A stretch of DNA of 64,000 nt from NCBI GenBank assembly GCA_964547465.1, contig CAZJNI010000001.1, positions 24,205-88,204 on the forward strand. Direction: 5' to 3'. A model generated the notes under the pieces. That model saw only the letters and a program-made list of their open reading frames with translations, ran no database searches and was not told the origin of the DNA. The position numbers and the translations under genes are program-made. Below are positions 1-64,000 of the stretch, in pieces. Numbering within the stretch: the first letter of the stretch is position 1; each line of letters begins with the position of its first letter. This DNA is from an uncultured Gammaproteobacteria bacterium (GTDB taxonomy: Bacteria; Patescibacteriota; Microgenomatia; Daviesbacterales; UBA10151).

Positions 1-1552
1 CTGAAATACTGGAAACATTATTGTAGGGAGTTAGTCCTTTATTCCTTAACTCTTGTTTAACTTTAGCCTCATCGTAAGTTTCCACTCCGGCAGGATTTGA
101 TTTATCTACCTGATAAAGATGCTCCGCGCTGGAAGAATCTGATTTCACCAGTAGTAGCGTATTTACGATATCTGCTATCTCTTCAGATTTTAACCAGGCT
201 GTTTTATTATATTGGCTTCGGGAGCCCCAATCACAATAAAACCAGGGAGAATCTTTATCATAAGCTCCTGCTTTAAGATCATCAAATCCTGATGCATTTC
301 CAGAAATGGTATCTACCCCATGTTTAGTCCAGGAAGTTACTGACCAGCCAATTTCAGAGCTGGATAAAATATATCCGCCATGGGTTGAAGAATACCAGGC
401 TTTAACAGGACTTCCTCCGGATACCATTACCCAACCCTTTGTATCATTAACAGCTGCTTCCCATTCCCCTCCTTTGGGCTCGCTTTTAAAAACCTGACAC
501 TGCTCGCTGACACAAATTGGCCCTTTGCCATTATTGGTATATGAGAGTGCATATGAGCGGGCAGCTATGGCTTGGGCTCTTAGCGCCTGTGGATGAAAGT
601 TGCTTGGCATTTCATAAATCCTTTTGACATAATCCTCAATAGAGCCAGACCAACCGGTAGTTGTTGAGATTTGGGTATTTGTATCGTAATCTTTTTTAAG
701 TTCAAAGTTGGCATAGTATGCATTTAAGATTTGTTCTGCGCTTTGTCCAGCCTTTCCCCGACCGTCTGCTCCAAATTGATTCATCCCGGTTCTGTTCGGT
801 ACCCCATAGGTGAAAAGGGCAAATCTGGGAGAGAAGCCCGGATCAATATGTCTATCATCACTGCAAGCTCCTATGGAAGCAGCAGACCTTGAGATATTTA
901 AACTGGCTAATCTTTGAGATAAGATCTCTTGCTGACGGGCGCTCAAAGCCACGATTTTGCTGGTTAAATCTGCCTGATATGCTTTGGCTTTTTTAATTTC
1001 TCCACCCAAAAACTTTGCATTTTTGTCAACATCTTTCTGGATTAATGCTAACCTAACCTGATCTTTTTCTAATTTATCTTTTTGGGTCAAAAGGTCCACT
1101 ACTTCATTAGTAATTGAGGTAATAATTGACCTGTCTTCTTTGGCAACAGTTTGACGGAAGATAAGTTCCCTGAATAAATCACCTGCATGAAATGAGGAAA
1201 GGATTACCACTAAAGGCTCTGTTAAATATGACCTTATATAATAGGCCCTGACCCTTCTTTCCAAAAGGGCTTGCTGCAGCGCTATTTTATCTTCCCTTAA
1301 ATCCAGCTCTTTTTGTTTAAGTTTAATATTGGCAGATAATGTATCAATTGTGGCTTGAATTTGGGCAAGCTGTCGCTGCAAGCCTTCCAGCTGCCCTTCC
1401 AGCGGTTTGGTTGCTTTAACTGAAAGCTCTCTTGCCTGATTTAGCGAATCAATCTGCTTTTGTAAATCTTCAATTTCATCAGCATGAACAGAATGGGTAA
1501 CAAGTAACAAGGTACAAGTGACAAGTAAGAAAATCGCAAGGAAACGGGGCAT
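1..1552 (-). CDS. SpoIID/LytB-like cell-wall protein with N-terminal signal peptide and coiled-coil region. The 3' end runs off the window start.
   Basis: Manual reverse-strand translation: ATG at 1550-1552 gives MPRFLAIFLLVTCTLLLVTHSVHA|D (signal peptide), then a heptad-rich coiled coil and a SpoIID-like C-terminal region that remains in frame to position 1. Absent from the ORF track because it is incomplete. Confidence 0.5.
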   Translation of the reverse strand, partial: MPRFLAIFLLVTCTLLLVTHSVHADEIEDLQKQIDSLNQARELSVKATKPLEGQLEGLQRQLAQIQATIDTLSANIKLKQKELDLREDKIALQQALLERRVRAYYIRSYLTEPLVVILSSFHAGDLFRELIFRQTVAKEDRSIITSITNEVVDLLTQKDKLEKDQVRLALIQKDVDKNAKFLGGEIKKAKAYQADLTSKIVALSARQQEILSQRLASLNISRSAASIGACSDDRHIDPGFSPRFALFTYGVPNRTGMNQFGADGRGKAGQSAEQILNAYYANFELKKDYDTNTQISTTTGWSGSIEDYVKRIYEMPSNFHPQALRAQAIAARSYALSYTNNGKGPICVSEQCQVFKSEPKGGEWEAAVNDTKGWVMVSGGSPVKAWYSSTHGGYILSSSEIGWSVTSWTKHGVDTISGNASGFDDLKAGAYDKDSPWFYCDWGSRSQYNKTAWLKSEEIADIVNTLLLVKSDSSSAEHLYQVDKSNPAGVETYDEAKVKQELRNKGLTPYNNVSSIS

Positions 1553-1618
1553 TATCTTAAAATTTTACCATTTCCAGCCAAAATGTGCTAAGCTAAGTTT
1601 GATGTCCAAAATTGAAGC

Positions 1619-1650
1619 TTGACAATATGTGTAGATTGCGCTATTATAAC
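1619..1650 (+). promoter_or_regulatory. sigma70-like promoter upstream of the AAA ATPase gene
   Basis: TTGACA (1619-1624), 17 nt spacer, TATTAT (1642-1647). Confidence 0.45.
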
Positions 1651-1686
1651 TATTAAGTAAGCGGAATTAACGCAATTTAGGCAAAT

Positions 1687-2820
1687 ATGTTTATACCTAG
1701 AATTTTAGAAAAAAAACTTATCAGTCAGCTAAAAACTTCTGAGCGCGGGATTGTAATCTTTGGACCAAGACAGATTGGGAAAACAACGCTGGCAAAGAGT
1801 ATTATTGCCAAACTCCACCTCAAAACATTAGAGGTAGACGGCGATACCTCTCATTACTCCGATGTATTTTCAAGCCAAGATCTGTCAAAATTAAAAGCAA
1901 CTGTCACAGGGTATGAGCTTCTATTTATAGATGAGGCTCAAAAAATAGACAGAATAGGAATAAATATCAAGCTGCTTCGCGATCATATACCCGGTTTAAA
2001 AATAATCGCCACCGGATCGTCTTCCCTGGATCTGGCAAGCAGCGTGAAAGAATCGCTGGTGGGACGAGTATGGAATTTCATACTTTATCCAATATCATTT
2101 TTGGAACTTAAGTCTATTTATAATAGATTTGAATTAGGAACACTTCTTGAGGAACAACTGCGGTTTGGTTCCTACCCTAATGTTTTTTCTCTGGAAGGCG
2201 ATCAAATAAAAAAAGAATACCTCGGTCAGGTCTCGGATGCTTATTTATATAGGGATATTCTGGAATTATCAGGTATTAAAAACTCAAGAAAAATTCGCGA
2301 TCTTCTAAAGCTACTTGCCTTCCAAGTTGGTTCCCAGGTTTCTCTCACTGAAGTGGGCAACCAACTTGATATGAGTAAGGATACTGTCTCAAGCTACATT
2401 GATCTACTGGAACAATCATTTGTGGTATTTCGTTTATCAGGGTTTAGTAGAAATTTAAGAAAAGAGGTCAGGAAAATGGATAAGATTTATTTTTATGATC
2501 TGGGTATCAGGAATGCAATAATAGGCAATTTTAATTATCTCAAAGACAGAAATGATGGTGGGCAACTCTGGGAAAACTTTTTGATGGTTGAAAGGATGAA
2601 ATTCTTAAGTTACACTGGAAAATCTACTTCAAAGTATTTTTGGAGAACTCATACTGGAGCTGAGCTTGACTTGGTAGAAGAGAGGGATGGTAAGCTGTTT
2701 GGATTTGAATTTAAGTTTAACAGTAAAAAACCAAAAACTCCTAAAACATGGCTTGAAACTTATTCAAATGCAACCTTTCAGTTTATCAATTTGGATAATT
2801 ATTTAGATTTTATTACGTAG
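1687..2820 (+). CDS. AAA+ ATPase (AAA_14/DUF4143-type)
   Basis: Walker A GPRQIGKTT, Walker B LLFIDEAQ, length and C-terminal region typical of DUF4143 ATPases. Confidence 0.7.
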   Translation: MFIPRILEKKLISQLKTSERGIVIFGPRQIGKTTLAKSIIAKLHLKTLEVDGDTSHYSDVFSSQDLSKLKATVTGYELLFIDEAQKIDRIGINIKLLRDHIPGLKIIATGSSSLDLASSVKESLVGRVWNFILYPISFLELKSIYNRFELGTLLEEQLRFGSYPNVFSLEGDQIKKEYLGQVSDAYLYRDILELSGIKNSRKIRDLLKLLAFQVGSQVSLTEVGNQLDMSKDTVSSYIDLLEQSFVVFRLSGFSRNLRKEVRKMDKIYFYDLGIRNAIIGNFNYLKDRNDGGQLWENFLMVERMKFLSYTGKSTSKYFWRTHTGAELDLVEERDGKLFGFEFKFNSKKPKTPKTWLETYSNATFQFINLDNYLDFIT

Positions 2821-3075
2821 ACCCTAAATTACAAAATGTGCTAAGCTAAAATTAATGTCCATTTTAACTAAATAACTGGTTTTAACTGACAACCAATACG
2901 ATAGGTTATCCAATATTTTTGATAATGCCGGTCAAGTGATATTCGGGGCAGTAGTGCTTTCACCTTTAATACTAACCTTTAACCAGATAAACTGGGTGGT
3001 GGAACTATGTGGTATAATAACTACCATAAGCAGCTGGATGATAAGTATTAGGCTAGCTAAAAAGGAGTCTGATTT

Positions 3076-3180
3076 ATGACATTTAATATAGTTTTTCTTT
3101 TAGCAATGATAGTTATACTTCTCTTTGGTATTATAGTGTTGATCCTAGCTCACCCAGGTCCTAGAAAAGAAAGACGCTAA
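3076..3180 (+). CDS. 34-aa hydrophobic small peptide (MTFNIVFLLAMIVILLFGIIVLILAHPGPRKERR)
   Basis: AAGGAG Shine-Dalgarno 7 nt upstream of ATG; single transmembrane-like segment. Below the ORF-track size cutoff. Confidence 0.25.
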   Translation: MTFNIVFLLAMIVILLFGIIVLILAHPGPRKERR

Positions 3181-3271
3181 CTTCACCCCTAATCCCTAGA
3201 CCCTAAATTACAAAATGTGGTAAGCCACAACTATCTCTCTTTTAGAGATTAATTGTGGTAAGCTAATTTTA

Positions 3272-4420
3272 ATGTCCAATTTTTTTTCCATTCTAGTAAC
3301 TACTCCAATTATCTTTTTTTTATATTTTAATCTCTTTCTATCTCCTGTATTTGCAGATAATTTATCCGATTGTCCCGCTTTTAGGAACGAGCCGTCTCAA
3401 TTATTTAATGATCCCTCAAAAACCCCGAAAGCTAAGTTTTTTGTAACACCAAGTGATAAAGATACTAAATATACTTCCTGGAAGATGCAGTTTGAATCTA
3501 GTGTTCCGCAAAATGTTGGTCCGGCTACTTTAGACACCAGTACAGGTGAGGTCTGGCGGGAAATAATTAGTGGTATGTTCACAAAGTATGATCTATTAAG
3601 TCCTGGACCTCATACTTTTATGCTAATTGGAATCACAGATAAAAACGAAGAAATCCGTCAATGTAGAGGACATTACAGTGTTACTGAATCAGATACCCAA
3701 TGTACTGTTAAACTTTCTGAAACAACAGGGATAACCCCTACGAGCAATCTTGAAGTATCGGGAGAAAATCTGACTAAAGATGAACGGTTTGGAGTTTTTA
3801 TAGATGGTGAAATAATAAAAGGTTCTCATTTATTAGATTTTGTCAGCACCTCTAACTTCTCCGGTGTTTCAATACCTAATAAATATTTATCCCCAAACAC
3901 ATCACATATTGTTAGTATTCGAAAGCAAGATAGCCATATACCTCTATCTGCAAGCAGACCTCTTTTTCCAATTGATTATGGTTCAGACCTTTGTAAAGTA
4001 ACTTTCAGTGTGGGTACACCCTCTGCACCGGGCAGTGTGGTTACTCCGGGAACTGCTCCGGTTCCAGGTACACCAGGGCTAACTGGTCCACCAACCACAT
4101 CTGGAGGGATACCATGTGATACAACAGATCCGGAAAATCCTGGTTTTCAAACAGCCATTGGGTGTGTTCATACCTCACCTGCGGCATTTATTAAGGATTT
4201 TCTTTCTTTTATAATCGGGATTTCCGGGGGGTTGGCGTTTTTGATGATGTTACTCGGAGCATTTCAGATGTTAACTTCTGCCGGAAACCCGGAGACTTTG
4301 CAAGCAGGGCGGGATAGATTCCAAAGTGCAATAATTGGACTGCTGATGGTTATTTTTGCAGTATTATTACTCCAGATAATCGGTTTTGATATCTTAAGAA
4401 TACCTGGATTTGAAAGGTAA
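3272..4420 (+). CDS. Secreted protein: signal peptide, about 250-aa ectodomain, Pro/Thr/Gly linker, and a C-terminal TrbC/VirB2-like pilin domain
   Basis: C-terminus has two hydrophobic helices separated by a small polar loop (LTSAGNPETLQAGRDRFQSAIIGLL), shared with the five downstream paralogs. Confidence 0.45.
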   Translation: MSNFFSILVTTPIIFFLYFNLFLSPVFADNLSDCPAFRNEPSQLFNDPSKTPKAKFFVTPSDKDTKYTSWKMQFESSVPQNVGPATLDTSTGEVWREIISGMFTKYDLLSPGPHTFMLIGITDKNEEIRQCRGHYSVTESDTQCTVKLSETTGITPTSNLEVSGENLTKDERFGVFIDGEIIKGSHLLDFVSTSNFSGVSIPNKYLSPNTSHIVSIRKQDSHIPLSASRPLFPIDYGSDLCKVTFSVGTPSAPGSVVTPGTAPVPGTPGLTGPPTTSGGIPCDTTDPENPGFQTAIGCVHTSPAAFIKDFLSFIIGISGGLAFLMMLLGAFQMLTSAGNPETLQAGRDRFQSAIIGLLMVIFAVLLLQIIGFDILRIPGFER

Positions 4421-4465
4421 AGTGATTTAAGATTTAAGAAATTAGATTTAAGATTAAGAATAGTA

Positions 4466-4852
4466 ATGAAGAATGGCAAAATACAGTCTTTTACAGATTT
4501 GAAAGTTTGGCAAGAAGGGCATATTCTTGTAATTATGGTTTATAAAATAACAAAAAAATTTCCCCAGGAAGAACTATATTCTTTGGTAGACCAAATGAGA
4601 AGAGCAACTTCTTCTATAACAGCTAATATTTCTGAAGGTTTTGGAAGACATTCTTATAAGGAAAAACTGCAATTTTATTATCTATCTCAAGGATCTTTAA
4701 CTGAACTTAAAAATTTCATACTTATTGCAAAAGATGTAGGCTATTTGACTACTAAAGATTTTAATGCATTAGCAGACCAAGCAAATTTAACTCATCAGAT
4801 TTTACAAGGATTTATCAAAAGCACAAAAACATTCATAAATCATAAATCATGA
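4466..4852 (+). CDS. Four-helix-bundle protein (23S rRNA intervening-sequence protein family)
   Basis: DLKVWQ...ITANISEGFGR...signature of the TIGR02436-like family. Confidence 0.65.
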   Translation: MKNGKIQSFTDLKVWQEGHILVIMVYKITKKFPQEELYSLVDQMRRATSSITANISEGFGRHSYKEKLQFYYLSQGSLTELKNFILIAKDVGYLTTKDFNALADQANLTHQILQGFIKSTKTFINHKS

Positions 4853-5181
4853 ATCTTAAATCTATTTTAGCTCTAAAACTACCCGGCGGGAATGAGATAC
4901 CGCTACCAAAAGAACTAACAGATAAAGGCTTATTAGATGTGGCCAGTGTTATTTCCGGTCTTTTAAATATTGCTTTCTATATTGCCATCTTTATGGCATT
5001 TTATTGGGTTATCTGGGCTGCATTTCAGTATATTTTAGCCTCTGGTAAAAAAGAAGACCTGGCAAAAGCCAGATCCAGAATTACCTGGGCGCTAATCGGA
5101 CTGGCTGTAGTTTTTGCAGCATACCTAATTGCAACATACGCATCTGAAATATTCCCATCTCAAACAGGAGTACCATTTTAA
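4849..5181 (+). CDS. TrbC/VirB2-like pilin paralog
   Basis: Transmembrane helix, loop AFQYILASGKKEDLAKARSRITWALIGL, second transmembrane helix; paralogous to neighbours. Confidence 0.45.
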   Translation: MNLKSILALKLPGGNEIPLPKELTDKGLLDVASVISGLLNIAFYIAIFMAFYWVIWAAFQYILASGKKEDLAKARSRITWALIGLAVVFAAYLIATYASEIFPSQTGVPF

Positions 5182-5564
5182 TGAATTTCAAATTTCCAAT
5201 TTCAAATTTCAAATGTCAAATTACTTTGTTACTTGTTACAAGTTATCTGTTACTTGTTACTCCTGCTCATGCCCAGGTTCCCATCAAGGACTATTTTGGC
5301 TTTGGAGATATTAAATCCTTGGGTCAGGGTACCACCAGAATTGTTATACCAATGTTTGAAATTGCTGCTTTTTTGGTTATTTTTTACTTTCTACTTGGTG
5401 CATTCAGGTTTTTGCGGGCAGGAGGAAATAAGGAAGAGGCAGAGGGTGGCAGACAAATGATTAATCATGCCATAATTGGGTTTATACTACTTATGTTTGT
5501 ATATTTACTATTTCAATTTATTCCGGATTTCTTTAATCTGCCGGGAATAGATATAATAAGATAA
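5181..5564 (+). CDS. TrbC/VirB2-like pilin paralog with signal peptide LLLVTPAHA|Q
   Basis: Same C-terminal topology (LGAFRFLRAGGNKEEAEGGRQMINHAIIGF). The first 41 nt are identical to the next gene. Confidence 0.45.
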   Translation: MNFKFPISNFKCQITLLLVTSYLLLVTPAHAQVPIKDYFGFGDIKSLGQGTTRIVIPMFEIAAFLVIFYFLLGAFRFLRAGGNKEEAEGGRQMINHAIIGFILLMFVYLLFQFIPDFFNLPGIDIIR

Positions 5565-6293
5565 ATGAATTTCAAATTTCCAATTTCAAATTTCAAATGT
5601 CAAATCTTGAAGCTATCATGCCTTGTATTACTACTTTTCACTTTTCACTTTTTACTTTTTACTTTTCTTGTCCAGTCAGCATTTGCTGCTAGTTGTCCAG
5701 CTGCAGGAACGAAAGTACCTGGAGACCAACAATTAACAGGCGGAAATAATACAAACCACGAGTATACTGGCAGAGACTGTAGTGCAATTCGTAATTCATC
5801 CGGCAGCATAGCCGGCCCCAGCCAATTCGGGAGAACCGAAAATTATAGATGTCTTGGTGGGTGTAAATATGAAGTAAATTATTGTACCCCCGGCGGGTGT
5901 GAGGCTATATATCCTCAAGAAGAATGCTCTTCAGCCCCTGCTTCTTGTAACAATCCTAATACAGGAGCATTATCACCAATAAGTCAGGTTTTTGGGAAAA
6001 TAATCCCACCCCAACAAATTATAAACTTCGGGTTTGGGGCAAAAGGAATTAGTACACTTTTATCCAACATTATTACCCTGTTTTATTCCATTGCCATAAT
6101 AGTTTTGATTTTTATGCTCCTCTGGGGAGCATGGGACTGGATGACATCAGAAGGTGATAAGGAAAAGTTAAGTTCTGCCCAAAAGAAAATTGTTAATGCC
6201 ATTATTGGAATTATGCTTTTTGCCGTAGCATTTGCCATAATCCAGGTTCTTGGAACTTTTACCGGATTTACCTTTTTTAAACGTGGCCCTTGA
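5565..6293 (+). CDS. TrbC/VirB2-like pilin paralog with a Cys-rich (9 Cys) N-terminal ectodomain
   Basis: WGAWDWMTSEGDKEKLSSAQKKIVNAIIG motif between two transmembrane helices; identical 5' end to the 5181 gene. Confidence 0.45.
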   Translation: MNFKFPISNFKCQILKLSCLVLLLFTFHFLLFTFLVQSAFAASCPAAGTKVPGDQQLTGGNNTNHEYTGRDCSAIRNSSGSIAGPSQFGRTENYRCLGGCKYEVNYCTPGGCEAIYPQEECSSAPASCNNPNTGALSPISQVFGKIIPPQQIINFGFGAKGISTLLSNIITLFYSIAIIVLIFMLLWGAWDWMTSEGDKEKLSSAQKKIVNAIIGIMLFAVAFAIIQVLGTFTGFTFFKRGP

Positions 6294-6706
6294 CAAGAGC
6301 TTTTGTCTATGAATATGATAAATTACTAATGAAAAAATTGGTTGCAGTATTATCTCCTTTATCCTATCTTTTTTTCACACCTTTAGTCTTTGCCGCAGAT
6401 CCAATTATAGTTAAAGCTCCTGAAGGAGGCTATTCAGATTTGGGACTATTTGTCACCAATATTTTAACTTTAGCTTTTGGCTTAGCTATTTTGGTAGTTT
6501 TGGTAATGCTGGTTTGGGGAGCATTTGAGTGGATTACATCAGGCGGAGATAAAGAAGCTGTTGGAAAAGCCAGGAACAGGATTATAAATGCCTTAATCGG
6601 CTTGGCAGTTTTAGCTATAGCCTATGCCCTAACCAGGGTAGCAGGACAATTCCTGGGCTTTGATATTACAAAAGGCATCACAATCCCAACCCCACCACCT
6701 CAATAA
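6290..6706 (+). CDS. TrbC/VirB2-like pilin paralog
   Basis: WGAFEWITSGGDKEAVGKARNRIINALIGL motif. The likely true start is the internal MKKLVAVL signal peptide. Confidence 0.45.
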   Translation: MTRAFVYEYDKLLMKKLVAVLSPLSYLFFTPLVFAADPIIVKAPEGGYSDLGLFVTNILTLAFGLAILVVLVMLVWGAFEWITSGGDKEAVGKARNRIINALIGLAVLAIAYALTRVAGQFLGFDITKGITIPTPPPQ

Positions 6707-6754
6707 TTGATTTATAGATTGATCTTTCATCTTTATTCATGTTAAGTTTTAAAT

Positions 6755-7171
6755 ATGGGGAAACGTATTATGTATTATGTATTGTGTATTGTGGGGTTTT
6801 TATTCATAATACATGCTACCAACTACTTACTACCAACTGTTCATGCTGCTAATTGTGATCCTAATCTGGTAGGTCCCCGTGTACCCGGAGATTGTCCTGC
6901 AGGATTGCAACAAATCGAAGATCTTTTTAAACAAATAATCACCGTTGCAACCGGGCTGGGATTTATTGCGCTTTTAGTGCTAATAGTTTTTGCCGGCTTT
7001 AAATATTTAATGTCAGGCGGAGAACAGAAAGCAGTCCAAGCTGCCCATCAAACCGTAACCTGGGCGCTTTTGGGAATAGTCTTTATGGCAATTGCCTGGT
7101 TAATATTACAACTGATACATGCATTTACTGGTGTTGATGTAACAACATTCACTTTTGGCCTTCCTAAATAG
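6755..7171 (+). CDS. TrbC/VirB2-like pilin paralog
   Basis: FAGFKYLMSGGEQKAVQAAHQTVTWALLGI motif. Signal peptide PTVHA|A. Shares a VPGD motif with the 5565 gene. Confidence 0.45.
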   Translation: MGKRIMYYVLCIVGFLFIIHATNYLLPTVHAANCDPNLVGPRVPGDCPAGLQQIEDLFKQIITVATGLGFIALLVLIVFAGFKYLMSGGEQKAVQAAHQTVTWALLGIVFMAIAWLILQLIHAFTGVDVTTFTFGLPK

Positions 7172-7175
7172 AAGT

Positions 7176-7204
7176 TTGACAATACGCATATAATCACATA
7201 TAAT
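7176..7204 (+). promoter_or_regulatory. sigma70-like promoter for the fic gene
   Basis: TTGACA (7176-7181), 17 nt spacer, TATAAT (7199-7204). Confidence 0.5.
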
Positions 7205-7220
7205 CCAATATAATTAGATT

Positions 7221-8276
7221 ATGCGAACTAAATTTGAGAAAAGATTAGCTCAAGTGTCAGCTGAAATTTTAACAAAGATCGCCCGGATTGATGAGTTAAA
7301 AGGCCGGTGGTCTGCCGGAGTAAATTTAAATCCCTATCTTTTGGGAAGACTTAAAAAATCAGTCTTAATTACCTCAACCGGAGCATCTACCAGAATTGAA
7401 GGATCCAGACTTTCTGATAAGGATGTAGAAAAATTAATGCAAGGTATTGCCATTCAAAAATTTGCTGATCGTGATATAGGAGAAGTCCAAGGATATTACG
7501 AACTGCTGGAGAATGTCTTTGGATCATGGGATTCTATCAGATTCTCTGAAAATACTATTAAACATTTTCACCAGCAGCTTTTAAAATACGTGGAGAAGGA
7601 TAAGCTACACCGCGGAGAATATAAAAAAGGGGAGAATAAAGTCCAAATGGTAGATGCAAATGGAAAAATCATTGGAACTGTTTTTGATACAACCCCTGCC
7701 TACCTTACACCCAAACAGATGCAAGAACTGGTGGAATGGACCAAAAATGCATTTGATGATAAAAAATATCATCCTTTACTTATTACGGGGAATTTTTTAG
7801 TGGAGTTTTTGAGTATTCATCCTTTTGAGGATGGAAATGGCAGACTTTCGCGGATTTTAACTAACTTTTTACTTCTTAAGATGGGCTATTTATATATGCC
7901 TTATATTTCCCATGAGAAGTTAATTGAAGAAAAAAAGGGAGGCTATTATCTTGCTTTAAGAAAAAGTCAAAAAACTTTTAAAAAAAGGGGGGATATTACT
8001 GATTGGCTTAATTTCTTTTTGAATATTATATTGGCTCAATCAGAGCAAGCAATTAATCTTGTCTCCTCGGAAAATCTTGAGAGTATCCTTTCAAACAAAC
8101 AGTTGGTTGTATGGAGGTATTTGCAAAGCGTTTCAGAGGCAACACCACGTAAGATAGCCAAAGTTACCAATACTGCCCGGCCGACAGTTTATCAGATACT
8201 TACTAAACTGCTTAAACTTAAAAAAATAGAACGCCTGGGTTTGGGGAGAAGCAGCCGCTACCGGAAGCTTTCTTAA
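7221..8276 (+). CDS. fic: Fic/Doc family protein (AMPylase-type) with C-terminal winged-helix
   Basis: Canonical Fic motif HPFEDGNGRLSR. Confidence 0.8.
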   Translation: MRTKFEKRLAQVSAEILTKIARIDELKGRWSAGVNLNPYLLGRLKKSVLITSTGASTRIEGSRLSDKDVEKLMQGIAIQKFADRDIGEVQGYYELLENVFGSWDSIRFSENTIKHFHQQLLKYVEKDKLHRGEYKKGENKVQMVDANGKIIGTVFDTTPAYLTPKQMQELVEWTKNAFDDKKYHPLLITGNFLVEFLSIHPFEDGNGRLSRILTNFLLLKMGYLYMPYISHEKLIEEKKGGYYLALRKSQKTFKKRGDITDWLNFFLNIILAQSEQAINLVSSENLESILSNKQLVVWRYLQSVSEATPRKIAKVTNTARPTVYQILTKLLKLKKIERLGLGRSSRYRKLS

Positions 8277-8315
8277 AACTTGCAAAAAGGTATTGGTTTG
8301 TTTTACTGTTAGAGT

Positions 8316-10214
8316 ATGTTTAAGAAATTTATAATGTACAATTTACAATGTACAATTAAGCTTATTTTACTGCTTTTTACTTTTTACTTTTTACATTTTA
8401 CATTTTACATTACTCCAGTTCATGCCCAATCTGCCAGCCCCAGTGCAAACCAGTTACCAGTTACCAGTTACCAGTTACCTACTACTGTCTCCCCTACTTC
8501 TCCGCTTTTTACTGATCTTTTATTAAATAATATGTTTCACAGCTTTTCCTGTTTAGCCATTGGCTCATCTTTCATTGGCCAGCCTTGTTTAACTTATAAA
8601 ATCACCCAAAATGCCCAGGGGGCAATCCAATCCATTCCAGTTCTCTCTCAAACTAATCTCTCCGGAGGAGCGCTGGGGGCTACCACCTCCCTCATAGGCA
8701 TGCTCTACGTAAATCCGCCTGTCAGGACAGCAGATTATTTAGCATCAGTTGGTCAAGGATTAGGAATTGTTAAAGAAGCCCATGCCCAGGTTGGAGGGTC
8801 AGGAGCAGGAGTATTGAGCCCGATCCTATCCCTTTGGCAAGTCTCCAGAAATATTTCTTATCTGATTATGATTATAATTTTTGTAATTATTGGCTTAATG
8901 GTGATGTTCAGACAAAGGATAAATCCCCAAACAGTCATCACCGCCCAGGCAGCGCTTCCGGGTTTGGTGATTGGTCTAATCCTAATAACTTTTTCCTACT
9001 TTTTAGCAGGATTGGTAGCAGATACTGCATTTGTAGGAACAAATTTGGTTGGGGCTTATTTTTCCGCAGTCAGGGGGGAAACAAATACCCCTCAAAATTT
9101 AGTGCAGGATTTAGATACCCTAGATCCTAATACCGGTCGCAAACCAAACCTGATCAGTATTTTTAGCAAATTTGCAGTTGTTGCTAATAAAGAGAAAGTT
9201 ACTGATGTAATAAATTCTTTCTGGGATGATATTAATAATGATGCACAACGCCTTTTGGTAACACTGGCAACCTTTGTTACCGTACAGGTAGCTGGTCAGG
9301 CTACAGAATTTCTTAAACTTGTCCCTAGATTCGGCGAAGGTATAATTGCAACGATACAAGCTGTGGTCGCTCTTAATACTATTACAGGGCCTATAGGGCC
9401 CCAGGCCGTAGTAGGTGCTCTTTTTGCTTTAGTTGTTACAGCCATATTATTATATGCCATGTTTAAACTGTTAATGCGCTTGGTCAATGTTTATTTAACC
9501 ATCATATTTTTAACAATAACGGCTCCTTTCCAATTCTTAGCAGCTGCTTTACCGGGAAGACAGGGAATTGCTACCAATTGGATATTAAGCATGCTTGGAA
9601 ATATCTTGGCATTCCCGGCTGTTTTAGCTGTTTTTTATTTTGTGGCTTTTATTTTAGGTCCTGCAAATAGTCCACACCCATTTATAGTATCTGATTCAGG
9701 TGGAACAACAACTATAGTCAATAATGGTTTAGTCTCCACAGTGAAAGCTGATGGCCCTGTTGAGATTACAGGGCCTAATACTTTTCCTCTTTTTGGGGGA
9801 ATGGGTGTAGATTTTATTAAACTACTTTTGGCTTTCGGGGCATTGGTTGCAACCCCAGCAATCCCGGATATAATTGCCAGAACTGTTGGCAGTGCAAGCC
9901 AGGCAGGGCAATTGATCGGCCAGGAAATCGGTGGAAGCATTGCCGCCGGCAGAGGCTACGGCGGGCAATTACAGCAGGGGGTAGGGGCAGCCAGTGGAAA
10001 TCTTGCCAGAGCCAGAGCATTGTTTAGCACACCAGGACATAGAGTTAATGAATATGGTGAGGTTGTAGAAACATATGCACCTGGTACAGGTGGTCAAATG
10101 GGATCTATTGCTAAAAGCGGGAATATATTCGCTCGTACTATTAGAAGAATCAGTGGCGGACGTATCGGAGGAGTCCCCGAAGCAGAAAAATTCAAAAGTA
10201 CATCTACATCATAG
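8316..10214 (+). CDS. Polytopic membrane protein, VirB6/TrbL-like
   Basis: Signal peptide (TPVHA|Q), at least 6 transmembrane segments, Gly/Ala/Ser-rich C-terminal tail; positioned after the pilin array. Confidence 0.45.
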   Translation: MFKKFIMYNLQCTIKLILLLFTFYFLHFTFYITPVHAQSASPSANQLPVTSYQLPTTVSPTSPLFTDLLLNNMFHSFSCLAIGSSFIGQPCLTYKITQNAQGAIQSIPVLSQTNLSGGALGATTSLIGMLYVNPPVRTADYLASVGQGLGIVKEAHAQVGGSGAGVLSPILSLWQVSRNISYLIMIIIFVIIGLMVMFRQRINPQTVITAQAALPGLVIGLILITFSYFLAGLVADTAFVGTNLVGAYFSAVRGETNTPQNLVQDLDTLDPNTGRKPNLISIFSKFAVVANKEKVTDVINSFWDDINNDAQRLLVTLATFVTVQVAGQATEFLKLVPRFGEGIIATIQAVVALNTITGPIGPQAVVGALFALVVTAILLYAMFKLLMRLVNVYLTIIFLTITAPFQFLAAALPGRQGIATNWILSMLGNILAFPAVLAVFYFVAFILGPANSPHPFIVSDSGGTTTIVNNGLVSTVKADGPVEITGPNTFPLFGGMGVDFIKLLLAFGALVATPAIPDIIARTVGSASQAGQLIGQEIGGSIAAGRGYGGQLQQGVGAASGNLARARALFSTPGHRVNEYGEVVETYAPGTGGQMGSIAKSGNIFARTIRRISGGRIGGVPEAEKFKSTSTS

Positions 10215-13200
10215 TACCATCTTATTAAATATCCAGTCAGACCACGTGCTGCCATCGTAGAATTTTACAGTCTCATCCTTCTTTGCTACTTCAAGCTTAC
10301 CCTTATCATTATTATAATACAATTCTCCTTTTTTAATTATTTTTAAATAGTAATAAGGCTCTAGAAGGAATTTGTAGTAAGGTTCTTCAGATGGATAAAT
10401 CTCCGCTCCCCCTCCAGGTCCATGATCCAACAACCATTCCACATAAGCATCCCAAAACATTCTGGCTATATGTCTTGAAGAACCAGTATTCCTGTCTGTA
10501 TTTATAGCCGGATTATATCTGCCGTCCGGTAAAAAGACATCTGTCTTTCTCAAATCCAACGCCCCTTGCGAATTTCTATTCTCCGAGTACATTGTCCTGA
10601 TTTGCTTTAATGTATCCCATTGCCTACCAAAAGTCTCTATTATCAGATAAAAAGCATCATTTTCAAGTTTCGGATCAGATCTAGATTGATGCAATAGAGT
10701 TCTAATAGCCACTAATTTATCAGAATTATTAAGTGGTTTAAAAAATAAACCTTCATGAGGAAGCCCTGTCTTAGGATCAGTACCCCCAACTAGTAAAAAA
10801 TATAATTGATTGCCGGCATCCATCAAATTAATAAATTTAGTAATACCAAACTGACCAAGTTGTCTTTGGCCGCTTATTTTACCAATTTGATCGTCCATCA
10901 TTGAAACAGCTCCTGTTACTCCTTTACGCCCTAAGTTACCAGCCATGGTATCAGCATACATTGGTGTAGCACCCAGTGCGGCAGCAAATCTTCTGTCAAA
11001 TCTTTTTTGCATTTTGGCAACTAAGTTTTCAATCATCAAAGTGAACCTGCTGTCTCCTCCCTTATCTTCAGTGTAATATCCTGCCTGCATATACTCCGGG
11101 TTCCCATCTGCAGGCAAGAATCTCTGGCTCAAGGCTTTTTTTACCTCAACCCAACTCAATAATGATTCTTCAACTGCAGCATCAAAAACAATATATTCTA
11201 TACCCATTTGATCACCGGGAAATGATCTAACATTACTAAGAGTGGGGTCTAAAGTAAGAAGTAAGCCAGCCAAACTATCTGCATCCTCAAATCGTAACCT
11301 TCCCTCCCTTATTTGTCTTGCCTGTTCAAATACATATTTAGGTACAAGAGTATGAGTATTATTATTTTGATAGGCCCAATAAGTATGAGTAGTATGCAAA
11401 GCTAAGTAACTGCCAACAGCTTTATCAAAATCCAAATGAACCTCTTCCACGTCTTCTACAACCATTTTGCCTGTTTGTGGATCAATTTCCCCTCTGGGTT
11501 GTCTTAACATCATAGGTTGTACTCTTCCTAAAGCCTCAACAGTTATCTCTTTCTTTTTTACATCAAAAGCTGTTGCTTTAAAGTCAGTAAAGTTAAATTT
11601 TGCTTCAAATCCCTTAGTCGCAATTTGCTCAACAGCCATATCCCTAGCCTTCTCAACCATAGCATCCCTGAAAACAGCTCTAAAGTTAGGATATCTGAAG
11701 TTACCTTTGGCATCTTTTGCCTGCACAAATAACTTCAAATCATCTCTGTCCCAAATATTGGAATCGTCTGCATATCTCATCTTTGTCCAATTTACAACTG
11801 CCTGAACAGCTTTTATAGCCAAATGGGTAGGAATTTGGTCAGCATAATTTTCTTTTTCTTTGTCACTTAAACCTTGATAAATTCTCAGCTCAGCTGGATC
11901 TAAAGTATCAACTCTTTTACCCTTTACTATCTCATTCAAAATCCAGCCTACATGTTGCTCCCTTGTCCATTTATTCTTCCTTTCGTCAGGTGATAGTTCA
12001 GAATCCTTATTTTCTCTAACCTTCAGATATTCTAAAATAAAAGGATTTTTATGTACAAAATATATCCCTCCACCTCTGATTGCTTCTTCCCGCATAGCAA
12101 TTTGCATTTGCATAGCAAGTGCAAAGCTGGATTTTGAACTCTCATATGTTTCTTTATACAATTTTCTATCCTCATCACTAATTGTTTTTAAGTCTACTAA
12201 TTTATCAATTAGTACCTCATTCCTCTTTAAAATAACTTCTCCTTGTCTAACTCGCCCGCGGAGGTCAATAATTGCTTGCTGAATTCTACCTAAAGCAACA
12301 GATTCTCTTAAACCTGACGGCAACTGATCTTCAGACAATTGCGTCAATATTTGATAATTTCTAAACATTTGATAATTTCTTAAATGAGCATCTCCTTTAA
12401 TAAAACCGTTCTCATCTCTACCCATTCCTTCATATAAGCTCCTGAATGCTTCTTCAGACTGATGGATACCTATCCGCTCCTGGTTCTCTCTTAAAAGTCT
12501 TCTTGACTCAATATATAAATTCTGATCTTCCTCACTTAGAACTTGTAAATTATTTCCGTTTCTTCTCAATTGAGTTTCAATGGCCTCTAAAAGACGCGCT
12601 CTCTCGTAACGAAACTCCGGATTTGAATATGCAGCCTCATCGCGGTTATCATAATCTTTTAGCACAACACCCATCCCTCTTTCTATAATCTTTCCTTCAA
12701 TCCACATCCTGAAATAATTTTGTATATCCGAACGCCTACCTAATTGTCCTCTTGAGCCTTGGGCATTATAGGCAAGTTCAACCAACGGATCATAATCTAG
12801 TGTAAATTCATATTCTCCGGTTTCTCCTCTTCTTGACCTAAGAGCTCTAACATGCCTTTGGGGGCCTTCATGCAAAGCCAATGCCATCTCACCTTGTTTG
12901 GCTCCATCTTTATTATAATTCTCGATGTTATAGGCGATATGCCAGAAAAAGCCTTCTCCTTCAAATTCCTGTCTTAATTCTTCTGCAAATTCTAGAGTCA
13001 TTTTGTCCGGTCCTTCAGGCCAATTCTTTTGTTGTATTGCCAAATCAGTTGCGTTCCTACTCATCACTTTTTTAAAATTTATCAAATTTTGTATTAACTC
13101 ATTAGGATCATAACCTAGGGCATGAGTAAAAAGCATCTGCAGAAAAGATTCCTTGGCTATAATAAATTGGGCAGGAGTTTTAGCGTTAACTGTATAATAA

Positions 13201-14402
13201 TCCGGATAACCTGCATAAGGTTCCCAGTAAGTTTCTTTTATTGCTCCTTGAGTCTGTTCTATAGGAAGAACCCATTCACCTCTTCGTTCAGGAGACTGCG
13301 GTTCTCCATTAAGTAAACTCTCAAACCTTATTCTGGCCCACCTTAGATAAGGCACCCATACATTATCCAGTCTAGGATTAACTTCTGGATCACTCATTCT
13401 AGCGATGAAAGCATCTTCCCCAGTTATATATGCTAAGGGTCTATCATTACCAGCAGTAACTTCTGTTGCTTGGTATAAAAGCTCCCTAGCTTGAGAAGGA
13501 GAAATAGTACCTCCAGCATATCTTAGATAAATTGAATTTAATCTATCATCTACACCTTTTAAAAGACCCTTCCTTTTTGCTTCATTGAAATATTTCAATA
13601 ACTCCTCTTCTATCTGAGGAATTTCAGCAGCCGGAGTAGTCCTATCACGATATCTTCTTTGAATCAACTCATCTAAGGATCTAACACCTGTAAAATCTTC
13701 TGGAGGAATTTGACTTTCTTGACTAGCTAGTTGAATAAGCTTATCAGCTCTCTCTTTATAAGATTTTTTAATTGCATCAATTAAGGGTTCATCAGGTTCA
13801 GGAATTACGTCCGGATGGGCTTCCTTAAGATTAAAAGAACTTCTATAGTATCTATTTTCTTCAAGTCCATCTACATATTCTATTAATTCCTCATATAAAC
13901 CATTTAAAATTGGCTCATTTTCTTCATTATATCTAACCTCATAAGGAAGTATAGTTTCCATGAAAGCAATCCGCTCCATCAACAATTCACCTCTTTCCGG
14001 ACTAGTCAACCATTCTGGCCCTCTTGCTGGAGGCTCCCTGTCCCCTCCACCCCCCCCTCTATCTACTCCATCTGGGGGTAATGTACTACCTTCTTCCAAT
14101 TCCATTCTGTCTTGTACTCCAACTTGAGTTTGATTTTGAGAAGTGGAAGGGGCTTGCGTATTCTGGGGTTGCTCTTCTGGATTTAAAATTTCAGTAATTT
14201 GAGGTTGCTGGTCTAAAACTAGTGGCTTGGTTTCTCCACCTACAATTTTCCTCCAAAAACTCGGACCCTTTGACTGCTCTTCTTTACCAGCTATAACTAC
14301 ATTTGGCTGATCAGACGGTTTTTCAGCCACAGCAGTTACCCCTTGTGGGGTTTGTGGTGGACCTCCTTCTTGTTGTTCTCCTGCCATAAGTCTTTCTGCC
14401 AT
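10209..14402 (-). CDS. 1397-aa hypothetical cytoplasmic protein with no recognisable domains
   Basis: Long uninterrupted ORF; Arg/Glu-rich; no signal peptide or transmembrane segment; no ATPase motifs seen. Confidence 0.55.
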   Translation of the reverse strand: MAERLMAGEQQEGGPPQTPQGVTAVAEKPSDQPNVVIAGKEEQSKGPSFWRKIVGGETKPLVLDQQPQITEILNPEEQPQNTQAPSTSQNQTQVGVQDRMELEEGSTLPPDGVDRGGGGGDREPPARGPEWLTSPERGELLMERIAFMETILPYEVRYNEENEPILNGLYEELIEYVDGLEENRYYRSSFNLKEAHPDVIPEPDEPLIDAIKKSYKERADKLIQLASQESQIPPEDFTGVRSLDELIQRRYRDRTTPAAEIPQIEEELLKYFNEAKRKGLLKGVDDRLNSIYLRYAGGTISPSQARELLYQATEVTAGNDRPLAYITGEDAFIARMSDPEVNPRLDNVWVPYLRWARIRFESLLNGEPQSPERRGEWVLPIEQTQGAIKETYWEPYAGYPDYYTVNAKTPAQFIIAKESFLQMLFTHALGYDPNELIQNLINFKKVMSRNATDLAIQQKNWPEGPDKMTLEFAEELRQEFEGEGFFWHIAYNIENYNKDGAKQGEMALALHEGPQRHVRALRSRRGETGEYEFTLDYDPLVELAYNAQGSRGQLGRRSDIQNYFRMWIEGKIIERGMGVVLKDYDNRDEAAYSNPEFRYERARLLEAIETQLRRNGNNLQVLSEEDQNLYIESRRLLRENQERIGIHQSEEAFRSLYEGMGRDENGFIKGDAHLRNYQMFRNYQILTQLSEDQLPSGLRESVALGRIQQAIIDLRGRVRQGEVILKRNEVLIDKLVDLKTISDEDRKLYKETYESSKSSFALAMQMQIAMREEAIRGGGIYFVHKNPFILEYLKVRENKDSELSPDERKNKWTREQHVGWILNEIVKGKRVDTLDPAELRIYQGLSDKEKENYADQIPTHLAIKAVQAVVNWTKMRYADDSNIWDRDDLKLFVQAKDAKGNFRYPNFRAVFRDAMVEKARDMAVEQIATKGFEAKFNFTDFKATAFDVKKKEITVEALGRVQPMMLRQPRGEIDPQTGKMVVEDVEEVHLDFDKAVGSYLALHTTHTYWAYQNNNTHTLVPKYVFEQARQIREGRLRFEDADSLAGLLLTLDPTLSNVRSFPGDQMGIEYIVFDAAVEESLLSWVEVKKALSQRFLPADGNPEYMQAGYYTEDKGGDSRFTLMIENLVAKMQKRFDRRFAAALGATPMYADTMAGNLGRKGVTGAVSMMDDQIGKISGQRQLGQFGITKFINLMDAGNQLYFLLVGGTDPKTGLPHEGLFFKPLNNSDKLVAIRTLLHQSRSDPKLENDAFYLIIETFGRQWDTLKQIRTMYSENRNSQGALDLRKTDVFLPDGRYNPAINTDRNTGSSRHIARMFWDAYVEWLLDHGPGGGAEIYPSEEPYYKFLLEPYYYLKIIKKGELYYNNDKGKLEVAKKDETVKFYDGSTWSDWIFNKMVL

Positions 14403-14521
14403 GATAGTTTGTAGTTGGTAGTTAGTAGTATGTAGTTTGCAACAAACTACGAACTCGAAAACTCTATGGCTAATTCCAGTGTAGAGCTTCGGTTAACTAA
14501 CTGTCAACTTTCCTTTCTGCG

Positions 14522-14584
14522 GTAAGTTTACAGTGAGCGAAGTTAAACTGCTTGATTTATTCCTTACAAAATCCTGACGGAATT
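14522..14584. repeat. Cassette boundary repeat A, copy 1
   Basis: GTAAGTTTACAGTGAGCGAAGTTAAACTGCTTGATTTATTCCTTACAAAATCCTGACGGAATT; near-identical at 16688-16749, partial at 15987-16022. Confidence 0.8.
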
Positions 14585-14598
14585 GAGGGTAAAAATTG

Positions 14599-15756
14599 CT
14601 AAAGTTGAAAACCGTAAATGGTCTTAATATCAGAATACTCAAATGAAACCATATTACTTACCTTTAATTTAAGCTCTTTAACTAATCTCTGCAGTCTTGA
14701 TTTATCAAAAACAGTAGCTTTTGTTTTAACTTCATAAGCTATCTGTTTGTTAAGAATAAAATCTATCTCCACCCCACTTTTACGCTGATAGTAGTTTATA
14801 CCTCCTTTAGCACGTAACTGATTATAAACTGTATTTTCAAAAAGACTGCCAAAAGGAATATTTTGTATGTTGTTAACTAAACCACTGTCACAAAGATATA
14901 CCTTTTTTGCCGATCTTATTTCCGTATCTTTATTTGTGGAGTATGGCAAGATAAGCGATATAAAATACGTCCCCTCCAAAAAGGCAAGATATTCCGTCAA
15001 TGTTACTCTGGTTATACCTAATTCAGTAGATAATTTTTGCACGTCAATTTTGCTGCCTACCCTACTTATTAGCAGGAGTATTAAATCTCTAACCGCCTGA
15101 TTATTTCTAAATCCCCCGATGTTTAAAACCTCTTTATTAAAATAAGCACTAAATATATCCATTAGGGCTTCGCGCTTCTCCTCTATTGATGTTTTTATAA
15201 CTACGCCTGGAAAACCACCAAACTCAATATATTCTTTGTACAATGGAATTATTATCTGATAAATAGAATCAGAAATCTTTTCAGGGATAATAATTTTACT
15301 TTCTTTAAGAAGCAAAAATTCTTCAAAATCCAAAGGAAATAATTCGTAAATTATTTTTCTGCCAGCAAGAGATTCGGAAAATAAATTTTTAAGATAAAAA
15401 CTACTTGAACCTGTAAGAAAAAACTTAATCTGATAATGATCGATCAGATATTTAACTACAGATGGTAAGTTTGAAACATTTTGTATTTCGTCTAAAAATA
15501 TATAGGCTTTTTGAGATAAATCTATACCTAAAGTCTGGAATTTATATTTAATTGCCTCATAATTTACTTCTTCAAAGTACTTTTGGTTAACAGGATTTTC
15601 CAAATCAAGAAAAATTTTATTATCACTCTTTATAGAATCATGTACTTGCTTCAGCAATATTGTTTTACCAACTCTACGCATACCAGTCACCACAATCGCT
15701 TCCGGCGCATCTATTCTGGAGGTAATTTGCTTAAATAATTTCCTTCTCACAATCAC
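14599..15756 (-). CDS. AAA+ ATPase (AAA_14/DUF4143-type), paralog-like of the 1687 gene
   Basis: Walker A GMRRVGKT, Walker B IFLDEIQ. Confidence 0.7.
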   Translation of the reverse strand: MIVRRKLFKQITSRIDAPEAIVVTGMRRVGKTILLKQVHDSIKSDNKIFLDLENPVNQKYFEEVNYEAIKYKFQTLGIDLSQKAYIFLDEIQNVSNLPSVVKYLIDHYQIKFFLTGSSSFYLKNLFSESLAGRKIIYELFPLDFEEFLLLKESKIIIPEKISDSIYQIIIPLYKEYIEFGGFPGVVIKTSIEEKREALMDIFSAYFNKEVLNIGGFRNNQAVRDLILLLISRVGSKIDVQKLSTELGITRVTLTEYLAFLEGTYFISLILPYSTNKDTEIRSAKKVYLCDSGLVNNIQNIPFGSLFENTVYNQLRAKGGINYYQRKSGVEIDFILNKQIAYEVKTKATVFDKSRLQRLVKELKLKVSNMVSFEYSDIKTIYGFQL

Positions 15757-15851
15757 TAATATACATTAAGTATTACTTTTTGTCAAGTACTAGTATCAAA
15801 CTCGTTTGTTGATCTGCCATAAGTCTTTCTGCCATGTATTCCTTTCTCTGG

Positions 15852-15890
15852 AAAATTCCATGGCCTGCTTTCAGCATAGAATTTCCCAAA
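15852..15890. repeat. Cassette boundary repeat B, copy 1
   Basis: AAAATTCCATGGCCTGCTTTCAGCATAGAATTTCCCAAA; copies at 17509-17564 and 18404-18441, which extend with AAATCCTGACGGGATT shared with repeat A. Confidence 0.8.
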
Positions 15891-15986
15891 CTTTGTGTCA
15901 AATTTTTTTAATGTGTCATGAGTCATGTGTCAGGTATCATGCCAAGACCATGACACTTGATACATGATACTTGATACACTACAAGT

Positions 15987-16022
15987 TGCTTGATTTATTC
16001 CTTACAAAATCCTGACGGAATT
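15987..16022. repeat. Repeat A, partial copy
   Basis: TGCTTGATTTATTCCTTACAAAATCCTGACGGAATT, abutting the stop codon of the PIN gene. Confidence 0.75.
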
Positions 16023-16395
16023 ATGCCTGAATTAAGGAGAGATCATACTTCCAGATCTTTTCGTCAGATGTTATGAGAGTTAAATTTTCTACTTTTGTCT
16101 GGGATATTAAAATCCTATCAAATGGGTCTTTATGAATACCAGGTAATTTCTCAACTTCCAATACATGATTAATATCTATGGAAAGTAGAACAAAGTTACT
16201 TTTTTTAATTCCTCCTAGGATATCTTTTGGGATTTTTAAACCTTTTCTCTTTTTAATAATGATCTCCCAAATAGTTGTAACACTAACAAATATTTCGTTG
16301 TTTGGATCAGAAATTTTACTTTTAATATCTCGGGGTAATCTTTTATTTTCCTCCATAGCCCAAATAAAAACATGGGTATCTAAGAGATAGCGCAT
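16021..16395 (-). CDS. vapC: PIN-domain toxin (VapC-like)
   Basis: MRYLLDTHVFIW..., PIN acidic residues. Confidence 0.75.
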   Translation of the reverse strand: MRYLLDTHVFIWAMEENKRLPRDIKSKISDPNNEIFVSVTTIWEIIIKKRKGLKIPKDILGGIKKSNFVLLSIDINHVLEVEKLPGIHKDPFDRILISQTKVENLTLITSDEKIWKYDLSLIQA

Positions 16396-16635
16396 TTAAA
16401 TGTCACCTTCATAGAAGAGCTTATTGATCTCTTCATCCTCATCATCAAAATTATCTGGAATAAAAACCTTTCCTTTCCACAGCCCCAGTTTGCGTGGCTT
16501 AAGCTTTTCTTTATAAAAAGAAAGTTTGGCCACTGGTTTACCTGCCTTGGCGATAATAACCTCCTCACCATTTAAGGTTTTCTCAATTAACTTAGATAAA
16601 TTTGTTTTTGCATCATGAATATTCACAACTTGCAT
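16396..16635 (-). CDS. Type II antitoxin (Phd/YefM-like)
   Basis: 79-aa protein upstream of and abutting the PIN gene; AKTNLSKLIE motif. Confidence 0.55.
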   Translation of the reverse strand: MQVVNIHDAKTNLSKLIEKTLNGEEVIIAKAGKPVAKLSFYKEKLKPRKLGLWKGKVFIPDNFDDEDEEINKLFYEGDI

Positions 16636-16687
16636 ATTATTTATATAATAGCTAACTTAGCTAACTTTGTCAAGTGCAAGTCTGGGA

Positions 16688-16749
16688 TAAGTTTACAGTG
16701 AGCGAAGTTAAACTGCTTGATTTATTCCTTACAAAATCCTGACGGAATT
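16688..16749. repeat. Repeat A, copy 2
   Basis: Near-identical to 14522-14584. Confidence 0.8.
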
Positions 16750-16753
16750 AAAT

Positions 16754-17179
16754 CTAAAGTAGATTCATCTTCCGCAGAAAAGGCAAAAATGCTTCCGGCT
16801 TTACAATCTTTGCGTCTTTCCACATTTGATCTGGTAAATCTAAAAGATCTTTATCCCGGGTAATAATGTAATCAACATGGGCAGTTTCAGCCAGCTCCAG
16901 GACAAAATTATCTTTGGGGTCGCGGCAAACAATAATCTTTATTTTGGTTTTAACTGCTATACCTTTTTTCAATACTGCTTTGACCTTCTTACGTATCTCT
17001 TCACTTGAGTTAAACTCGTTTAATTTCCTAAATATTTCATTTGTTAAATCAAAGGAAATAAAAAGTTTAAGTTTATTATCAATAATAAGATCGATAATTT
17101 TCTCTACCATTCCACCAAACACAGATGCGGAGATAACCATGTTGGTATCCAGCACTATTTTAAGCATGCTTGTGGTCAT
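16754..17179 (-). CDS. PIN-domain toxin (TIGR00305-like)
   Basis: VLDTNMVIS...ITRDKDLLDL. Confidence 0.65.
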   Translation of the reverse strand: MTTSMLKIVLDTNMVISASVFGGMVEKIIDLIIDNKLKLFISFDLTNEIFRKLNEFNSSEEIRKKVKAVLKKGIAVKTKIKIIVCRDPKDNFVLELAETAHVDYIITRDKDLLDLPDQMWKDAKIVKPEAFLPFLRKMNLL

Positions 17180-17465
17180 CCAGAAAGATGTTATAAAACT
17201 GCTGTTCTGTGACCTTTTTTGGATCTAAACCTTTCTCTCTCATAAGTTTATTGCCTAATTTCTTACCCTCTTTCTTTAAATGTTCCCACGCTTCCCTGAT
17301 TTTCTGATCTTTTTCTAAAAATTCCTCTTGTTCGTTAATATACTTCTCGGACAAAGCCACTTTAATAATATCTGCTTCGGAAAGCAGCTGATACTTACTG
17401 CGTAAAAATGTCAAAACTCTATTAACATCAGGAGTTCTGGTTAATCTTATTTGTGCTTGTGACAT
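17160..17465 (-). CDS. Putative antitoxin partner
   Basis: Small ORF overlapping the PIN gene start; operon position. Confidence 0.35.
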   Translation of the reverse strand: MSQAQIRLTRTPDVNRVLTFLRSKYQLLSEADIIKVALSEKYINEQEEFLEKDQKIREAWEHLKKEGKKLGNKLMREKGLDPKKVTEQQFYNIFLDDHKHA

Positions 17466-17508
17466 ATAGTACCCATTTTAGGGTATTAAGTGTTAAGAGT
17501 CAAGGGGT

Positions 17509-17564
17509 CAAAATTCCATGGCCTGCTTTCAGCATAGAATTTCCCAAAAAATCCTGACGGGATT
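17509..17564. repeat. Repeat B, copy 2
   Basis: Sequence identity to 15852-15890 plus AAATCCTGACGGGATT. Confidence 0.8.
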
Positions 17565-17573
17565 GAGCTTGGA

Positions 17574-18002
17574 TTATTTATTTGCTCTAAGAATTCCCAT
17601 AAATTCTTCGGGGGTGATAATTTTAATCCCTTGGTATTGATTAAGGTCAAGTAAATCTCTATCTCTACTGACAATATAATCAGCTTTCCCTTCAAGCGCT
17701 GCTGAAAGAATTTTATCATCTGATGGATCTCTTACTACTTCTATTCTAAAATTACCGGTGACAGATAAACTGACTCTGGATAATCCGTTCATTATCTCCT
17801 GTAACTCTTTATCAGATCTTTTGTGGGCTTTTATCACTTTTTCTCGATGCAAAACTTCATCAAGCTCTGACAAAATTTGTGGAGAAATTACCAGTACAAA
17901 GTGATTATCTTTGCAATTTTGATAAATCTCAGCAGCTACAGACGATCCAATGTTGATAACAGCGCTAACTAAAGTATTCGTGTCTAATACTGTTCGAATC
18001 AT
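17574..18002 (-). CDS. PIN-domain toxin (TIGR00305-like), paralog of the 16754 gene
   Basis: VLDTNTLVSA...IVSRDRDLLDL. Confidence 0.65.
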   Translation of the reverse strand: MIRTVLDTNTLVSAVINIGSSVAAEIYQNCKDNHFVLVISPQILSELDEVLHREKVIKAHKRSDKELQEIMNGLSRVSLSVTGNFRIEVVRDPSDDKILSAALEGKADYIVSRDRDLLDLNQYQGIKIITPEEFMGILRANK

Positions 18003-18316
18003 TCACCTCTAGCCCTTTTCTCTGCCCTAACCACTTCCACCTCCTCATCAATAATTTTATCTAATTCTACTGGGTCCATTTTAGGGATTCTAGCTCGTAT
18101 TTTATCAAGTTTTTTGAAACTTTTTTCCCATGCAGTCTTGCTTAACCTCTTCCTAGGATCCAAAAGCTTTTCGTATTCATCCAAACTGATAAGAACAGCT
18201 GCTTCCCGGTTGTACTTTTTAACCACTACCTTATCATTAGCATATGTTACGCGGTTGATAATATCAGCCAGGTTGGAACGAAGCTCATCAATGGAAACGA
18301 TATTATCGTTTAACAT
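17999..18316 (-). CDS. Antitoxin (Phd/YefM-like)
   Basis: IVSIDELRSNL...VVVKKYNREAAVLISLDEYEKL. Confidence 0.5.
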   Translation of the reverse strand: MLNDNIVSIDELRSNLADIINRVTYANDKVVVKKYNREAAVLISLDEYEKLLDPRKRLSKTAWEKSFKKLDKIRARIPKMDPVELDKIIDEEVEVVRAEKRARGE

Positions 18317-18403
18317 GTCTATACATTATAACAAATCTAGCAATTTGTCAAGTCTGCTACATTCGTCATGTTTTTCCCTTTCGACTTTGCTCAAGGTTAT
18401 TAA

Positions 18404-18441
18404 CTTCAGCATAGAATTTCCCAAAAAATCCTGACGGGATT
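18404..18441. repeat. Repeat B, copy 3 (partial)
   Basis: CTTCAGCATAGAATTTCCCAAAAAATCCTGACGGGATT. Confidence 0.75.
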
Positions 18442-18453
18442 AAGGGTAATCCT

Positions 18454-18903
18454 TTAGAAATCCTTTATATCTAATACTTTAATTTCATTATATAACTTGA
18501 AATCTTTGACATTCGCAGTAACTATTTGTTTAATTTGGTTTGACAACATGGTGGCCACAAGATATGCATCAAAAACTTGCCCGTTTTTAATCTTATTCTT
18601 GGTCATAAGCATGGATAATATCTTAATAGTTTCCTGATTAGGAATAACTACCTTAAAAGGTAATTTCAAATAATATTCAGATAGTTCTTGAGCTTTTAGC
18701 GATGAAAGTGGTTTAGCAACTCTTCTTTGATCTGTAATGATTGAATAAAATTCTAAAAGATTCTGTTGAGTCAAAATTCCTCTGAAGCGCCCTGCAATCA
18801 CTTCTTTGACTAAAGCTAAAGATTTTCTATGAAAAGGGCTATCCTGATTATGAGCATAGACTAAAATATTAGTATCAAAAAGCAACGGGTCAGATACTAT
18901 CAT
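18454..18903 (-). CDS. PIN-domain toxin
   Basis: LLFDTNILVYA... PIN-like N-terminus. Confidence 0.55.
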   Translation of the reverse strand: MIVSDPLLFDTNILVYAHNQDSPFHRKSLALVKEVIAGRFRGILTQQNLLEFYSIITDQRRVAKPLSSLKAQELSEYYLKLPFKVVIPNQETIKILSMLMTKNKIKNGQVFDAYLVATMLSNQIKQIVTANVKDFKLYNEIKVLDIKDF

Positions 18904-19111
18904 AGATTTGCACTCTTCTCATGTCACCTTTAATCTCACCCATGTTATAGACTTTTAAATTGTATTTAACACTCTTTCTTATTTGGGGTTTGCCAAGATA
19001 GCTTTCTAAAGCTTGATTAACTATATCTGCAAAAGCAATTCTTTCATCTATAGCTTTTTTGCGGGCCTCTTTAAATATATCTTCCTGCAGCCTTACTGTA
19101 GTACGGATCAT
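18890..19111 (-). CDS. Ribbon-helix-helix antitoxin
   Basis: 73-aa ORF overlapping the toxin start; RHH-like N-terminus. Confidence 0.45.
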   Translation of the reverse strand: MIRTTVRLQEDIFKEARKKAIDERIAFADIVNQALESYLGKPQIRKSVKYNLKVYNMGEIKGDMRRVQIYDSI

Positions 19112-19187
19112 AATAATGTCAGTTTAGCATCAAAACATCTTGATGTCAAGATGCATTATCTTAGCTAACCTTGTTAGCAATTAACAT

Positions 19188-20594
19188 TCAAGCAGCTTTT
19201 ACTAATTCTTGAGTTTCTTCTTTTTCTTCAGGATTATCTGCCTCAGCTGAGGTACCACAACCAAAAACATAACCGCATCCACATGAAGGTGTATAATCTC
19301 CCGCAGCTCTATTTGATTCATCTTCAAATCTTAAATTACAATCAGGACAATGGTAATGCCCATCCTTAGGCATTCCACAATCTCCACATACCCCACCCAA
19401 ACCCTCCCTACCTAAAGATATCCTTCCTAAACCTAAACTTATCCCTCTGAGTGATGCCATTGAACTTGAACCAGCACATCCTGCTCTGGTCCTTAAAAAA
19501 GCTGCAGCCATCATAAACTTATCCTGATCTCTAATTTGTTCTGAAACCCAACTGTTTTGAGGAGACAACCTATCAAAATATCTATTTGGTGTTTTTTGCA
19601 AATAATCAACTGTGATATTTAGTATTGTTTCCTCTATTATGCTGGCTATTTCAGCTTGGATAATTGAGTGATTTAAATTACTAAACTTTCTCCAAAGATT
19701 ATTTGTTAATTCTTTAATATGCTCTTCTATCTCCTTATTAAAATTCAGAAGCTGATTCATTCTTTGAATATCTGCTCTAGTTTGAGCTACTGATCTTATC
19801 TCTATAGTGCCGTCTTCCTGAACTAATCTAAAGTCAGCATCTCCTCTGATAGAGACAATTTTATCTAACACATATTCTGCAGGATTTTTTAAAGCTTGGG
19901 AGTAAGAAAAAAGAGCTGGGTTCCCAACAATATTAGATACTCTTTCTAACTGAGTCTGACCTGTTAATAAACCTTCAGATACACCAAGACTTTCTGAGAG
20001 TTCTTTTGATTGTCTTTCATCTAAATCTGAAACTAAAGTTAATCCATGCAACTCACCCTGCTGATCAGTCCAGAAAACCATGGTTTGGTTGTTTTTATAA
20101 GTAATTCCTGTTCCATCATTTTTGAAAAACCCGGAATGACCAAATGGACTATTAATAACAGCTATGCTATCAGCATTATTAGAAAGATATCCATCAACTT
20201 TTATTGAGGCCTGTTTAACCCCTCCTTGTCTCTCCTGATCAGTTATCCCATCTACCACCAATATTCCATTATTTCCCACCATTCTTCTGACCCCATTCAC
20301 TCTTTCTATTCTATTTTTATGCGGCAAAACAGTCTTTGACTGGATATATTCCAAAATATAACTTCTGATGTTGGTCTCCAGCTCTCCTAATGAAACTGCC
20401 CAAGCCTCTTCATTGTTTTTTCCTTCTCTTAGATTTTGATTGTAATTTTTAAATAAGCGTTTTATTTCTAAAGGCAGTATAAAACCTGTTCCTTGTAATC
20501 GAGATTGTTCACCTAGGTAAGGAGTTATTTGTACCTCTTGAGGCCTTTCAGTAGGGAAAATTCGGTTGTTTAATGGAAGTACTTCTAATGACAT
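19188..20594 (-). CDS. Hypothetical protein with C-terminal Cys-rich zinc-ribbon
   Basis: CGDCGMPKDGHYHCPDCN...CGCGYVFGCG; AGGAG Shine-Dalgarno 4 nt upstream of the ATG. Confidence 0.5.
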   Translation of the reverse strand: MSLEVLPLNNRIFPTERPQEVQITPYLGEQSRLQGTGFILPLEIKRLFKNYNQNLREGKNNEEAWAVSLGELETNIRSYILEYIQSKTVLPHKNRIERVNGVRRMVGNNGILVVDGITDQERQGGVKQASIKVDGYLSNNADSIAVINSPFGHSGFFKNDGTGITYKNNQTMVFWTDQQGELHGLTLVSDLDERQSKELSESLGVSEGLLTGQTQLERVSNIVGNPALFSYSQALKNPAEYVLDKIVSIRGDADFRLVQEDGTIEIRSVAQTRADIQRMNQLLNFNKEIEEHIKELTNNLWRKFSNLNHSIIQAEIASIIEETILNITVDYLQKTPNRYFDRLSPQNSWVSEQIRDQDKFMMAAAFLRTRAGCAGSSSMASLRGISLGLGRISLGREGLGGVCGDCGMPKDGHYHCPDCNLRFEDESNRAAGDYTPSCGCGYVFGCGTSAEADNPEEKEETQELVKAA

Positions 20595-20917
20595 ATGCTC
20601 CTGTTCACGGGACTAAAAATGTGGTCGGTCTCCTGACTTAAAGTTAGGTTGTAGGTGGTAGGTTTTAGGTTATAGCTCTCTTGCGATCACTACAACCTAC
20701 TCACTACTAGCTACCAACTAGCTAATCACAGTTGCGGCACAGCCCAGGATTTACACCTGGTTCCCATTGTTCCTTTCAGCCAAAGGCTGATGGTACACCA
20801 CACCTTTAAAATAACATCTCAAAACTCAAATGTCAAAACTCAAAACTATAACTCAAATGTTAAAACTTTTAAAGATTTTAGATTTAAGATATAGATTTGA
20901 CATTTGAGATCTAAGAT

Positions 20918-22057
20918 TTGAGATTAGTATGGATTTGTCCCATAATGATCTCTTTTGTGCTCCTTGCCATTATTTTTTTCACATTGTATATAGATAATAC
21001 CTATATGGAGCCACACCCTATTCCGCAAAATGTCACTACTTTTCAATTTCATCTGGTCGGGGATATGACTTTAAAGCAATTTATATATCTGGCCGCAGGC
21101 TCCGGTATTGCTTATATTCTCTTTGTCTTTTTTGCCCATGATTATCCTGCTGTTAGTTGGCCCTTGATTATAATATCCGCCCTTTCGGGGGTGGCTTTTG
21201 CTTTTTTACCTGTTAACTCAAGGCCGCTTGATTCCTGGGTTAAAGCATTTCTTAAGGCTATTTATTCCCCAACCAAAAGAGTTTGGAAGAAAAATAATAA
21301 ATCTTACAAAGAAGAGCCTACCTTCAGTAGCAGGTTTGTAGCATATCTTTCAGGGCTACAACCTACTCAACAAATTCAAGCTCCTATCATTATACCTGCA
21401 CCAATTTCTGTACAACCATCTCCACAACCAATTCCCCCAACTGAAACTAAAAAAGAGCCGGAAGACCTGCCTTCTCCGGAACAACTGCAAAAAACTGTGG
21501 ATCTGGCCCGTCAGGCTCAAAGTTTACAAATGAGGATAGTCCAGACAGAAAGGGCTCTAAGCCAGGTTAAGTCAACAGCTCAAAATCAAACCCAAATTCC
21601 GGCTGATTATACCCAGCAGGTAAATAAGATTTTGACTGATTTACAAACTTTAGTTACTCAAGCTTCTCAAATTAAACAACAAATTGAAGCAGTTAATCAA
21701 CCGGAAAGTCCAAAAATAGCACCAATTCCCCTGGTAAAGCCTAAGGTAAAAGTAGTTGTCTCAAATAAACCAAGGCTAACCCAGGTAGCTCTGACTTCTT
21801 TCCCAAATGTAATAAATGGCATAATTAGACAGTCAAATGGAAATTACCTGGAGGGAGCGGTGGTAGTTATTTACGATAAAGAAGGACTACCGGTACGTGC
21901 GCTTAAAACAAACAAACTGGGACAATTCAGCGGTGCTACTCCACTACCTAATGGTACATATACAGTTGAATTGGAAAAAGAAGGTTTTAGCTTTGATGTA
22001 TTACAGGTTGATTTAGTAGGGGCACTGCTGCCACCTTTAATGATTACAGCAAAATGA
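20918..22057 (+). CDS. Membrane protein (2-3 N-terminal transmembrane segments, coiled coil, C-terminal beta-sandwich); candidate VirB3/PrgI-like T4SS component
   Basis: Position immediately upstream of VirB4. The listed start is TTG; the probable true start is the ATG at 20948 (MISFVLLAIIFF...). Confidence 0.35.
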   Translation: MRLVWICPIMISFVLLAIIFFTLYIDNTYMEPHPIPQNVTTFQFHLVGDMTLKQFIYLAAGSGIAYILFVFFAHDYPAVSWPLIIISALSGVAFAFLPVNSRPLDSWVKAFLKAIYSPTKRVWKKNNKSYKEEPTFSSRFVAYLSGLQPTQQIQAPIIIPAPISVQPSPQPIPPTETKKEPEDLPSPEQLQKTVDLARQAQSLQMRIVQTERALSQVKSTAQNQTQIPADYTQQVNKILTDLQTLVTQASQIKQQIEAVNQPESPKIAPIPLVKPKVKVVVSNKPRLTQVALTSFPNVINGIIRQSNGNYLEGAVVVIYDKEGLPVRALKTNKLGQFSGATPLPNGTYTVELEKEGFSFDVLQVDLVGALLPPLMITAK

Positions 22058-22806
22058 ATACAACACAAAAACATTTATCAATTGCTGATATAACAGATAA
22101 TATCCTGCTGCTTAGGGACGGCGGCGGGGCACTAGTTCTGCAGGTCTCTGCTGTTAATTTTGGGTTATTATCAGAGCGGGAGCAAATAGCTATTATTTCC
22201 AGCTTTGCCCAGATGTTAAATTCTCTTTCTTTCTCTATTCAGATCCTCGTTTTTTCAGAGAGACTAAATATTAATTCTTACCTTAGTCTTTTGGATAAAG
22301 CACAAAGTTTGCAAACTAATCCCCTGCTTTCTAAATTAATCGTTAATTATAAGCAGTTTGTCCAGTCAACCATTAAAGAAAACGAAGTTTTAGATAAAAA
22401 ATTCTATATAGTCATACCTTTATACAAAATAGAACTTGGTTTAACAACCTCAAAAGAGGTTTTGCAACAAAAGATAAAAACAGTACTTTTGCCAAGAAGT
22501 GACCAGATTGCGAGACAACTGGCCAGAGTCGGCCTTAAAACTACCCAGCTTAATACAAAAGAGCTTCTGGAATTATTTTATGATATTTATAATGGCCAGT
22601 TTGTGGAGAATGTAGTACCAAAGCCAATTAACCCGGGTGAGATTACTGTAGCGCTAAATCAACCTGAAGTAAAACTTACAACCGAAACATTTAAAACACC
22701 CATTATGGCGCAACCTGCGAAAGTTACCCCACAGCCAAATTTAGTAAGTAGCCAGCCTGTCAGAACTCACCCATTTGTGGTGGAAGAATTGGATGAAAAC
22801 GTATGA
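22054..22806 (+). CDS. VirB4/TrbE N-terminal domain as a separate ORF
   Basis: LLLRDGGGALVLQVSAVNFGLLSEREQ resembles the VirB4 N-terminal domain. Its stop overlaps the next gene start by 4 nt (ATGA). Confidence 0.5.
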   Translation: MNTTQKHLSIADITDNILLLRDGGGALVLQVSAVNFGLLSEREQIAIISSFAQMLNSLSFSIQILVFSERLNINSYLSLLDKAQSLQTNPLLSKLIVNYKQFVQSTIKENEVLDKKFYIVIPLYKIELGLTTSKEVLQQKIKTVLLPRSDQIARQLARVGLKTTQLNTKELLELFYDIYNGQFVENVVPKPINPGEITVALNQPEVKLTTETFKTPIMAQPAKVTPQPNLVSSQPVRTHPFVVEELDENV

Positions 22807-24557
22807 AATTAAGTTTATTTAAAAAATCTAAACCTGAAGAATCAACTGTTCCTCAACTAACCATTGAGGATGTAATTGCTCCCGGGGAATTGGAGGTTGA
22901 TTTTAACCATTTAAGAATAGACAACCGCTTTTTTAGAACCTATTTTGTGTCAAATTATCCCAGGTTTGTTGAGCCTAACTGGCTTGAGCCGGTGATTTCT
23001 TTTGACCATTCTCTTTTAATTTCTATGTTTATATATCCTTCCCAATCTGCCGGGGTTTTGGATGAGTTAAAAAGAAAAATTGCCGAAATGGAAGCAACTA
23101 TCCAGACAGACTTTGAAAGAGGCAGGGCAATTGATCCGGCTGTTGAAGTTGCCCTGGAGGATGCCAAAGGACTGCAAGAACAGTTAGTTAAAGGTGTGGA
23201 GAGATTTTTTCAATTTGCTCTTTATATTACAGTTCCTGCTCAAAGCATGGAAGAGCTAAATAATACCTCCAAGCTGATTGAATCTACTTTGGCCTCACTT
23301 TCCATGACTGCCAAAGCTGCCACTTTGCAAATGGAAGACGGTTTTAAATCAACTCTTCCTCAAGGAACAGATCTTTTGAATTTAAATCACAATATGGATA
23401 CCACATCGCTAGCTACTACTTTTCCTTTTGCCTCATCTGAACTAACTGCTAATGAAGGCATCATGTATGGAATCAATGAACACAATGATTCTTTAATTTT
23501 ATTTGACAGGTTCAGTTTAGAGAACGCGAATTCGGTGGTATTTGCCAAAAGCGGAGCTGGCAAGAGCTATTTGGTCAAACTTGAGGCTTTACGTTCTTTG
23601 ATGTTTGGGACAGAAATTATTGTGATAGATCCTGAACAGGAATACCTGCCTTTAACTCAAGCTGTGGGAGGAGAGTTTATTAACTTTTCCGCCTCATCTC
23701 CAATTAAAATAAACCCGTTTGATTTAAACACCAAACTCTCACCCGGAGAAAATGAACTGGGCAGAAAAATTTTATCCTTAACTACTTTTTTAAAGCTGGT
23801 TTTAGGAAATTTGTCTGCCAACGAGGCTGCAATCTTGGATAGATCCTTAAAACAAACATATGCCTTAAAGGGCATAAACGATGATCCTAAAACTCAAGGT
23901 AGGACTCCGCCTTTAATGGAAGATCTGTATAAAGTATTAATCGGCATGGAAGAACCCTCGGCCCTGGAGCTGGCAGCCAGACTGGAAAGATTTGTCAAGG
24001 GTTCTTTGACTGGAATTTTTTCTGCCTATTCAAATGTAGAAATCTCTAATGCCTTTACTGTTTTTTCTGTGCGGGATTTGCCGGACCAACTGCGGCCTTT
24101 AGCCATCCATATGATTTTAGACTATGTCTGGACCAAGATCAGAAGCAGGCTGAAAAAAAGGATTTTAATTGTGGATGAAGCCTGGTATTTAATGAGAAAT
24201 CCTGATTCTGCTGATTTTTTGGTGGATATGGCCAAAAGAGCGCGCAAATATTATTTAGGCCTGACTACCATCACTCAAGATGTGGAGGATTTCCTGACAA
24301 CAGAGCGGGGCAAAGAAATAATTTCTAACTCCTCCATCCAGACTCTTTTAAAACAGGCTCCTGCCTCAATTGATCTTTTGGCGCAAGTTTTTAACCTTTC
24401 TGAAGGGGAGCAAAGATTGCTTTTGTCAGAAGGAGTTGGAGAAGGATTATTTTTTGCCGGCAATACTCATGTTGCCATGAAAGTGGTGGCCTCCCCACAG
24501 GAACATCAACTAATCACCTCAAATCCTAAGGAATTATTGGCCAGGGAAAGTGTTTGA
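22803..24557 (+). CDS. virB4: VirB4/TrbE/TraC-family T4SS ATPase (C-terminal ATPase portion)
   Basis: Walker A FAKSGAGKS, Walker B ILIVDEAW, TTITQD sensor-like motif. Confidence 0.8.
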   Translation: MKLSLFKKSKPEESTVPQLTIEDVIAPGELEVDFNHLRIDNRFFRTYFVSNYPRFVEPNWLEPVISFDHSLLISMFIYPSQSAGVLDELKRKIAEMEATIQTDFERGRAIDPAVEVALEDAKGLQEQLVKGVERFFQFALYITVPAQSMEELNNTSKLIESTLASLSMTAKAATLQMEDGFKSTLPQGTDLLNLNHNMDTTSLATTFPFASSELTANEGIMYGINEHNDSLILFDRFSLENANSVVFAKSGAGKSYLVKLEALRSLMFGTEIIVIDPEQEYLPLTQAVGGEFINFSASSPIKINPFDLNTKLSPGENELGRKILSLTTFLKLVLGNLSANEAAILDRSLKQTYALKGINDDPKTQGRTPPLMEDLYKVLIGMEEPSALELAARLERFVKGSLTGIFSAYSNVEISNAFTVFSVRDLPDQLRPLAIHMILDYVWTKIRSRLKKRILIVDEAWYLMRNPDSADFLVDMAKRARKYYLGLTTITQDVEDFLTTERGKEIISNSSIQTLLKQAPASIDLLAQVFNLSEGEQRLLLSEGVGEGLFFAGNTHVAMKVVASPQEHQLITSNPKELLARESV

Positions 24558-24572
24558 TGATACACTTAAGTC

Positions 24573-26858
24573 ATGGTAAAAGTAGCAACAAAGTTAACAC
24601 TATCAATAATAGATTTGACCAGAGCTTTAGTTGCCAAAAAAACCCCTGGATATGCCAATGCAGATAAATGGGGTATTTACAGTTACGAGGATGTTATCTA
24701 CCCACAAGCCCGATTAGCTTTTCCCACATATAACAAGCTCTATGACAGTAATGCAGAATTTACCAATTATTTTGTTCGTGATCTTAATAAAAAAGATAGC
24801 CAACTGGTTAAAATTATTGGAGAAAAAAATGTTGAGAAAATCTTAATTGGAGTTTCGGAAACAGAGGGAGAAGTATACGGAGAAGCTGTTCCGGAACAAA
24901 CAGCAGGAGCTGCAGCTTTGGATCAGGGAGTTAGCGGGGAGTCTCCTTCTACAATGGCTGGGGGGATACCTTTTGGCGGAGGAATTTCCGGCACTGCCCC
25001 TGCCCGAAGGATAATCCGTATTATCCCTCACGCACAAGAAGCAGCTAAATCAGATCTGGTTGTTGCAAATAAAAGTGGGGTAGTTAGAGAAGCCGGAGAC
25101 CCGTCAAAATTAGTTAAAACAACCCGCAGTGGAGCAATTATAGAACCCGGGCAACGATCAACATTAGTAACTGCAAACAGTAGCGGGGTAGTCAGGGAAG
25201 CACCACCATCAAAAATATTCATTGCTAACAAGAGTGGTGTGGTTACAGGGGTACGTAATATAAAATCTCCCAGCTGGTTAAAAACTTTTGGGTCTAATGC
25301 ACAAATATTCGCCAAAAAAAACTTAGGAAGAATAGGTAGTGGTCTTGGAGAAATGCTGGGGGGGATAGGCAGGGGGATTGGCGGTCCTGCGCTTAATGGC
25401 TTGTATAATCTCTCGGGAAAGGCAGGGGGTGGTGTTCTTAGTACTGTTGGAAGACTCCCAGGCTTCTCAGGTCCTAAACCTGGTGGCTTTAGCTTATCGA
25501 AGGGTCTTGGTGCGGGAAGGCAGGTAGCACTGGTATCTTTAGCTTTTATCTTACTTTTCGGATTCATTACTTTTTCAGCAGTTTCGCAATCTCCAACCTC
25601 CACAGAAGCCAGCCCGCAAACTCCTGGTTTTATTGGTACATTAGCTCCTCCTCCCAGTCCGGATTATCAAATATTACACGATGATATTTTAAAACAGTTT
25701 GGCGTTGATTTTGACCTACAAAACCCATTTCCCTATGATTATTTAACATATGCTTGGGAAAAGCTCTGGAATGTTTCCAATACAAAGTTTTTAGAACTGG
25801 TCCGTGGAGCGGATAAAAATAAAATCATAACTGTAAAACGGGAGGACAAAGGCTTTAATGAACAGAGAGGCTGTCTTTCTATAATCATGAGCGGTATAAG
25901 CTCGGTCGATCAAAAACCCTACCCAAAAAGTTTATTCCAGGTGGTTTTTATCCACGAGCTAACTCATGTAATACAAAGCTGCAATCCAAATGCTGTAAAT
26001 TTCACTGCGCTGGATGCTGCTCTAAAGCAAGAGGGGGGGATAAGCACTTTTTCACAAGACCCAACCAAGTGTATTAGTGGCGTAACCCAATTAAATGAAG
26101 ACTTCGCAGAAACTCTGGCATATTATTTAAACCAGGAGTGGGGGGAACAGTCTTATTTTAGCACATGCCCGCCAAAAGACAGTACCAATCCAATTTTGAG
26201 AGGAGATAAACCCCTGCACCAACAATTTGTAGCATCTTTACTTGGAGTAACTGCGCTAATCCCTCAAACAATACAATCAGGTAATCTCCCTAAATTCAGT
26301 TGCCCTGTAATAGGAGATGGGGAATCATGGTATGGTTCCTTCCAGGCAGATCCAAAAGATGGCCACTGTGGCTCAAACTATAATCAAAGACTAAAAACCT
26401 CTGATCCAAATTATGTTGCGTGTAGTGGAGATAGTCGGCGGGGTAAGTCCATGGATAGAAAAACAGGCGGTGCCAACGGAGATAATATAGTACTCCCCAT
26501 GATCGATAACAAAATAGTTGAATGGCAACTCATTAATCAATTTGACCTTTCAGCCAATGATTGTTTTGCGGAAGAAATTATTAATCCAGACGGCTTAAAC
26601 GGTGGCTGCGGCAAGGGTTATGTTTTCCAAACCCCGCCTGTTGCAAAACAAGTTAACGGGCAAAACTGGATATTACATTTACTTCACATGGGCCCAACCA
26701 GTTTTAATTTAAACCAAATATATACATCGGGTGAAACTGTAGGTAAAACCGAAGCCATTCATGTGCATATTTCCTTAGGTCAAAATATTTCTAATTCCTT
26801 GAGTCAAACTGAACCAGGATGGAAATCTGTTGATACAGAATTAAAATTATGTCAATAA
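24573..26858 (+). CDS. Membrane-anchored protein with HExxH (HELTH) zinc-peptidase motif and Cys-rich C-terminus
   Basis: Central transmembrane segment (ALVSLAFILLFGFITF); FIHELTHVIQ; Gly-rich repeats. Confidence 0.45.
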   Translation: MVKVATKLTLSIIDLTRALVAKKTPGYANADKWGIYSYEDVIYPQARLAFPTYNKLYDSNAEFTNYFVRDLNKKDSQLVKIIGEKNVEKILIGVSETEGEVYGEAVPEQTAGAAALDQGVSGESPSTMAGGIPFGGGISGTAPARRIIRIIPHAQEAAKSDLVVANKSGVVREAGDPSKLVKTTRSGAIIEPGQRSTLVTANSSGVVREAPPSKIFIANKSGVVTGVRNIKSPSWLKTFGSNAQIFAKKNLGRIGSGLGEMLGGIGRGIGGPALNGLYNLSGKAGGGVLSTVGRLPGFSGPKPGGFSLSKGLGAGRQVALVSLAFILLFGFITFSAVSQSPTSTEASPQTPGFIGTLAPPPSPDYQILHDDILKQFGVDFDLQNPFPYDYLTYAWEKLWNVSNTKFLELVRGADKNKIITVKREDKGFNEQRGCLSIIMSGISSVDQKPYPKSLFQVVFIHELTHVIQSCNPNAVNFTALDAALKQEGGISTFSQDPTKCISGVTQLNEDFAETLAYYLNQEWGEQSYFSTCPPKDSTNPILRGDKPLHQQFVASLLGVTALIPQTIQSGNLPKFSCPVIGDGESWYGSFQADPKDGHCGSNYNQRLKTSDPNYVACSGDSRRGKSMDRKTGGANGDNIVLPMIDNKIVEWQLINQFDLSANDCFAEEIINPDGLNGGCGKGYVFQTPPVAKQVNGQNWILHLLHMGPTSFNLNQIYTSGETVGKTEAIHVHISLGQNISNSLSQTEPGWKSVDTELKLCQ

Positions 26859-27292
26859 AAAAATCCGCTTTAGGTTTTGTAATTATTATTACGCTTCTAA
26901 TTACGTTCTGGGGAATAAAAAGTAGTATAACCCAATCCATTCCCCCTCCTCAATCTGATCCGGTTTCAAAAACTGACAAGCCGACTATTGTTTCCACCAA
27001 GCCTGATCCGCTGGAAGGAGCTGTTGTACCTGCAACTGCAACCATTGAAATTACATTTAACAGACAACTGGAAAATGCCCACGAAACCAAAATCAGGTTT
27101 GATCCTGAAATTCCTTACAAGATTGTTCTATCAGAGGACGGGAAAACTGCCAGAATTACTGCTGATGAACCATTTGAGCTGGGCTTAACTTATACCCTAT
27201 TTATAATCGGGGAAACTAAATTTAAAGGCCTTGGGCAATGGAATGAGGAAAAAATATTCCACTTCCAAACCATTAAATATAGAGGCGTTTAA
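26849..27292 (+). CDS. Small membrane-anchored Ig-like (SbsA_Ig-like) protein
   Basis: N-terminal transmembrane segment followed by a beta-rich about 100-aa domain. Confidence 0.35.
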   Translation: MSIKKSALGFVIIITLLITFWGIKSSITQSIPPPQSDPVSKTDKPTIVSTKPDPLEGAVVPATATIEITFNRQLENAHETKIRFDPEIPYKIVLSEDGKTARITADEPFELGLTYTLFIIGETKFKGLGQWNEEKIFHFQTIKYRGV

Positions 27293-27306
27293 GTAAAAAG
27301 GGGCGT

Positions 27307-28449
27307 CTAATTGATCCTTACCGGCATAATTATATATTGCAAACCCTCAATCCCAACTGGTTTTACTCGCGCCGCAGAAAGCGGACCGGAAAACTCAATC
27401 ATAATTTGAGAAGCTGGTGCATTGGAAATTGCATCAAGCAAAAACTTGGAATTAAAGGCAATTTGAATCTGGTCTCCTTCAACATTTGCTTCAATCTCAT
27501 TTTGTTGGCTACCCATTTCTTTGGCAGATGATTCAATCTTCAAGCCATTTTCAGCCAAAGTTAAAACAGCTACATTAACCTCGCCTTTGGCAAAAACAGC
27601 TGCCAGCTTAACTCCTTTTAGAAGCTCTTCTTTGTCTACCATAACCCTGGAAACTATTTCTGTAGGGATAATTTTCTCCCAGGCCGGGAATTGTCCTTCT
27701 ATTAACCTTGAGGAAAGAATGGTTTGGCCCAAAGTAAATATGACCTGATTTTGGTCTGAAGAGGCTGACAGTTCAACTTTATCTATTTCTGTTTCTGAAA
27801 TAATCCTTAAAACCTCTTCATATGTTTTTTTTGGGATCAGGCTTTTAAACCCTTCGACTCGTCCGCCTTTGGCGGGCTCGCCCAGGGCAAGCTGTACTCG
27901 ACGGTGGGCCAGCCTAAAACCATCTGTTGCCACAAAATCAATTTTCCCATCCCCTACATCAGTCAGAACTCCTGTTAAAACAGGCCTTCCTTCATCCACA
28001 GCCGAGGCAAAAAGAATTTGAGAGGAGGACAAAAGAATATCTTTTGGCAGGGTTACCTTGGTTTTTGAGGATAAAGGGATAGCCGGGAATTCAGAAGCTG
28101 CAATTCCATTTATACTGGCTTTAAATTTACCACTTTCTAAAGTCAGTATCTCACCAGTTGTCTCTATGCTAATTTTAGCTTGGCCCAAACCGGAAATCAG
28201 TTCTATTAAGGTTTTGGCAGGAACAGTAATCTCGCCAGTTTCTTCAACCTCAACATTTATATGCCTTATTACACCAATCTCTAAATTTGTAGCTGCAATT
28301 TTTAATCTTTTGCCTGCTTCGCCGCCAGGCGAGCCATCAATGGCCAGTAAAATATTATCTAAAACAGGCAGGGTTGAGTGCACTCCTACAGATCTTCCCG
28401 CAGCTTGCAAGTGCGGCAAAATATCCTGTTGCAAAACCTTAAACTTCAT
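27307..28449 (-). CDS. dnaN: DNA polymerase III beta sliding clamp
   Basis: 380 aa immediately downstream of dnaA; N-terminus MKFKVLQQDILPHLQ typical of DnaN. Confidence 0.9.
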   Translation of the reverse strand: MKFKVLQQDILPHLQAAGRSVGVHSTLPVLDNILLAIDGSPGGEAGKRLKIAATNLEIGVIRHINVEVEETGEITVPAKTLIELISGLGQAKISIETTGEILTLESGKFKASINGIAASEFPAIPLSSKTKVTLPKDILLSSSQILFASAVDEGRPVLTGVLTDVGDGKIDFVATDGFRLAHRRVQLALGEPAKGGRVEGFKSLIPKKTYEEVLRIISETEIDKVELSASSDQNQVIFTLGQTILSSRLIEGQFPAWEKIIPTEIVSRVMVDKEELLKGVKLAAVFAKGEVNVAVLTLAENGLKIESSAKEMGSQQNEIEANVEGDQIQIAFNSKFLLDAISNAPASQIMIEFSGPLSAARVKPVGIEGLQYIIMPVRIN

Positions 28450-28452
28450 TTT

Positions 28453-28483
28453 CAGTCGTCAGTCGTCAGTCGTCAGTCGTCAG
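28453..28483. repeat. Tandem heptamer (CAGTCGT) x4.4 immediately upstream of the dnaN ATG
   Basis: Direct reading of the sequence. Confidence 0.9.
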
Positions 28484-28518
28484 ATTTTGTCTGACAGCTG
28501 AAAGCTGAAGACTGATAG

Positions 28519-28977
28519 CTATTCTTCTCCCTTCTTGGCAGTAACAAACTTTTGAATTTCCTCTTCAGATACCTTAATCAACCTAAAATTAACTCTGCCG
28601 GCAGCAATTAGGTTTTTAATGTGTTTTTCCTCTTCTGTCAAAAGATGACTTATACCGGATTTAACTTCGATAAAATCAATTCTATCTCCATTTTTAATCC
28701 CAACAAAGTCAATCGGCCAACCTAAAGGGATAATCCGGTCATAATCATAGCGCAGTTCAGCATAAGTTAAAAGCTCTGCCATCCTGCCTTTTTGAGGGCT
28801 GATTGAACCTTGAATGACTTGCAAAACCCTGGCTGGTAAATCTTGAACCCCTTTGTATAAATCTATTAAGTCTGTTGGGATATCTTGCGGCTTTCTGCCG
28901 TGGAGTCTTCCTAAAAGATAAGCAATTACAATTCCGGCTAAAATAGCAATTATAATTGTCCAGTTAATGTTATCCAC
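28519..28977 (-). CDS. Membrane-anchored PD-(D/E)xK-like nuclease (Hjc/YraN-like fold)
   Basis: N-terminal transmembrane segment; IDFVG...IDFIEVKSG motif pattern. Confidence 0.4.
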   Translation of the reverse strand: MDNINWTIIIAILAGIVIAYLLGRLHGRKPQDIPTDLIDLYKGVQDLPARVLQVIQGSISPQKGRMAELLTYAELRYDYDRIIPLGWPIDFVGIKNGDRIDFIEVKSGISHLLTEEEKHIKNLIAAGRVNFRLIKVSEEEIQKFVTAKKGEE

Positions 28978-29146
28978 AAGAGGTTAGATTATACTACATA
29001 ATATTAATATAAATAGTAGTAATAATATGCTGTGTGGATATGTGTAAAAGCTATTTTTTGAGTTCAGTTTTGGGAGAATTTCGTGTGGGCAAACCCTTAT
29101 TTTTTGTGCAAATCTTTGTGGATAACTACTGAATAGTTGTGGATAA
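28970..29146. promoter_or_regulatory. oriC: oriC-like region: four DnaA boxes plus an AT-rich stretch
   Basis: TTATCCACA at 28970-28978; TGTGGATAT at 29033-29041; TGTGGATAA at 29117-29125 and 29138-29146; AT-rich 28990-29030. Additional boxes at 30477-30485 and 30504-30512 upstream of dnaA. Confidence 0.7.
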
Positions 29147-30484
29147 ATTTTGTTTTACTTCGCCCATCATCCTTTGAACCTCCCTGTTGTCCACAAGCAG
29201 TTTTTTAATCCTGTCCCGCCCGTGCATGACTGTGGTGTGGTCCCTGCCCCCCATGATCTCGCCGATTTTTTCAACTGTTAAATTTAGATCTTCAGATAAT
29301 ATATGCATAGCAATATGACGGGGCAGCACCAGCCCTTTTATTCTTCTCGGCCCGATTAAATCCAGTTGTTTGATGGAAAAATACTCACAAACCTTCATGA
29401 TAATTTGTTTTGGTGTCAGGTTTTTTAAACCGGCAGCCTCTTTTTTGCCAAGCAATTTGCCGATATTTTCCGGGGTTGGTTCTATTTGCTTTGTTTTTAA
29501 AGCCTGCAGAATCTGAATAAGTTTTCCTTCTAAATCTCTGGCGTTTGTTTCAACAGATCCGGCGATCAGATTAAGGGAAGGCTCATCCAAAAGATACTTT
29601 TGCTCAACACACTTATTTTTAAGTATGGCCACCCTGGTATCAAAATCAGGAGTCTGCATATCAACCATTAGCCCTCCCTGGAAGCGGCTTTTAAGACGAT
29701 CCTCGAGCTTTGCAATCTCGTATGGGGGTCTGTCTGAAGTAATGACAATTTGGGAATTTTTAGAAGAAAGCTCATTGAAGGTGTGGAAAAACTCCTCCTG
29801 GGTGCCTTCTCTGCCTGAAAAAAACTGGACATCGTCAATTAGTAAAATATTGACGTTTCTATAACGGGAGCGGAAAATACCAAATTGTTTTGTCTGTAGA
29901 GCTTCAACATAGTCATTGGTGAATTTTTCTGAAGAGCAATAGTTAACCTTGGAGCCGGGATATTTTTTCAGTACAGCGTTGCCTATTCCCAGCATCAGAT
30001 GAGTTTTCCCGACACCGGTTCCCCCGTAGATAAAAAGTGGATTATAAGAAGTGCCCGGGTTTTGAGCAACAGCTTCTGCCGCAGCGTAAGCCAGATTATT
30101 AGTAGGTCCTACCACAAAGTTTTCTAAAGTAAACTTAGGATTAGGCCGGGAAATTTGAGTTTGTACAGGCTGGAAAAATTCTTCCTCTGTTTCAGGTGCT
30201 TCTACATCTGCCTCTTTTACTGTAAATTCCACAATAACTTTCTGATCCAAAAGTTTTTCGAAAGTATCCTCAATTAGTTTGTTATATTTTTGCTGCAGAT
30301 TTTCCTTTATAAAAGCTGAAGGGGTTGATAGAACAACTTTGTTTCCCTCCCTCCCCTTTAAAAGAGTTTTGATAAAATAGGCCTTAAAATTATCCGGGCC
30401 TACTTCTGGTTTAATAAGCTGTAAAAATTTGTGCCAAAGTCTTAAATTATCCATATTACAGGGAGGGATGGGAAGGTTATCCAC
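29126..30484 (-). CDS. dnaA: Chromosomal replication initiator DnaA
   Basis: AAA+ Walker A GGTGVGKTHL; C-terminal DnaA-box-binding helix-turn-helix. The listed start is GTG; the probable true start is the ATG at 30454. Confidence 0.95.
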   Translation of the reverse strand: MDNLPIPPCNMDNLRLWHKFLQLIKPEVGPDNFKAYFIKTLLKGREGNKVVLSTPSAFIKENLQQKYNKLIEDTFEKLLDQKVIVEFTVKEADVEAPETEEEFFQPVQTQISRPNPKFTLENFVVGPTNNLAYAAAEAVAQNPGTSYNPLFIYGGTGVGKTHLMLGIGNAVLKKYPGSKVNYCSSEKFTNDYVEALQTKQFGIFRSRYRNVNILLIDDVQFFSGREGTQEEFFHTFNELSSKNSQIVITSDRPPYEIAKLEDRLKSRFQGGLMVDMQTPDFDTRVAILKNKCVEQKYLLDEPSLNLIAGSVETNARDLEGKLIQILQALKTKQIEPTPENIGKLLGKKEAAGLKNLTPKQIIMKVCEYFSIKQLDLIGPRRIKGLVLPRHIAMHILSEDLNLTVEKIGEIMGGRDHTTVMHGRDRIKKLLVDNREVQRMMGEVKQNLSTTIQ

Positions 30485-30779
30485 AATTTAATCTTAATTT
30501 GAGTTTTCCACAATATAGAGAAACTATTAAAAACTAGATCAAAATTTTTTAGGCTTTTTATGTTAAAATATTTATATGCAAATTTGGGATTATCAAATAG
30601 ACAAAAACTGGCAGCCGAAAACCCCAAAACAATGGGAATGGTTTTTGGTGCGCCAAATAAACTATGGCCATTTTAAAGGAATAAAAAAGGAAGTTATAAA
30701 AAAATTTCTGCCCAAAATTAAGAAGCTTTTGGATCCTGGGAAAAAAGCCATGCTGGAAAACTTCTTAAACTTAAAATAG

Positions 30780-31454
30780 ATGGAATTAACCAAAGGTCAA
30801 AAAACCGCTTTATCTTTACTGGCAGACTCCTCTCTGCGCGGTAAGTTCTATTGGACAGGAGGAACGCTGCTTGCTTATGAGTATCTTCAACACAGATTCT
30901 CGGAAGATTTGGATTTTTTTAGTGAAGAAAGCTTTCCCTTTGATGAGATTAACAACTTTATTCAAGACCTTAAAGAAAAAGGACATTTTGGAAAAGTGGA
31001 GTACCAAAAAATCTTTGACAGGCATCAGTTTTTACTTAAAAATAAGGAAGAGTTAAAAATTGAATTCGTCCACTACAATCACGATAAAAAAAGATTAGGT
31101 AAAAAAAGAGAAGTTTTGGGTGTTTGGGTAGACTCTTTGGAAGATTTGGCTGCCAACAAAGCTTTGGCCTATTTTGACAGGAATGAACCAAAAGATTTAT
31201 TTGATATTTATTTTTTGTTAACAAAAGGCAAATTTAGTTTAAAAAAGTTATTGGAACTGGCTTTGAGAAAATTCGGGGTTAAATTGCCTGAGAGTTTGTT
31301 TTGGAGCGAGGCTTTTAAAAAGATTGGGTTACTCTCTAAAATAAAACCACTGCTTCTGGAAAAAGATAGTAAAAAGAAACAACAGCTTTTGGATAAAGTA
31401 GAGCGCTATTTTAAAGAAAAATCCGTCCTTTATTTGAGAAAAAATCTGCAGTAA
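30780..31454 (+). CDS. Nucleotidyltransferase, AbiEii/AbiGii toxin family
   Basis: GG...SEDLDFF nucleotidyltransferase motif and length. Confidence 0.6.
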   Translation: MELTKGQKTALSLLADSSLRGKFYWTGGTLLAYEYLQHRFSEDLDFFSEESFPFDEINNFIQDLKEKGHFGKVEYQKIFDRHQFLLKNKEELKIEFVHYNHDKKRLGKKREVLGVWVDSLEDLAANKALAYFDRNEPKDLFDIYFLLTKGKFSLKKLLELALRKFGVKLPESLFWSEAFKKIGLLSKIKPLLLEKDSKKKQQLLDKVERYFKEKSVLYLRKNLQ

Positions 31455-31572
31455 CCCGCAGCAGAGAAACTACTTAAAAACTAGATCAAAAATCCTGTTG
31501 TATGTTGACGCCTTTTTCTATCAGTGTCGTTTACTTTACATAATGCAGCCGGGGGTGTAAAATTAAGTCGCA

Positions 31573-31929
31573 ATGGGAATGACGCAAGTTGCTTTAAAGA
31601 TTAAAAATCCTCAAAAACCCTCCAGTGGGTTTAGTGGTAAGTTTTTAGTTGATAGCGGCGCAACCTATACGGTGGTACCCGAGGATATACTTAAGGAATT
31701 AGGGATAAAACCAAAATGGGAGGAAGAATTTTCTTTGGCTGATGGACGGATAATTAAAAGATGGGTAGGTAATGCTTTGTATGAATTCGAGGGGAGAGAG
31801 TCAGCAGCCCCAGTCTTATTTGGAGAAAAAGATGACAGTTTACTATTAGGAACTTTTACACTGGAAGCATTAGGTTTAACATTAGATCCTTTAAAAAGAA
31901 AATTATATAAAGCTTTTTTGAGAATGTAA
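31573..31929 (+). CDS. Retropepsin-like (clan AA) aspartic protease
   Basis: LVDSGAT active-site motif. Confidence 0.7.
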
Positions 31930-31934
31930 TACAT

Positions 31935-32072
31935 ATGCCGAAGAGGACGTACCAGCCTAAAAAATTAAAAAGGGCTAAGAAACATGGGTTTTTGTCCAGA
32001 ATGGCAACCCGTGATGGGGCTAAAGTAATAAATAGAAGAAGAGCACAGGGTAGAATAAGACTGGCAGTTTAA
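31935..32072 (+). CDS. rpmH: 50S ribosomal protein L34
   Basis: Manual translation [45 protein letters not shown]. Below the ORF-track cutoff. Confidence 0.9.
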
Positions 32073-32404
32073 TGCTCCCTAAATATCAACGTTTAAATTT
32101 AAAAAAAGATTTTAAATGGGTTGCATCCGGCAGGAAACTTGAGACTCAAAACTTAAAACTTTTTGTAAAATTAGGAGAAAATATAAACCCCAGAATCGGA
32201 ATAGCTGTTTCTTCTAAAAACTTTAAGAAGGCTCATGAAAGAAACAGAGCTAAACGTTTAGTTTATCAAGCTTTCCAGTCCATCATCCGCCTTCTACCTC
32301 CCGCCATCAATATTATAGCTCTTCCCAAAACCAGTGTGATTGGTGTAAAATCATCTGATCTGGGAAAAGAGCTGGAGAGTATTTATGAAAAAATTATTGA
32401 TTAA
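32072..32404 (+). CDS. rnpA: RNase P protein component
   Basis: Overlaps the rpmH stop (TAATG); basic 110-aa protein; synteny. Confidence 0.85.
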   Translation: MLPKYQRLNLKKDFKWVASGRKLETQNLKLFVKLGENINPRIGIAVSSKNFKKAHERNRAKRLVYQAFQSIIRLLPPAINIIALPKTSVIGVKSSDLGKELESIYEKIID

Positions 32405-32585
32405 TCTAATAACCTTTTATCAAAGATATTTATCTTTTGACCGTGGTTTCCTGGCTATTCTTGCTCCTGGTGGGGCCTGCAAATACCAGGTCAGCTGTTC
32501 TGAATATACAAAAATAGCAATTAGGGATTTTGGGGTGTTTAAGGGAGGTTTAATGGGAGCAAAGAGAATTTGGAGTTGTAGATGA
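32385..32585 (+). CDS. yidD: Membrane protein insertion efficiency factor YidD
   Basis: Conserved Cys-containing fold (GGACKYQVSCSEY); synteny. Confidence 0.8.
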   Translation: MKKLLINLITFYQRYLSFDRGFLAILAPGGACKYQVSCSEYTKIAIRDFGVFKGGLMGAKRIWSCR

Positions 32586-33430
32586 AAGAGATTGGGGATA
32601 TCTTTAATTTAGTTTTCATGGGTCCGGTTATAAATTTGCTGGTGTTAATCTTTCAGGGTTTACAGGCTATTCATATACCCGGTGCCTTAGGTTTTGCCAT
32701 AGTATTTTTAACTGTTTTAATAAGGATTTTAGTTTGGCCTTTTATGTCAAGTCAGATAAAAGCCACTAAAAAAATGGCAGATCTTAAACCGCATTTAGAT
32801 GAGTTAAAGGTAAAACATAAGGGTGATAAACAAGGACTAGCTTCTGCCCAGATGGCTTTATACAAAGAACATGGGGTTAACCCGGCAGGAGGATGTTTGC
32901 CGGCTATAATTCAAATCCCCATCTTTATTGCTCTTTATCAATCAATCATTAATATTTTGCCAGGAGCAGGCGGGCATATAGAAAACATCAATTCGCTTTT
33001 ATATTTTCCACAATTTAAGCTTTCAGGAAACTTAGATCCAAATTTTTTCGGTCTTAATTTAGGGCTAAAACCATCTGAATTTGGAAGTCATGGAATTTTG
33101 CTTCTTTTAATACCACTGGCTACAGCAGCTTTAACTTTTGTGCAGTCTAAAATGGCTCTTCCTAAAGTAATTAAAACCTATCCTTCGGATTCTCCAAAAG
33201 AGAAAAAGGAGAAGGAGGGAATTGAAGAGAGTATGGGGGCAGTGCAGTCCCAAATGGTTTATATGATGCCTATAATGATTGGCTATTTTGCTTTTTCTTT
33301 CCCCATAGGCCTTGCAATTTACTGGAATACGTATACAATACTGGGGATTATCCAGCAACATCGGATTTCCGGCTGGGGAGGAGCCGCGGACTTTGTCAGC
33401 GGAATTAAAAATTTAAAATTTAAAATTTAA
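32582..33430 (+). CDS. yidC: Membrane protein insertase YidC (short form)
   Basis: Five transmembrane segments; PFMSSQIKATKKMADLKP; synteny. Confidence 0.85.
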   Translation: MKEIGDIFNLVFMGPVINLLVLIFQGLQAIHIPGALGFAIVFLTVLIRILVWPFMSSQIKATKKMADLKPHLDELKVKHKGDKQGLASAQMALYKEHGVNPAGGCLPAIIQIPIFIALYQSIINILPGAGGHIENINSLLYFPQFKLSGNLDPNFFGLNLGLKPSEFGSHGILLLLIPLATAALTFVQSKMALPKVIKTYPSDSPKEKKEKEGIEESMGAVQSQMVYMMPIMIGYFAFSFPIGLAIYWNTYTILGIIQQHRISGWGGAADFVSGIKNLKFKI

Positions 33431-33455
33431 AATTTGGGAAGAAACAACAAAAACC

Positions 33456-33986
33456 ATGGAACAGCAACTAAGTGACGTATTAGATAATATATTAGGGTTA
33501 TTACTCCTGGAGGGGAGTTATGATATAGAGGAGAAAGAAGAGGGGTTTTTAGTCTCTGTTGATACAAAAGATGCAGGCAGATTAATTGGAGTCAGAGGAG
33601 AATCACTGGATGCTCTGCAGCTTATTTTAAATCAGATTATGTCCCGCAAAACAGGGGAAGGTCCGTCAGCTGACGGATTTAAAAGAGTTATTTTAGATGT
33701 AGGTGGTTGGAGAAAACAAAGAGAAGAAGAGCTTTCCAAAAGTGCTGTTGATTGGGGTAAACAAGTATTAGATTCGAAGGAAGAGATGGAGCTGGAACCA
33801 ATGTCTGCCTGGCAAAGAAGAATTGTACACACAGTAATTGGAGAGATTAAAGGCTTGGAAACAGAAAGTGTTGGTGAGGGAAGAGACAGACATATTGTAA
33901 TAAAGTTAAAAGGCAAAAGTGAGAAGGCAAAAGGAAAAAGCCAAAAAGAAGACCCAAACACAGATGCTGAAACTGAAGAAAGCTGA
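33456..33986 (+). CDS. jag: Jag/KhpB RNA-binding protein (KH+R3H)
   Basis: R3H motif WQRRIVHTVI; synteny after yidC. Confidence 0.8.
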   Translation: MEQQLSDVLDNILGLLLLEGSYDIEEKEEGFLVSVDTKDAGRLIGVRGESLDALQLILNQIMSRKTGEGPSADGFKRVILDVGGWRKQREEELSKSAVDWGKQVLDSKEEMELEPMSAWQRRIVHTVIGEIKGLETESVGEGRDRHIVIKLKGKSEKAKGKSQKEDPNTDAETEES

Positions 33987-35142
33987 AGAAACCCTTTTCT
34001 TCCTAACCATTCTTTTTCTGCCAACACAACTGGGGCGGCATTTCTGGCCACAATTTTCTTTTATTTATTCCCTGCCTGTAGATTACCTTTCCCCGACCCT
34101 TTATTTTTGGGATATTTTGGTTTTACTTCTTTGGCTGACCTTTCTTTTAAGCGGCAAACATATAAGTAAGCTTGCGTTGTTTTTTTTCTATTTTTTTATC
34201 TTAACTCAAGCTTTGTCTTTAGTTTTTAACCCGGATTCGCTGGGAGCAGGTTTTATAAGGCTGGAACAATATGTCATCGCAGGATTATTCGGGGTATATA
34301 TTGCAAGTAATAAGTTTTCAGTTTTAAGTCCCAAGTTATTTTGGCCTTTGGGATTGGCAATATTCGGGGAATCAGTTTTAGCAATTTTACAGTTTTTAAA
34401 AGGAGCCAGTATAGGATTTTGGGTCTTGGGTGAGCGGACTTTCTCTCTGACCAGTCCTGGAATTGCTAAATTTGATTTTTATGGAACGGAGTTTTTAAGA
34501 CCATATGCTACTTTTCCCCATCCAAATGTTTTGGCTGGTTTTGTCTTGATCACGCTACTGCTTATGCCTGTGCGCCGGACTTTAGCTATTTTAGGAGGCT
34601 TGGTCATTCTTTTAACAGTATCCAGAGCCACAATTGCTGCAGCCTTTATATCAACAATGTTTACTCTAAAAACCCAAGGCAGAAAATTAATTATTATAAT
34701 TTCTATATTACTCCTGCCTATTTTATATACCAGATATTCCTCTGTATTCAGCTTTGATAACTTAACACTTCACAGAAGAGAAGAGTTAGCATTTACTGCT
34801 TTTAACTTATGGCGTACAAATCCTTTATTCGGGGTGGGTTTAAATAACTTTATTCCTACAGCAGCTGACTCCCTGTTAACCGGCCCAAGCAGGTTTTTAC
34901 AACCAGTACATAATATTTTCCTGCTGACTCTTTCTGAAACCGGGGTAATCGGGTTAATCGGGTTAATCGGGCTGATAGGCTATCCGATATTGAAAAAATT
35001 TCAAATTTCAAATTTCAAATTTCTAATTATTTGGGCAGTAATAATTTTTTTAGGGCTTTTTGATCATTATTTTTTAACTCTGCCTCAAGGGTATAGACTA
35101 CTTTTTCTAATATGGGGAATATCTTTATCCATGCTAAAATAA
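33919..35142 (+). CDS. O-antigen ligase/Wzy-like polytopic membrane protein
   Basis: About 10 transmembrane segments and a Wzy_C-like loop. The true start is probably internal (MLKLKK...). Confidence 0.55.
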   Translation: MRRQKEKAKKKTQTQMLKLKKAEETLFFLTILFLPTQLGRHFWPQFSFIYSLPVDYLSPTLYFWDILVLLLWLTFLLSGKHISKLALFFFYFFILTQALSLVFNPDSLGAGFIRLEQYVIAGLFGVYIASNKFSVLSPKLFWPLGLAIFGESVLAILQFLKGASIGFWVLGERTFSLTSPGIAKFDFYGTEFLRPYATFPHPNVLAGFVLITLLLMPVRRTLAILGGLVILLTVSRATIAAAFISTMFTLKTQGRKLIIIISILLLPILYTRYSSVFSFDNLTLHRREELAFTAFNLWRTNPLFGVGLNNFIPTAADSLLTGPSRFLQPVHNIFLLTLSETGVIGLIGLIGLIGYPILKKFQISNFKFLIIWAVIIFLGLFDHYFLTLPQGYRLLFLIWGISLSMLK

Positions 35143-35147
35143 TTTAA

Positions 35148-36350
35148 GTGAGCCAATTTTTAAAAATTCTTAATCAAACCTCCTGGCAGATTTCAGGTAA
35201 AGTTGTAACTGCAGTTACAACTTTTGTAATTTTGGGGATAATTGCCAGAAATTACGGCGAATCTGGTACCGGTGTTTTTACTTTAGCCTTAACATACCTG
35301 GCTATCTTCTATTTGCTGACTGATTTTGGTTTTAATGCACATGTCCTGAAAAAAGTTCAAAGTTCAAAGTTCAAAGTTCAGATAGAAGAATTCAGAAAGT
35401 TGCTGGGGACAAGGATATTATGGTCAGCAGTACTGATGATTTTTGCCGTATGGCTGCTTCCCTTTTTGCCCTTTGCCAGTCCTCAATTTTACCAGGCTGT
35501 TTTGTTTGGCAGTTTAGCAATTGTTGCCTCCGGAATATTTATTACATGTAATTTGATTTTTCAAAGCCGCCTGAAATACGACTTATCTGTTATAGCCTCA
35601 AGTATTGGGGTAATTCTTGGTTTGGTTGTTGCTTTTTATTTATCGTCTTTTAAATATCCAGTCCCTTTTTTACTTTTAGCCCATCTTTTAGGTTGGATGG
35701 TTATATCCGCGGCGGCACTTGTTTTAATAAAGAGACTTTCATATGTAATTTTTCCAATATACGATAAAGGATACACCATAAACTTATTTAAACAGTCTTG
35801 GCCAATTGGGGCAACGTTACTTTTAAACGTAGTTTATTTTCGGGCTGACGCTTTTATGGTAGCTTACTTCAAAGGCGTATCCGATGCGGGTATTTATAAC
35901 GTTGCTTACAGCGTTTTTCAATCAGCTTTGGTCCTGCCTACCTTTATTATGAATTCATACTACCCGATGATGCTTAAATCATTCAGGGGTATTAAATTTG
36001 TGGGCTTAAGTTTATTTTTATTGGCTACACTGGGAACTCTGCTGACATTTTTTATGGCTCCGTTTATCACCAGTATTCTGACAGGAGGCGGATTTTTGGG
36101 ATCTTCTCAAAGTTTACAAATTCTATCCCTGGGATTTCCGGCGTATTTTTTGTCAGCGCTCTTGATGTGGATTTTAGTGACTAGAGGTAGGTATAAAACT
36201 TTACTTATAATCTATATATCCGGGCTGATAATAAATCTAGCTCTAAACTTTATTTATATACCGCAAGATTCATTTTATGCTGCTTCCTGGGTAAGCGTAA
36301 TTTCTGAATACTTGATTTTGGTCTTACAGCTTGTTAGTCTTCTTCTATGA
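35148..36350 (+). CDS. Polysaccharide flippase (MOP/Wzx-like)
   Basis: 12-transmembrane-segment profile; adjacent to the ligase-like gene. Confidence 0.55.
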   Translation: MSQFLKILNQTSWQISGKVVTAVTTFVILGIIARNYGESGTGVFTLALTYLAIFYLLTDFGFNAHVLKKVQSSKFKVQIEEFRKLLGTRILWSAVLMIFAVWLLPFLPFASPQFYQAVLFGSLAIVASGIFITCNLIFQSRLKYDLSVIASSIGVILGLVVAFYLSSFKYPVPFLLLAHLLGWMVISAAALVLIKRLSYVIFPIYDKGYTINLFKQSWPIGATLLLNVVYFRADAFMVAYFKGVSDAGIYNVAYSVFQSALVLPTFIMNSYYPMMLKSFRGIKFVGLSLFLLATLGTLLTFFMAPFITSILTGGGFLGSSQSLQILSLGFPAYFLSALLMWILVTRGRYKTLLIIYISGLIINLALNFIYIPQDSFYAASWVSVISEYLILVLQLVSLLL

Positions 36351-36760
36351 AATTAACGATCTTCACTGATGGAGCATCCAGAGGCAATCCTGGTGAGTCC
36401 TCTTATGGCTTTGTGATTACAGACGAGGCCGGGGATAAGGTATATGAAGAAGGAAAATATATTGGTATTGCTACAAATAACATTGCAGAATACACAGCTG
36501 TTTTAAGTGCTTTTGAATACATTAGGAAAAATTTATTCAGTAAAGGAATAATTTTAGAGTTTTTTATGGACTCAAGATTGGTAGCAGAGCAGCTTTCGGG
36601 TAGGTTTAAGATTAAAAGTGAAAACCTGAAGCCGCTTGTAGCGAAGATAAAGACCTTTGAGGGAAAATTCAAATCAGTAACATATACGCACGTACCCAGA
36701 GAAAAAAATAAAAAAGCGGATTTTATGGCAAATCTGGCGCTGGATAAATTGACTGCTTAA
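36347..36760 (+). CDS. rnhA: Ribonuclease H
   Basis: TDGASRGNPG...EYTAVL RNase H catalytic motifs. Confidence 0.8.
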   Translation: MKLTIFTDGASRGNPGESSYGFVITDEAGDKVYEEGKYIGIATNNIAEYTAVLSAFEYIRKNLFSKGIILEFFMDSRLVAEQLSGRFKIKSENLKPLVAKIKTFEGKFKSVTYTHVPREKNKKADFMANLALDKLTA

Positions 36761-36811
36761 GATATGTTTTATCTCTCTTGAAATTGTTTCCATCAGTAGT
36801 ACGATTTACCC

Positions 36812-39718
36812 GTGAGCCAAAATTTAAACTCTATCAATAAAAAAACTATTATTTCTGTTTCGCGAAACAATCCGGTGGCTTTAGTTGTGGGAGCGGCAGG
36901 CTTTTTTGGCTCTCATTTGGCAGATAAGCTTTTGGATAAAGGAATACAGGTTATTGGAGTAGATAACTTATCAGGAGGAAGAAAAGATAATTTAAATGAA
37001 GCGGTAAGATTTAAGAATTTTCATTTCCTCCTGCAGGATGCCGGGGATTTGAATCTGGAGCTGGCTAGACTGGATTATGTATTTATTGTGGGGGGTAAGG
37101 ATTGGGATCTGGCTAATCTTTTAAATCTTGTGAAGATGCATAAAGCTAAATGTTTATTTGTTTCAACAATAGATTTGTATGACGAGGAGGCTGCAAGAGA
37201 ATTTGAATGGTATAAAAGATCAGAGATAAAAATTGCCAGGTATGCTGCAGAAAATAATTTAAATGCCCGGGTTTTAAGATTGGGAGCAGTATATGGCTCA
37301 AGAATGAGTTTTAATCAAAAAGATCCAATCGTTAAGCTAATCCAATCCTCAATAAACAATCAATTGCAAAAAGATACCTCCTTGGAATTTTCAACAAGAG
37401 CTTTATATATTTTGGATGCTGTTGATTTAATGATCAAAGCCATGCTATCCGGTGAAACTGCCCAAAAAATCTTTGACGGAGTGCTGCCCACTCCGATCAA
37501 AGTGTCTGAAATCAAACAGATCCTGCTGGACCCTGTTTGGTATGAGCAAAAAGGGTATCATTTGCAGGAGTTGCCTCTCTGGTCAACCCCTAATCTTTTA
37601 AGAACAATAAAAATATTAAATTGGGAACCTAAACTAAATTTAGTCAGTCACCTTAAGAAAACCTTAAGCTACTTTAAGGACCATGAAATAAAAGTACCTA
37701 AATTGGAGGATCGAAACTGGGAACTGGAAACTGGAAATACACAGTGGAAAGAAGAAAAGAAAGAGGCGCTGGAGGGGTTAAAAAAACAAGAAAAAAAAGA
37801 ACAGGTTAAAGATAAAGGGGGGAGGAGAGTAAGATTTAATTTTTCCTGGGGAAGAGTTTTAGGATTGGGAATAATTGTCCTGATATTATATGCTTTGGTT
37901 TTTCCGGTAGTTGAGATTGGCTGGGGAGTTTTAACTTTCAGGTTTCAGCTTTCCCAGGCTTTAAATAATTTAGGCAAAGGGGAGTTTCCAAAAAGCCTTC
38001 AGAATTTAGATAGTGCTAAAAAAGGAGTAATGGGAGCCAAGTCAGTATTTGATGTTTTGGATCCAATCAGAAAAACAGGACAGTTCAGTAGTTTTTTTGA
38101 TCTGGGGGATAATCTTTACAGTTTATCCATGCTTTCTTTATCTTCTGCTGAAAATACTGTTTTAGGTACAAAGTCGCTGTACGAAGGAATCCTGGCAGTC
38201 ACAGGAGAGACTAATGAGTCTCCGAAAGATTATTTTTCAAAAGCCCAATTACAACTTAGTAGTGCAAATGAAGATGTGCTGAAGGCTCAACTGCTAATTT
38301 CAGATTCAGACTTTACTTCATCTTTACCAAAAATTTTACTCCCTAAAGTAGAGAGTTTAAAAGGAAAACTTTCTTTATATTCAGATTTGGTGGAAAAGGG
38401 CAGAGCTTCTGCTATTTTACTGCCGGAAATTGTGGCCATAGACGGAGTAAAAAGTTATTTGATACTTTTGCAAAATAATAACGAACTTCGTCCAACCGGT
38501 GGGTTTATTGGATCATACGCCCAGATTTCTTTTGAAGGGGGTAAACTTAAAAAAATTGATGTTAATGATATTTATGCAATAGATGGTCAACTAAATTTGC
38601 ATGTTGAACCGCCAAAAGAAATTAAGGAAGATTTAGGTCAAAATAGCTGGTATCTAAGGGATAGTAATTGGGAGGCTGATTTTCCCACCTCTGCCAGACA
38701 GGCCGAGTGGTTTTTTACCAAAGAAACAGGCCAGCGGGTTTCAGGGGTAGTGGCTTTGGATATAGCTTCAATGGAAAAACTGCTGGAAGCAGTTGGGCCG
38801 CTGGATTTGCCGGATTACAGTGAAAAAATTACCCCGGATAATCTTTTTGAAAAATCTATTACCCATGCAGAAAATTCTTTTTTTGCCGGATCCCAGGCCA
38901 AGAAGAATTTTTTATCAGCTCTGACAAACGGACTTTTTAATAAAATCTTTTTTCTACCCAAGCCTAACTGGCCGGGTATAGTTAAAGCTTTAGGTGATTC
39001 ACTGGAAAGTAAGCACATGAGTATATTTTTGGATGATCCAAAACTTTTCTCATATTTGATTTCTCAAAATTGGGCAGGGGTATTGCCCAGGCAAAGCAGT
39101 GGAGAAAGTGAAAAGTTTGAAGATTTCCTGGCTCCGGTTGAGGCTAATTTGGGAGCGAATAAATCTAATTATTATCTGGATAGAAGTTACAACCTGGAAA
39201 CAGTAATAGGCAAAGAAGGGGATGTTAAGCATCGTTTAAAAATAAACTATGTTAATAAAAGTCCTTCAAATACCTGGCCGGCAGGAGTGTATAAAAACAG
39301 GATGAGAATTTATCTGCCTTTTGGGGCTAAATTAACCAGGGTTTTATGGGGAGAGACAAATATCACCAAAGATGTGAGTGCTTTTGTAGATTATGGCAGG
39401 TCCGGCTTTTCCATGCTTTTGCAGCTTGAAGCAAGGGAAACAAAAGCCTTGATCATAGATTATGAAGTTCTCGGAAACATAAATTTTACAAAAGAGATTG
39501 GGGTATATAAATTAAATGTGGTTAAACAGGCAGGTACTTTGCAGGATCCTTTTGTCTGGAGGTTAACTTACCCGCTAAATTATAAACCGTGGGACTATTT
39601 TCCTCCGGAAAAGAAACCAACAGTTTCCAGCCAAAACCAAAACTTAAGTCCACAGGAGCAAACAATCCAAACAGATTTATCAAAAGATAGAAGTTTTGAA
39701 GTCCGGTTTAAAAAATAA
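36812..39718 (+). CDS. Fusion protein: N-terminal NAD-dependent epimerase/dehydratase-like Rossmann domain, a transmembrane segment, and a large DUF4012-like C-terminal domain
   Basis: GAAGFFGSHLADKLL Rossmann motif, then a transmembrane helix near residue 350 and a long extracytoplasmic domain. Confidence 0.5.
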   Translation: MSQNLNSINKKTIISVSRNNPVALVVGAAGFFGSHLADKLLDKGIQVIGVDNLSGGRKDNLNEAVRFKNFHFLLQDAGDLNLELARLDYVFIVGGKDWDLANLLNLVKMHKAKCLFVSTIDLYDEEAAREFEWYKRSEIKIARYAAENNLNARVLRLGAVYGSRMSFNQKDPIVKLIQSSINNQLQKDTSLEFSTRALYILDAVDLMIKAMLSGETAQKIFDGVLPTPIKVSEIKQILLDPVWYEQKGYHLQELPLWSTPNLLRTIKILNWEPKLNLVSHLKKTLSYFKDHEIKVPKLEDRNWELETGNTQWKEEKKEALEGLKKQEKKEQVKDKGGRRVRFNFSWGRVLGLGIIVLILYALVFPVVEIGWGVLTFRFQLSQALNNLGKGEFPKSLQNLDSAKKGVMGAKSVFDVLDPIRKTGQFSSFFDLGDNLYSLSMLSLSSAENTVLGTKSLYEGILAVTGETNESPKDYFSKAQLQLSSANEDVLKAQLLISDSDFTSSLPKILLPKVESLKGKLSLYSDLVEKGRASAILLPEIVAIDGVKSYLILLQNNNELRPTGGFIGSYAQISFEGGKLKKIDVNDIYAIDGQLNLHVEPPKEIKEDLGQNSWYLRDSNWEADFPTSARQAEWFFTKETGQRVSGVVALDIASMEKLLEAVGPLDLPDYSEKITPDNLFEKSITHAENSFFAGSQAKKNFLSALTNGLFNKIFFLPKPNWPGIVKALGDSLESKHMSIFLDDPKLFSYLISQNWAGVLPRQSSGESEKFEDFLAPVEANLGANKSNYYLDRSYNLETVIGKEGDVKHRLKINYVNKSPSNTWPAGVYKNRMRIYLPFGAKLTRVLWGETNITKDVSAFVDYGRSGFSMLLQLEARETKALIIDYEVLGNINFTKEIGVYKLNVVKQAGTLQDPFVWRLTYPLNYKPWDYFPPEKKPTVSSQNQNLSPQEQTIQTDLSKDRSFEVRFKK

Positions 39719-39798
39719 AAACAGGCACGTGAGAATACTATGGGTTTTATTCGGTGACTTTAATCTTGAATATTAAAGATCATTTGTGCTAAAGTACC

Positions 39799-40560
39799 GT
39801 GATGGACAGATTAAGTTTAAAGGCAGACGAGAGAAAAATATTGGGCAAAAAAGTGAAGCAGCTACGCCGTGACGGGATGCTGCCTGCTCATGTGTTTGGA
39901 AAAGGAGTAGAGAATGAGGATGTGACTGTGGAGGCCAAGGAGTTTTTAAAAACTTTCCATCAGGCAGGTGAAACAGGATTAATAGATTTAAAAATCGGCA
40001 AAGAGAAGGTCAGGCCGGTTTTGGTCCGTGAGGTCCAATATGATCCTGTGTCAGGGAAACTGATCCACATTGATTTTTACCAGGTTGATTTATCTAAAAA
40101 AGTTAAAGTGCCGGTTCCGCTGATTTTGATTGGCGAGCAACCGGAATCTGTTCATCTGGGAGAAACAATTGTTTTGCAAACTTTAAATGAGGTGGAAGTT
40201 GAGGCTTTGCCAACGGATTTAGTGGAAAAAATTGAGGTGGATATAACTGCTTTAAAAGCAATTGATGATGCTATAACTATTTCCCAGCTAAATTATGATA
40301 AAGAAAAATTAATCTTACATGCTGATGCAGAAGCCATAGTTGTAAAATTGGCTCCGGCTGTGACAGCTGAAATGGAGAAGTTAATGGAAGAGCAGGCTGC
40401 AGAAACTGCTGCAGCAGCTGCAGAAACCGAGGAAGGCGCAGCTCCTGCTGAAGGAACTGAAGGTGAAGAAGGTGTAGTCCCTGCTGAAGGTGAAGCGCCA
40501 GTTGAGGGTGAAGCTCCCAAAGAAGGTGGAGAAACTCCAGAAGAAAAACCACAAGAATAA
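39799..40560 (+). CDS. rplY: 50S ribosomal protein L25/Ctc with an acidic C-terminal tail
   Basis: N-terminal L25 domain (KADERKILGKK...RRDGMLPA). Confidence 0.85.
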   Translation: MMDRLSLKADERKILGKKVKQLRRDGMLPAHVFGKGVENEDVTVEAKEFLKTFHQAGETGLIDLKIGKEKVRPVLVREVQYDPVSGKLIHIDFYQVDLSKKVKVPVPLILIGEQPESVHLGETIVLQTLNEVEVEALPTDLVEKIEVDITALKAIDDAITISQLNYDKEKLILHADAEAIVVKLAPAVTAEMEKLMEEQAAETAAAAAETEEGAAPAEGTEGEEGVVPAEGEAPVEGEAPKEGGETPEEKPQE

Positions 40561-40864
40561 TTTTCCTCCTTGACTCAATTAATTTCCATTTAATACAATG
40601 GAATATGCTCCACAAAAATCTTCTTTGGTTAGCAATTTTTCAATTTCTATTTGGGAAGGGGGTGATCTTGTGGCAGAAAGAATAGCTGGTGGTGTATGGC
40701 CGACGAATGAGTTTATGAGAAGATTAGCGCAAGTTACACCAAATCTTGGTATTGCATTAAAACGAATGGAATTTGTTGTTCAGAGAGCAACACAGAAACC
40801 AAAGATTTTAGAAGAGAAAAAGTGATAGTTTGCGGATAATTTGCGTTAATTTTGCGGGGATCAA

Positions 40865-41032
40865 TTGGTAGAATGTAGCTAGTAGTATGTAGTAAGGGTT
40901 CTAAACACGACTTTTAATACTTTTTATCAAGCCGTTTAGGAGTTTGTGTCCCGCTTGCCATACATAAAGATCTGTAAATGAGGTTATTTTTGTCTTATCC
41001 ATACTACATTCTACATACTACTTACTACTAAC
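40865..41032. repeat. Inverted blocks of GTAG heptamer repeats flanking a ~100 nt spacer, between rplY and valS
   Basis: Left block TTGGTAG AATGTAG CTAGTAG TATGTAG (40865-40896). Right block CCATACTAC ATTCTAC ATACTAC TTACTAC (40999-41032), the reverse-complement type. Confidence 0.8.
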
Positions 41033-43231
41033 TTCAGGCCATTTTGTGATCATGATGGATTTTCCGTTGTGAGGCAGTTTTTGCCAGAGTTCTTCTGTGA
41101 TATATGGCATAAAGGGATGAAGAAGCTCCAGGGAGGTTTTGAAGACATATTCCAGGGTTGGTTGGGCCTCGGTGCGTCTTTCTTTGGTACTTTCAATATA
41201 TTTATCTGCAAACTCATGCCAGATAAATTCATAAAGTTGACTTGCCCCATCATGTAATCTGAATGTTTCCAGAGCTTTGGTGACTATTTCTATAGTTTTT
41301 CTAAGTTTTTCTAATATGTCTTTGTCATCCTTATTGTCATTGCGAGGGATGTACCAGACGGTACGTCCCGTAGCAATCTTTCTTTTGTCAAGATTCCTAC
41401 GCTCGCTTCGCTCGCTCGGAATGACACTTAGGTGCTTGGCATTCTCTGGCGCGAAATCAATTATAAATCTAGCTATATTCCAGAGTTTATTGGTAAAGTT
41501 TCTCATAGCCTGCAGTTTTGGATGAGACAGAGCCTGATCATGGCCAAAAGCAGTCCCGTAAACTAGAGCCATTCTGACTGCATCTGCTCCGTAAAGGTCA
41601 GCAGTTTCCATTGGATTTACCACATTGCCTTTAGATTTACTCATTTTTTTGCCTAGCGGATCAAGTATTTTTCCATGCAGAATCACATCTTCAAAAGGTA
41701 TTTTACCTGTGGAGTAAATGCCCAGCATGATCATTCTGGCCACCCAAAATAGCAGGATGTCGTAGCCTGTTTCCATGACCGAGGTTGGATAAAACTTATC
41801 AAAATCACCAGGCTGGCTTGCCTTTAGCGTAGCGAAGGGCCACTGACCAGAGGAAAACCAGGTATCAAATACATCAGGGTCACGTTCTAAACTGACATTG
41901 CCGCAATTATTGCATACATCAGGCGTTTCGCCTTCAGTGACTGTCCATTTTTGGCACTCCTCACAAAACCAGGCCGGAATTTGCATGCCCCAGACAATTT
42001 GCCTACTGATATTCCAGTCTTTAATGTTTTTTAGCCAGTTAAAATAAGTTGTTTCCCAGTTCTTGGGATAAATTTTAATATCACCTTTTTTAACCACCTC
42101 AATTGCAGATGTGGCTAAACTTGAAACTTTAATAAACCATTGTTCCATTGGCAGAGGTTCTATCTCTGTTCCGCATTTATAGCAGGTGGCCACCCTGTTT
42201 TGATACTCATAATCTATTTTTTCAATTAAGCCTTTTTCCTCCATTTCCTGGGCAATTGTCTGCCTTGCTTCTTTAACCCTCATCCCGGAAAATTTGCCGG
42301 CTTTTTCATTTAATCTGCCGTCATAACCAATCACCTGACGAACCTCCAGATTATGTCTTTGGCCTATTTCAAAGTCCACTGCAGAATGAGCAGGAGTAAC
42401 TTTAACAACCCCTGTTCCGAATTCTTTATCAACAGCCTGATCAGCTACAACTTTGATTTTTCTTTTTCCTAAAACAGTTTCAATATCAATTTCTTGGCCA
42501 ATATATTTAAGGTAGCGTTTATCATCAGGATGGACTGCCACTGCTGTATCGCCAAATTTAGTTTCCAAACGCACGGTTGCTAAGGTCAGCGGGCCATATT
42601 TCATATAGTAAAGTGGAGTTTTCCGATCCTCATAAATTACTTCCAAATCGGAAAAGCTGGTGCCATGCTTGGTACAAAAATTGACAATTCTATTGCCCCG
42701 GTAAATTAAACCTTCATCAAACATTTTCTTGAATGTTTTATAAACAATTTTGACAATATCCGGGTCAAGGGTGAATTTATATCTGGACCAATCAAGTGAA
42801 AATCCTAAACGTCGCAGTTGTCCTTCCATAGTGCCTTTGTTTTCCTGAACAAAGTCCCAGATCATTTGGTAGAGCTCTTCACGTTTGTAATCAAATCTGG
42901 ATTTTCCCTGTTTTTCCAGATGTTTTTCAAAAACCACCTGGGTTTCAAAGCCGGCATGGTCTGCTCCGGGCAGCCATAAAGTAGCTTTTCCTTTCATTCT
43001 GTGAAATCTGACTAATATATCCTCTACCACATACATGGCATGGCCAAAATGAAGCGGGGCATTGGCATTTGGTGGGGGAAGGATGATGGTATATGGTTTA
43101 CCATCAGGGTTTATTTCAGGCTTAAAATAGCCGGAATCTTCCCAAAGTTTATACCATTTAGGTTCAACTTTTGTCTGGTCATATATCTTATTCATGAACT
43201 TAAGTATAATCAGGATTAAGCCCGAGGTCAA
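41018..43231 (-). CDS. valS: Valine--tRNA ligase (compact form) carrying an in-frame palindromic-element insertion
   Basis: HIGH motif PNANAPLHFGH, KMSKS; the two repeat elements at 41335-41424 encode about 32 extra residues. Confidence 0.9.
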   Translation of the reverse strand: MTSGLILIILKFMNKIYDQTKVEPKWYKLWEDSGYFKPEINPDGKPYTIILPPPNANAPLHFGHAMYVVEDILVRFHRMKGKATLWLPGADHAGFETQVVFEKHLEKQGKSRFDYKREELYQMIWDFVQENKGTMEGQLRRLGFSLDWSRYKFTLDPDIVKIVYKTFKKMFDEGLIYRGNRIVNFCTKHGTSFSDLEVIYEDRKTPLYYMKYGPLTLATVRLETKFGDTAVAVHPDDKRYLKYIGQEIDIETVLGKRKIKVVADQAVDKEFGTGVVKVTPAHSAVDFEIGQRHNLEVRQVIGYDGRLNEKAGKFSGMRVKEARQTIAQEMEEKGLIEKIDYEYQNRVATCYKCGTEIEPLPMEQWFIKVSSLATSAIEVVKKGDIKIYPKNWETTYFNWLKNIKDWNISRQIVWGMQIPAWFCEECQKWTVTEGETPDVCNNCGNVSLERDPDVFDTWFSSGQWPFATLKASQPGDFDKFYPTSVMETGYDILLFWVARMIMLGIYSTGKIPFEDVILHGKILDPLGKKMSKSKGNVVNPMETADLYGADAVRMALVYGTAFGHDQALSHPKLQAMRNFTNKLWNIARFIIDFAPENAKHLSVIPSERSERRNLDKRKIATGRTVWYIPRNDNKDDKDILEKLRKTIEIVTKALETFRLHDGASQLYEFIWHEFADKYIESTKERRTEAQPTLEYVFKTSLELLHPFMPYITEELWQKLPHNGKSIMITKWPEVSSK
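41335..41378. repeat. GTCATTGCGAG-hairpin-GCAATCT element, copy 1, in frame within valS
   Basis: GTCATTGCGAGGGATGTACCAGACGGTACGTCCCGTAGCAATCT. Confidence 0.85.
41391..41424. repeat. GTCATT(C)CGAG element, copy 2 (inverted), in frame within valS
   Basis: Reverse complement GTCATTCCGAGCGAGCGAAGCGAGCGTAGGAATC. Confidence 0.8.
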
Positions 43232-43242
43232 TTAAGGATGAG

Positions 43243-43629
43243 TTAACTATTTCCAACAATCAATCTTAATGGTTTAGTTTGGACTTGAGGTATTCTATGG
43301 CGACCTTTAGCCCTTTGTGTCATAAACAAAGCATTAATTCTATAGATATTACCATCAGAATCCTTTTTATAAATTGTGATTGGAGCGAATTTACCAGTTG
43401 AATCTTTTAATCTTTTAGGAAATTGATGCTCTTCAATCTCTCCTGATATTGACAGTACAACATTATAAATTCCGATATGCGCCTCATTTGCCCTTCGTGC
43501 ATCTATTATACGAGCAGATTGATTTGTAATAGGGACAGCTATAGCTATCAGTTGATCACGCTCTTCGCTATTGACTATGAAAACTTGCCCTGGTGAAGCT
43601 ATTTGTTCATTCTCTACACTTACAGCCAT
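43243..43629 (-). CDS. Hypothetical protein (weakly MazF/PemK-like)
   Basis: ORF only; weak pattern similarity. Confidence 0.3.
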   Translation of the reverse strand: MAVSVENEQIASPGQVFIVNSEERDQLIAIAVPITNQSARIIDARRANEAHIGIYNVVLSISGEIEEHQFPKRLKDSTGKFAPITIYKKDSDGNIYRINALFMTQRAKGRHRIPQVQTKPLRLIVGNS

Positions 43630-43666
43630 ATTAATTGGTAGATTTTAGGTTTAAGTTGCCGAGATG

Positions 43667-44818
43667 TCAAGCCATAGACAAATTTGGATCTGCCTGTAAG
43701 GATAAAGGATCTTTAGTAGGTTTTGTAAAAAAAGCTGCTGCTGCAATCATGGCTCCATTGTCTGTACACAGATTTGGTTCCGGTATGTGAAGTTTGATAT
43801 TTAAACCTTGATTCTTAATTCTTGATTCTAAATTCTCTTTCAGTTTTCTGTTAGCTGCAACACCACCTGCAATCATTACATCTTTTACTGGATAAATCTT
43901 TAAAGCCAGCATGACTTTGTCGATTAAAGATATAACAATAGTTTCCTCAATTGCTGCAGCTAAATCTTGCCTCACCTCCGAGGTGTAAGACATTTTTTTC
44001 ACCTCGGAGGTGTGGACTAAGTTCGCAACTGCTGTTTTTAAACCAGAGTATGAAAAGTCCAAGTCCTTTGATCCTTTCATAGGAACAGGGAGTTTGAACC
44101 TTAAGGCCTGGCCTTGCGAGGCTAATTTAGAAATCTCTGGACCGCCTGGGTATGGAAGGCCTAAAAGACGGGCACATTTATCAAAACATTCCCCGGCCGC
44201 ATCATCCCTGGTTCCACCCAGGTATTTATATTTGCCATGGTCAGTAAACAGGACTAAATCTGTATGGCCGCCGGAAACCAATAAACCGAGGCAAGGGAAG
44301 TTTGGTACTTCAAAATTGTCATTGCGAGGAGCCGAAGGCGACGAAGCAATCTGGGTGGGGTTTATTTCTTGACTAGATTGCTTCGCTGTCGCTCGCAATG
44401 ACGAAGGAGTAATCCAGTTGGCATAAAAGTGACCAAGCAAGTGATTAACCGGAATAAGTGGTTTGTTCCAGACTAGACTTAAAGTTTTAGCTGTTTCTAC
44501 TCCTACTAAAAGCGATCCAATTAATCCCGGGCCATAAGTGACAGCTATTGCATCTATCCCAATCCCGTCATTGCGAGCCCCGAAGGGACGTGGCAATCTT
44601 TTTTTAGGAAAGACTTGAGTTAACGCTTCTTCAATCACAGGAATTATAGATTTTATCTGCTCACGAGCAGCTTGTTCCGGGATAATTCCCCCGTATTTAG
44701 CCTGTAGAGAGGCAGATGAAGCCACCACATTGGATAATATAGTTATTCGATCTCCTTGCTTTTGTAAGATAGCACAAGCCGTCTCGTCACAAGAAGTCTC
44801 AATTCCTAAAATAATCAT
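43667..44818 (-). CDS. tsaD: tRNA N6-adenosine threonylcarbamoyltransferase TsaD with three in-frame palindromic-element insertions
   Basis: GIETSCDET, GPGLIGSLLVG and LLVSGGHT motifs; inserted segments KKRLPRPFGARND and SSLRATAKQSSQEINPTQIASSPSAPRND. Confidence 0.9.
   Translation of the reverse strand: MIILGIETSCDETACAILQKQGDRITILSNVVASSASLQAKYGGIIPEQAAREQIKSIIPVIEEALTQVFPKKRLPRPFGARNDGIGIDAIAVTYGPGLIGSLLVGVETAKTLSLVWNKPLIPVNHLLGHFYANWITPSSLRATAKQSSQEINPTQIASSPSAPRNDNFEVPNFPCLGLLVSGGHTDLVLFTDHGKYKYLGGTRDDAAGECFDKCARLLGLPYPGGPEISKLASQGQALRFKLPVPMKGSKDLDFSYSGLKTAVANLVHTSEVKKMSYTSEVRQDLAAAIEETIVISLIDKVMLALKIYPVKDVMIAGGVAANRKLKENLESRIKNQGLNIKLHIPEPNLCTDNGAMIAAAAFFTKPTKDPLSLQADPNLSMA
44318..44352. 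repeat. GTCATTGCGAG element, copy 3 (in tsaD)
   Basis: GTCATTGCGAGGAGCCGAAGGCGACGAAGCAATCT. Confidence 0.85.
44376..44407. repeat. GTCATTGCGAG element, copy 4 (inverted; in tsaD)
   Basis: Reverse complement CCTTCGTCATTGCGAGCGACAGCGAAGCAATC. Confidence 0.85.
44567..44599. repeat. GTCATTGCGAG element, copy 5 (in tsaD)
   Basis: GTCATTGCGAGCCCCGAAGGGACGTGGCAATCT. Confidence 0.85.
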
Positions 44819-44884
44819 GACTGAATTTTAGCATAGATATTGAAATTGTTGAGAATTTTAGTATTATAGGGTATAATCATATAT

Positions 44885-46309
44885 ATGAAAGATTGGGAAC
44901 CTAGGAGAATACCGCTATACGAAGGCCCACCATGGATAAACAGGAGCAGGAGGGAATTTTTAATAGCTGGCGGAGCAACTGCAGGAATTGCAATATTAGC
45001 CTTGTATGGCTTTAGTGGGTTTGGTAAGAATGAGGGAGGTGAACAACCTGTTGATAAACCTATTAATAATGATCCGTCTGTTGATCTTGGAGAGCTTGAT
45101 GTGTTAGCTGAAATTAAAAAATTTGAAACACAGATTGGAGACGACACTCTTTCTACGCATCAAGTTAAAAACTATTATATTCCGCTTGTCGCAGAGTATT
45201 TTAGAAGGCAGATAAATGTACCGGCAATCGGTACGCGAAGAACAATGTCGGAAATTCTCAACAATACCTTCTTAATAAGAAGAGACTTTACTACTCAGGA
45301 AGAATCAGAAGAAGAATTTATGAGAGCATTAGGAGGTAAAGATGAAGATGTGCTTTCGGCGCCACCTGTGAGGATACTTAGACTTGACTATCCCAATCTA
45401 CCTGTGTCGGCAGAAATGGCCAGAGCAATTATAGCTACTATGACTATGGGTGCTTTGGCATGGGTTGATCAGGATAAGGTTTTTCTTGTTCTCAGTAGGG
45501 TTAATAGTAAGGAAACTTCAGTGAGATATAAAGGGTTTGATGATAGCGAGAGAGAATATCCAATTTACCAATTCCAAGGTCTAGATTATCAAGTTCAGTG
45601 TGAGCCTCCGAAGGCTGTTGTTAAACTCCGTTCCGTTTTTCAGCACGAGTTAGTTCATTGGGAGTGCGAGTGCAATTGGCAGAGTTTACCTCAGGATGTT
45701 GTAGAGGCATATCAGAGAGCAAAGAATACCCCGCTTGGCGTAGATGGAAAAACATATGAACTCCCTTCAGAGTATCGTGTTCTGCTCAAATCTGGGAGAA
45801 CTAAAAACTTTATGGCCAGCTTTGATCATGCAGCTAAACAAGGTTCAACAACAGAAAGAGGATTTAATGAATTTGTTACAGACTATTTGGCTGCGAGGAT
45901 GAGTATTATCGATCGATTACCCTACACCCTTGGGTACCATGGAAAACATTCTCCAGGCGATTTCAAAAATTTCGAGGTGGTTTTACAAAACGCACGTATT
46001 TCTAATCCTGATCTCTATAAATTTTATCGATCATCGCAACTGCGGGAATTTCTTATCCAAGTAGCTAAAGGTGCGAAAAACATCACATTTGCAAACGAAG
46101 GAGAAATGTTGGAATTTACAACAAGACTTTTTCTTCAGGATAGTGATTTTAAGACCTACTGGAAGTACTTTCGGCCTTACTTTTATGGAATTAATACCAC
46201 AGATTATCGCTATTATGTTGATCCGGATAAATTTAAACCTGATCCTGGGATTAAGTGGGATGATCCTATGCTAACAGTTCCTCCAACAGAGCTTGGTTGT
46301 ATCCATTAG
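44885..46309 (+). CDS. Tat-signal secreted protein with HExxH motif
   Basis: Twin-arginine motif SRREFLIAGGATAG followed by a hydrophobic stretch; QHELVHWECEC. Confidence 0.45.
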   Translation: MKDWEPRRIPLYEGPPWINRSRREFLIAGGATAGIAILALYGFSGFGKNEGGEQPVDKPINNDPSVDLGELDVLAEIKKFETQIGDDTLSTHQVKNYYIPLVAEYFRRQINVPAIGTRRTMSEILNNTFLIRRDFTTQEESEEEFMRALGGKDEDVLSAPPVRILRLDYPNLPVSAEMARAIIATMTMGALAWVDQDKVFLVLSRVNSKETSVRYKGFDDSEREYPIYQFQGLDYQVQCEPPKAVVKLRSVFQHELVHWECECNWQSLPQDVVEAYQRAKNTPLGVDGKTYELPSEYRVLLKSGRTKNFMASFDHAAKQGSTTERGFNEFVTDYLAARMSIIDRLPYTLGYHGKHSPGDFKNFEVVLQNARISNPDLYKFYRSSQLREFLIQVAKGAKNITFANEGEMLEFTTRLFLQDSDFKTYWKYFRPYFYGINTTDYRYYVDPDKFKPDPGIKWDDPMLTVPPTELGCIH

Positions 46310-46410
46310 TTAAGTCTATATCATTTGGATATTTTAACAGAAATGCCTTTTAGCCCGCTTCGCCCGCCTTTGGCGAAACTTCGCGAGGCGAGCCATTTGG
46401 AATTTGGTTT

Positions 46411-46815
46411 TTAAATATTTTTCTCATAAATTATCTTTCCCTCCTCAATCTTGATTAGTTTATTAATAGTCACCTTAATAAGCGAATCTTTTAGAAGATC
46501 CTTGCTAACTAATTTTAATATTTTTTGACAAACCTTGGTAATATTAGTTGGGGTTGTTGAGCCTACAGAGATAATAATTACGCCTGGAAATCCTTTTAAA
46601 GAAGATTGCTCATATTCATTGAAATCTCTGTCTAATGTAATAAGCACCCGACCTAACTTTCTACTTATGAGAAGGTGAAACCTATCACTTTTTTGAATAA
46701 AGTTTTTATCATAAGCATGGATAATAGAAATTCCTTGTGATTTTAAGTAGGTAACTACAGGAACAGGAAAACATTCATCTGCATATAATTGAATGTGTGA
46801 TTTTTTAGAGGGCAT
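46411..46815 (-). CDS. DUF5615-like putative toxin (PIN-like)
   Basis: Paired with the DUF433-like gene; YADECFP N-terminus. Confidence 0.45.
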   Translation of the reverse strand: MPSKKSHIQLYADECFPVPVVTYLKSQGISIIHAYDKNFIQKSDRFHLLISRKLGRVLITLDRDFNEYEQSSLKGFPGVIIISVGSTTPTNITKVCQKILKLVSKDLLKDSLIKVTINKLIKIEEGKIIYEKNI

Positions 46816-46999
46816 AACCAGAGGTAAATTCTCTGTTTTTAATTTCTTCCAGGGCTTTTTCTACATTTTTTCTCTTAACCCAAGGATATGATGCAAGAAA
46901 ATCTGAAATAGTTAATCCTTCTTTAATATAATCTAGCAAGTAGGCAATAGGAATTCTGCTTTTAGGAACAAGATTTTTCTTCGAAGTCTTAGTTGGCAT
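46805..46999 (-). CDS. DUF433-like putative antitoxin
   Basis: SDFLASYPWVKRKNVEKALEE pattern typical of DUF433. Confidence 0.55.
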   Translation of the reverse strand: MPTKTSKKNLVPKSRIPIAYLLDYIKEGLTISDFLASYPWVKRKNVEKALEEIKNREFTSGYAL

Positions 47000-47037
47000 A
47001 TATTAGCATCATACCACAAATGTACTGACAGAGGCTA

Positions 47038-47328
47038 TTGTATTTGTATTTTAATAAAAATTTATGGTACGCTAAAAATATGTCCAAAAAAGCGTTTGTG
47101 GTTATTTTAGTATTAAGTGTGATTGTGACATACGGGGCTACAATTATAGCTGTTTTATGGAGTGGAAGTGTAGTAACTGGAAAATCTGGTTTCCCCTTCA
47201 TATTTAATTACTCTTCATTATTTGGGGGATCCAGTATAAATTACCCCATGTTTTTAGCAGATATAGCCTTCTGGTTTTTTGTCCTTTGGGCGACTTGGAA
47301 AGCACTACAAAAAGTTATTGGTAAATAG
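47038..47328 (+). CDS. Small membrane protein (2-3 transmembrane segments)
   Basis: Hydrophobicity profile only. Confidence 0.3.
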   Translation: MYLYFNKNLWYAKNMSKKAFVVILVLSVIVTYGATIIAVLWSGSVVTGKSGFPFIFNYSSLFGGSSINYPMFLADIAFWFFVLWATWKALQKVIGK

Positions 47329-47330
47329 TA

Positions 47331-50051
47331 TTAACGTAACCCAAAGCTAAATTCTATATTAGTTCCATCATTAAGGCTAATTTTATAAGAATATGTTTCT
47401 CCTGCGGATAAATTTTTAGTACTCATATTAAATATCCACTGCTGGTTAGTTGTATCCCATCTGAAATTTGATTCCGGGGTAGTTGATAAAACTGGTTCAT
47501 TGATAGTACTAACTAAAGTTCCGGAGACAGTTTGTATTAGGGAAAATCCGGTTACTACCCCAGAGTTACTGATTGAGGCTCCATTATTATCACAAACTCT
47601 AAACTTAACAGGAATAGTGCTGCCTTGTTTAAAAACGCTTGTACCATCAGTATTTATGGGTTGTAAAACGCTGTGTCCGTCTTGATTAAGACATAATCCA
47701 CTGCTTAGATATTGGACTTTAAAATTATTTATTAAATCTTTCGAGTTCCCTGCTTTGTCTTCAGTATAAACCCTGAAACTTTTATTCCCAACTGAAGCAG
47801 TATCTAAATTTTCTCCTAAATCAGTAGAACCTATACATTTATCTACTCCGGAGCTTTCATCCAAACACTGGAAATTAGCCGTTGTTTGCTGATTTAATAT
47901 CAAGCTTTGATTATTTGCCGGAGTATTTATATTAATTGCTGGAGGAGTAAGGTCATAATTAGCATCTCCAGCTAGAGTGGCATCAGGAGTAATAGTTTGT
48001 TGATCAATTAAAAGATCCGGAGGTTCTGGAGAGTTAGTATCAAAGACAGTTTGTCCTTCAGACGAAGAGATAATTGGGATATTTTTGTAAAGTATGGTTT
48101 CTGAATTTATATCATTTTCAAATTTCCTGATTTTAAAATCAAAACTGCCGTTATCTGTAGCCTCAAAATTAATATTATAGATTCCATCTTCCGGCAAAAA
48201 GATAAATTTGGCATCATCTAAGCTGTCATATGAACTTCCGGGAATGTTTGCTTCAAACCCTTCAGAGGTTGGGCCGGTATGGTTATGATTTGCATCATAT
48301 ACATGAATATTAACCGGTGAATGAACAGAAAAACTTGTTCCTTTAAAAGAATAAGGCTGGCTGGAAACACCTGTGGGGATAGTAGTATCTTCATTTAAAA
48401 TATTTTTCACCAGATTTAGCGTAGGACCATCGGAAACTAGTTGACCATGTTCTTGGTTAGTATAGTAAACTTTTGCCGAGCCCAGTAACGACCTATTCTT
48501 AGCAGAGTCGTTTAAAGATGCACTAAAAAGAGGAACTGTATTATCTCCATTTATATTTATAATATCTTTGTGAATACCATGTATTCCCAAAAGGCTGGTA
48601 GTTTTTTGCTCAACGATCTGTCCTAAGGTGCTTTTACCAGAGCCAGCTATAACTGTAACATCAACCCCATTCGTGTTGGAGAGAGAATTGTCAATATTAT
48701 GAAAAATTTCGCTTGGGGTGAATAAAGAAGTGTTGTGTGAATTGATAGCTAGGAAATTTTTTATCTGTGAATAATTTAAAGTTCCCGTCTCTGTTTTATA
48801 AGGATATGGATGTTGATTGTCTTCTCCTGTATAGAAATTGAAATAAGACTGACTTGGCGCGAGTTCAAAGCCACTGATCATATTCTGGAATACATCTTTT
48901 ACTTCGGATGGAGATATACCTAAACAGATGAATTGAGCCAGTGAGGTTAAAGTAGTAAGACAGCCACCATGAATGATAGTCTTTAGTGACTCCACAGCGC
49001 CTAAATGTGGTGTCCCTAAAGTAATTAACCTTTTAACATTTTGGGCTCTTTGGGAATCTGAGATATAATTCCTTGCAACTAAGCCTCCCATAGAATGGGC
49101 AACAATATCTACCTTTTGATTAGCTGTTTGTTGGTTTATTGTTTGAATTTTCTGATCAAGTAAAGAAGCTGTGGTCGATATATCTTTTCTCCAGTCATAA
49201 GGAAATACAAAAAGATTCTGATTTAAGATGTAACCATTAGCTGTAAAAAAATTTACAAACTCTTGGTAAGGAGAAATAAAATTATTTGTCAAATTTATGT
49301 TGGCTTCTGAATTTACTCCATCAGTTTGCATCCTTAAAATGTCAAAGTAATCATCTTCTCCAGCTGCTCTAGCCTCTGGTTCATTTAGCCAGATTACTTC
49401 ATCTTGTGTATATGCCCGGCTATATTCTCCCCCATGTCCGTCATCTTTATTCCAGATAGTATTCTCTGCAACCTTTAATTCTGATCCTCCAATTCCCGGG
49501 ATTAAAATTAAAGGAGTTTTAGGCTCCGGAGTTGGTGTAGGAGTAGGGGTTGGATCAGGAGCATTAGTATTAACTAAATAAAGAGATGAGCTACTAATAA
49601 CTGTCCCGCAAATATCATAAAGTCTGACTTGAACTTGATTAATACCTACTTGAAAAAAAGATGTCACATCCCGAGGAGGGAAAGAGGAGATAAAAGTACA
49701 GTTATTATCATATCTGATTGTAGTAGAAGCAGAAGTGCCATCCGGCCGCTCTACTACCCAGATTATCGCTGCATCATCTACACTGGTATTTCCTGTCCCG
49801 TCGGGATTTCCGCTATAAATCATTTGTCCACTTTGGTAGTTAATACTAAAATTAACAGTTAAAAATGTTGCTCCCTTGGTAGTTGATTGTCCGGGAATGC
49901 CGGTGGTAATAGTATAGGGTAGGGTTGCTGCATTGATCGGAGAGGGGAAAAGAAGTGCTACAAAAAGGAAAAAACTTATAAGGATTTTAAGCATACTTTC
50001 ATTATTAGAAAATTTATAGGTATAATGCAACAGTAATGATCCAAGCTGCAA
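47331..50051 (-). CDS. Large secreted alpha/beta-hydrolase (lipase/PGAP1-like) with PT linker and C-terminal beta-rich domains
   Basis: Signal peptide; PDPTPTPTPTPEP linker; nucleophile elbow AHSMGG. Confidence 0.55.
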   Translation of the reverse strand: MQLGSLLLHYTYKFSNNESMLKILISFFLFVALLFPSPINAATLPYTITTGIPGQSTTKGATFLTVNFSINYQSGQMIYSGNPDGTGNTSVDDAAIIWVVERPDGTSASTTIRYDNNCTFISSFPPRDVTSFFQVGINQVQVRLYDICGTVISSSSLYLVNTNAPDPTPTPTPTPEPKTPLILIPGIGGSELKVAENTIWNKDDGHGGEYSRAYTQDEVIWLNEPEARAAGEDDYFDILRMQTDGVNSEANINLTNNFISPYQEFVNFFTANGYILNQNLFVFPYDWRKDISTTASLLDQKIQTINQQTANQKVDIVAHSMGGLVARNYISDSQRAQNVKRLITLGTPHLGAVESLKTIIHGGCLTTLTSLAQFICLGISPSEVKDVFQNMISGFELAPSQSYFNFYTGEDNQHPYPYKTETGTLNYSQIKNFLAINSHNTSLFTPSEIFHNIDNSLSNTNGVDVTVIAGSGKSTLGQIVEQKTTSLLGIHGIHKDIININGDNTVPLFSASLNDSAKNRSLLGSAKVYYTNQEHGQLVSDGPTLNLVKNILNEDTTIPTGVSSQPYSFKGTSFSVHSPVNIHVYDANHNHTGPTSEGFEANIPGSSYDSLDDAKFIFLPEDGIYNINFEATDNGSFDFKIRKFENDINSETILYKNIPIISSSEGQTVFDTNSPEPPDLLIDQQTITPDATLAGDANYDLTPPAININTPANNQSLILNQQTTANFQCLDESSGVDKCIGSTDLGENLDTASVGNKSFRVYTEDKAGNSKDLINNFKVQYLSSGLCLNQDGHSVLQPINTDGTSVFKQGSTIPVKFRVCDNNGASISNSGVVTGFSLIQTVSGTLVSTINEPVLSTTPESNFRWDTTNQQWIFNMSTKNLSAGETYSYKISLNDGTNIEFSFGLR

Positions 50052-50869
50052 CCAAAACTTTTATTAAAAATCCCATTTTTATTTCCTACACTTCTTTAAA
50101 GGATTTTTTAAAATGTCCGCGCAGCTATTATTTAAAAAATATTTACCGTGATCCAAAAACCGGCTTTAGACTGCAGGTGGCCTCACCATATCTATCTTTA
50201 GGTTCAACAGTGCATGATAGCGTTAAGTGGTTTCTGGATTTAGAAGATAAGCCAACCCTAGATGAAACTATAAAAAAATTCCGTAATTTATGGCTAAAGT
50301 TCAGGGGTAAAAAAGGAGGGTTTTCCTCAAGAGAGGAAGAGGGTAATTTTGGCAGCCGAGGCTTAAAAATGCTGGAAAATTTCTACCAAAATTGGCAGGT
50401 TTTAGAAAAAAAAGCTCCGGAGATAACTTTTCCAAAATATAACCTGCTGGATAATATTGTTTTGATCGGAAATTTTGATTATATAGGAGAAAAAGAGGAT
50501 GGCTCGCTTCATGTTGTGGATTTTAAAACCGGGGCAAATGATGAAGATGACCCGACCCAGCTTTATATCTACTCAATTTTGGCTGAGGCAAATTTTGGAA
50601 AATCTGTTTCAGCAGCCGGCTTTTGGTATCTGGATCGGGAAGATACTCCACGCGATATTGTCCTGGATCCGCTGGAGCCTAAGCTGGAGTGGCTAAAAGA
50701 TAAGGCCAAAGAGTTAAAACAGGCAATAGAGTTAGGTGAATGGGTTTGCGTGAAAGGAGATCAGTTTTGCCGGGACTGCAGGGATTACCAGGCCATAATT
50801 GACGGAAAAGGGCAGTTCCAATTTTCAGATTATAGGTATAAAAAGGATGTATATTATTTATCTCATTGA
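50036..50869 (+). CDS. PD-(D/E)XK nuclease, Cas4/RecB-like, with a Cys cluster
   Basis: N-terminal CPRSYY, HVVDFKTG motif III-like, C-terminal C-x-C..CRDCRDY. Confidence 0.55.
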   Translation: MIQAATKTFIKNPIFISYTSLKDFLKCPRSYYLKNIYRDPKTGFRLQVASPYLSLGSTVHDSVKWFLDLEDKPTLDETIKKFRNLWLKFRGKKGGFSSREEEGNFGSRGLKMLENFYQNWQVLEKKAPEITFPKYNLLDNIVLIGNFDYIGEKEDGSLHVVDFKTGANDEDDPTQLYIYSILAEANFGKSVSAAGFWYLDREDTPRDIVLDPLEPKLEWLKDKAKELKQAIELGEWVCVKGDQFCRDCRDYQAIIDGKGQFQFSDYRYKKDVYYLSH

Positions 50870-51183
50870 CATACTATTCATACTATGGTATGATTTATAC
50901 TATTATGGCAAAAAAGATTGTGACTAATTTAAGAATAGATGAAACTGATTGGTTACTTGTTAAATCTATGGCAGGAGAACTTGGCATGAGTGTCAATGAT
51001 TTTTTAAACTTTTTGGCACAAAATGCCATTTCCAAGGCCCGTTTTGGCTACCCCATAAAAATCTCCAGCAGTAAGGGTAAAAGGAAAAGTATTTATGATT
51101 TATTACCCTCTTTGCTTAAGAAAAGAAGCAAAGTAAAGACCTTTGAATTATCAGAGATTGATAAAATTATTTATGGTGTATGA
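50866..51183 (+). CDS. Putative antitoxin partner of the downstream PIN gene
   Basis: Small ORF with a 4-nt overlap onto the PIN gene. Confidence 0.35.
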   Translation: MTYYSYYGMIYTIMAKKIVTNLRIDETDWLLVKSMAGELGMSVNDFLNFLAQNAISKARFGYPIKISSSKGKRKSIYDLLPSLLKKRSKVKTFELSEIDKIIYGV

Positions 51184-51587
51184 AAAATGCCTTTGTTGAT
51201 ACCAGTTTTTTTAAAGCTTATGTGGATATAAAAGATGATTTTCACCCTCAAGCCTTACAAATTTTTCAAAAGTTAAAGATAGAAAAAATGCAACTTATTA
51301 CCTCCAACTATATTTTGGATGAGAGTTTTACTGTGATCAGAAGTAAGTGCGGACTTGATAAAGCTTTGGATTTTAAATCAATTTTGGAACAATTCGAGAC
51401 AGATCTTAAAATCTTAAGAGTTTTGATAATTGATGAGGCAGATGCCTGGGATTACTTTTTAAATGATTGGTCAAATCTGTCATTTACTGATTGTGTCTCA
51501 TTTGCCATGATGAAACGCTTAGAAATAAATCAGGTTGTGGCTTTTGATGAGCATTTTAAAAGAGCAGGGTATAAACTAATTTCTTAA
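51180..51587 (+). CDS. PIN-domain protein (VapC-like)
   Basis: FVDTSFF..., DESF, FTDCVSFA, AFDEHF acidic-residue pattern. Confidence 0.6.
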   Translation: MKNAFVDTSFFKAYVDIKDDFHPQALQIFQKLKIEKMQLITSNYILDESFTVIRSKCGLDKALDFKSILEQFETDLKILRVLIIDEADAWDYFLNDWSNLSFTDCVSFAMMKRLEINQVVAFDEHFKRAGYKLIS

Positions 51588-51695
51588 AAGGTGAATTCCA
51601 ATTTTCAGATTACAGATATAAGCAAAGCTTGCGAGCTAATCGCTCTTAAAAAAGATGTTTATTTTTTGGGTAAATAGAATATACTTTGCTGTATA

Positions 51696-52460
51696 ATGGG
51701 CATAATGAGCTATTCATTTTTATCAACCTTTGGTTTAACAGAAAAAGAAATTGTTTTATATGAGCTGCTTTTAGAAAAGGGTCAAATGCTTGCCGGGGAT
51801 ATTATTAGGGAGTCAAAGTTAAAGCGGGCAACGGTTTATCAATCACTTTATGCGCTAGAGAAAAAAAGTCTAATTTCACAAATAGAAATTGATAAAAAAA
51901 TACACTTTAAACCAGAGCCGCCCACCAATTTATTGCAGCTGGCAAATTCGCAGTTAAAAAATTACGAGGAATCTCATAGACAGCTAACAAGCGTCATCTC
52001 CAGTTTAGATTCAAAATATGTCCTTGCAGTAGAAAAACCGGTTATATCTCTATTTGAGGGAGCTGAAGGACTAAAAGAGATCTATAATGATATGGTTTTA
52101 GTTGGTAAACCTATTTATGCTGCTTTAACAACAGAAGAGATTGACCCCAGTTTTCTTAAGTGGGTAGATAATGTTCATGTAAAACAACGTGCCGTCCGCA
52201 AAATACCTGCCTATGTACTGGTGGCACAGGGAGAACAAACGGAAGAATATATTTCCAAAAATCAGCAGGAATTTAGAATTACCAAATTGGTTGATAAAGA
52301 AAAATATCCATTTAAACATGAAATAGATATTTATGGTGATAAGGTAGCATTTATCAACTCTCGCAAAGATCAACACCTTCTAGGAGTGGTTATACATCAC
52401 CCAATGATAGTTGCTACTATGAAAGCTTTATTTGATCTTGCTTGGGATGGGGTTAAATAA
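51696..52460 (+). CDS. TrmB-family transcriptional regulator
   Basis: N-terminal wHTH (LTEKEIVLYELLLEKGQMLAGDI) plus C-terminal TrmB-like domain. Confidence 0.55.
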   Translation: MGIMSYSFLSTFGLTEKEIVLYELLLEKGQMLAGDIIRESKLKRATVYQSLYALEKKSLISQIEIDKKIHFKPEPPTNLLQLANSQLKNYEESHRQLTSVISSLDSKYVLAVEKPVISLFEGAEGLKEIYNDMVLVGKPIYAALTTEEIDPSFLKWVDNVHVKQRAVRKIPAYVLVAQGEQTEEYISKNQQEFRITKLVDKEKYPFKHEIDIYGDKVAFINSRKDQHLLGVVIHHPMIVATMKALFDLAWDGVK

Positions 52461-54134
52461 TCAATAGTTGTCTATTTCCAATCCTCGGTTACCAGAAGGT
52501 ACGAGGTCTTTTAGAGGTTGTAATTCTTCTACCTCGGATTTTAGCGGTTCTTGAGAACGGATTGCCATCTTCCAATATTCATTTTCAGCTTCTTTACCAC
52601 TTGCTCCGGTATAAGGAATCTTTTTCATTATTCTGGCATCAAAACCAGCCAGAAGAGCAACCTCATAAATATGTGGCCACAAAGATCTATCTGTGTAATA
52701 TTTTCCATCTGGGCTGTCATGAACTGCACCTGATTCTTTGTTCCAGATATGCAATTTATCCCATAAATACCTATGACGCTGCTCCAAATATTCCCTCATC
52801 TCCTGGCTGCCTGAATTAGGTAAATCAAGCAAAACTACACCTCCATCCTTTAATACACGGCGGAATTCTCTAAATATAGCGATTGCTTCATTTATAGATG
52901 TAATATCAGCGATGGTACGCCCTAAAATATAGACTGCATCCACAGAAGCATCTTCGTAGGGCAGATTATTCATTGAGCCTAATTTTAGTTTAGCATCAGG
53001 TATCTCTTTTAGAATTTGTCCAAATGTCGTCTCATCAATTTCTATTCCTTCGACACGGTAACCCTCTTTTAAAAGAGGAATCAAATGACGTCCTCCTCTG
53101 AAACCGACATCAATAATTAACCCGTCTCTTGGTAACTCCGAATGTAGAAAATCTAAATCCCGTTGCTGAAGTTGTAAATTGGGAGAATAATCTCCCCAAG
53201 ATGCTTCTTCCTCGATAGTCTGATAAAATTCCTTCAAATCAAAAAATACCTTTTCACCTGAATCAAGCCCAACCTGTTTTGAGAGTTTTTCTAATTTTTC
53301 TCTTGAGCTAGGATGTGTTCTGACGTATTCGTTTATATAGGCTCTCACTGTTTCAAAGCCTAAAGCATTGCCAAGAACTTGCAAAAACCCCGCAGGTATT
53401 TGAGCCTGTTCTTGTAAAAACTGATACATAATTTCCCGGGTGGCAGCTTTACCACAAGCTAAAGTATAAGCAAGAGTTCTTCTTTCGGTGTTATAGGGGT
53501 AGACTGACCGCCCGTTTATGATTACCGGATAGTCTGGCGGGAGTGATCTTAATTCTGTGAGTATCTCACCTGCCACTTCTTCTTTTATGCCTAAACGTTC
53601 ATTTCCCATGTCACTATTTCTCTCATCTAAAACAATCAATTTTGCCACATTACTTTGTTCAATATATTGCATTTCCCAAGCTCCAATATTTTGTAGCGGA
53701 TTCGCAACATATAAATCTTTTATTTTTCTTATTGCTTGAGAAGGAAAGGGAATAGAGGGATTATGGCGGTAATTCGTGAGAAGATTAGCAATAGCACCTT
53801 GGCTGTGACGTATTCTGTCGAACTCCTCGTTAGATAAATGAGGTTTACTGACCTCTTTTTGTACTTGAGTTGCGATATCATCAACTACCGTGACTAACAC
53901 ATCCGTTGGGATTTGATCTACATTTATTTTCTTCATTACTTCGAGTCTTGTTACAAAATCATCGTAAGGAGCATTCATCAGCAGGTTTGTATCAACATCT
54001 CCATTAGGAGAAATAATGTAGTCGACACGGGCATGTTCAAGGTAATAGTGTCTGGGTGGGTCATGAGGTTTTTCTAAAACTTTTAGTATTCTTTTTTGTG
54101 GTGGACTAACTGGTTCACCTAAATCTTGTGCCAT
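52461..54134 (-). CDS. Two-domain protein with a C-terminal class I SAM-dependent methyltransferase
   Basis: IIDVGFRGGRH (motif I-like) ... GGVVLLD. Confidence 0.5.
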   Translation of the reverse strand: MAQDLGEPVSPPQKRILKVLEKPHDPPRHYYLEHARVDYIISPNGDVDTNLLMNAPYDDFVTRLEVMKKINVDQIPTDVLVTVVDDIATQVQKEVSKPHLSNEEFDRIRHSQGAIANLLTNYRHNPSIPFPSQAIRKIKDLYVANPLQNIGAWEMQYIEQSNVAKLIVLDERNSDMGNERLGIKEEVAGEILTELRSLPPDYPVIINGRSVYPYNTERRTLAYTLACGKAATREIMYQFLQEQAQIPAGFLQVLGNALGFETVRAYINEYVRTHPSSREKLEKLSKQVGLDSGEKVFFDLKEFYQTIEEEASWGDYSPNLQLQQRDLDFLHSELPRDGLIIDVGFRGGRHLIPLLKEGYRVEGIEIDETTFGQILKEIPDAKLKLGSMNNLPYEDASVDAVYILGRTIADITSINEAIAIFREFRRVLKDGGVVLLDLPNSGSQEMREYLEQRHRYLWDKLHIWNKESGAVHDSPDGKYYTDRSLWPHIYEVALLAGFDARIMKKIPYTGASGKEAENEYWKMAIRSQEPLKSEVEELQPLKDLVPSGNRGLEIDNY

Positions 54135-54324
54135 GTATTTATTATATATCCTTTAATCTTTTAGAGATTTTGCCATATATAAATAACATTATTGCATAAT
54201 AATGAATAGAGATGTATCAGAGATTTTAGCTTCAAATAATAAAAAATTATTGGAATAAATAATTTATTGTCGTAGATACTTGACAATTAAATAAACTTAT
54301 AGTAAACTATTCAGTTATAAACTT

Positions 54325-55707
54325 ATGGAAAGATCAATCATAGGGGAAATGGTGGGAGAACCAACGCCGATTACTTTTTATAAATTAGGAGGTACTTGGG
54401 ATATGGTAAATAGGGATGGAAGGCTGGTAGGCTCCGGGAATTTAGATGATGAAAAAATACTGGAACTTGAAAAATCTGTTGGTTTATATGGTACCAAAGT
54501 TACTAACAAGCAGAAATTATCAGCAGCGGAGAAAAAATTATCAAGATTAATTTATGATACCCTTTTGAAAACAAAACCTGAATCGGATTCAGTTCAAGAG
54601 CATATTAAATCCTGGTGTGGGGATTTTGGCAGATATTCAGAAGGCTCCTTCACAGCATTATATAGCGGGGACAGTTCACACCTCCGTGCAGTTTTAGTGG
54701 CTCCGATAGTCTCTGTTTTATTAAGAGATGTTTTGGCAAACCCGGAAAGGGTTGTTGTTTTTGGACAAGGTACTGATACAGCAGATACAGCAATATTACC
54801 GCTTCTTGATGTTTTAATTTATGATACGCAGCTTCCATCATTTTATGGAGTGGGTGCTAATAGGTCTCACCTTGAAGATGGTTCAGATGCACCAAATAAT
54901 TTCACAAATGCAGCCAAGTTAACCAGAATTAATATTGCAAATTTATTTAATCATGGTATAAATTATTCCAGATACAAATCTGTAGCAGCCTGGATATTTG
55001 GTAGACAAATTTATCAAGCTGCGGATGTAGTGAAATTGGATCCTCTGGAGACGAGATTAATTGAAGGGCAGACAACATTTTATTCCCCAAATCAGACAGC
55101 TTTAAGTATAGACAAAATAGTAGCTTACTATAATTCTTCTCATCTAGTTGAATATGGGCATGAAGAGGACGTGATTGCAGGCGATTTAGGAGGTATCTTA
55201 AAGAGCGCGGCAGATCCACCTAGTTATCATGTAGTAAGGGCGATTGCAAAGGACATGGATAAATTATTTGAGGCAATGTCTAGTGTTTACACTGTTGATT
55301 TAGGTAGCCAGAATAGCTTGGAGAATGAAGTGTTAAATATTCTCGATCCCAGGTATAAAGCTATTGTGATTGCAGCACACAGTTTAGGTAATGTAAGCAA
55401 TCCAATTAGGTGGGCTTGTGTGGAAGCAGCAAAGAGCGGGAAACTGGTAGTGGATTCAAGCAGATGCTTGATCGGTATGGTTAATCAAAGATACGCAGGA
55501 TCACTGCTTGATGCAAATATAAATACCGAAGAGCTGGGTGGATCTCAATTTAAAATTCTTTCGGGCCAACAGTTAAATAAAGGATCAGCAAGGGCTGTTT
55601 TGACAAGGGCTTTAGTTGAAGGACGTGATCAAGCATCTACAGAATGGCTTTTAAATGACTATTATCTGACAAGATTTCCAACAGCAAAATCTTTTCTATT
55701 CGCTTAA
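54325..55707 (+). CDS. L-asparaginase-family protein
   Basis: LGGTWDM near the N-terminus and GQGTDTADTA (hGTDT motif). Confidence 0.45.
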   Translation: MERSIIGEMVGEPTPITFYKLGGTWDMVNRDGRLVGSGNLDDEKILELEKSVGLYGTKVTNKQKLSAAEKKLSRLIYDTLLKTKPESDSVQEHIKSWCGDFGRYSEGSFTALYSGDSSHLRAVLVAPIVSVLLRDVLANPERVVVFGQGTDTADTAILPLLDVLIYDTQLPSFYGVGANRSHLEDGSDAPNNFTNAAKLTRINIANLFNHGINYSRYKSVAAWIFGRQIYQAADVVKLDPLETRLIEGQTTFYSPNQTALSIDKIVAYYNSSHLVEYGHEEDVIAGDLGGILKSAADPPSYHVVRAIAKDMDKLFEAMSSVYTVDLGSQNSLENEVLNILDPRYKAIVIAAHSLGNVSNPIRWACVEAAKSGKLVVDSSRCLIGMVNQRYAGSLLDANINTEELGGSQFKILSGQQLNKGSARAVLTRALVEGRDQASTEWLLNDYYLTRFPTAKSFLFA

Positions 55708-55734
55708 AACTATGTTTATAGAGAGGAAAATAAA

Positions 55735-56673
55735 ATGGCAATAACACCAGAAATACCAAAAGGACGCTTTGTAACATTCTATTCCACTGAAGGTGGAGTA
55801 GGTCGTAGTTTAGCTGCTTATAATATGGCTGCTTTACTGGCAGCTTCTGGAGAACGGACACTTTTAATTGATTTGGATTTTGATAAACCAAGGCTCACTC
55901 CTGAACTAGCTCCAAACAGTAAAGGAGGAGTGCTCGATATATTTTATAGTTTAATGGGTGACTCAGATTTGCTTTATGAAGATGGTGCAATTCAAGGTCT
56001 TCTCAAAGGAAAAAGATATCTGAAACACCTTCGATTACCAAGTAGTCTAACTTCTGCAAATTCAGGTAGCCGGCATAGTTTTGATTTCCTCCCTGTCACT
56101 ACTGCTAATTGTGAATCATATCTAGGTCGACTCGATCAGTTTCAGTCTGATATAGATAGCTTTGGGGTTGTCAGCGATGAGCTTGCCATTCGGATGCGGA
56201 GAGATCTAACAGCCTATGATTATATCCTAGTCGATTCCCCTTCAGGATTTTCAAATATAACTTACTTTACTATAAACGAGCTTAGTAATATGGTCGTAGC
56301 TTTTACCAGACCTGGAAAAGGTAACCAGATTGGATTTAAAACATTCCTGGAAAAAATAAGTCTATGCTTGCCTCAGCAAGAACAGCAAGAGAAATCAGCC
56401 ATGCATCTTGTTAGTGTAATTAGTCTTGTCCCTGAAGTAGAAGCACAAGAGTTTAACCAAGTAAGGCAGGGTATGAAAAGACTAATTAATAAGGCTCTAC
56501 CAACAGTGATTGATCAGGAACGCCAACCTTTGGAATTACATTTTGACCCTCACCTTCTATACGGTGACTTCCCAATCGTCAGAGCTGTGTTGCCAGAGAG
56601 CGGCCTTGATCTGGACTACATAAAACTTTGTCAAACAATCAGAAGTAGATTTGATAGTGAAATGACGCACTGA
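55735..56673 (+). CDS. ParA/MinD-like protein with a degenerate deviant Walker A (EGGVGRS instead of KGGVGKT)
   Basis: FYSTEGGVGRSLAAYNMAALLAASGERTLLIDLDFD. Confidence 0.4.
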   Translation: MAITPEIPKGRFVTFYSTEGGVGRSLAAYNMAALLAASGERTLLIDLDFDKPRLTPELAPNSKGGVLDIFYSLMGDSDLLYEDGAIQGLLKGKRYLKHLRLPSSLTSANSGSRHSFDFLPVTTANCESYLGRLDQFQSDIDSFGVVSDELAIRMRRDLTAYDYILVDSPSGFSNITYFTINELSNMVVAFTRPGKGNQIGFKTFLEKISLCLPQQEQQEKSAMHLVSVISLVPEVEAQEFNQVRQGMKRLINKALPTVIDQERQPLELHFDPHLLYGDFPIVRAVLPESGLDLDYIKLCQTIRSRFDSEMTH

Positions 56674-56717
56674 CATTTATAGCAAAAACTTTATGTATTT
56701 TAAGAAAGGAAAATAAA

Positions 56718-57413
56718 ATGAGTGTAATAAGAATAGAAGGAATTCAAGAATTAGCTAGAGCCTTGTTAGTAGTTGGCGGTGTTATAGATCCTAACTCTAC
56801 GCAAGTAATGCCATATACTTCTTTCAATCAACCAATTGGTCGAACAGAGTTTACTGATGGAGCAAAAAGAGATTTACAGAGGAACGGTTTCGAAATTTTT
56901 GATCCATTCGTTGCATCATTAAGTGTTTTAAAGGCAGCTGGTAGACCCTTTTTTGTTATTGATCAGGATGGTGAATTCATGAGATTACTGCCTAGGCCCA
57001 CTCAAGTTGCCATTAATCCAAGAGCACTCACATATCATCCAGATAGATCACCACAGTTGTACATACCAAATAGTGACTCTAAAAATTTTGAACAACAAAA
57101 AGAAATGGTTGAGCAATATGCTCATGAAGATATAAAGGGTCGTATGAAAATAGGTGGTGCAGAGGCGATTATTGGAGATGCTCCAACTCATTGCGGATTG
57201 GTCTTTGCTTATTATGACAGAGGAATTCAATTGCATGGCAGGAATTATGAGTATGCTAAAGTTATAACTGTTACATCAGGTTTGACAGACGCTTATTATG
57301 CTGCTATTGGGTGTTTCCGTGAATTGGATGGTTTAGAAGTTCTTAAAGTTTACCCTCATGTTAGCTATAGCAAAGTTAGAGTTGCTCCATTATTAGTACC
57401 TGCTCGAGAGTAG
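56718..57413 (+). CDS. Hypothetical protein
   Basis: ORF with a strong Shine-Dalgarno context (AAGGAAAATAAAATG). Confidence 0.4.
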   Translation: MSVIRIEGIQELARALLVVGGVIDPNSTQVMPYTSFNQPIGRTEFTDGAKRDLQRNGFEIFDPFVASLSVLKAAGRPFFVIDQDGEFMRLLPRPTQVAINPRALTYHPDRSPQLYIPNSDSKNFEQQKEMVEQYAHEDIKGRMKIGGAEAIIGDAPTHCGLVFAYYDRGIQLHGRNYEYAKVITVTSGLTDAYYAAIGCFRELDGLEVLKVYPHVSYSKVRVAPLLVPARE

Positions 57414-57468
57414 ATTTATCAAATCACATAGCATATGACACAAAGATTAGAGGTGAAAGGAAAATAAA

Positions 57469-58026
57469 ATGACTCAAGAAAGAATAATTACAGAAATAGA
57501 TGGTCCCAAACTACCTTTTAAATTGATAGGACACTTTAATTCTTCGGCTAAAGATTTTTACCCTGACAGAGTTATTCCAATAGGGATCATTAGAAGAGGA
57601 CTTTATGCAGTATATGGTTCTCCTTTGAAAGGAAAACTTGAGCTTTACCCTTTTATTGAAGATGATGGTGTAGTAAATCATGGAAAAGAGCTTACAAAGC
57701 GTCTTTTAGATTATGACTATAGAGTACATAGTTTATGGGCGCATACTGCCGAAGATGTAGTGTTTTATGAGGCAAAGAAATCAGATGTTTTTTACAGGCA
57801 ATTACTACAAGATCCGCAATTTTCATCTGAAAACCCAGTTTTAAGATTAGCATTAGCTGAGAGAGTAGGAGAAGAGGAATATAAAAAAGAAATGATAGTT
57901 TGTTTGGCTATTTTTGCTCGTGACAGTGAACCTGTTACTAATCATTGGTATAGCCAAAGAAGAAAACAGCTACAGGAAGAGGGCAGTTTTAATCTTCCTG
58001 AAAGATGGCAGGACTTATTAAGCTAA
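57469..58026 (+). CDS. Hypothetical protein
   Basis: ORF with the identical Shine-Dalgarno context. Confidence 0.4.
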   Translation: MTQERIITEIDGPKLPFKLIGHFNSSAKDFYPDRVIPIGIIRRGLYAVYGSPLKGKLELYPFIEDDGVVNHGKELTKRLLDYDYRVHSLWAHTAEDVVFYEAKKSDVFYRQLLQDPQFSSENPVLRLALAERVGEEEYKKEMIVCLAIFARDSEPVTNHWYSQRRKQLQEEGSFNLPERWQDLLS

Positions 58027-58062
58027 TTTAACTTCTGCCAAAGTAATGTGGGAGTGGAAGCT

Positions 58063-58311
58063 TTATTGATAATGATCATTTATATCAAGTATTTCAATTT
58101 CTCCAACCTCTGTGATGTTAAATATGGCCCTGTACTTTCTATCAATTCTAAATGAATACAGATTAAAATCTTTTGGTTCTAATTTCTCTATATTCAGTGA
58201 AGGATAGTTAAAATTTTCTTCTAATAATTGGATCTGCTTGTTGAGCTTTTCAGTGAGAGCACGATTAGTAATATATTTAACCAGCCTGGCTTTAAGAGGT
58301 TTTACCTTCAT
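58063..58311 (-). CDS. RelE/ParE-family toxin
   Basis: YSFRIDRKYRAIFNI..EIEILDI C-terminal pattern. Confidence 0.55.
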   Translation of the reverse strand: MKVKPLKARLVKYITNRALTEKLNKQIQLLEENFNYPSLNIEKLEPKDFNLYSFRIDRKYRAIFNITEVGEIEILDINDHYQ

Positions 58312-58585
58312 AGAAAGAAGAGTCTTTTAATCCTTTGATAACGCTTTTAATAAATTTTTGATTATATTTCCCGGTTTGAGATAAACCCTGCTCTATTTCC
58401 TCTAAAGGTCTTGATACAAATGGCTCAAGTTTTAGTTCCTCTTGAGTAAAATATTTGCGGAGTAGGTTTCTAATGAATTCAGAACGTGTAGCAAAGCCCA
58501 TTTTGCGGGTTTCTGTATCTATTTTTTTAGCAATTTGTTGTGGAAGAGAAATAGTTATCGTGCTCATACTATTAAATTTTAACAA
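58292..58585 (-). CDS. Ribbon-helix-helix antitoxin
   Basis: TITISLPQQIAKKIDTETRKMGFATRSEFIRNLL. Confidence 0.5.
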   Translation of the reverse strand: MLKFNSMSTITISLPQQIAKKIDTETRKMGFATRSEFIRNLLRKYFTQEELKLEPFVSRPLEEIEQGLSQTGKYNQKFIKSVIKGLKDSSFYEGKTS

Positions 58586-58591
58586 ATTTGC

Positions 58592-59158
58592 TTAATTCTT
58601 GTCAAGTTTTATTTCTGCCAGGGTATTGTGTTTATGGAAGCCTTCGTTGGGCACGGATTCAAAGAGTTTAATGGAGGAAATTTGAATTGGGGTTAAATCT
58701 TCTGTCATGATTTTTTCCAAATTTGCTTCTAAGCTCCTATCAACTGAAAATTCCTTGTTAAATTTGGCAATGGAAATATGGGGGACAAACCTGCGCTCAT
58801 CAACCGGCAGGTGCAAAGAAGCCAGACCGTCTTTGATATATTCCCTGATCAGCAAAACTTTATCAATATCTCCCTTCACTCCTACCCATAAAATATTTGG
58901 ATGATGGATATTGGGAGATCCATCTATATAGGCCGGGGTTACCTCAAAACTTGCAACTCCCGAAATTGCTGCCTGAATAATCTGGGTCAGTTTATCTTTA
59001 AGTTCATCCGGTTGTTCACCTAAAAAGGCTAAAGTCAGGTGAATTTTATCTAAATCAGTTAATCTGGCTTGAGGAATTAATGTATGCAATTTGGCCTGTA
59101 TAGCCTGAAAGGAAGGGATATTCTCACTCGGTATTTCTAATGCTATGAAAAACCTCAT
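58592..59158 (-). CDS. thpR: RNA 2',3'-cyclic phosphodiesterase (2H family)
   Basis: Two H-x-T/S-x motifs (HLTLAF, HISIAK). Confidence 0.8.
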   Translation of the reverse strand: MRFFIALEIPSENIPSFQAIQAKLHTLIPQARLTDLDKIHLTLAFLGEQPDELKDKLTQIIQAAISGVASFEVTPAYIDGSPNIHHPNILWVGVKGDIDKVLLIREYIKDGLASLHLPVDERRFVPHISIAKFNKEFSVDRSLEANLEKIMTEDLTPIQISSIKLFESVPNEGFHKHNTLAEIKLDKN

Positions 59159-59162
59159 AAAT

Positions 59163-60947
59163 CTAAGCAGCTACCAAAGCTTGTTTCATTAAAGGTTGAT
59201 AGAATCTAGCATTATATTCACTCGTCATTCTAGATGCACTGAAGTGAGTTATTATGTATGCCATTGAGCGCATAGCTTCTCTCATCCAAGTTTCTCCTAA
59301 GGGTGCTCCGTCATTTGTATAAAATTCTTGAATCATTCTTCCCTGCATAAGCTGGTATATTCTATCTGCTACAACTTTAGGATCTCTGTCGTCTTCTATT
59401 TTAAGGAACAGATCTATGGGAACTTCATTCATCCAGCCATCATCTACCGAAAGTTGACGTCCACCATTCATCCCACTTTTCATTCCACTTGTACCAGAGG
59501 CCTCTTTTCCTTTCTCAGGCACATTTAGCCAAGCATCAGAGCCCACAACTAAATATTTGGCAATCCTACTATCATAATCAGGGATAAAAAGGGTATTTTT
59601 TCTAAATTTTGTATCTTTAGTCCAATTAACTAATCTTTGGATCATTTCTTTTCCCTGTGTATCCTGAGGATGAGCCTTAGCAGCTAAAACAATTTGGATA
59701 GGATGTTCAGAGTCAGTTAAGATAGAATGAAGTTTATCTGGATCATGAAATGGCAAGTCTAATCTTTTATAAGTAGTAGCCCTTCTAGCATAACCTATCA
59801 GTAGAGTATCAGGATCCAAAAGGGGTTTTTCTAAATAAGAATTTACAAAATCATCTGCTTCTCTACGCTTTTTATTTCGTAAGTCTCTTAGCTCTTGTGG
59901 ATCTACTTGCTCCATTCTCCAGCGCATATAATCAGGATCAGTGTGTTTTTTAACAAACCTTTCCTGATCAGAATCAATTAAGGCTTTTATTTCATCATCC
60001 ATCCAGCTATGATGGACCCCGTTTGTTACATAATCAACTTTATTTCTGTTCCATTGAACTGCTAAGACTTCTGAATGAAGTCTACTAACTCCTGTAGCGT
60101 ATCTTGATGTAGAGAGGGCAAAATTTGACTGAGACCAACTACCAGCAGGTTGATTATCCAAATGGTTTGCCCGATCTCTTAAGGTAGTAAAACCCGCTGG
60201 TCCTAATAAAGATATGTGTGAAGAAAACTCTCTTTCCAAAACTTCTCCTGGGAAAATATCGTTACCCGCAGGAACTGGGGTATGATTGGTATATAATTGA
60301 TTTTCTTCTACCTGTATTAATGCTTCATCAGCAGATAATCCTTTTTCAACCAGCTCTTCAACTCTGGCTATGGTTAAGAAAGCAGAATGTCCTTCATTCA
60401 TATGATCAACTGCTACTTTGAGGCCTAACTTATCCAGCATTTTCTTACCACCTATTCCTAAAATCATTTCTTGTCTGACTCTGGTTTGTTTATCATTTTC
60501 ATCAACCCCTCCATATAAATGAGCAGTAATCATTTTGTCCTCCTCGGTATTCCCTTCAACATCGGTGGTCAATAGTACTATAGGAAGATTGTCCAACGTG
60601 TAGGCTCCTGCTTTTACCTCTCTTTCCTCAATAGGCACTGTAATAGTAACTGGGAGGCCTTCTTTATCAACTAAAGTTTTAAGATTAGCAGCTTTGGGAT
60701 CCACCAGAGGGTATTCTTCTACCTGCCAGCCATCTTCTCTAAATCTTTGTCTAAAATAGCCATGATGGTAAAATATTCCTACTCCTACAACTGGAAGATC
60801 TAGATCAGTAGCTGCTTTAAGGTTATCTCCTGCTAAAACTCCTAAACCTCCTGAATATATAGGTAAATCGGGATTTATACAAAACTCCATTGAGAAATAG
60901 GCAACTGAGGGAGTAGAAGTTCCTGCAAGTTTTTCTATTACAGACAT
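59163..60947 (-). CDS. glgP: Alpha-glucan phosphorylase (GT35)
   Basis: FSMEFCINPDLPIYSGGLGVLAGD N-terminal signature. Confidence 0.85.
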   Translation of the reverse strand: MSVIEKLAGTSTPSVAYFSMEFCINPDLPIYSGGLGVLAGDNLKAATDLDLPVVGVGIFYHHGYFRQRFREDGWQVEEYPLVDPKAANLKTLVDKEGLPVTITVPIEEREVKAGAYTLDNLPIVLLTTDVEGNTEEDKMITAHLYGGVDENDKQTRVRQEMILGIGGKKMLDKLGLKVAVDHMNEGHSAFLTIARVEELVEKGLSADEALIQVEENQLYTNHTPVPAGNDIFPGEVLEREFSSHISLLGPAGFTTLRDRANHLDNQPAGSWSQSNFALSTSRYATGVSRLHSEVLAVQWNRNKVDYVTNGVHHSWMDDEIKALIDSDQERFVKKHTDPDYMRWRMEQVDPQELRDLRNKKRREADDFVNSYLEKPLLDPDTLLIGYARRATTYKRLDLPFHDPDKLHSILTDSEHPIQIVLAAKAHPQDTQGKEMIQRLVNWTKDTKFRKNTLFIPDYDSRIAKYLVVGSDAWLNVPEKGKEASGTSGMKSGMNGGRQLSVDDGWMNEVPIDLFLKIEDDRDPKVVADRIYQLMQGRMIQEFYTNDGAPLGETWMREAMRSMAYIITHFSASRMTSEYNARFYQPLMKQALVAA

Positions 60948-61016
60948 ATCAGACGGCTCTTTCAGTATGCCTATAAGTTGTTTTGAATGTCAAGTTACCT
61001 GCCTGCTGGTAGCAGG

Positions 61017-61044
61017 TTGACAAAAATAAGCTTCCTGTTATATA
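61017..61044 (+). promoter_or_regulatory. sigma70-like promoter preceding the candidate ncRNA
   Basis: TTGACA (61017-61022), 16 nt spacer, TATATA (61039-61044); a CCTGCT..AGCAGG palindrome sits just upstream. Confidence 0.45.
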
Positions 61045-61049
61045 GTAGT

Positions 61050-61238
61050 TTTACAATTAAATATTAATCAAGAGTGATGGGGAGACCCATGAAGTAGAAA
61101 TAAATTTCACTTCAGGGCGCGGGATTTGGCCCGATGATCCATCCAGCAACCGACCTGAAAGCACGGTGCTACACCCAAGCCCGCAAGGGAGGATTAGGCT
61201 TTTAGCAAAAATTAACCTCTCTTAGGAGAGGTTTTTTA
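61050..61238 (+). ncRNA. Candidate structured ncRNA or riboswitch-like leader of about 190 nt; family not identified
   Basis: Bounded by a promoter and an intrinsic terminator. GC-rich helices in an AT-rich context (CGGGATTTGGCCCG, CCCGCAAGGG with a GNRA loop). No ORF. Confidence 0.35.
61213..61238 (+). terminator. Rho-independent terminator
   Basis: AACCTCTC-TTA-GGAGAGGTT followed by TTTTT. Confidence 0.6.
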
Positions 61239-61248
61239 ATGGAAACTT

Positions 61249-61470
61249 ATGGCTGAATTTGAAATAAAATTGAAACATGGAATTAAGACAGCGGATCAAG
61301 CAATGGCTAGATTTAAAAGAGTCCGCAGGATAATTGGTGTAAAGAGCAGTCACGGTGAACCTGTTGATGAACTTGTGCCAGAGATAAAGGAATTAGATGA
61401 TTTTTTATCAGCCAATCAACCTGGTTGGAAATCGTATTTAATCAGACTAATTAGAGGAGAAAGGAGGTAA
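61249..61470 (+). CDS. Hypothetical small protein
   Basis: ORF only. Confidence 0.3.
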   Translation: MAEFEIKLKHGIKTADQAMARFKRVRRIIGVKSSHGEPVDELVPEIKELDDFLSANQPGWKSYLIRLIRGERR

Positions 61471-61605
61471 AAATGGGTAGAGAATGTTTAGAACCAGTTA
61501 TACTACCTGAAGGAAATATTCTACCAGAAAATAAACAGTCCTTAAAGCAGCCGCCTGTAAAAGCGGACTTTGATAGTTTGTATAAAGAGTTAAGCAGAAG
61601 ACCAC

Positions 61606-61986
61606 TTGCAGATAAAGTTTATGGGGAGTGGGAGCTTTAATTTAAAAAACCTTAAGTTTCTTCGTTCCAGGAGGCCAGGTTTTTTCTGGAACACAATATT
61701 GCGATTACTTGACAAGTTGTCAAGAAAATGTGGTATAATATTTTATATGACTCAATTAACTGTAGGAGAGTTCAAAGCTAAATTTTCTGAAGTTATACAA
61801 GCGCTTCTTCAAGGCCAGGAAGTTGTAGTATCTTTCGGCAAAAAAAAGGAAAAAATTGGTGTAATGATCCCTTATCAAAGTTACCAGAAGAAAAAAAAGA
61901 TCAAATTAGGCTTGTTAGAAGGTAAGGCTTCAGTTAAATTTGCTAAGGATTTCAAAATGACAATTAATGAATTTCTTGGCCAATGA
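61606..61986 (+). CDS. Phd/YefM-like antitoxin (likely true start about 61747, MTQLTVGEF...)
   Basis: Immediately upstream of the PIN gene with a 4-nt overlap. Promoter TTGACAAGTTGTCAA palindrome plus TGGTATAAT at 61709-61737. Confidence 0.5.
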   Translation: MQIKFMGSGSFNLKNLKFLRSRRPGFFWNTILRLLDKLSRKCGIIFYMTQLTVGEFKAKFSEVIQALLQGQEVVVSFGKKKEKIGVMIPYQSYQKKKKIKLGLLEGKASVKFAKDFKMTINEFLGQ

Positions 61987-62402
61987 ATTATTTATTAGAT
62001 ACACATACTCTTATATGGAGTATTATTTATCCTGATAAACTTTCACCAAAGATAAGAAAAATTATTAAAAGCAAAGATAATACCTTCTGGGTGAGTGCAA
62101 TAGTATTCTGGGAAATTTCCTTAAAATATGCAATCGGTAAACTTGACCTTAAAGGTACTACCCCGGATGAGCTCTACGAATACTCAAATCGTGCCGGTTT
62201 TATAATTTTAGATTTGTCCTCCGCCACGGCTGCTTCGGTTTACAAACTTACAAGATTGGGAAATAAGCAAAGCTTTTCTACGAATAAAGACCCATTTGAT
62301 TTAATGCTTGCCTGGCAAGCCATAACTGGGGATTACATTTTAGTAACAAATGATTCAGGTTTTGCAGGCTATAAAAATTATGGTCTGAAAACAGTCTGGT
62401 AA
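61983..62402 (+). CDS. vapC: PIN-domain toxin VapC
   Basis: MNYLLDTHTLIW..., LVTNDSGF. Confidence 0.75.
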   Translation: MNYLLDTHTLIWSIIYPDKLSPKIRKIIKSKDNTFWVSAIVFWEISLKYAIGKLDLKGTTPDELYEYSNRAGFIILDLSSATAASVYKLTRLGNKQSFSTNKDPFDLMLAWQAITGDYILVTNDSGFAGYKNYGLKTVW

Positions 62403-62408
62403 GTTATT

Positions 62409-63665
62409 TTAAGTTCCTTCGTTCCAGGAGGATAGGTATTTTTCCTGCTCGGAGGTGAGTTTATCTATTTTTATGCCTAATGATTCTAGCTTAAGAGAAG
62501 CAATCATTTGATCCAATTCTTTGGGGATGGTGTGTACGCCAACTTTTAATTTGCCACGGTTTTGAACTAAATATTCTGCAGCCAAAGCCTGGTTAGCAAA
62601 GCTCATATCCATTACATCAGGGGGGTGGCCTTCTGCTGAAGCCAAATTAATTAATCTACCCTCACCTAAAACAAATAGTTTTTTATTCCCCTCCAGGGTA
62701 ATCTCCTCTAAATTTTCTCTTAAGTGTCTTCTGTTTTTAGCCTCCTTAACCAATCCATCATAGTCAAACTCCACATTAAAATGTCCGGTATTGGCTACAA
62801 TCGCCCCATTTTTTAAATTTTTTAAATCAGAAAGGGAAATAACAGATTTATTACCGGTGGCTGTGCAAATAATATCAGCCAGTTTTACAGCTTGCGAGAT
62901 AGGCATGACTTCAAACCCATCCATGGTTGCCTCCAAAGCCCGGGTAGCATCTACCTCTGTAATAATTACCTGGGCTCCCATGCCTTTAGCCCTGGTGGCC
63001 AGGCCCCTGCCGCACCAGCCATAGCCTACCACCACAAATTTCTTGCCTGCCAAAAGCACATTGGTAGCCCGCAATATTCCATCAATGGTTGACTGGCCGG
63101 TGCCGTATCTATTATCAAACATATGCTTGGTGGCACTATCATTTACTGCCATCACCGGAATCTTAAGAGTCCCGTCTTCTAACATGGCCCTTAGCCTTAT
63201 TACACCGGTGGTGGTTTCCTCAGATGAGCCAATTACTTGCTTTAGTTGAGATTTTCTTTCTGTATGAAGTAATGTTACTAAATCCGCCCCGTCATCCATG
63301 GTAATTTGCGGCTTAAAATCCAAAACTTCATTTAAGTGTTTGTAATAAGTGGTGTTATCCTCACCTTTGATGGCAAAAGTTGAAATACCATAATCTTCAA
63401 CCAGTGATGCAGCTACTTCATCCTGGGTGGATAAAGGATTGGAAGCACATAAAGCTAATTCAGCCCCGCCCTCTTTTAAGGCAATCATTAAATTAGCTGT
63501 TTCAGAGGTAACATGTAAGCAAGCTCCTAAAGTGATACCTTTAAGAGGTTTTTCTTTGGCAAAACGCTCATGGATAAGCTGGAGTACTTTCATTTGTGAC
63601 CCAGCCCACTCAATGCGTAGTTTTCCTTTTGCAGCTAAATTTTTATCTTTAATATCAGATTTCAT
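62409..63665 (-). CDS. ahcY: Adenosylhomocysteinase
   Basis: NAD-binding GYGWCGRG motif; conserved AhcY N-terminus. Confidence 0.9.
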   Translation of the reverse strand: MKSDIKDKNLAAKGKLRIEWAGSQMKVLQLIHERFAKEKPLKGITLGACLHVTSETANLMIALKEGGAELALCASNPLSTQDEVAASLVEDYGISTFAIKGEDNTTYYKHLNEVLDFKPQITMDDGADLVTLLHTERKSQLKQVIGSSEETTTGVIRLRAMLEDGTLKIPVMAVNDSATKHMFDNRYGTGQSTIDGILRATNVLLAGKKFVVVGYGWCGRGLATRAKGMGAQVIITEVDATRALEATMDGFEVMPISQAVKLADIICTATGNKSVISLSDLKNLKNGAIVANTGHFNVEFDYDGLVKEAKNRRHLRENLEEITLEGNKKLFVLGEGRLINLASAEGHPPDVMDMSFANQALAAEYLVQNRGKLKVGVHTIPKELDQMIASLKLESLGIKIDKLTSEQEKYLSSWNEGT

Positions 63666-63677
63666 ATACTCTTTTAC

Positions 63678-63714
63678 GTCATTGCGAGGTCGCCAAAGGC
63701 GACCGTGGCAATCT
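63678..63714. repeat. GTCATTGCGAG element, copy 6, just upstream of the ahcY start
   Basis: GTCATTGCGAGGTCGCCAAAGGCGACCGTGGCAATCT. Confidence 0.85.
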
Positions 63715-63724
63715 ATATTAATAA

Positions 63725-63756
63725 GATTGCTTCGTCGCTACGCTCCTCGCAATGAC
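63725..63756. repeat. GTCATTGCGAG element, copy 7 (inverted), encoding the C-terminus of the kinase
   Basis: Reverse complement CCGTCATTGCGAGGAGCGTAGCGACGAAGCAATC; supplies ...YPSLRGA-stop. Confidence 0.85.
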
Positions 63757-64000
63757 GGGTAGGGTAGCTCCTTATTAAAATTTTCTTTGTATCTTGCTTT
63801 AAACTCCTCCATTGTAAATGTATGAGAAGTTGTACCATATTTTTCTATGGCGTAACAAGATGCAACTGCCCCCATTTGCCCACAAATTTGTAAATCCAAA
63901 CCTTTAAGATATCCTGCTAAAAATCCTGCTCTATAAGCATCCCCAGCTCCTGTGGGATCAATTACCTCATTTAGTTTTGCAGCCCCAATCTGCCACCTTC
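63738..64000 (-). CDS. PfkB-family carbohydrate kinase (C-terminal part; the 5' end lies beyond the window)
   Basis: GAGDAYRAGFLAGYL motif (PfkB signature 2) in manual translation. Confidence 0.65.
   Translation of the reverse strand, partial: RWQIGAAKLNEVIDPTGAGDAYRAGFLAGYLKGLDLQICGQMGAVASCYAIEKYGTTSHTFTMEEFKARYKENFNKELPYPSLRGA

Follow-up and report, generated by a model that had tools for sequence, protein, structure and literature searches.

The RPE-1 repeat of Rickettsia, reportedly described by Ogata et al. in 2000, is a palindromic sequence said to lie in frame in functional, often essential, genes, and we know of no enzyme associated with it. CGTC-tagged REPs, which include Rickettsia RPE-4 and RPE-6 as well as Neisseria dRS3/NTS, also have in-frame gene copies, encoding peptides of the types VIP..., S(F/L)(P/R)..., ...RGND and ...AMT (Di Nocera et al. 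2013, PMC3733652). In Ssn systems, the motifs flank a single-domain GIY-YIG gene of ~94 aa on one side or both, and the nuclease cuts its motif in single-stranded DNA, on one strand only, leaving dsDNA and RNA uncut (PMC11893778). In the SsnA/NTS system, GTC upstream of the palindrome is required for cutting and C directly after it for binding, and NTS-ssnA-NTS is the typical architecture (PMC11893778; Nat Commun 2025;16:2388).

The stretch of DNA analysed here (64 kb; hereafter the window) contains exactly seven matches to the pattern GTCATTSCGAG-N(10-36)-GSAATC, the number of copies given in the original prediction, compared with none in 100 dinucleotide-preserving shuffles. The consensus of the seven copies is GTCATT(G/C)CGAG, a variable hairpin and G(G/C)AATCT, and their measured length is 28-44 nt, shorter at the lower end than the predicted range of about 35-45 nt. 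Their GC content is 54-61%, against 37.7% for the window. The stem is ATTGC...GCAAT or ATTCC...GGAAT in every copy, the tag is CGTC in four and TGTC in three, and GTC directly 5' and C directly 3' of the palindrome are present in 7/7. A generic scan of the window for YGTC, a 5-nt stem, its complement and C returned the seven copies and one chance match.

Six of the copies form three convergent dimers (e1/e2, e3/e4 and e6/e7) whose GTC tags face outward; e5 is solo. Within valS (41018..43231, minus strand), e1 (41336..41379, plus strand) is antisense to the gene and has an apical stem of 10 bp, and e2 (41391..41425, minus strand), separated from it by an 11-nt spacer, lies in the gene's sense and is the variant GTCATTCC...GGAATCT, in which the closing stem is altered on both sides. 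The tsaD gene (43667..44818, minus strand, 383 aa) holds three copies, as had been predicted along with the two in valS. The long antisense copy e3 (44318..44352, plus strand) and the short sense copy e4 (44375..44402, minus strand), which carries a GCGAAGC mini-hairpin, form a heterodimer with a 22-nt spacer at site B (residues ~136-170), and e5 (44567..44599, plus strand) occupies site A (residues ~70-89) with 33 nt, or 11 codons. The last dimer consists of the intergenic e6 (63678..63714, plus strand), with its tag end 12 nt upstream of the ahcY (AdoHcyase) start codon (ATG at 63665), and e7 (63724..63756, minus strand), which overlaps the 3' end of a pfkB-family gene. The claim that one copy supplies the C-terminus of the kinase holds, as the PfkB frame ends ...PYPSLRGA*, with its five final codons (SLRGA) and its TAG stop (63738-63740) contributed by e7. 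The dimers fold as long hairpins (z-scores of -5.4 to -7.2), and hairpin folding is also significant for e1 and e6; e5, with a mismatched apical stem, folds no better than shuffled sequence.

All five copies in tsaD and valS are in frame, in agreement with the original prediction. The PRND/ARND-like peptides that it described are confined to the copies read antisense, which end in ...(A/P)RND (e1, KIATGRTVWYIPRND; e3, QIASSPSAPRND; e5, RLPRPFGARND), whereas the sense-read e2 and e4 encode VIPSERSERRNL and SSLRATAKQS. The predicted insert sizes also stand: only four residues of E. coli/Salmonella TsaD align to TsaD residues 136-170, site A has ~11 extra residues, and ValRS residues 580-623 align to residues 591-606 of T. 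thermophilus ValRS. E. coli TsaD and T. thermophilus ValRS do not have the inserts, and neither do many close orthologs in the TsaD alignment (A1) or in that of ValRS (A3), where the valS insert was found in 0/25 orthologs. The tsaD and valS inserts are predicted to occupy disordered surface loops, the location that had been expected. In the AlphaFold models, TsaD sites A and B are coil of low pLDDT (below 50 at residues 140-167), and the ValRS insert is a coil with pLDDT below 50 at residues 163-178 of the modelled fragment, placed in the anticodon-binding domain between two helices that are modelled with confidence. The insert sites are hypervariable loops at which other orthologs carry unrelated extra sequence.

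A single unit begins with YGTC as an unpaired 5' tag. Its closing stem, of 5 bp, is ATTGC/GCAAT or ATTCC/GGAAT and encloses a conserved internal loop, in which GAG lies opposite CG(A/T/C)(A/G), and an apical hairpin, hypervariable and free in sequence and length, with a stem of 2-10 bp; C directly follows the closing stem, and a short T(C) tail comes after it. The copies collected from other genomes reach a total length of about 60 nt and contain 482 distinct interiors of 6-45 nt, with a G-C pair above the loop in 95%, and the well-paired ones among them have 56 different stem halves. Among 420 copies, 66% have T and 25% have C directly before GTC, and the second base past GCAATCT is C in 68%. 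Close pairs, no more than 60 nt apart, are oriented tag-outward in 56 of 84 cases. The conservation of GTCATTGCGAG and GCAATCT in the collected copies is partly built in, because both formed the search pattern, and independent support for conserved termini comes from loci selected by protein and from orthologous tsaD copies, none of them pattern-selected, in which GTC before and C after the palindrome are invariant. The element occurs in viral and GTDB genome collections, with more than 15 phyla among the matches listed, including Patescibacteria, Chloroflexota, Planctomycetota, Bacteroidota, Firmicutes, Proteobacteria, Nitrospirota and Omnitrophota; viral or phage-like contigs also carry it among these matches. 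Many copies on phage-like contigs lie directly upstream of ribosome-binding sites.

The element is associated with a specific gene. An ORF of 95 aa that matches Pfam PF01541 (GIY-YIG; E 1e-15 to 1e-18) is bracketed tag-outward in three element-selected loci (L210, L158 and L156), and it is the sole recurrent gene bracketed by tag-outward pairs with a separation of 150-600 nt. A further 75 metagenome loci were chosen solely by this protein, and the element was sought tag-outward within 160 nt of the gene. An exact copy lay upstream in 48 loci and downstream in 50, with 39 loci having one on each side, so that the element adjoins the gene in 59 of the 75 loci and is on neither side in 16, with a background density in these loci of 0.28 copies per kb. 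NTS-flanked GIY-YIG genes (L400, L375 and L413) encode proteins 40-48% identical to this one across 89-95 aa, in the case of L400 and L375 over the full length, and on this homology the 95-aa protein is Ssn-like and a putative member of the Ssn clade (CDD cd10448). An Ssn-like gene was sought in the window and in about 100 kb of other Patescibacteria loci, with none found, and none of the best 120 Ssn-like matches is named as CPR. The original prediction had not covered this cognate gene, the dimers, the wide taxonomic spread or the inheritance of inserts by several orthologs.

On the basis of these comparisons, the seven copies are probably non-autonomous members of a tagged hairpin family within the CGTC/TGTC-tagged REP superfamily and the Ssn-related motifs, placed harmlessly and in several cases old. 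The autonomous unit, present elsewhere, would be the gene for the 95-aa single-domain GIY-YIG protein between two tag-outward copies, and the dimers in the window would reproduce its geometry but lack the gene. If the system resembles SsnA/NTS of Neisseria, the hairpin may form in single-stranded DNA, where the nuclease would bind it and nick directly 5' of the tag; the target of an L210-type protein would then be single-stranded GTCATTGCGAG...GCAATCTC. Spread of the repeat would presumably be a by-product of nicking and host repair or recombination, and we infer that the elements are selfish and mobile. GIY-YIG enzymes form no covalent intermediate, which counts against mobilisation by Ssn. 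In this Levybacteria-like genome, copies would survive only where they are harmless, namely in disordered surface loops of TsaD and ValRS and in stop-free frames, or at a gene junction where a copy donates the pfkB stop, and the intragenic copies are predicted to be translated as 11-30 extra residues.

Comparison of tsaD orthologs bears on the age of the insertions. Five orthologous genes carry a copy at the e5 position, and across the six sequences the 22 terminal nucleotides of this site A copy are invariant, the flanking codons differ freely, and the apical stem shows the series C-G, T.G and T-A. At site B, the closing stem is 100% paired in all copies, with three of five pairs changed on both sides. 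The retention of termini and of pairing through compensatory change points to nucleotide-level constraint or to homogenisation by gene conversion. The insertions had been expected to be lineage-specific, which agrees with their absence from many orthologs. However, some occur at identical positions in several orthologs and are therefore old and inherited, not private to one genome, and the tsaD orthologs concerned are only about 70% identical, so that several copies would have been kept in place over this divergence.

These observations also bear on a possible but rather doubtful alternative, in which the copies are inert fossils of an ancient gain, made either by DNA uptake or at a time when the lineage had an Ssn-type unit, with no enzyme acting on them now and precise deletion being rare. 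The age of inserts common to distant orthologs, the mismatched apical stem and shuffled-like fold of e5, and the lack of an Ssn-like gene in the window and the other Patescibacteria loci examined are in line with such a history, although the gene's absence from the host is judged on 64 kb of its genome. However, copies decaying neutrally in a disordered loop should have lost the invariant termini of site A and the pairing of site B, where the closing stem changed by paired substitutions only. In addition, all four combinations of presence and absence at sites A and B are found among tsaD orthologs, which implies repeated gains or losses.

Because the termini are invariant and the stems compensated despite lying in disordered loops of orthologs only about 70% identical, the intragenic copies might conceivably be more than tolerated passengers, namely maintained single-strand nuclease sites or gene-conversion tracts, although we consider this improbable. 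The ATTGCGAG family would then be an undescribed, pan-bacterial, phage-borne Ssn branch with modular recognition, that is, a fixed base combined with a free apical hairpin. If so, the sites could mark homologous single-stranded DNA entering the cell for destruction by an Ssn-type nuclease and in this way police the replacement of essential-gene alleles in CPR bacteria that scavenge DNA, or they could support, for example, a homing-like drive.

It is quite unlikely that the copies act primarily in RNA, as mRNA stabilisers, processing sites or translational pauses or attenuators, with the DNA-nuclease association being secondary. A conserved hairpin with covariation and the phage-like copies upstream of ribosome-binding sites would suit this role, and Di Nocera et al. 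make the case for a function at the RNA level for many REPs (PMC3733652). However, e3/e4 and e1/e2 place both orientations in one mRNA, so that the asymmetric tag and tail are read as different RNA; no statistical association of the element is stronger than that with a DNA nuclease gene; an Rfam search gave no family match even at E up to 1; and SsnA shows no RNA binding (PMC11893778).

Mobilisation by transposases is disfavoured in both forms considered. The copies are short palindromes in frequent inverted dimers able to form one long hairpin, as would be expected of REP/REPIN elements moved by a RAYT (an IS200/IS605-type Y1 HUH transposase), and REPs are known inside genes (PMC3733652). However, this origin is very improbable given that the tag is YGTC and not GTAG, that the GIY-YIG ORF is the only gene recurrently bracketed and has an adjoining element in most protein-selected loci, and that Di Nocera et al. 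saw no transposase beside CGTC repeats (PMC3733652). Equally remote is the possibility that the copies are MITEs, deletion derivatives of a DDE-transposase IS with GTCATTGCGAG as terminal inverted repeats. The dimers do resemble short elements with 11-nt terminal inverted repeats, and a DDE-type IS lies between copies in one locus (L154). However, this IS has its own unrelated terminal repeats and sits between two head-to-head copies, indicating that the repeats are its target and not its ends; solo copies are common; and no target-site duplication or direct repeat was found around the four insertions in the window (0/4). Finally, the idea that the inserts are ordinary lineage-specific protein loops whose shared DNA motif is a coincidence or an assembly artefact, for which the hypervariability of these sites might speak, is refuted by the expectation of zero chance matches, by the recurrence of the same 22 terminal nucleotides in tsaD, valS, intergenic DNA and hundreds of unrelated genomes, and by the same inserts at the same positions in independent assemblies.

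The element can be compared with several described systems. The RPE-like character proposed in the original prediction is supported by termini shared across unrelated genes and intergenic DNA, by the preserved frames and by orthologs without the inserts. Like RPE-1, the element is a palindromic insertion in frame that surface-exposed segments tolerate and that some orthologs carry and others lack; however, RPE-1 is about 100-150 bp long, lacks a CGTC tag and is known only from Rickettsia. Motif comparison supports a sharper placement, in that the tag, the A-T-initiated stem and the tail are those of the CGTC-tagged REP superfamily, to which RPE-4 and RPE-6 belong. The element shares with these REPs the CGTC/TGTC tag, a stem that starts with A-T pairs at positions 1 and 2, a short unpaired tail, a predominance of dimers, and in-frame copies in housekeeping genes with the same peptide types. 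However, in CGTC-1 to CGTC-4 the stem runs uninterrupted over 8-9 bp, the loop spans 4-5 nt and the consensus tail is CCA, whereas in the element a closing stem of 5 bp leads to an internal loop and the tail is CT(C), and the CGTC families have been described mostly from Alphaproteobacteria.

With REP/REPIN-RAYT systems, the element has in common a short hairpin with an unpaired tag, inverted dimers as the likely unit and one small gene bracketed by its own repeats, but these systems combine a GTAG tag with a Y1 HUH transposase that forms covalent intermediates, as opposed to a YGTC tag and a GIY-YIG nuclease. As in the Ssn-related motifs (NTS/dRS3), a 5' GTC tag adjoins an A-T-initiated palindrome followed by C, hundreds of dispersed copies and dimers occur, and a single-domain GIY-YIG gene of ~95 aa lies between copies whose tags point outward. 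However, the published SRM motif, HGTCWYN(0-2)YYVSBRHN(0-5)WNVSBRGN(0-2)RNCYNB, matches 0/426 copies and none in the window, whereas the NTS control matches. The element stem is ATTGC in place of the ATTCCC of NTS, and the conserved GAG/CGWR internal loop breaks its helix, which has a hypervariable hairpin as its cap. The sampled hosts of the element are mostly uncultivated phyla and phage-like contigs, as opposed to Pseudomonadati symbionts. Collectively, these comparisons place the element as an apparently undescribed and very widespread branch of CGTC-tagged repeats tied to an Ssn nuclease gene.

The original prediction that the window carries seven genuine copies of a palindromic repeat, five of them in frame in tsaD and valS, was confirmed. 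The ATTGCGAG-type element, a hairpin with the layout TGTCATTGCGAG-hairpin-CGAAGCAATCTC and a GTC tag at its 5' end, was matched seven times by the pattern GTCATTSCGAG-N(10-36)-GSAATC, versus no match in 100 dinucleotide-preserving shuffles, and a generic scan (YGTC, a 5-nt stem, its complement and C) returned the same seven copies plus one chance match and nothing else in the window. Copies e1 (41336-41379, plus strand) and e2 (41391-41425, minus) lie inside valS, whereas e3 (44318-44352, plus), e4 (44375-44402, minus) and e5 (44567-44599, plus) lie inside tsaD. The two remaining copies sit, as had been claimed, at the ahcY start and the PfkB stop: e6 (63678-63714, plus) stops 12 nt short of the AdoHcyase start codon, and e7 (63724-63756, minus) contains the TAG stop codon of a pfkB-family ORF (Pfam PF00294), whose product terminates in ...PYPSLRGA. 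The GC content of the copies is 54-61%, compared with 37.7% for the window. Copies e1/e2, e3/e4 and e6/e7 form convergent pairs whose GTC tags point outward and whose spacers are 9-22 nt long, and these dimers fold as single strands far better than shuffled sequence (z = -5.4 to -7.2); among single copies, folding is significant for e1 and e6, but not for the short ones. In e2, both sides of the closing stem have changed, with ATTCC/GGAAT replacing ATTGC/GCAAT.

Of the two host genes, tsaD (43667-44818, minus strand; 383 aa) carries the e3/e4 dimer as well as e5, and valS (41018-43231, minus strand) carries e1/e2. Comparison with solved structures bore out the extra protein segments: the stretch 136-170 of TsaD is matched by just four residues in the E. 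coli and Salmonella proteins, the e5 site adds about 11 residues, and the stretch 580-623 of ValRS is matched by 591-606 of the T. thermophilus enzyme. In AlphaFold models, the inserts are predicted to form coil flanked by confident elements, with pLDDT of about 65 at residues 70-89 and below 50 at 140-167 of TsaD (pTM 0.80), and a coil at 149-189 between helices of pLDDT about 96 in the ValRS fragment, consistent with the expected surface loops. The PRND/ARND-like peptides attributed to all coding copies hold for those read in antisense, which encode ...(A/P)RND, but not for those read in sense, which encode SSLRATAKQS or VIPSERSERRNL; the third antisense frame of the element would hold TGA. 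Ortholog alignment agreed with lineage-specific insertion. The valS insert of the window is missing from all 25 ValRS orthologs compared, and 40 TsaD orthologs (65-81% identity, 331-445 aa) have segments present or absent at a few hot spots. The nearest relatives carry the names Levybacteria, Microgenomates or Woesebacteria. The in-frame inserts in essential genes of this CPR bacterium are real, and their reading as similar to Rickettsia palindromic elements (RPEs) is supported.

The tsaD DNA of nine orthologs was compared at the position of e5 (site A) and that of e3/e4 (site B). A site A copy occurs at the identical nucleotide position in six orthologs, where its termini GTCATTGCGAG and CGTGGCAATCT are identical and the neighbouring codons vary; across these orthologs its apical stem passes through C-G, T.G and T-A, and the stem is 5 bp long in some versions and 7 bp in others. 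The site B dimer likewise lies at an identical position in six orthologs, and the closing stem of its left copy runs through ATTGC/GCAAT, ATTCC/GGAAT, GTTCC/GGAAT and GTCCT/AGGAT. A formal count of this stem found 100% of cells paired, with both-sided change in 3/5 pairs, versus only 9-61% pairing when the partner columns were slid. Orthologs with both sites A and B filled, with either one alone and with neither all occur, indicating repeated gains or losses. The retention of nuclease-recognition nucleotides and base pairing makes these orthologous copies in an essential gene a natural experiment, in which selection or homogenisation versus mere tolerance is directly testable.

The same tsaD loops in other orthologs hold other palindromes and heptamer arrays. 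In comparison locus L441 (10483-10528), another palindrome, TCCTTCGACAAGCTCAGGA (peptide SFDKLRT), is nested in the apical loop of the right copy at site B, and in-frame heptamer arrays occupy site B in L446 and site A in L447 and L449. Within the window, tsaD also contains a second, unrelated palindrome pair at 43973-44012 (CACCTCCGAGGTG, a 14-nt spacer and CACCTCGGAGGTG), which encodes HTSEVKKMSYTSEV and is carried by some TsaD orthologs but not by others; a related 'HLRGE...HLGG' version occupies site B in other orthologs. The valS gene of L441 (16191-18416) has a different insert of ~30 aa at the e1/e2 site, containing small palindromes as well as decayed GTCATTC motifs; this inter-helix loop is thus a recurrent landing or tolerance site. 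In addition, short period-7 tandem arrays of 4-6 copies, with different heptamers and mostly intergenic, occur at ~25 sites in the window (for example, 5184-5222, 8375-8411, 28452-28483, 33403-33435 and 41000-41028), and such arrays flank a cobalamin riboswitch at 20606-20817 (minus strand; Rfam RF00174, 61.8 bits). A cluster of PIN-domain/antitoxin (VapBC-like) pairs with an ATPase gene at 14500-19100 carries repeated upstream segments of 40-78 nt (families D3, D6 and D16).

A pattern search of IMG/VR viral contigs and GTDB species representatives gave at least 120 matches in each, and terminus conservation among the collected copies is partly a product of the search pattern itself. The element occurs in more than 15 phyla, phage-like contigs and ultra-small Patescibacteria (CPR) genomes. 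Among the matches listed, host GC ranges from 32 to 66%, and hosts include Patescibacteria, Chloroflexota, Planctomycetota, Bacteroidota, Firmicutes, Alpha-, Gamma- and Deltaproteobacteria, Nitrospirota, Zixibacteria, Omnitrophota, Armatimonadota and Ignavibacteriota. In the same listed matches, T or C precedes GTC in 91% of copies, and across 482 distinct interiors the G of GAG is paired with C in 95% and the triplet before GCAAT is GAA (57%), GTG (24%) or GCG (9%). The 12 nt upstream of the element are G-poor. Two apical types were distinguished: a free-sequence hairpin, with 56 different 5-nt stem halves among the well-paired copies listed, and GAGC...GCGAC, in which tandem G.A pairs accompany a GCGAAGC mini-hairpin. 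A reading of the GAG/CGWR loop as a K-turn or another RNA motif was dropped, since the register did not match and the element is transcribed in both orientations; the elements had no Rfam match, either at gathering thresholds or with E relaxed to 1. Copies fall in long open frames in 7/19 cases in CPR versus 22/198 in other phyla, a contrast set aside since the window supplies most of it. Separately, L125 (1372-1956, Chloroflexus sp.) and L240 (1719-2039) contain 3-5 copies ~50 nt apart, apparently inside ORFs and yielding repeated VIASRRRRRSNL-type peptides.

SsnA, a 94-aa GIY-YIG protein, cuts single-stranded DNA beside the Neisseria repeat NTS (CGTCATTCCCGCGMAVGCGGGAATCYRG), and ssn genes are typically bracketed by NTS-like motifs (2025, PMC11893778). 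A 95-aa GIY-YIG ORF (E 1e-15 to 1e-18) is bracketed by tag-outward copies of the present element in three loci selected by the element (L210, L158 and L156), with further homologs in L219, L088 and L202, and no other recurrently bracketed gene was found among the element pairs examined; close pairs are tag-outward in 56/84. We then chose 80 metagenome loci solely by homology to the 95-aa protein, 75 of which had sufficient flank. An exact tag-outward element lies within 160 nt upstream of the gene in 48/75 and downstream in 50/75 (both sides 39/75, neither 16/75), versus 14-15 of 75 for the opposite orientation and a background of 0.28 copies per kb more than 300 nt away. The flanks typically comprise one 'long' and one 'short' copy, like e3/e4. 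Genes bracketed by canonical NTS (L400 and L375) encode products 40-48% identical to the 95-aa protein, whose very large homolog family is annotated solely as 'GIY-YIG nuclease family protein'. Many homologs of the bracketed gene (among proteins P0241-P0360) lie on contigs of just 500-1000 nt, as expected if multi-copy units break metagenome assemblies. Neither the 64-kb window nor the other Patescibacteria loci that were examined yielded an Ssn gene: a weak profile match at 17574-18002 proved to be a PIN toxin, and a GIY-YIG-like ORF in L133 (Doudnabacteria) has an internal stop and no flanking copies. A transposase is an improbable mobiliser: the insertion sequence in Patescibacteria contig L154 (556-1838), with a putative 308-aa transposase-like ORF, lies exactly between two head-to-head copies but has its own terminal repeats, so the hairpin repeats serve as its target. 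By analogy with SsnA, and from the bracketing geometry, an Ssn nuclease would mobilise the repeats.

The Ssn nuclease/hairpin-repeat partnership, first described in 2025 and chiefly from Proteobacteria, is extended here to a very abundant repeat type missed by the published search motif. This repeat type offers a candidate new specificity for single-strand-DNA-cutting enzymes. The element also explains recurrent '...LRFARND / SLRG...KQS / ...LLAMT'-type peptides, a source of clutter in metagenomic protein predictions and of inflated protein lengths in CPR.

A full-text literature search with the motif and peptides returned chance primer matches only, and searches on palindromic or intragenic elements in CPR yielded no description of such a repeat. 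CGTC-tagged REPs combine a CGTC/TGTC tag, a stem whose first pairs are A-T and a short tail; most occur as dimers, they have no known transposase, include in-frame copies in genes and encode peptides such as VIPAKAGI, SFPRKRES, DSRFRGND and IPAFAGMT, with CGTC-1 corresponding to Neisseria dRS3 and Rickettsia RPE-6, and CGTC-4 to RPE-4 (Di Nocera et al. 2013, PMC3733652). Cutting of NTS depends on GTC, and binding on the C that follows the palindrome (PMC11893778). The present element retains the tag, the A-T start and the 3' C of these systems. However, it lacks the continuous 8-9-bp stem of CGTC-1 to -4, and 0/426 copies fit the degenerate Ssn-related motif of PMC11893778, whereas an NTS control passes. 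It is best described as a branch of the CGTC-tagged, Ssn-associated hairpin repeats with a composite stem and a very wide distribution.

Follow-up and report, generated by a model that had tools for sequence, protein, structure and literature searches.

A SAM-I-type riboswitch with an extra helix at its K-turn: candidate control of a rare small protein in a Microgenomates-like bacterium

The 64,000-nt stretch of DNA analysed here, referred to below as the window, contains between its positions 61017 and 61238 a compact unit that a preliminary description had read as a promoter-to-terminator transcript without an open reading frame (ORF), with GC-rich hairpins, and as a candidate ncRNA or riboswitch-like leader. 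The divergently oriented neighbouring gene encodes an alpha-glucan phosphorylase whose best named homolog (59% identity) belongs to Candidatus Daviesbacteria, and the window is therefore assigned to a Microgenomates-like lineage within the Candidate Phyla Radiation (CPR). The locus raises a question in three parts, namely which class of RNA the unit encodes, whether it can still work as a switch, and which gene it would control.

Extent and class of the leader RNA

The unit is delimited by the following features.
61017–61046, plus strand: sigma-70-type promoter, −35 TTGACA at 61017–22, 18-nt spacer, −10 TATAGT at 61041–46, 11 of 12 matches
61060–61199, plus strand: full extent of the predicted SAM-I (S-box) aptamer (75.9 bits, E 1.5e-21 with lineage model R1; 38.6 bits, below gathering score, with Rfam SAM-I/IV)
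61214–61237, plus strand: intrinsic terminator, 8-bp stem 61214–61221/61226–61233, loop UUAG, six U at 61232–37

Promoter, structured RNA and terminator are thus all present, as had been described: the promoter is close to consensus, the RNA covers about 140 nt, and the intrinsic terminator is strong, with an 8-bp stem and six T residues. The stretch 61047–61238 is indeed free of ORFs longer than 35 aa. In a promoter scan of 2 kb, TTGACA-18-TATAGT was the best-scoring promoter-like site, and such sites as a class were not enriched (6 found, 6.3 expected). TTGACA is likewise present in the relatives described below, at comparable spacing to the aptamer, and transcription of the leader would start at about 61053. 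The leader has a GC content of 0.46, against about 0.36–0.38 in its flanks, and its folding stability, judged by thermodynamics alone, is modestly unusual (z = −2.3).

The Rfam search that the preliminary description had proposed yielded no match at gathering score in the aptamer region; the single match of that quality in the whole window is a cobalamin riboswitch at 20606–20817. A permissive scan of 60950–61300 gave SAM-I/IV (RF01725) as the best model and the sole meaningful match, at 38.6 bits against a gathering score of 41.1 (E 6e-5, span 61060–61222), with a 57-nt insert in P2 where the model has 3 nt. The gathering score is missed because a 37-nt hairpin (61084–61120) is inserted after the K-turn adenine A1n. 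A fluoride riboswitch, which the preliminary description had seen as a partial likeness, or another non-SAM class, has nothing in its favour other than that short motif resemblance; no fluoride-family match was returned from the same region even at E ≤ 10, and the motifs cited belong to the SAM-I K-turn/P2a strand and to the P3 core. We give this alternative a negligible probability.

Contigs fetched via homologs of the neighbouring phosphorylase included locus L024 (phosphorylase 76% identical), which carries an almost base-for-base identical aptamer minus 37 nt of P2, running from GAUGGGGA straight into GGGAAUUGGCCCAAUGAUCCAUCC; it matches the Rfam SAM family RF00162, and its contig ends inside the aptamer. 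They also included L030 and L033 (phosphorylase 58% identical), which score 44.9 bits with RF00162 against a gathering score of 44.4, share the window's terminator (AACCUCUCU...AGAGAGGUUUUUU) and control metA (PF04204). A metagenome scan with a J3/4-P4-P1 pattern recovered another 31 aptamers, of which about 22 are distinct. When 19 related loci from uncultivated Microgenomates-like bacteria (16 from this pattern scan together with L066, L067 and L069) were scanned with Rfam, 17 matched RF00162 and 10 did so at or above the gathering score. Downstream genes in the lineage are in part classical S-box targets, encoding homocysteine S-methyltransferase, MetK, MetE-like halves, an MTHFR-like protein and a Cys/Met PLP enzyme, the remainder being small ORFs without a Pfam match.

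The strongest support for the leader comes from homology. A covariance model, R1, was built from a lineage alignment of 26 sequences. It aligns end to end with the window aptamer, its sole match in 64 kb (61060–61199, 75.9 bits, E about 1e-21), a score on the intact window that is partly circular because the training alignment contained the window's own core, with 36 nt of the insertion cut out and one extra G left. The aptamer can be divided as follows.
61064–61069 with 61192–61197, plus strand: P1, UUAAUC with GAUUAG, four inner pairs kept in 26–27 of 27 relatives
61070–61074, plus strand: J1/2, AAGAG, conserved (AUCAAGAG at 61067–74)
61076–61080 with 61139–61143, plus strand: P2a, GAUGG with CCAUC, compensatory AU to GC and GC to AU changes in relatives
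61081–61083, plus strand: K-turn non-bulged strand, G61081 (3n), G61082 (2n), A61083 (1n)
61121–61132, plus strand: P2b (C helix) and its loop, GGG 61121–23 with CCC 61130–32, loop AUUUGG, AU to GC change in relatives
61133–61138, plus strand: K-turn bulged strand, loop GAU 61133–35, G1b 61136, A2b 61137, U3b 61138
61126–61129 with 61175–61178, plus strand: pseudoknot, UUGG with CCAA, 100% paired in relatives, UA to CG in L046 and L051
61145–61170, plus strand: P3, AGC-A-ACCG ... CGGU-GCU, 11-nt loop, with GCAACC 61146–51 and GGUGC 61165–69
61171–61179, plus strand: J3/4, containing the pseudoknot partner CCAA 61175–78
61180–61189, plus strand: P4, CCC-GCAA-GGG, inside P1

P1 is short, with five Watson-Crick pairs and one G-U. 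The predicted K-turn pairs, read from the sequence and given here by the last digits of their positions, are G81-U138, G82-A137 and A83-G136 (nomenclature as in PMC4316175). Two of the hairpins singled out in the preliminary description find their place in this structure, CGGGATTTGGCCCG as P2b with the pseudoknot loop and CCCGCAAGGG as P4 with its GCAA loop; the third, GATGATCCATCC, is no hairpin and comprises the K-turn bulged strand and the P2a 3' strand.

The comparison with homologous regions that had been suggested as a check bears the structure out. Across the 26 lineage sequences the SAM-I structure is 92.9% paired, six pairs, located in P1, P2a, P2b, P3 and the pseudoknot, have changed at both positions, the covariation score was reached by none of 500 shuffles, and slid controls were 25–52% paired. 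In P3 every cell is paired, with the distal pair occurring as GC, CG or UA. The window entered this alignment with 36 nt of the insertion removed, because MAFFT misplaced its 5' half when the insertion was present; when the full window was later re-aligned with the model, among 27 full sequences, the pair statistics were unchanged (92–93% paired).

Members of the SAM-I/IV family have P4 outside P1 and lack a K-turn. The window element shares with that family its ligand-binding core, as well as having it as best-scoring Rfam model, and differs in enclosing P4 within P1, in carrying the K-turn signature and in scoring below gathering. On these three grounds membership in SAM-I/IV was rejected; with P4 enclosed by P1, the layout is that of the SAM-I four-way junction. 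On its sequence, the unit is thus identified as a SAM-I (S-box) riboswitch aptamer followed by a terminator, and of the two original suggestions the riboswitch-like leader holds, the free-standing ncRNA gene does not.

The insertion at the K-turn

What sets the window copy apart from its ortholog is one additional element.
61084–61120, plus strand: insertion, proposed "T helix", GACCCAUGAAGUAGAAAUAAAUUUCACUUCAGGGCGC, 14-pair hairpin G61084–C61118, loop UAAA, 2-nt GC connector 61119–20

The insertion fills the interval between A1n (A61083) and P2b, abutting both. Its hairpin has a folding energy of −12.9 kcal/mol (z = −4.5), a stability equalled by none of 300 shuffles, and in the minimum-free-energy fold of the isolated P2 domain (61074–61144) P2a, the new helix and P2b meet in a three-way junction. 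The order of elements is the one found in k-junctions, with the hairpin 61084–61118 directly after A1n, then the GC connector, then the C helix. On this model, the P2 K-turn of the window should be turned into a three-way k-junction, with the T helix directed outward, to the side opposite the ligand pocket.

The same insertion could be read as a sign of decay. A chance 37-nt hairpin would then disrupt the K-turn, leave the pseudoknot undocked and SAM unsensed, and turn the leader into a constitutive attenuator or a read-through element. L024, the closest ortholog, lacks the insertion, and so do the 25 other relatives of the first aptamer set, as decay would have it; against this, the core nucleotides and all helices outside the insertion are intact and nearly identical to those of L024, despite only 76% identity between the neighbouring proteins and a diverged promoter region. 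Part of the insertion can form a competing hairpin with the P2a 5' strand (AUGGG-GAGA-CCCAU), and with the insertion present the SAM-I-constrained fold reaches −37.6 kcal/mol, which is less favourable by 1.4 kcal/mol than the fold obtained without constraints, a comparison that covers secondary structure only. The site of the insertion, on the other hand, argues against a chance event, as known K-turn RNAs carry a third helix at the corresponding position (PMC4005666).

Further evidence on this point comes from a second aptamer, found through the downstream protein described below. In the metagenomic locus L069 (JGI Ga0496755_001297; aptamer 1875–2087, 65.8 bits with R1), a hairpin of 74 nt occupies precisely this site, likewise with a 2-nt GC connector leading into the C helix. 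At their base the two helices have the same sequence (G-CCCC-AUG ... GGGG-C-GC, then GGGAAUUGGCCU), the distal part of the L069 hairpin is longer and unrelated to that of the window (z = −3.6), and its isolated P2 domain likewise folds as a three-way junction. That L069 keeps the hairpin together with an intact aptamer and terminator speaks against decay. The extra helix is nevertheless carried by only 2 of about 29 lineage aptamers, and its covariation rests on these two sequences. L040, a close relative of L069, has no insertion; a helix shared by at least two diverged sequences, each with a helix-less sister, must have been lost precisely more than once, or else gained or transferred more than once.

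Aptamers of this lineage can erode, as is illustrated by L029 (Daviesbacteria GCA_016176415.1), a riboswitch relic in which the 5' half is gone and the 3' half and terminator stand ahead of an unrelated 109-aa ORF, where L030, for instance, has a methionine/SAM gene, metA. The window has neither metA nor a remnant of it (tblastn across the window gave nothing better than E about 5), which would also suit decay, and the loss of an OFF switch would lead to no more than constitutive expression, possibly tolerated by the cell. The ORF that follows the window aptamer is, in contrast to such a picture, undamaged, and its protein family is associated with SAM-I aptamers. Taken with the conserved core and the L069 hairpin, this leaves inactivation an unlikely explanation, and an aptamer that keeps its function with an expanded K-turn the preferred one.

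Further occurrences of the insertion were looked for. Neither the window, searched with up to 3 mismatches, nor the fetched loci contain a second copy, so a repeated or mobile element was rejected as its source. A pattern scan of a genome collection that does not contain the window's genome, with an enlarged AAGAG-to-GGCCC distance, gave 21 matches, none with an insertion at the K-turn site; they were mostly ordinary SAM-I riboswitches preceded by a fortuitous TCAAGAG, or had nothing to do with SAM-I. One of them, L013 (Gastranaerophilales), has about 45 extra nt after a possible AAGAG. A scan of viral contigs with the T-helix/P2b junction sequence returned 49 matches, close to the chance estimate, and none of them matched R1.

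Switching and the genes downstream

Between aptamer and terminator, one further pairing is possible.
61185–61223, plus strand: putative antiterminator, AAGGGAGG at 61185–92 with CCUCUCUU at 61216–23, 8 bp

AAGGGAGG spans the 3' arm of P4 together with the G that opens the P1 3' strand, and CCUCUCUU is the 5' arm of the terminator; the antiterminator and terminator pairings are mutually exclusive. The antiterminator is the minimum-energy fold of 61171–61224 (−11.0 kcal/mol), and the full sequence favours the terminator. The terminator sequence is kept in L030, L067, L056 and others; the antiterminator complementarity occurs in most relatives and tracks changes of the terminator sequence in L036, L045 and L049.

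These pairings suggest the following course. Transcription from the 61017–61046 promoter would yield a nascent RNA that folds into the four-way-junction aptamer 61060–61199. At high SAM, the ligand would occupy the P1/P3/J1-2 core, lock P1 and P4 and sequester AAGGGAGG, leaving the terminator hairpin (61214–33) free to form and RNA polymerase to stop at the U tract 61232–37. At low SAM, AAGGGAGG would pair with CCUCUCUU, and polymerase would read through into the following ORFs.
61239–61256, plus strand: mini-ORF of 5 codons, ATG GAA ACT TAT GGC TGA, 7 nt after GGAGAGG, overlapping the start of the 73-aa ORF
61249–61470, plus strand: 73-aa ORF, putative regulated gene, of a rare small-protein family linked to SAM-I aptamers
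61473–61640, plus strand: 55-aa ORF, putative coding sequence, probably co-transcribed

Read-through would reach the 73-aa ORF and probably the 55-aa ORF as well. GGAGAGG in the terminator 3' arm had been proposed to double as a Shine-Dalgarno sequence; this suits several relatives, where an ATG follows 7–9 nt downstream, and suits the window less, where the 73-aa ORF starts 17 nt downstream and the suitably spaced ATG, at 61239, opens nothing longer than the 5-codon mini-ORF. In L067, the ATG that matches the start of the mini-ORF is in frame with the family ORF.

The 73-aa ORF has no Pfam match, and a word-indexed search returned the protein itself alone, so that an exhaustive HMMER search was needed; among 1.84 billion representative proteins it gave two relatives (E about 1e-9, 47–52% identity). 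A profile search of 5.8 billion proteins brought the family to 9 clusters in all, whereas look-ups of the exact 73-aa and AhcY sequences retrieved no contig. F22, R27, P38, L49, D50, L53, W60 and the motif RFKR.RR are conserved, and to judge from these sequences the ORF represents a real, very rare protein family. AlphaFold predicts a helical hairpin for it (pLDDT 73.6), for which a Foldseek search of the PDB found nothing better than E about 1.5. One relative bears the JGI label "YlbF-family regulator". In all six assessable loci, the window included, a family member lies behind a SAM-I aptamer, either directly after aptamer and terminator (also in L067, L069 and L040) or as a later gene of a riboswitch-led operon (L066, L052/L063).

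This repeated linkage also bears on whether the leader acts in cis. The terminated leader of about 185 nt could in principle be mainly a trans-acting, SAM-dependent small RNA, with the small ORFs downstream being incidental. SreA and SreB of Listeria are small RNAs of such riboswitch origin, the unit is compact from promoter to terminator, and the 55-aa ORF has no homolog, the related loci included. A conserved 73-aa ORF found time and again behind SAM-I aptamers is, however, the signature of cis control, and makes a trans-acting role very unlikely.

A slightly smaller probability still is given to a role of the read-through transcript as antisense RNA against ahcY. This gene adjoins the window copy in convergent orientation, within an ahcY-pfkB operon at 62409–63665 on the minus strand. 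The ubiG operon of Clostridium acetobutylicum is controlled by an S-box-regulated antisense RNA, and riboswitch units that converge on ahcY are seen repeatedly (the window, L029, L043, L048/L065 and L060), a gene order that may simply come from clustering of methyl-cycle genes. The gap of about 1.2 kb between terminator and ahcY holds the two ORFs, a hairpin followed by T residues (about 61655–61690) and a Phd/VapC pair, all of which stand against such an antisense transcript. The pair had been counted among the downstream genes of the unit. Between the small ORFs and Phd/VapC, at about 61710–61738, the sequence contains a near-consensus TTGACA-17-TATAAT, a site that the promoter scan did not list; with this apparent promoter of its own and the hairpin and T run ahead of it, the pair probably lies outside the riboswitch unit.

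Cis control of the 73-aa ORF hence remains the preferred reading. We consider it likely that the unit is a SAM-I riboswitch acting as a transcriptional OFF switch, with a K-turn expanded by an extra helix, and that it controls this ORF; that the window copy binds SAM, adopts the k-junction fold and regulates in vivo is what we infer from its sequence.

Significance and comparison with known systems

The class and its mechanism are already known, and what is new is the extra K-turn helix and the linked rare small protein. A wider reading, which we hold tentatively and rate a little short of evenly balanced, is that the locus represents a SAM-I subclass, belonging to Microgenomates-like CPR bacteria, whose simple P2 K-turn has been converted into a k-junction by a third helix of variable length, which still senses SAM and which, together with helix-less relatives, controls a CPR-specific family of helical proteins of about 60–80 aa in response to SAM. 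If true, subclass and small-protein family would indicate that the methionine/SAM physiology of these reduced genomes has a component not recognised so far. The riboswitch would mark the 73-aa family, and several small ORFs in relatives, as members of a SAM/methionine regulon. The SAM-I clade of this lineage scores at the Rfam threshold or under it, and members drop below through peripheral insertions in P2, P3 or P1; the riboswitch content of ultrasmall uncultivated bacteria is for this reason under-counted. The sister pairs with and without the helix (the window versus L024 and L067; L069 versus L040) offer a natural experiment on the elaboration of a K-turn.

k-junctions, a subject of the Lilley laboratory, are known from TPP riboswitches, DUF-3268 and the rRNA of H. 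marismortui (PMC4005666; PMC10573300), and SAM-I has been described as having a simple standard K-turn (PMC4316175). The k-junction fold is kinked, with coaxial T and C helices and cross-strand A-minor hydrogen bonds. Within the literature searched, we found no description of a SAM-I variant with a k-junction or in Patescibacteria, and the window copy would, if its fold is confirmed, be the first SAM-I riboswitch in that literature whose K-turn has become a k-junction. With the known examples it shares the tandem G-A/A-G signature and a 2-nt connector on the non-bulged strand beside the extra helix (PMC4005666; PMC10573300); it differs from them in being part of a SAM-I riboswitch and in having no bulge between G1b and A2b.

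With SAM-I (RF00162), the window copy shares the P1–P4 four-way junction, the J1/2 AAGAG, the GCAACC/GGUGC core of P3, the P2 K-turn signature (GA ... GAUGA), the pseudoknot between the P2 loop and J3/4, and the terminator/antiterminator platform. It differs from that family in its 37-nt helix in the K-turn non-bulged strand and its sub-gathering score, in its Microgenomates-like CPR host, and in the gene that follows, which encodes a 73-aa protein without a Pfam match in place of a Met/SAM enzyme.

Leader architecture and translational start

Downstream of the SAM-I aptamer, the riboswitch-controlled unit of the window is followed by a toxin-antitoxin pair and by ahcY.

Features following the aptamer in the window
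61239-61256, plus strand: 5-codon mini-ORF, starting 7 nt after the GGAGAGG arm of the terminator
61747-62402, plus strand: Phd-like antitoxin (weak Pfam match) and PIN/VapC toxin pair
62409-63665 and beyond, minus strand: ahcY, convergent to the riboswitch-controlled unit

The 73-aa ORF has its start codon inside the mini-ORF, and in the related locus L067 the ATG equivalent to the mini-ORF start is in frame with the ORF. Because an ATG lies 7–9 nt downstream of the terminator arm in several relatives, a combination of transcriptional and translational control is suggested at these leaders.

Small proteins and neighbouring genes

Small ORFs of about 90–180 aa are located directly behind many SAM-I riboswitches of the clade. 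Where the first ORF after the aptamer was taken (L035, L043, L047, L048, L051, L053, L055, L056, L061 and L066), no Pfam match was found. Judged by eye, the 104-aa protein of L056 and the 106-aa protein of L066 look alike, and would make up at least one further recurring small-protein family.

The convergent ahcY opposite the controlled unit recurs in L029, L043, L048/L065 and L060; the window and L029 also encode a pfkB-like kinase beside it. This arrangement could be a simple clustering of methyl-cycle genes, and it could also make antisense interference possible. In L029, the riboswitch orthologous to the window copy is a relic, which retains only P3-3'/J3-4/P4/P1-3' and the terminator.

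SAM-I relic
L029 7734-7793, minus strand: Candidatus Daviesbacteria GCA_016176415.1, JACOXH010000010.1

It is followed by a 109-aa hypothetical ORF, then convergent ahcY and pfkB, a gene order matching that of the window. Between riboswitch unit and ahcY, the Phd-like/VapC pair of the window has an apparent promoter at ~61710–61738; near the same spot, relatives carry other toxin-antitoxin pairs, namely PemK plus a PIN/Phd pair (L030) and MazE/Fic (L029).

Other riboswitches and peripheral insertions

Riboswitches of two other classes were matched, one in the window and one in L042.

Additional riboswitch matches
Window 20606-20817, minus strand: cobalamin riboswitch RF00174, 61.8 bits
L042 3137-3217, plus strand: c-di-GMP-I-GGC riboswitch, 54.2 bits, sub-threshold (gathering score 59)

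Downstream of the former lies a 468-aa ORF (19188–20594, minus strand) with no Pfam match; the latter shares its metagenomic contig with a lineage SAM-I aptamer.

Three distinct lineage aptamers, L037 (= L060), L041 (= L059) and L043, carry a second insertion type, unlike that of the window: a 20–60 nt hairpin within the P1 5' strand, just 5' of AAUCAAGAG (for example, CCGUGGGA...UCCUGCGG). Long P3 extensions are present in many other lineage aptamers, and insertions are tolerated at several peripheral sites in this SAM-I clade.
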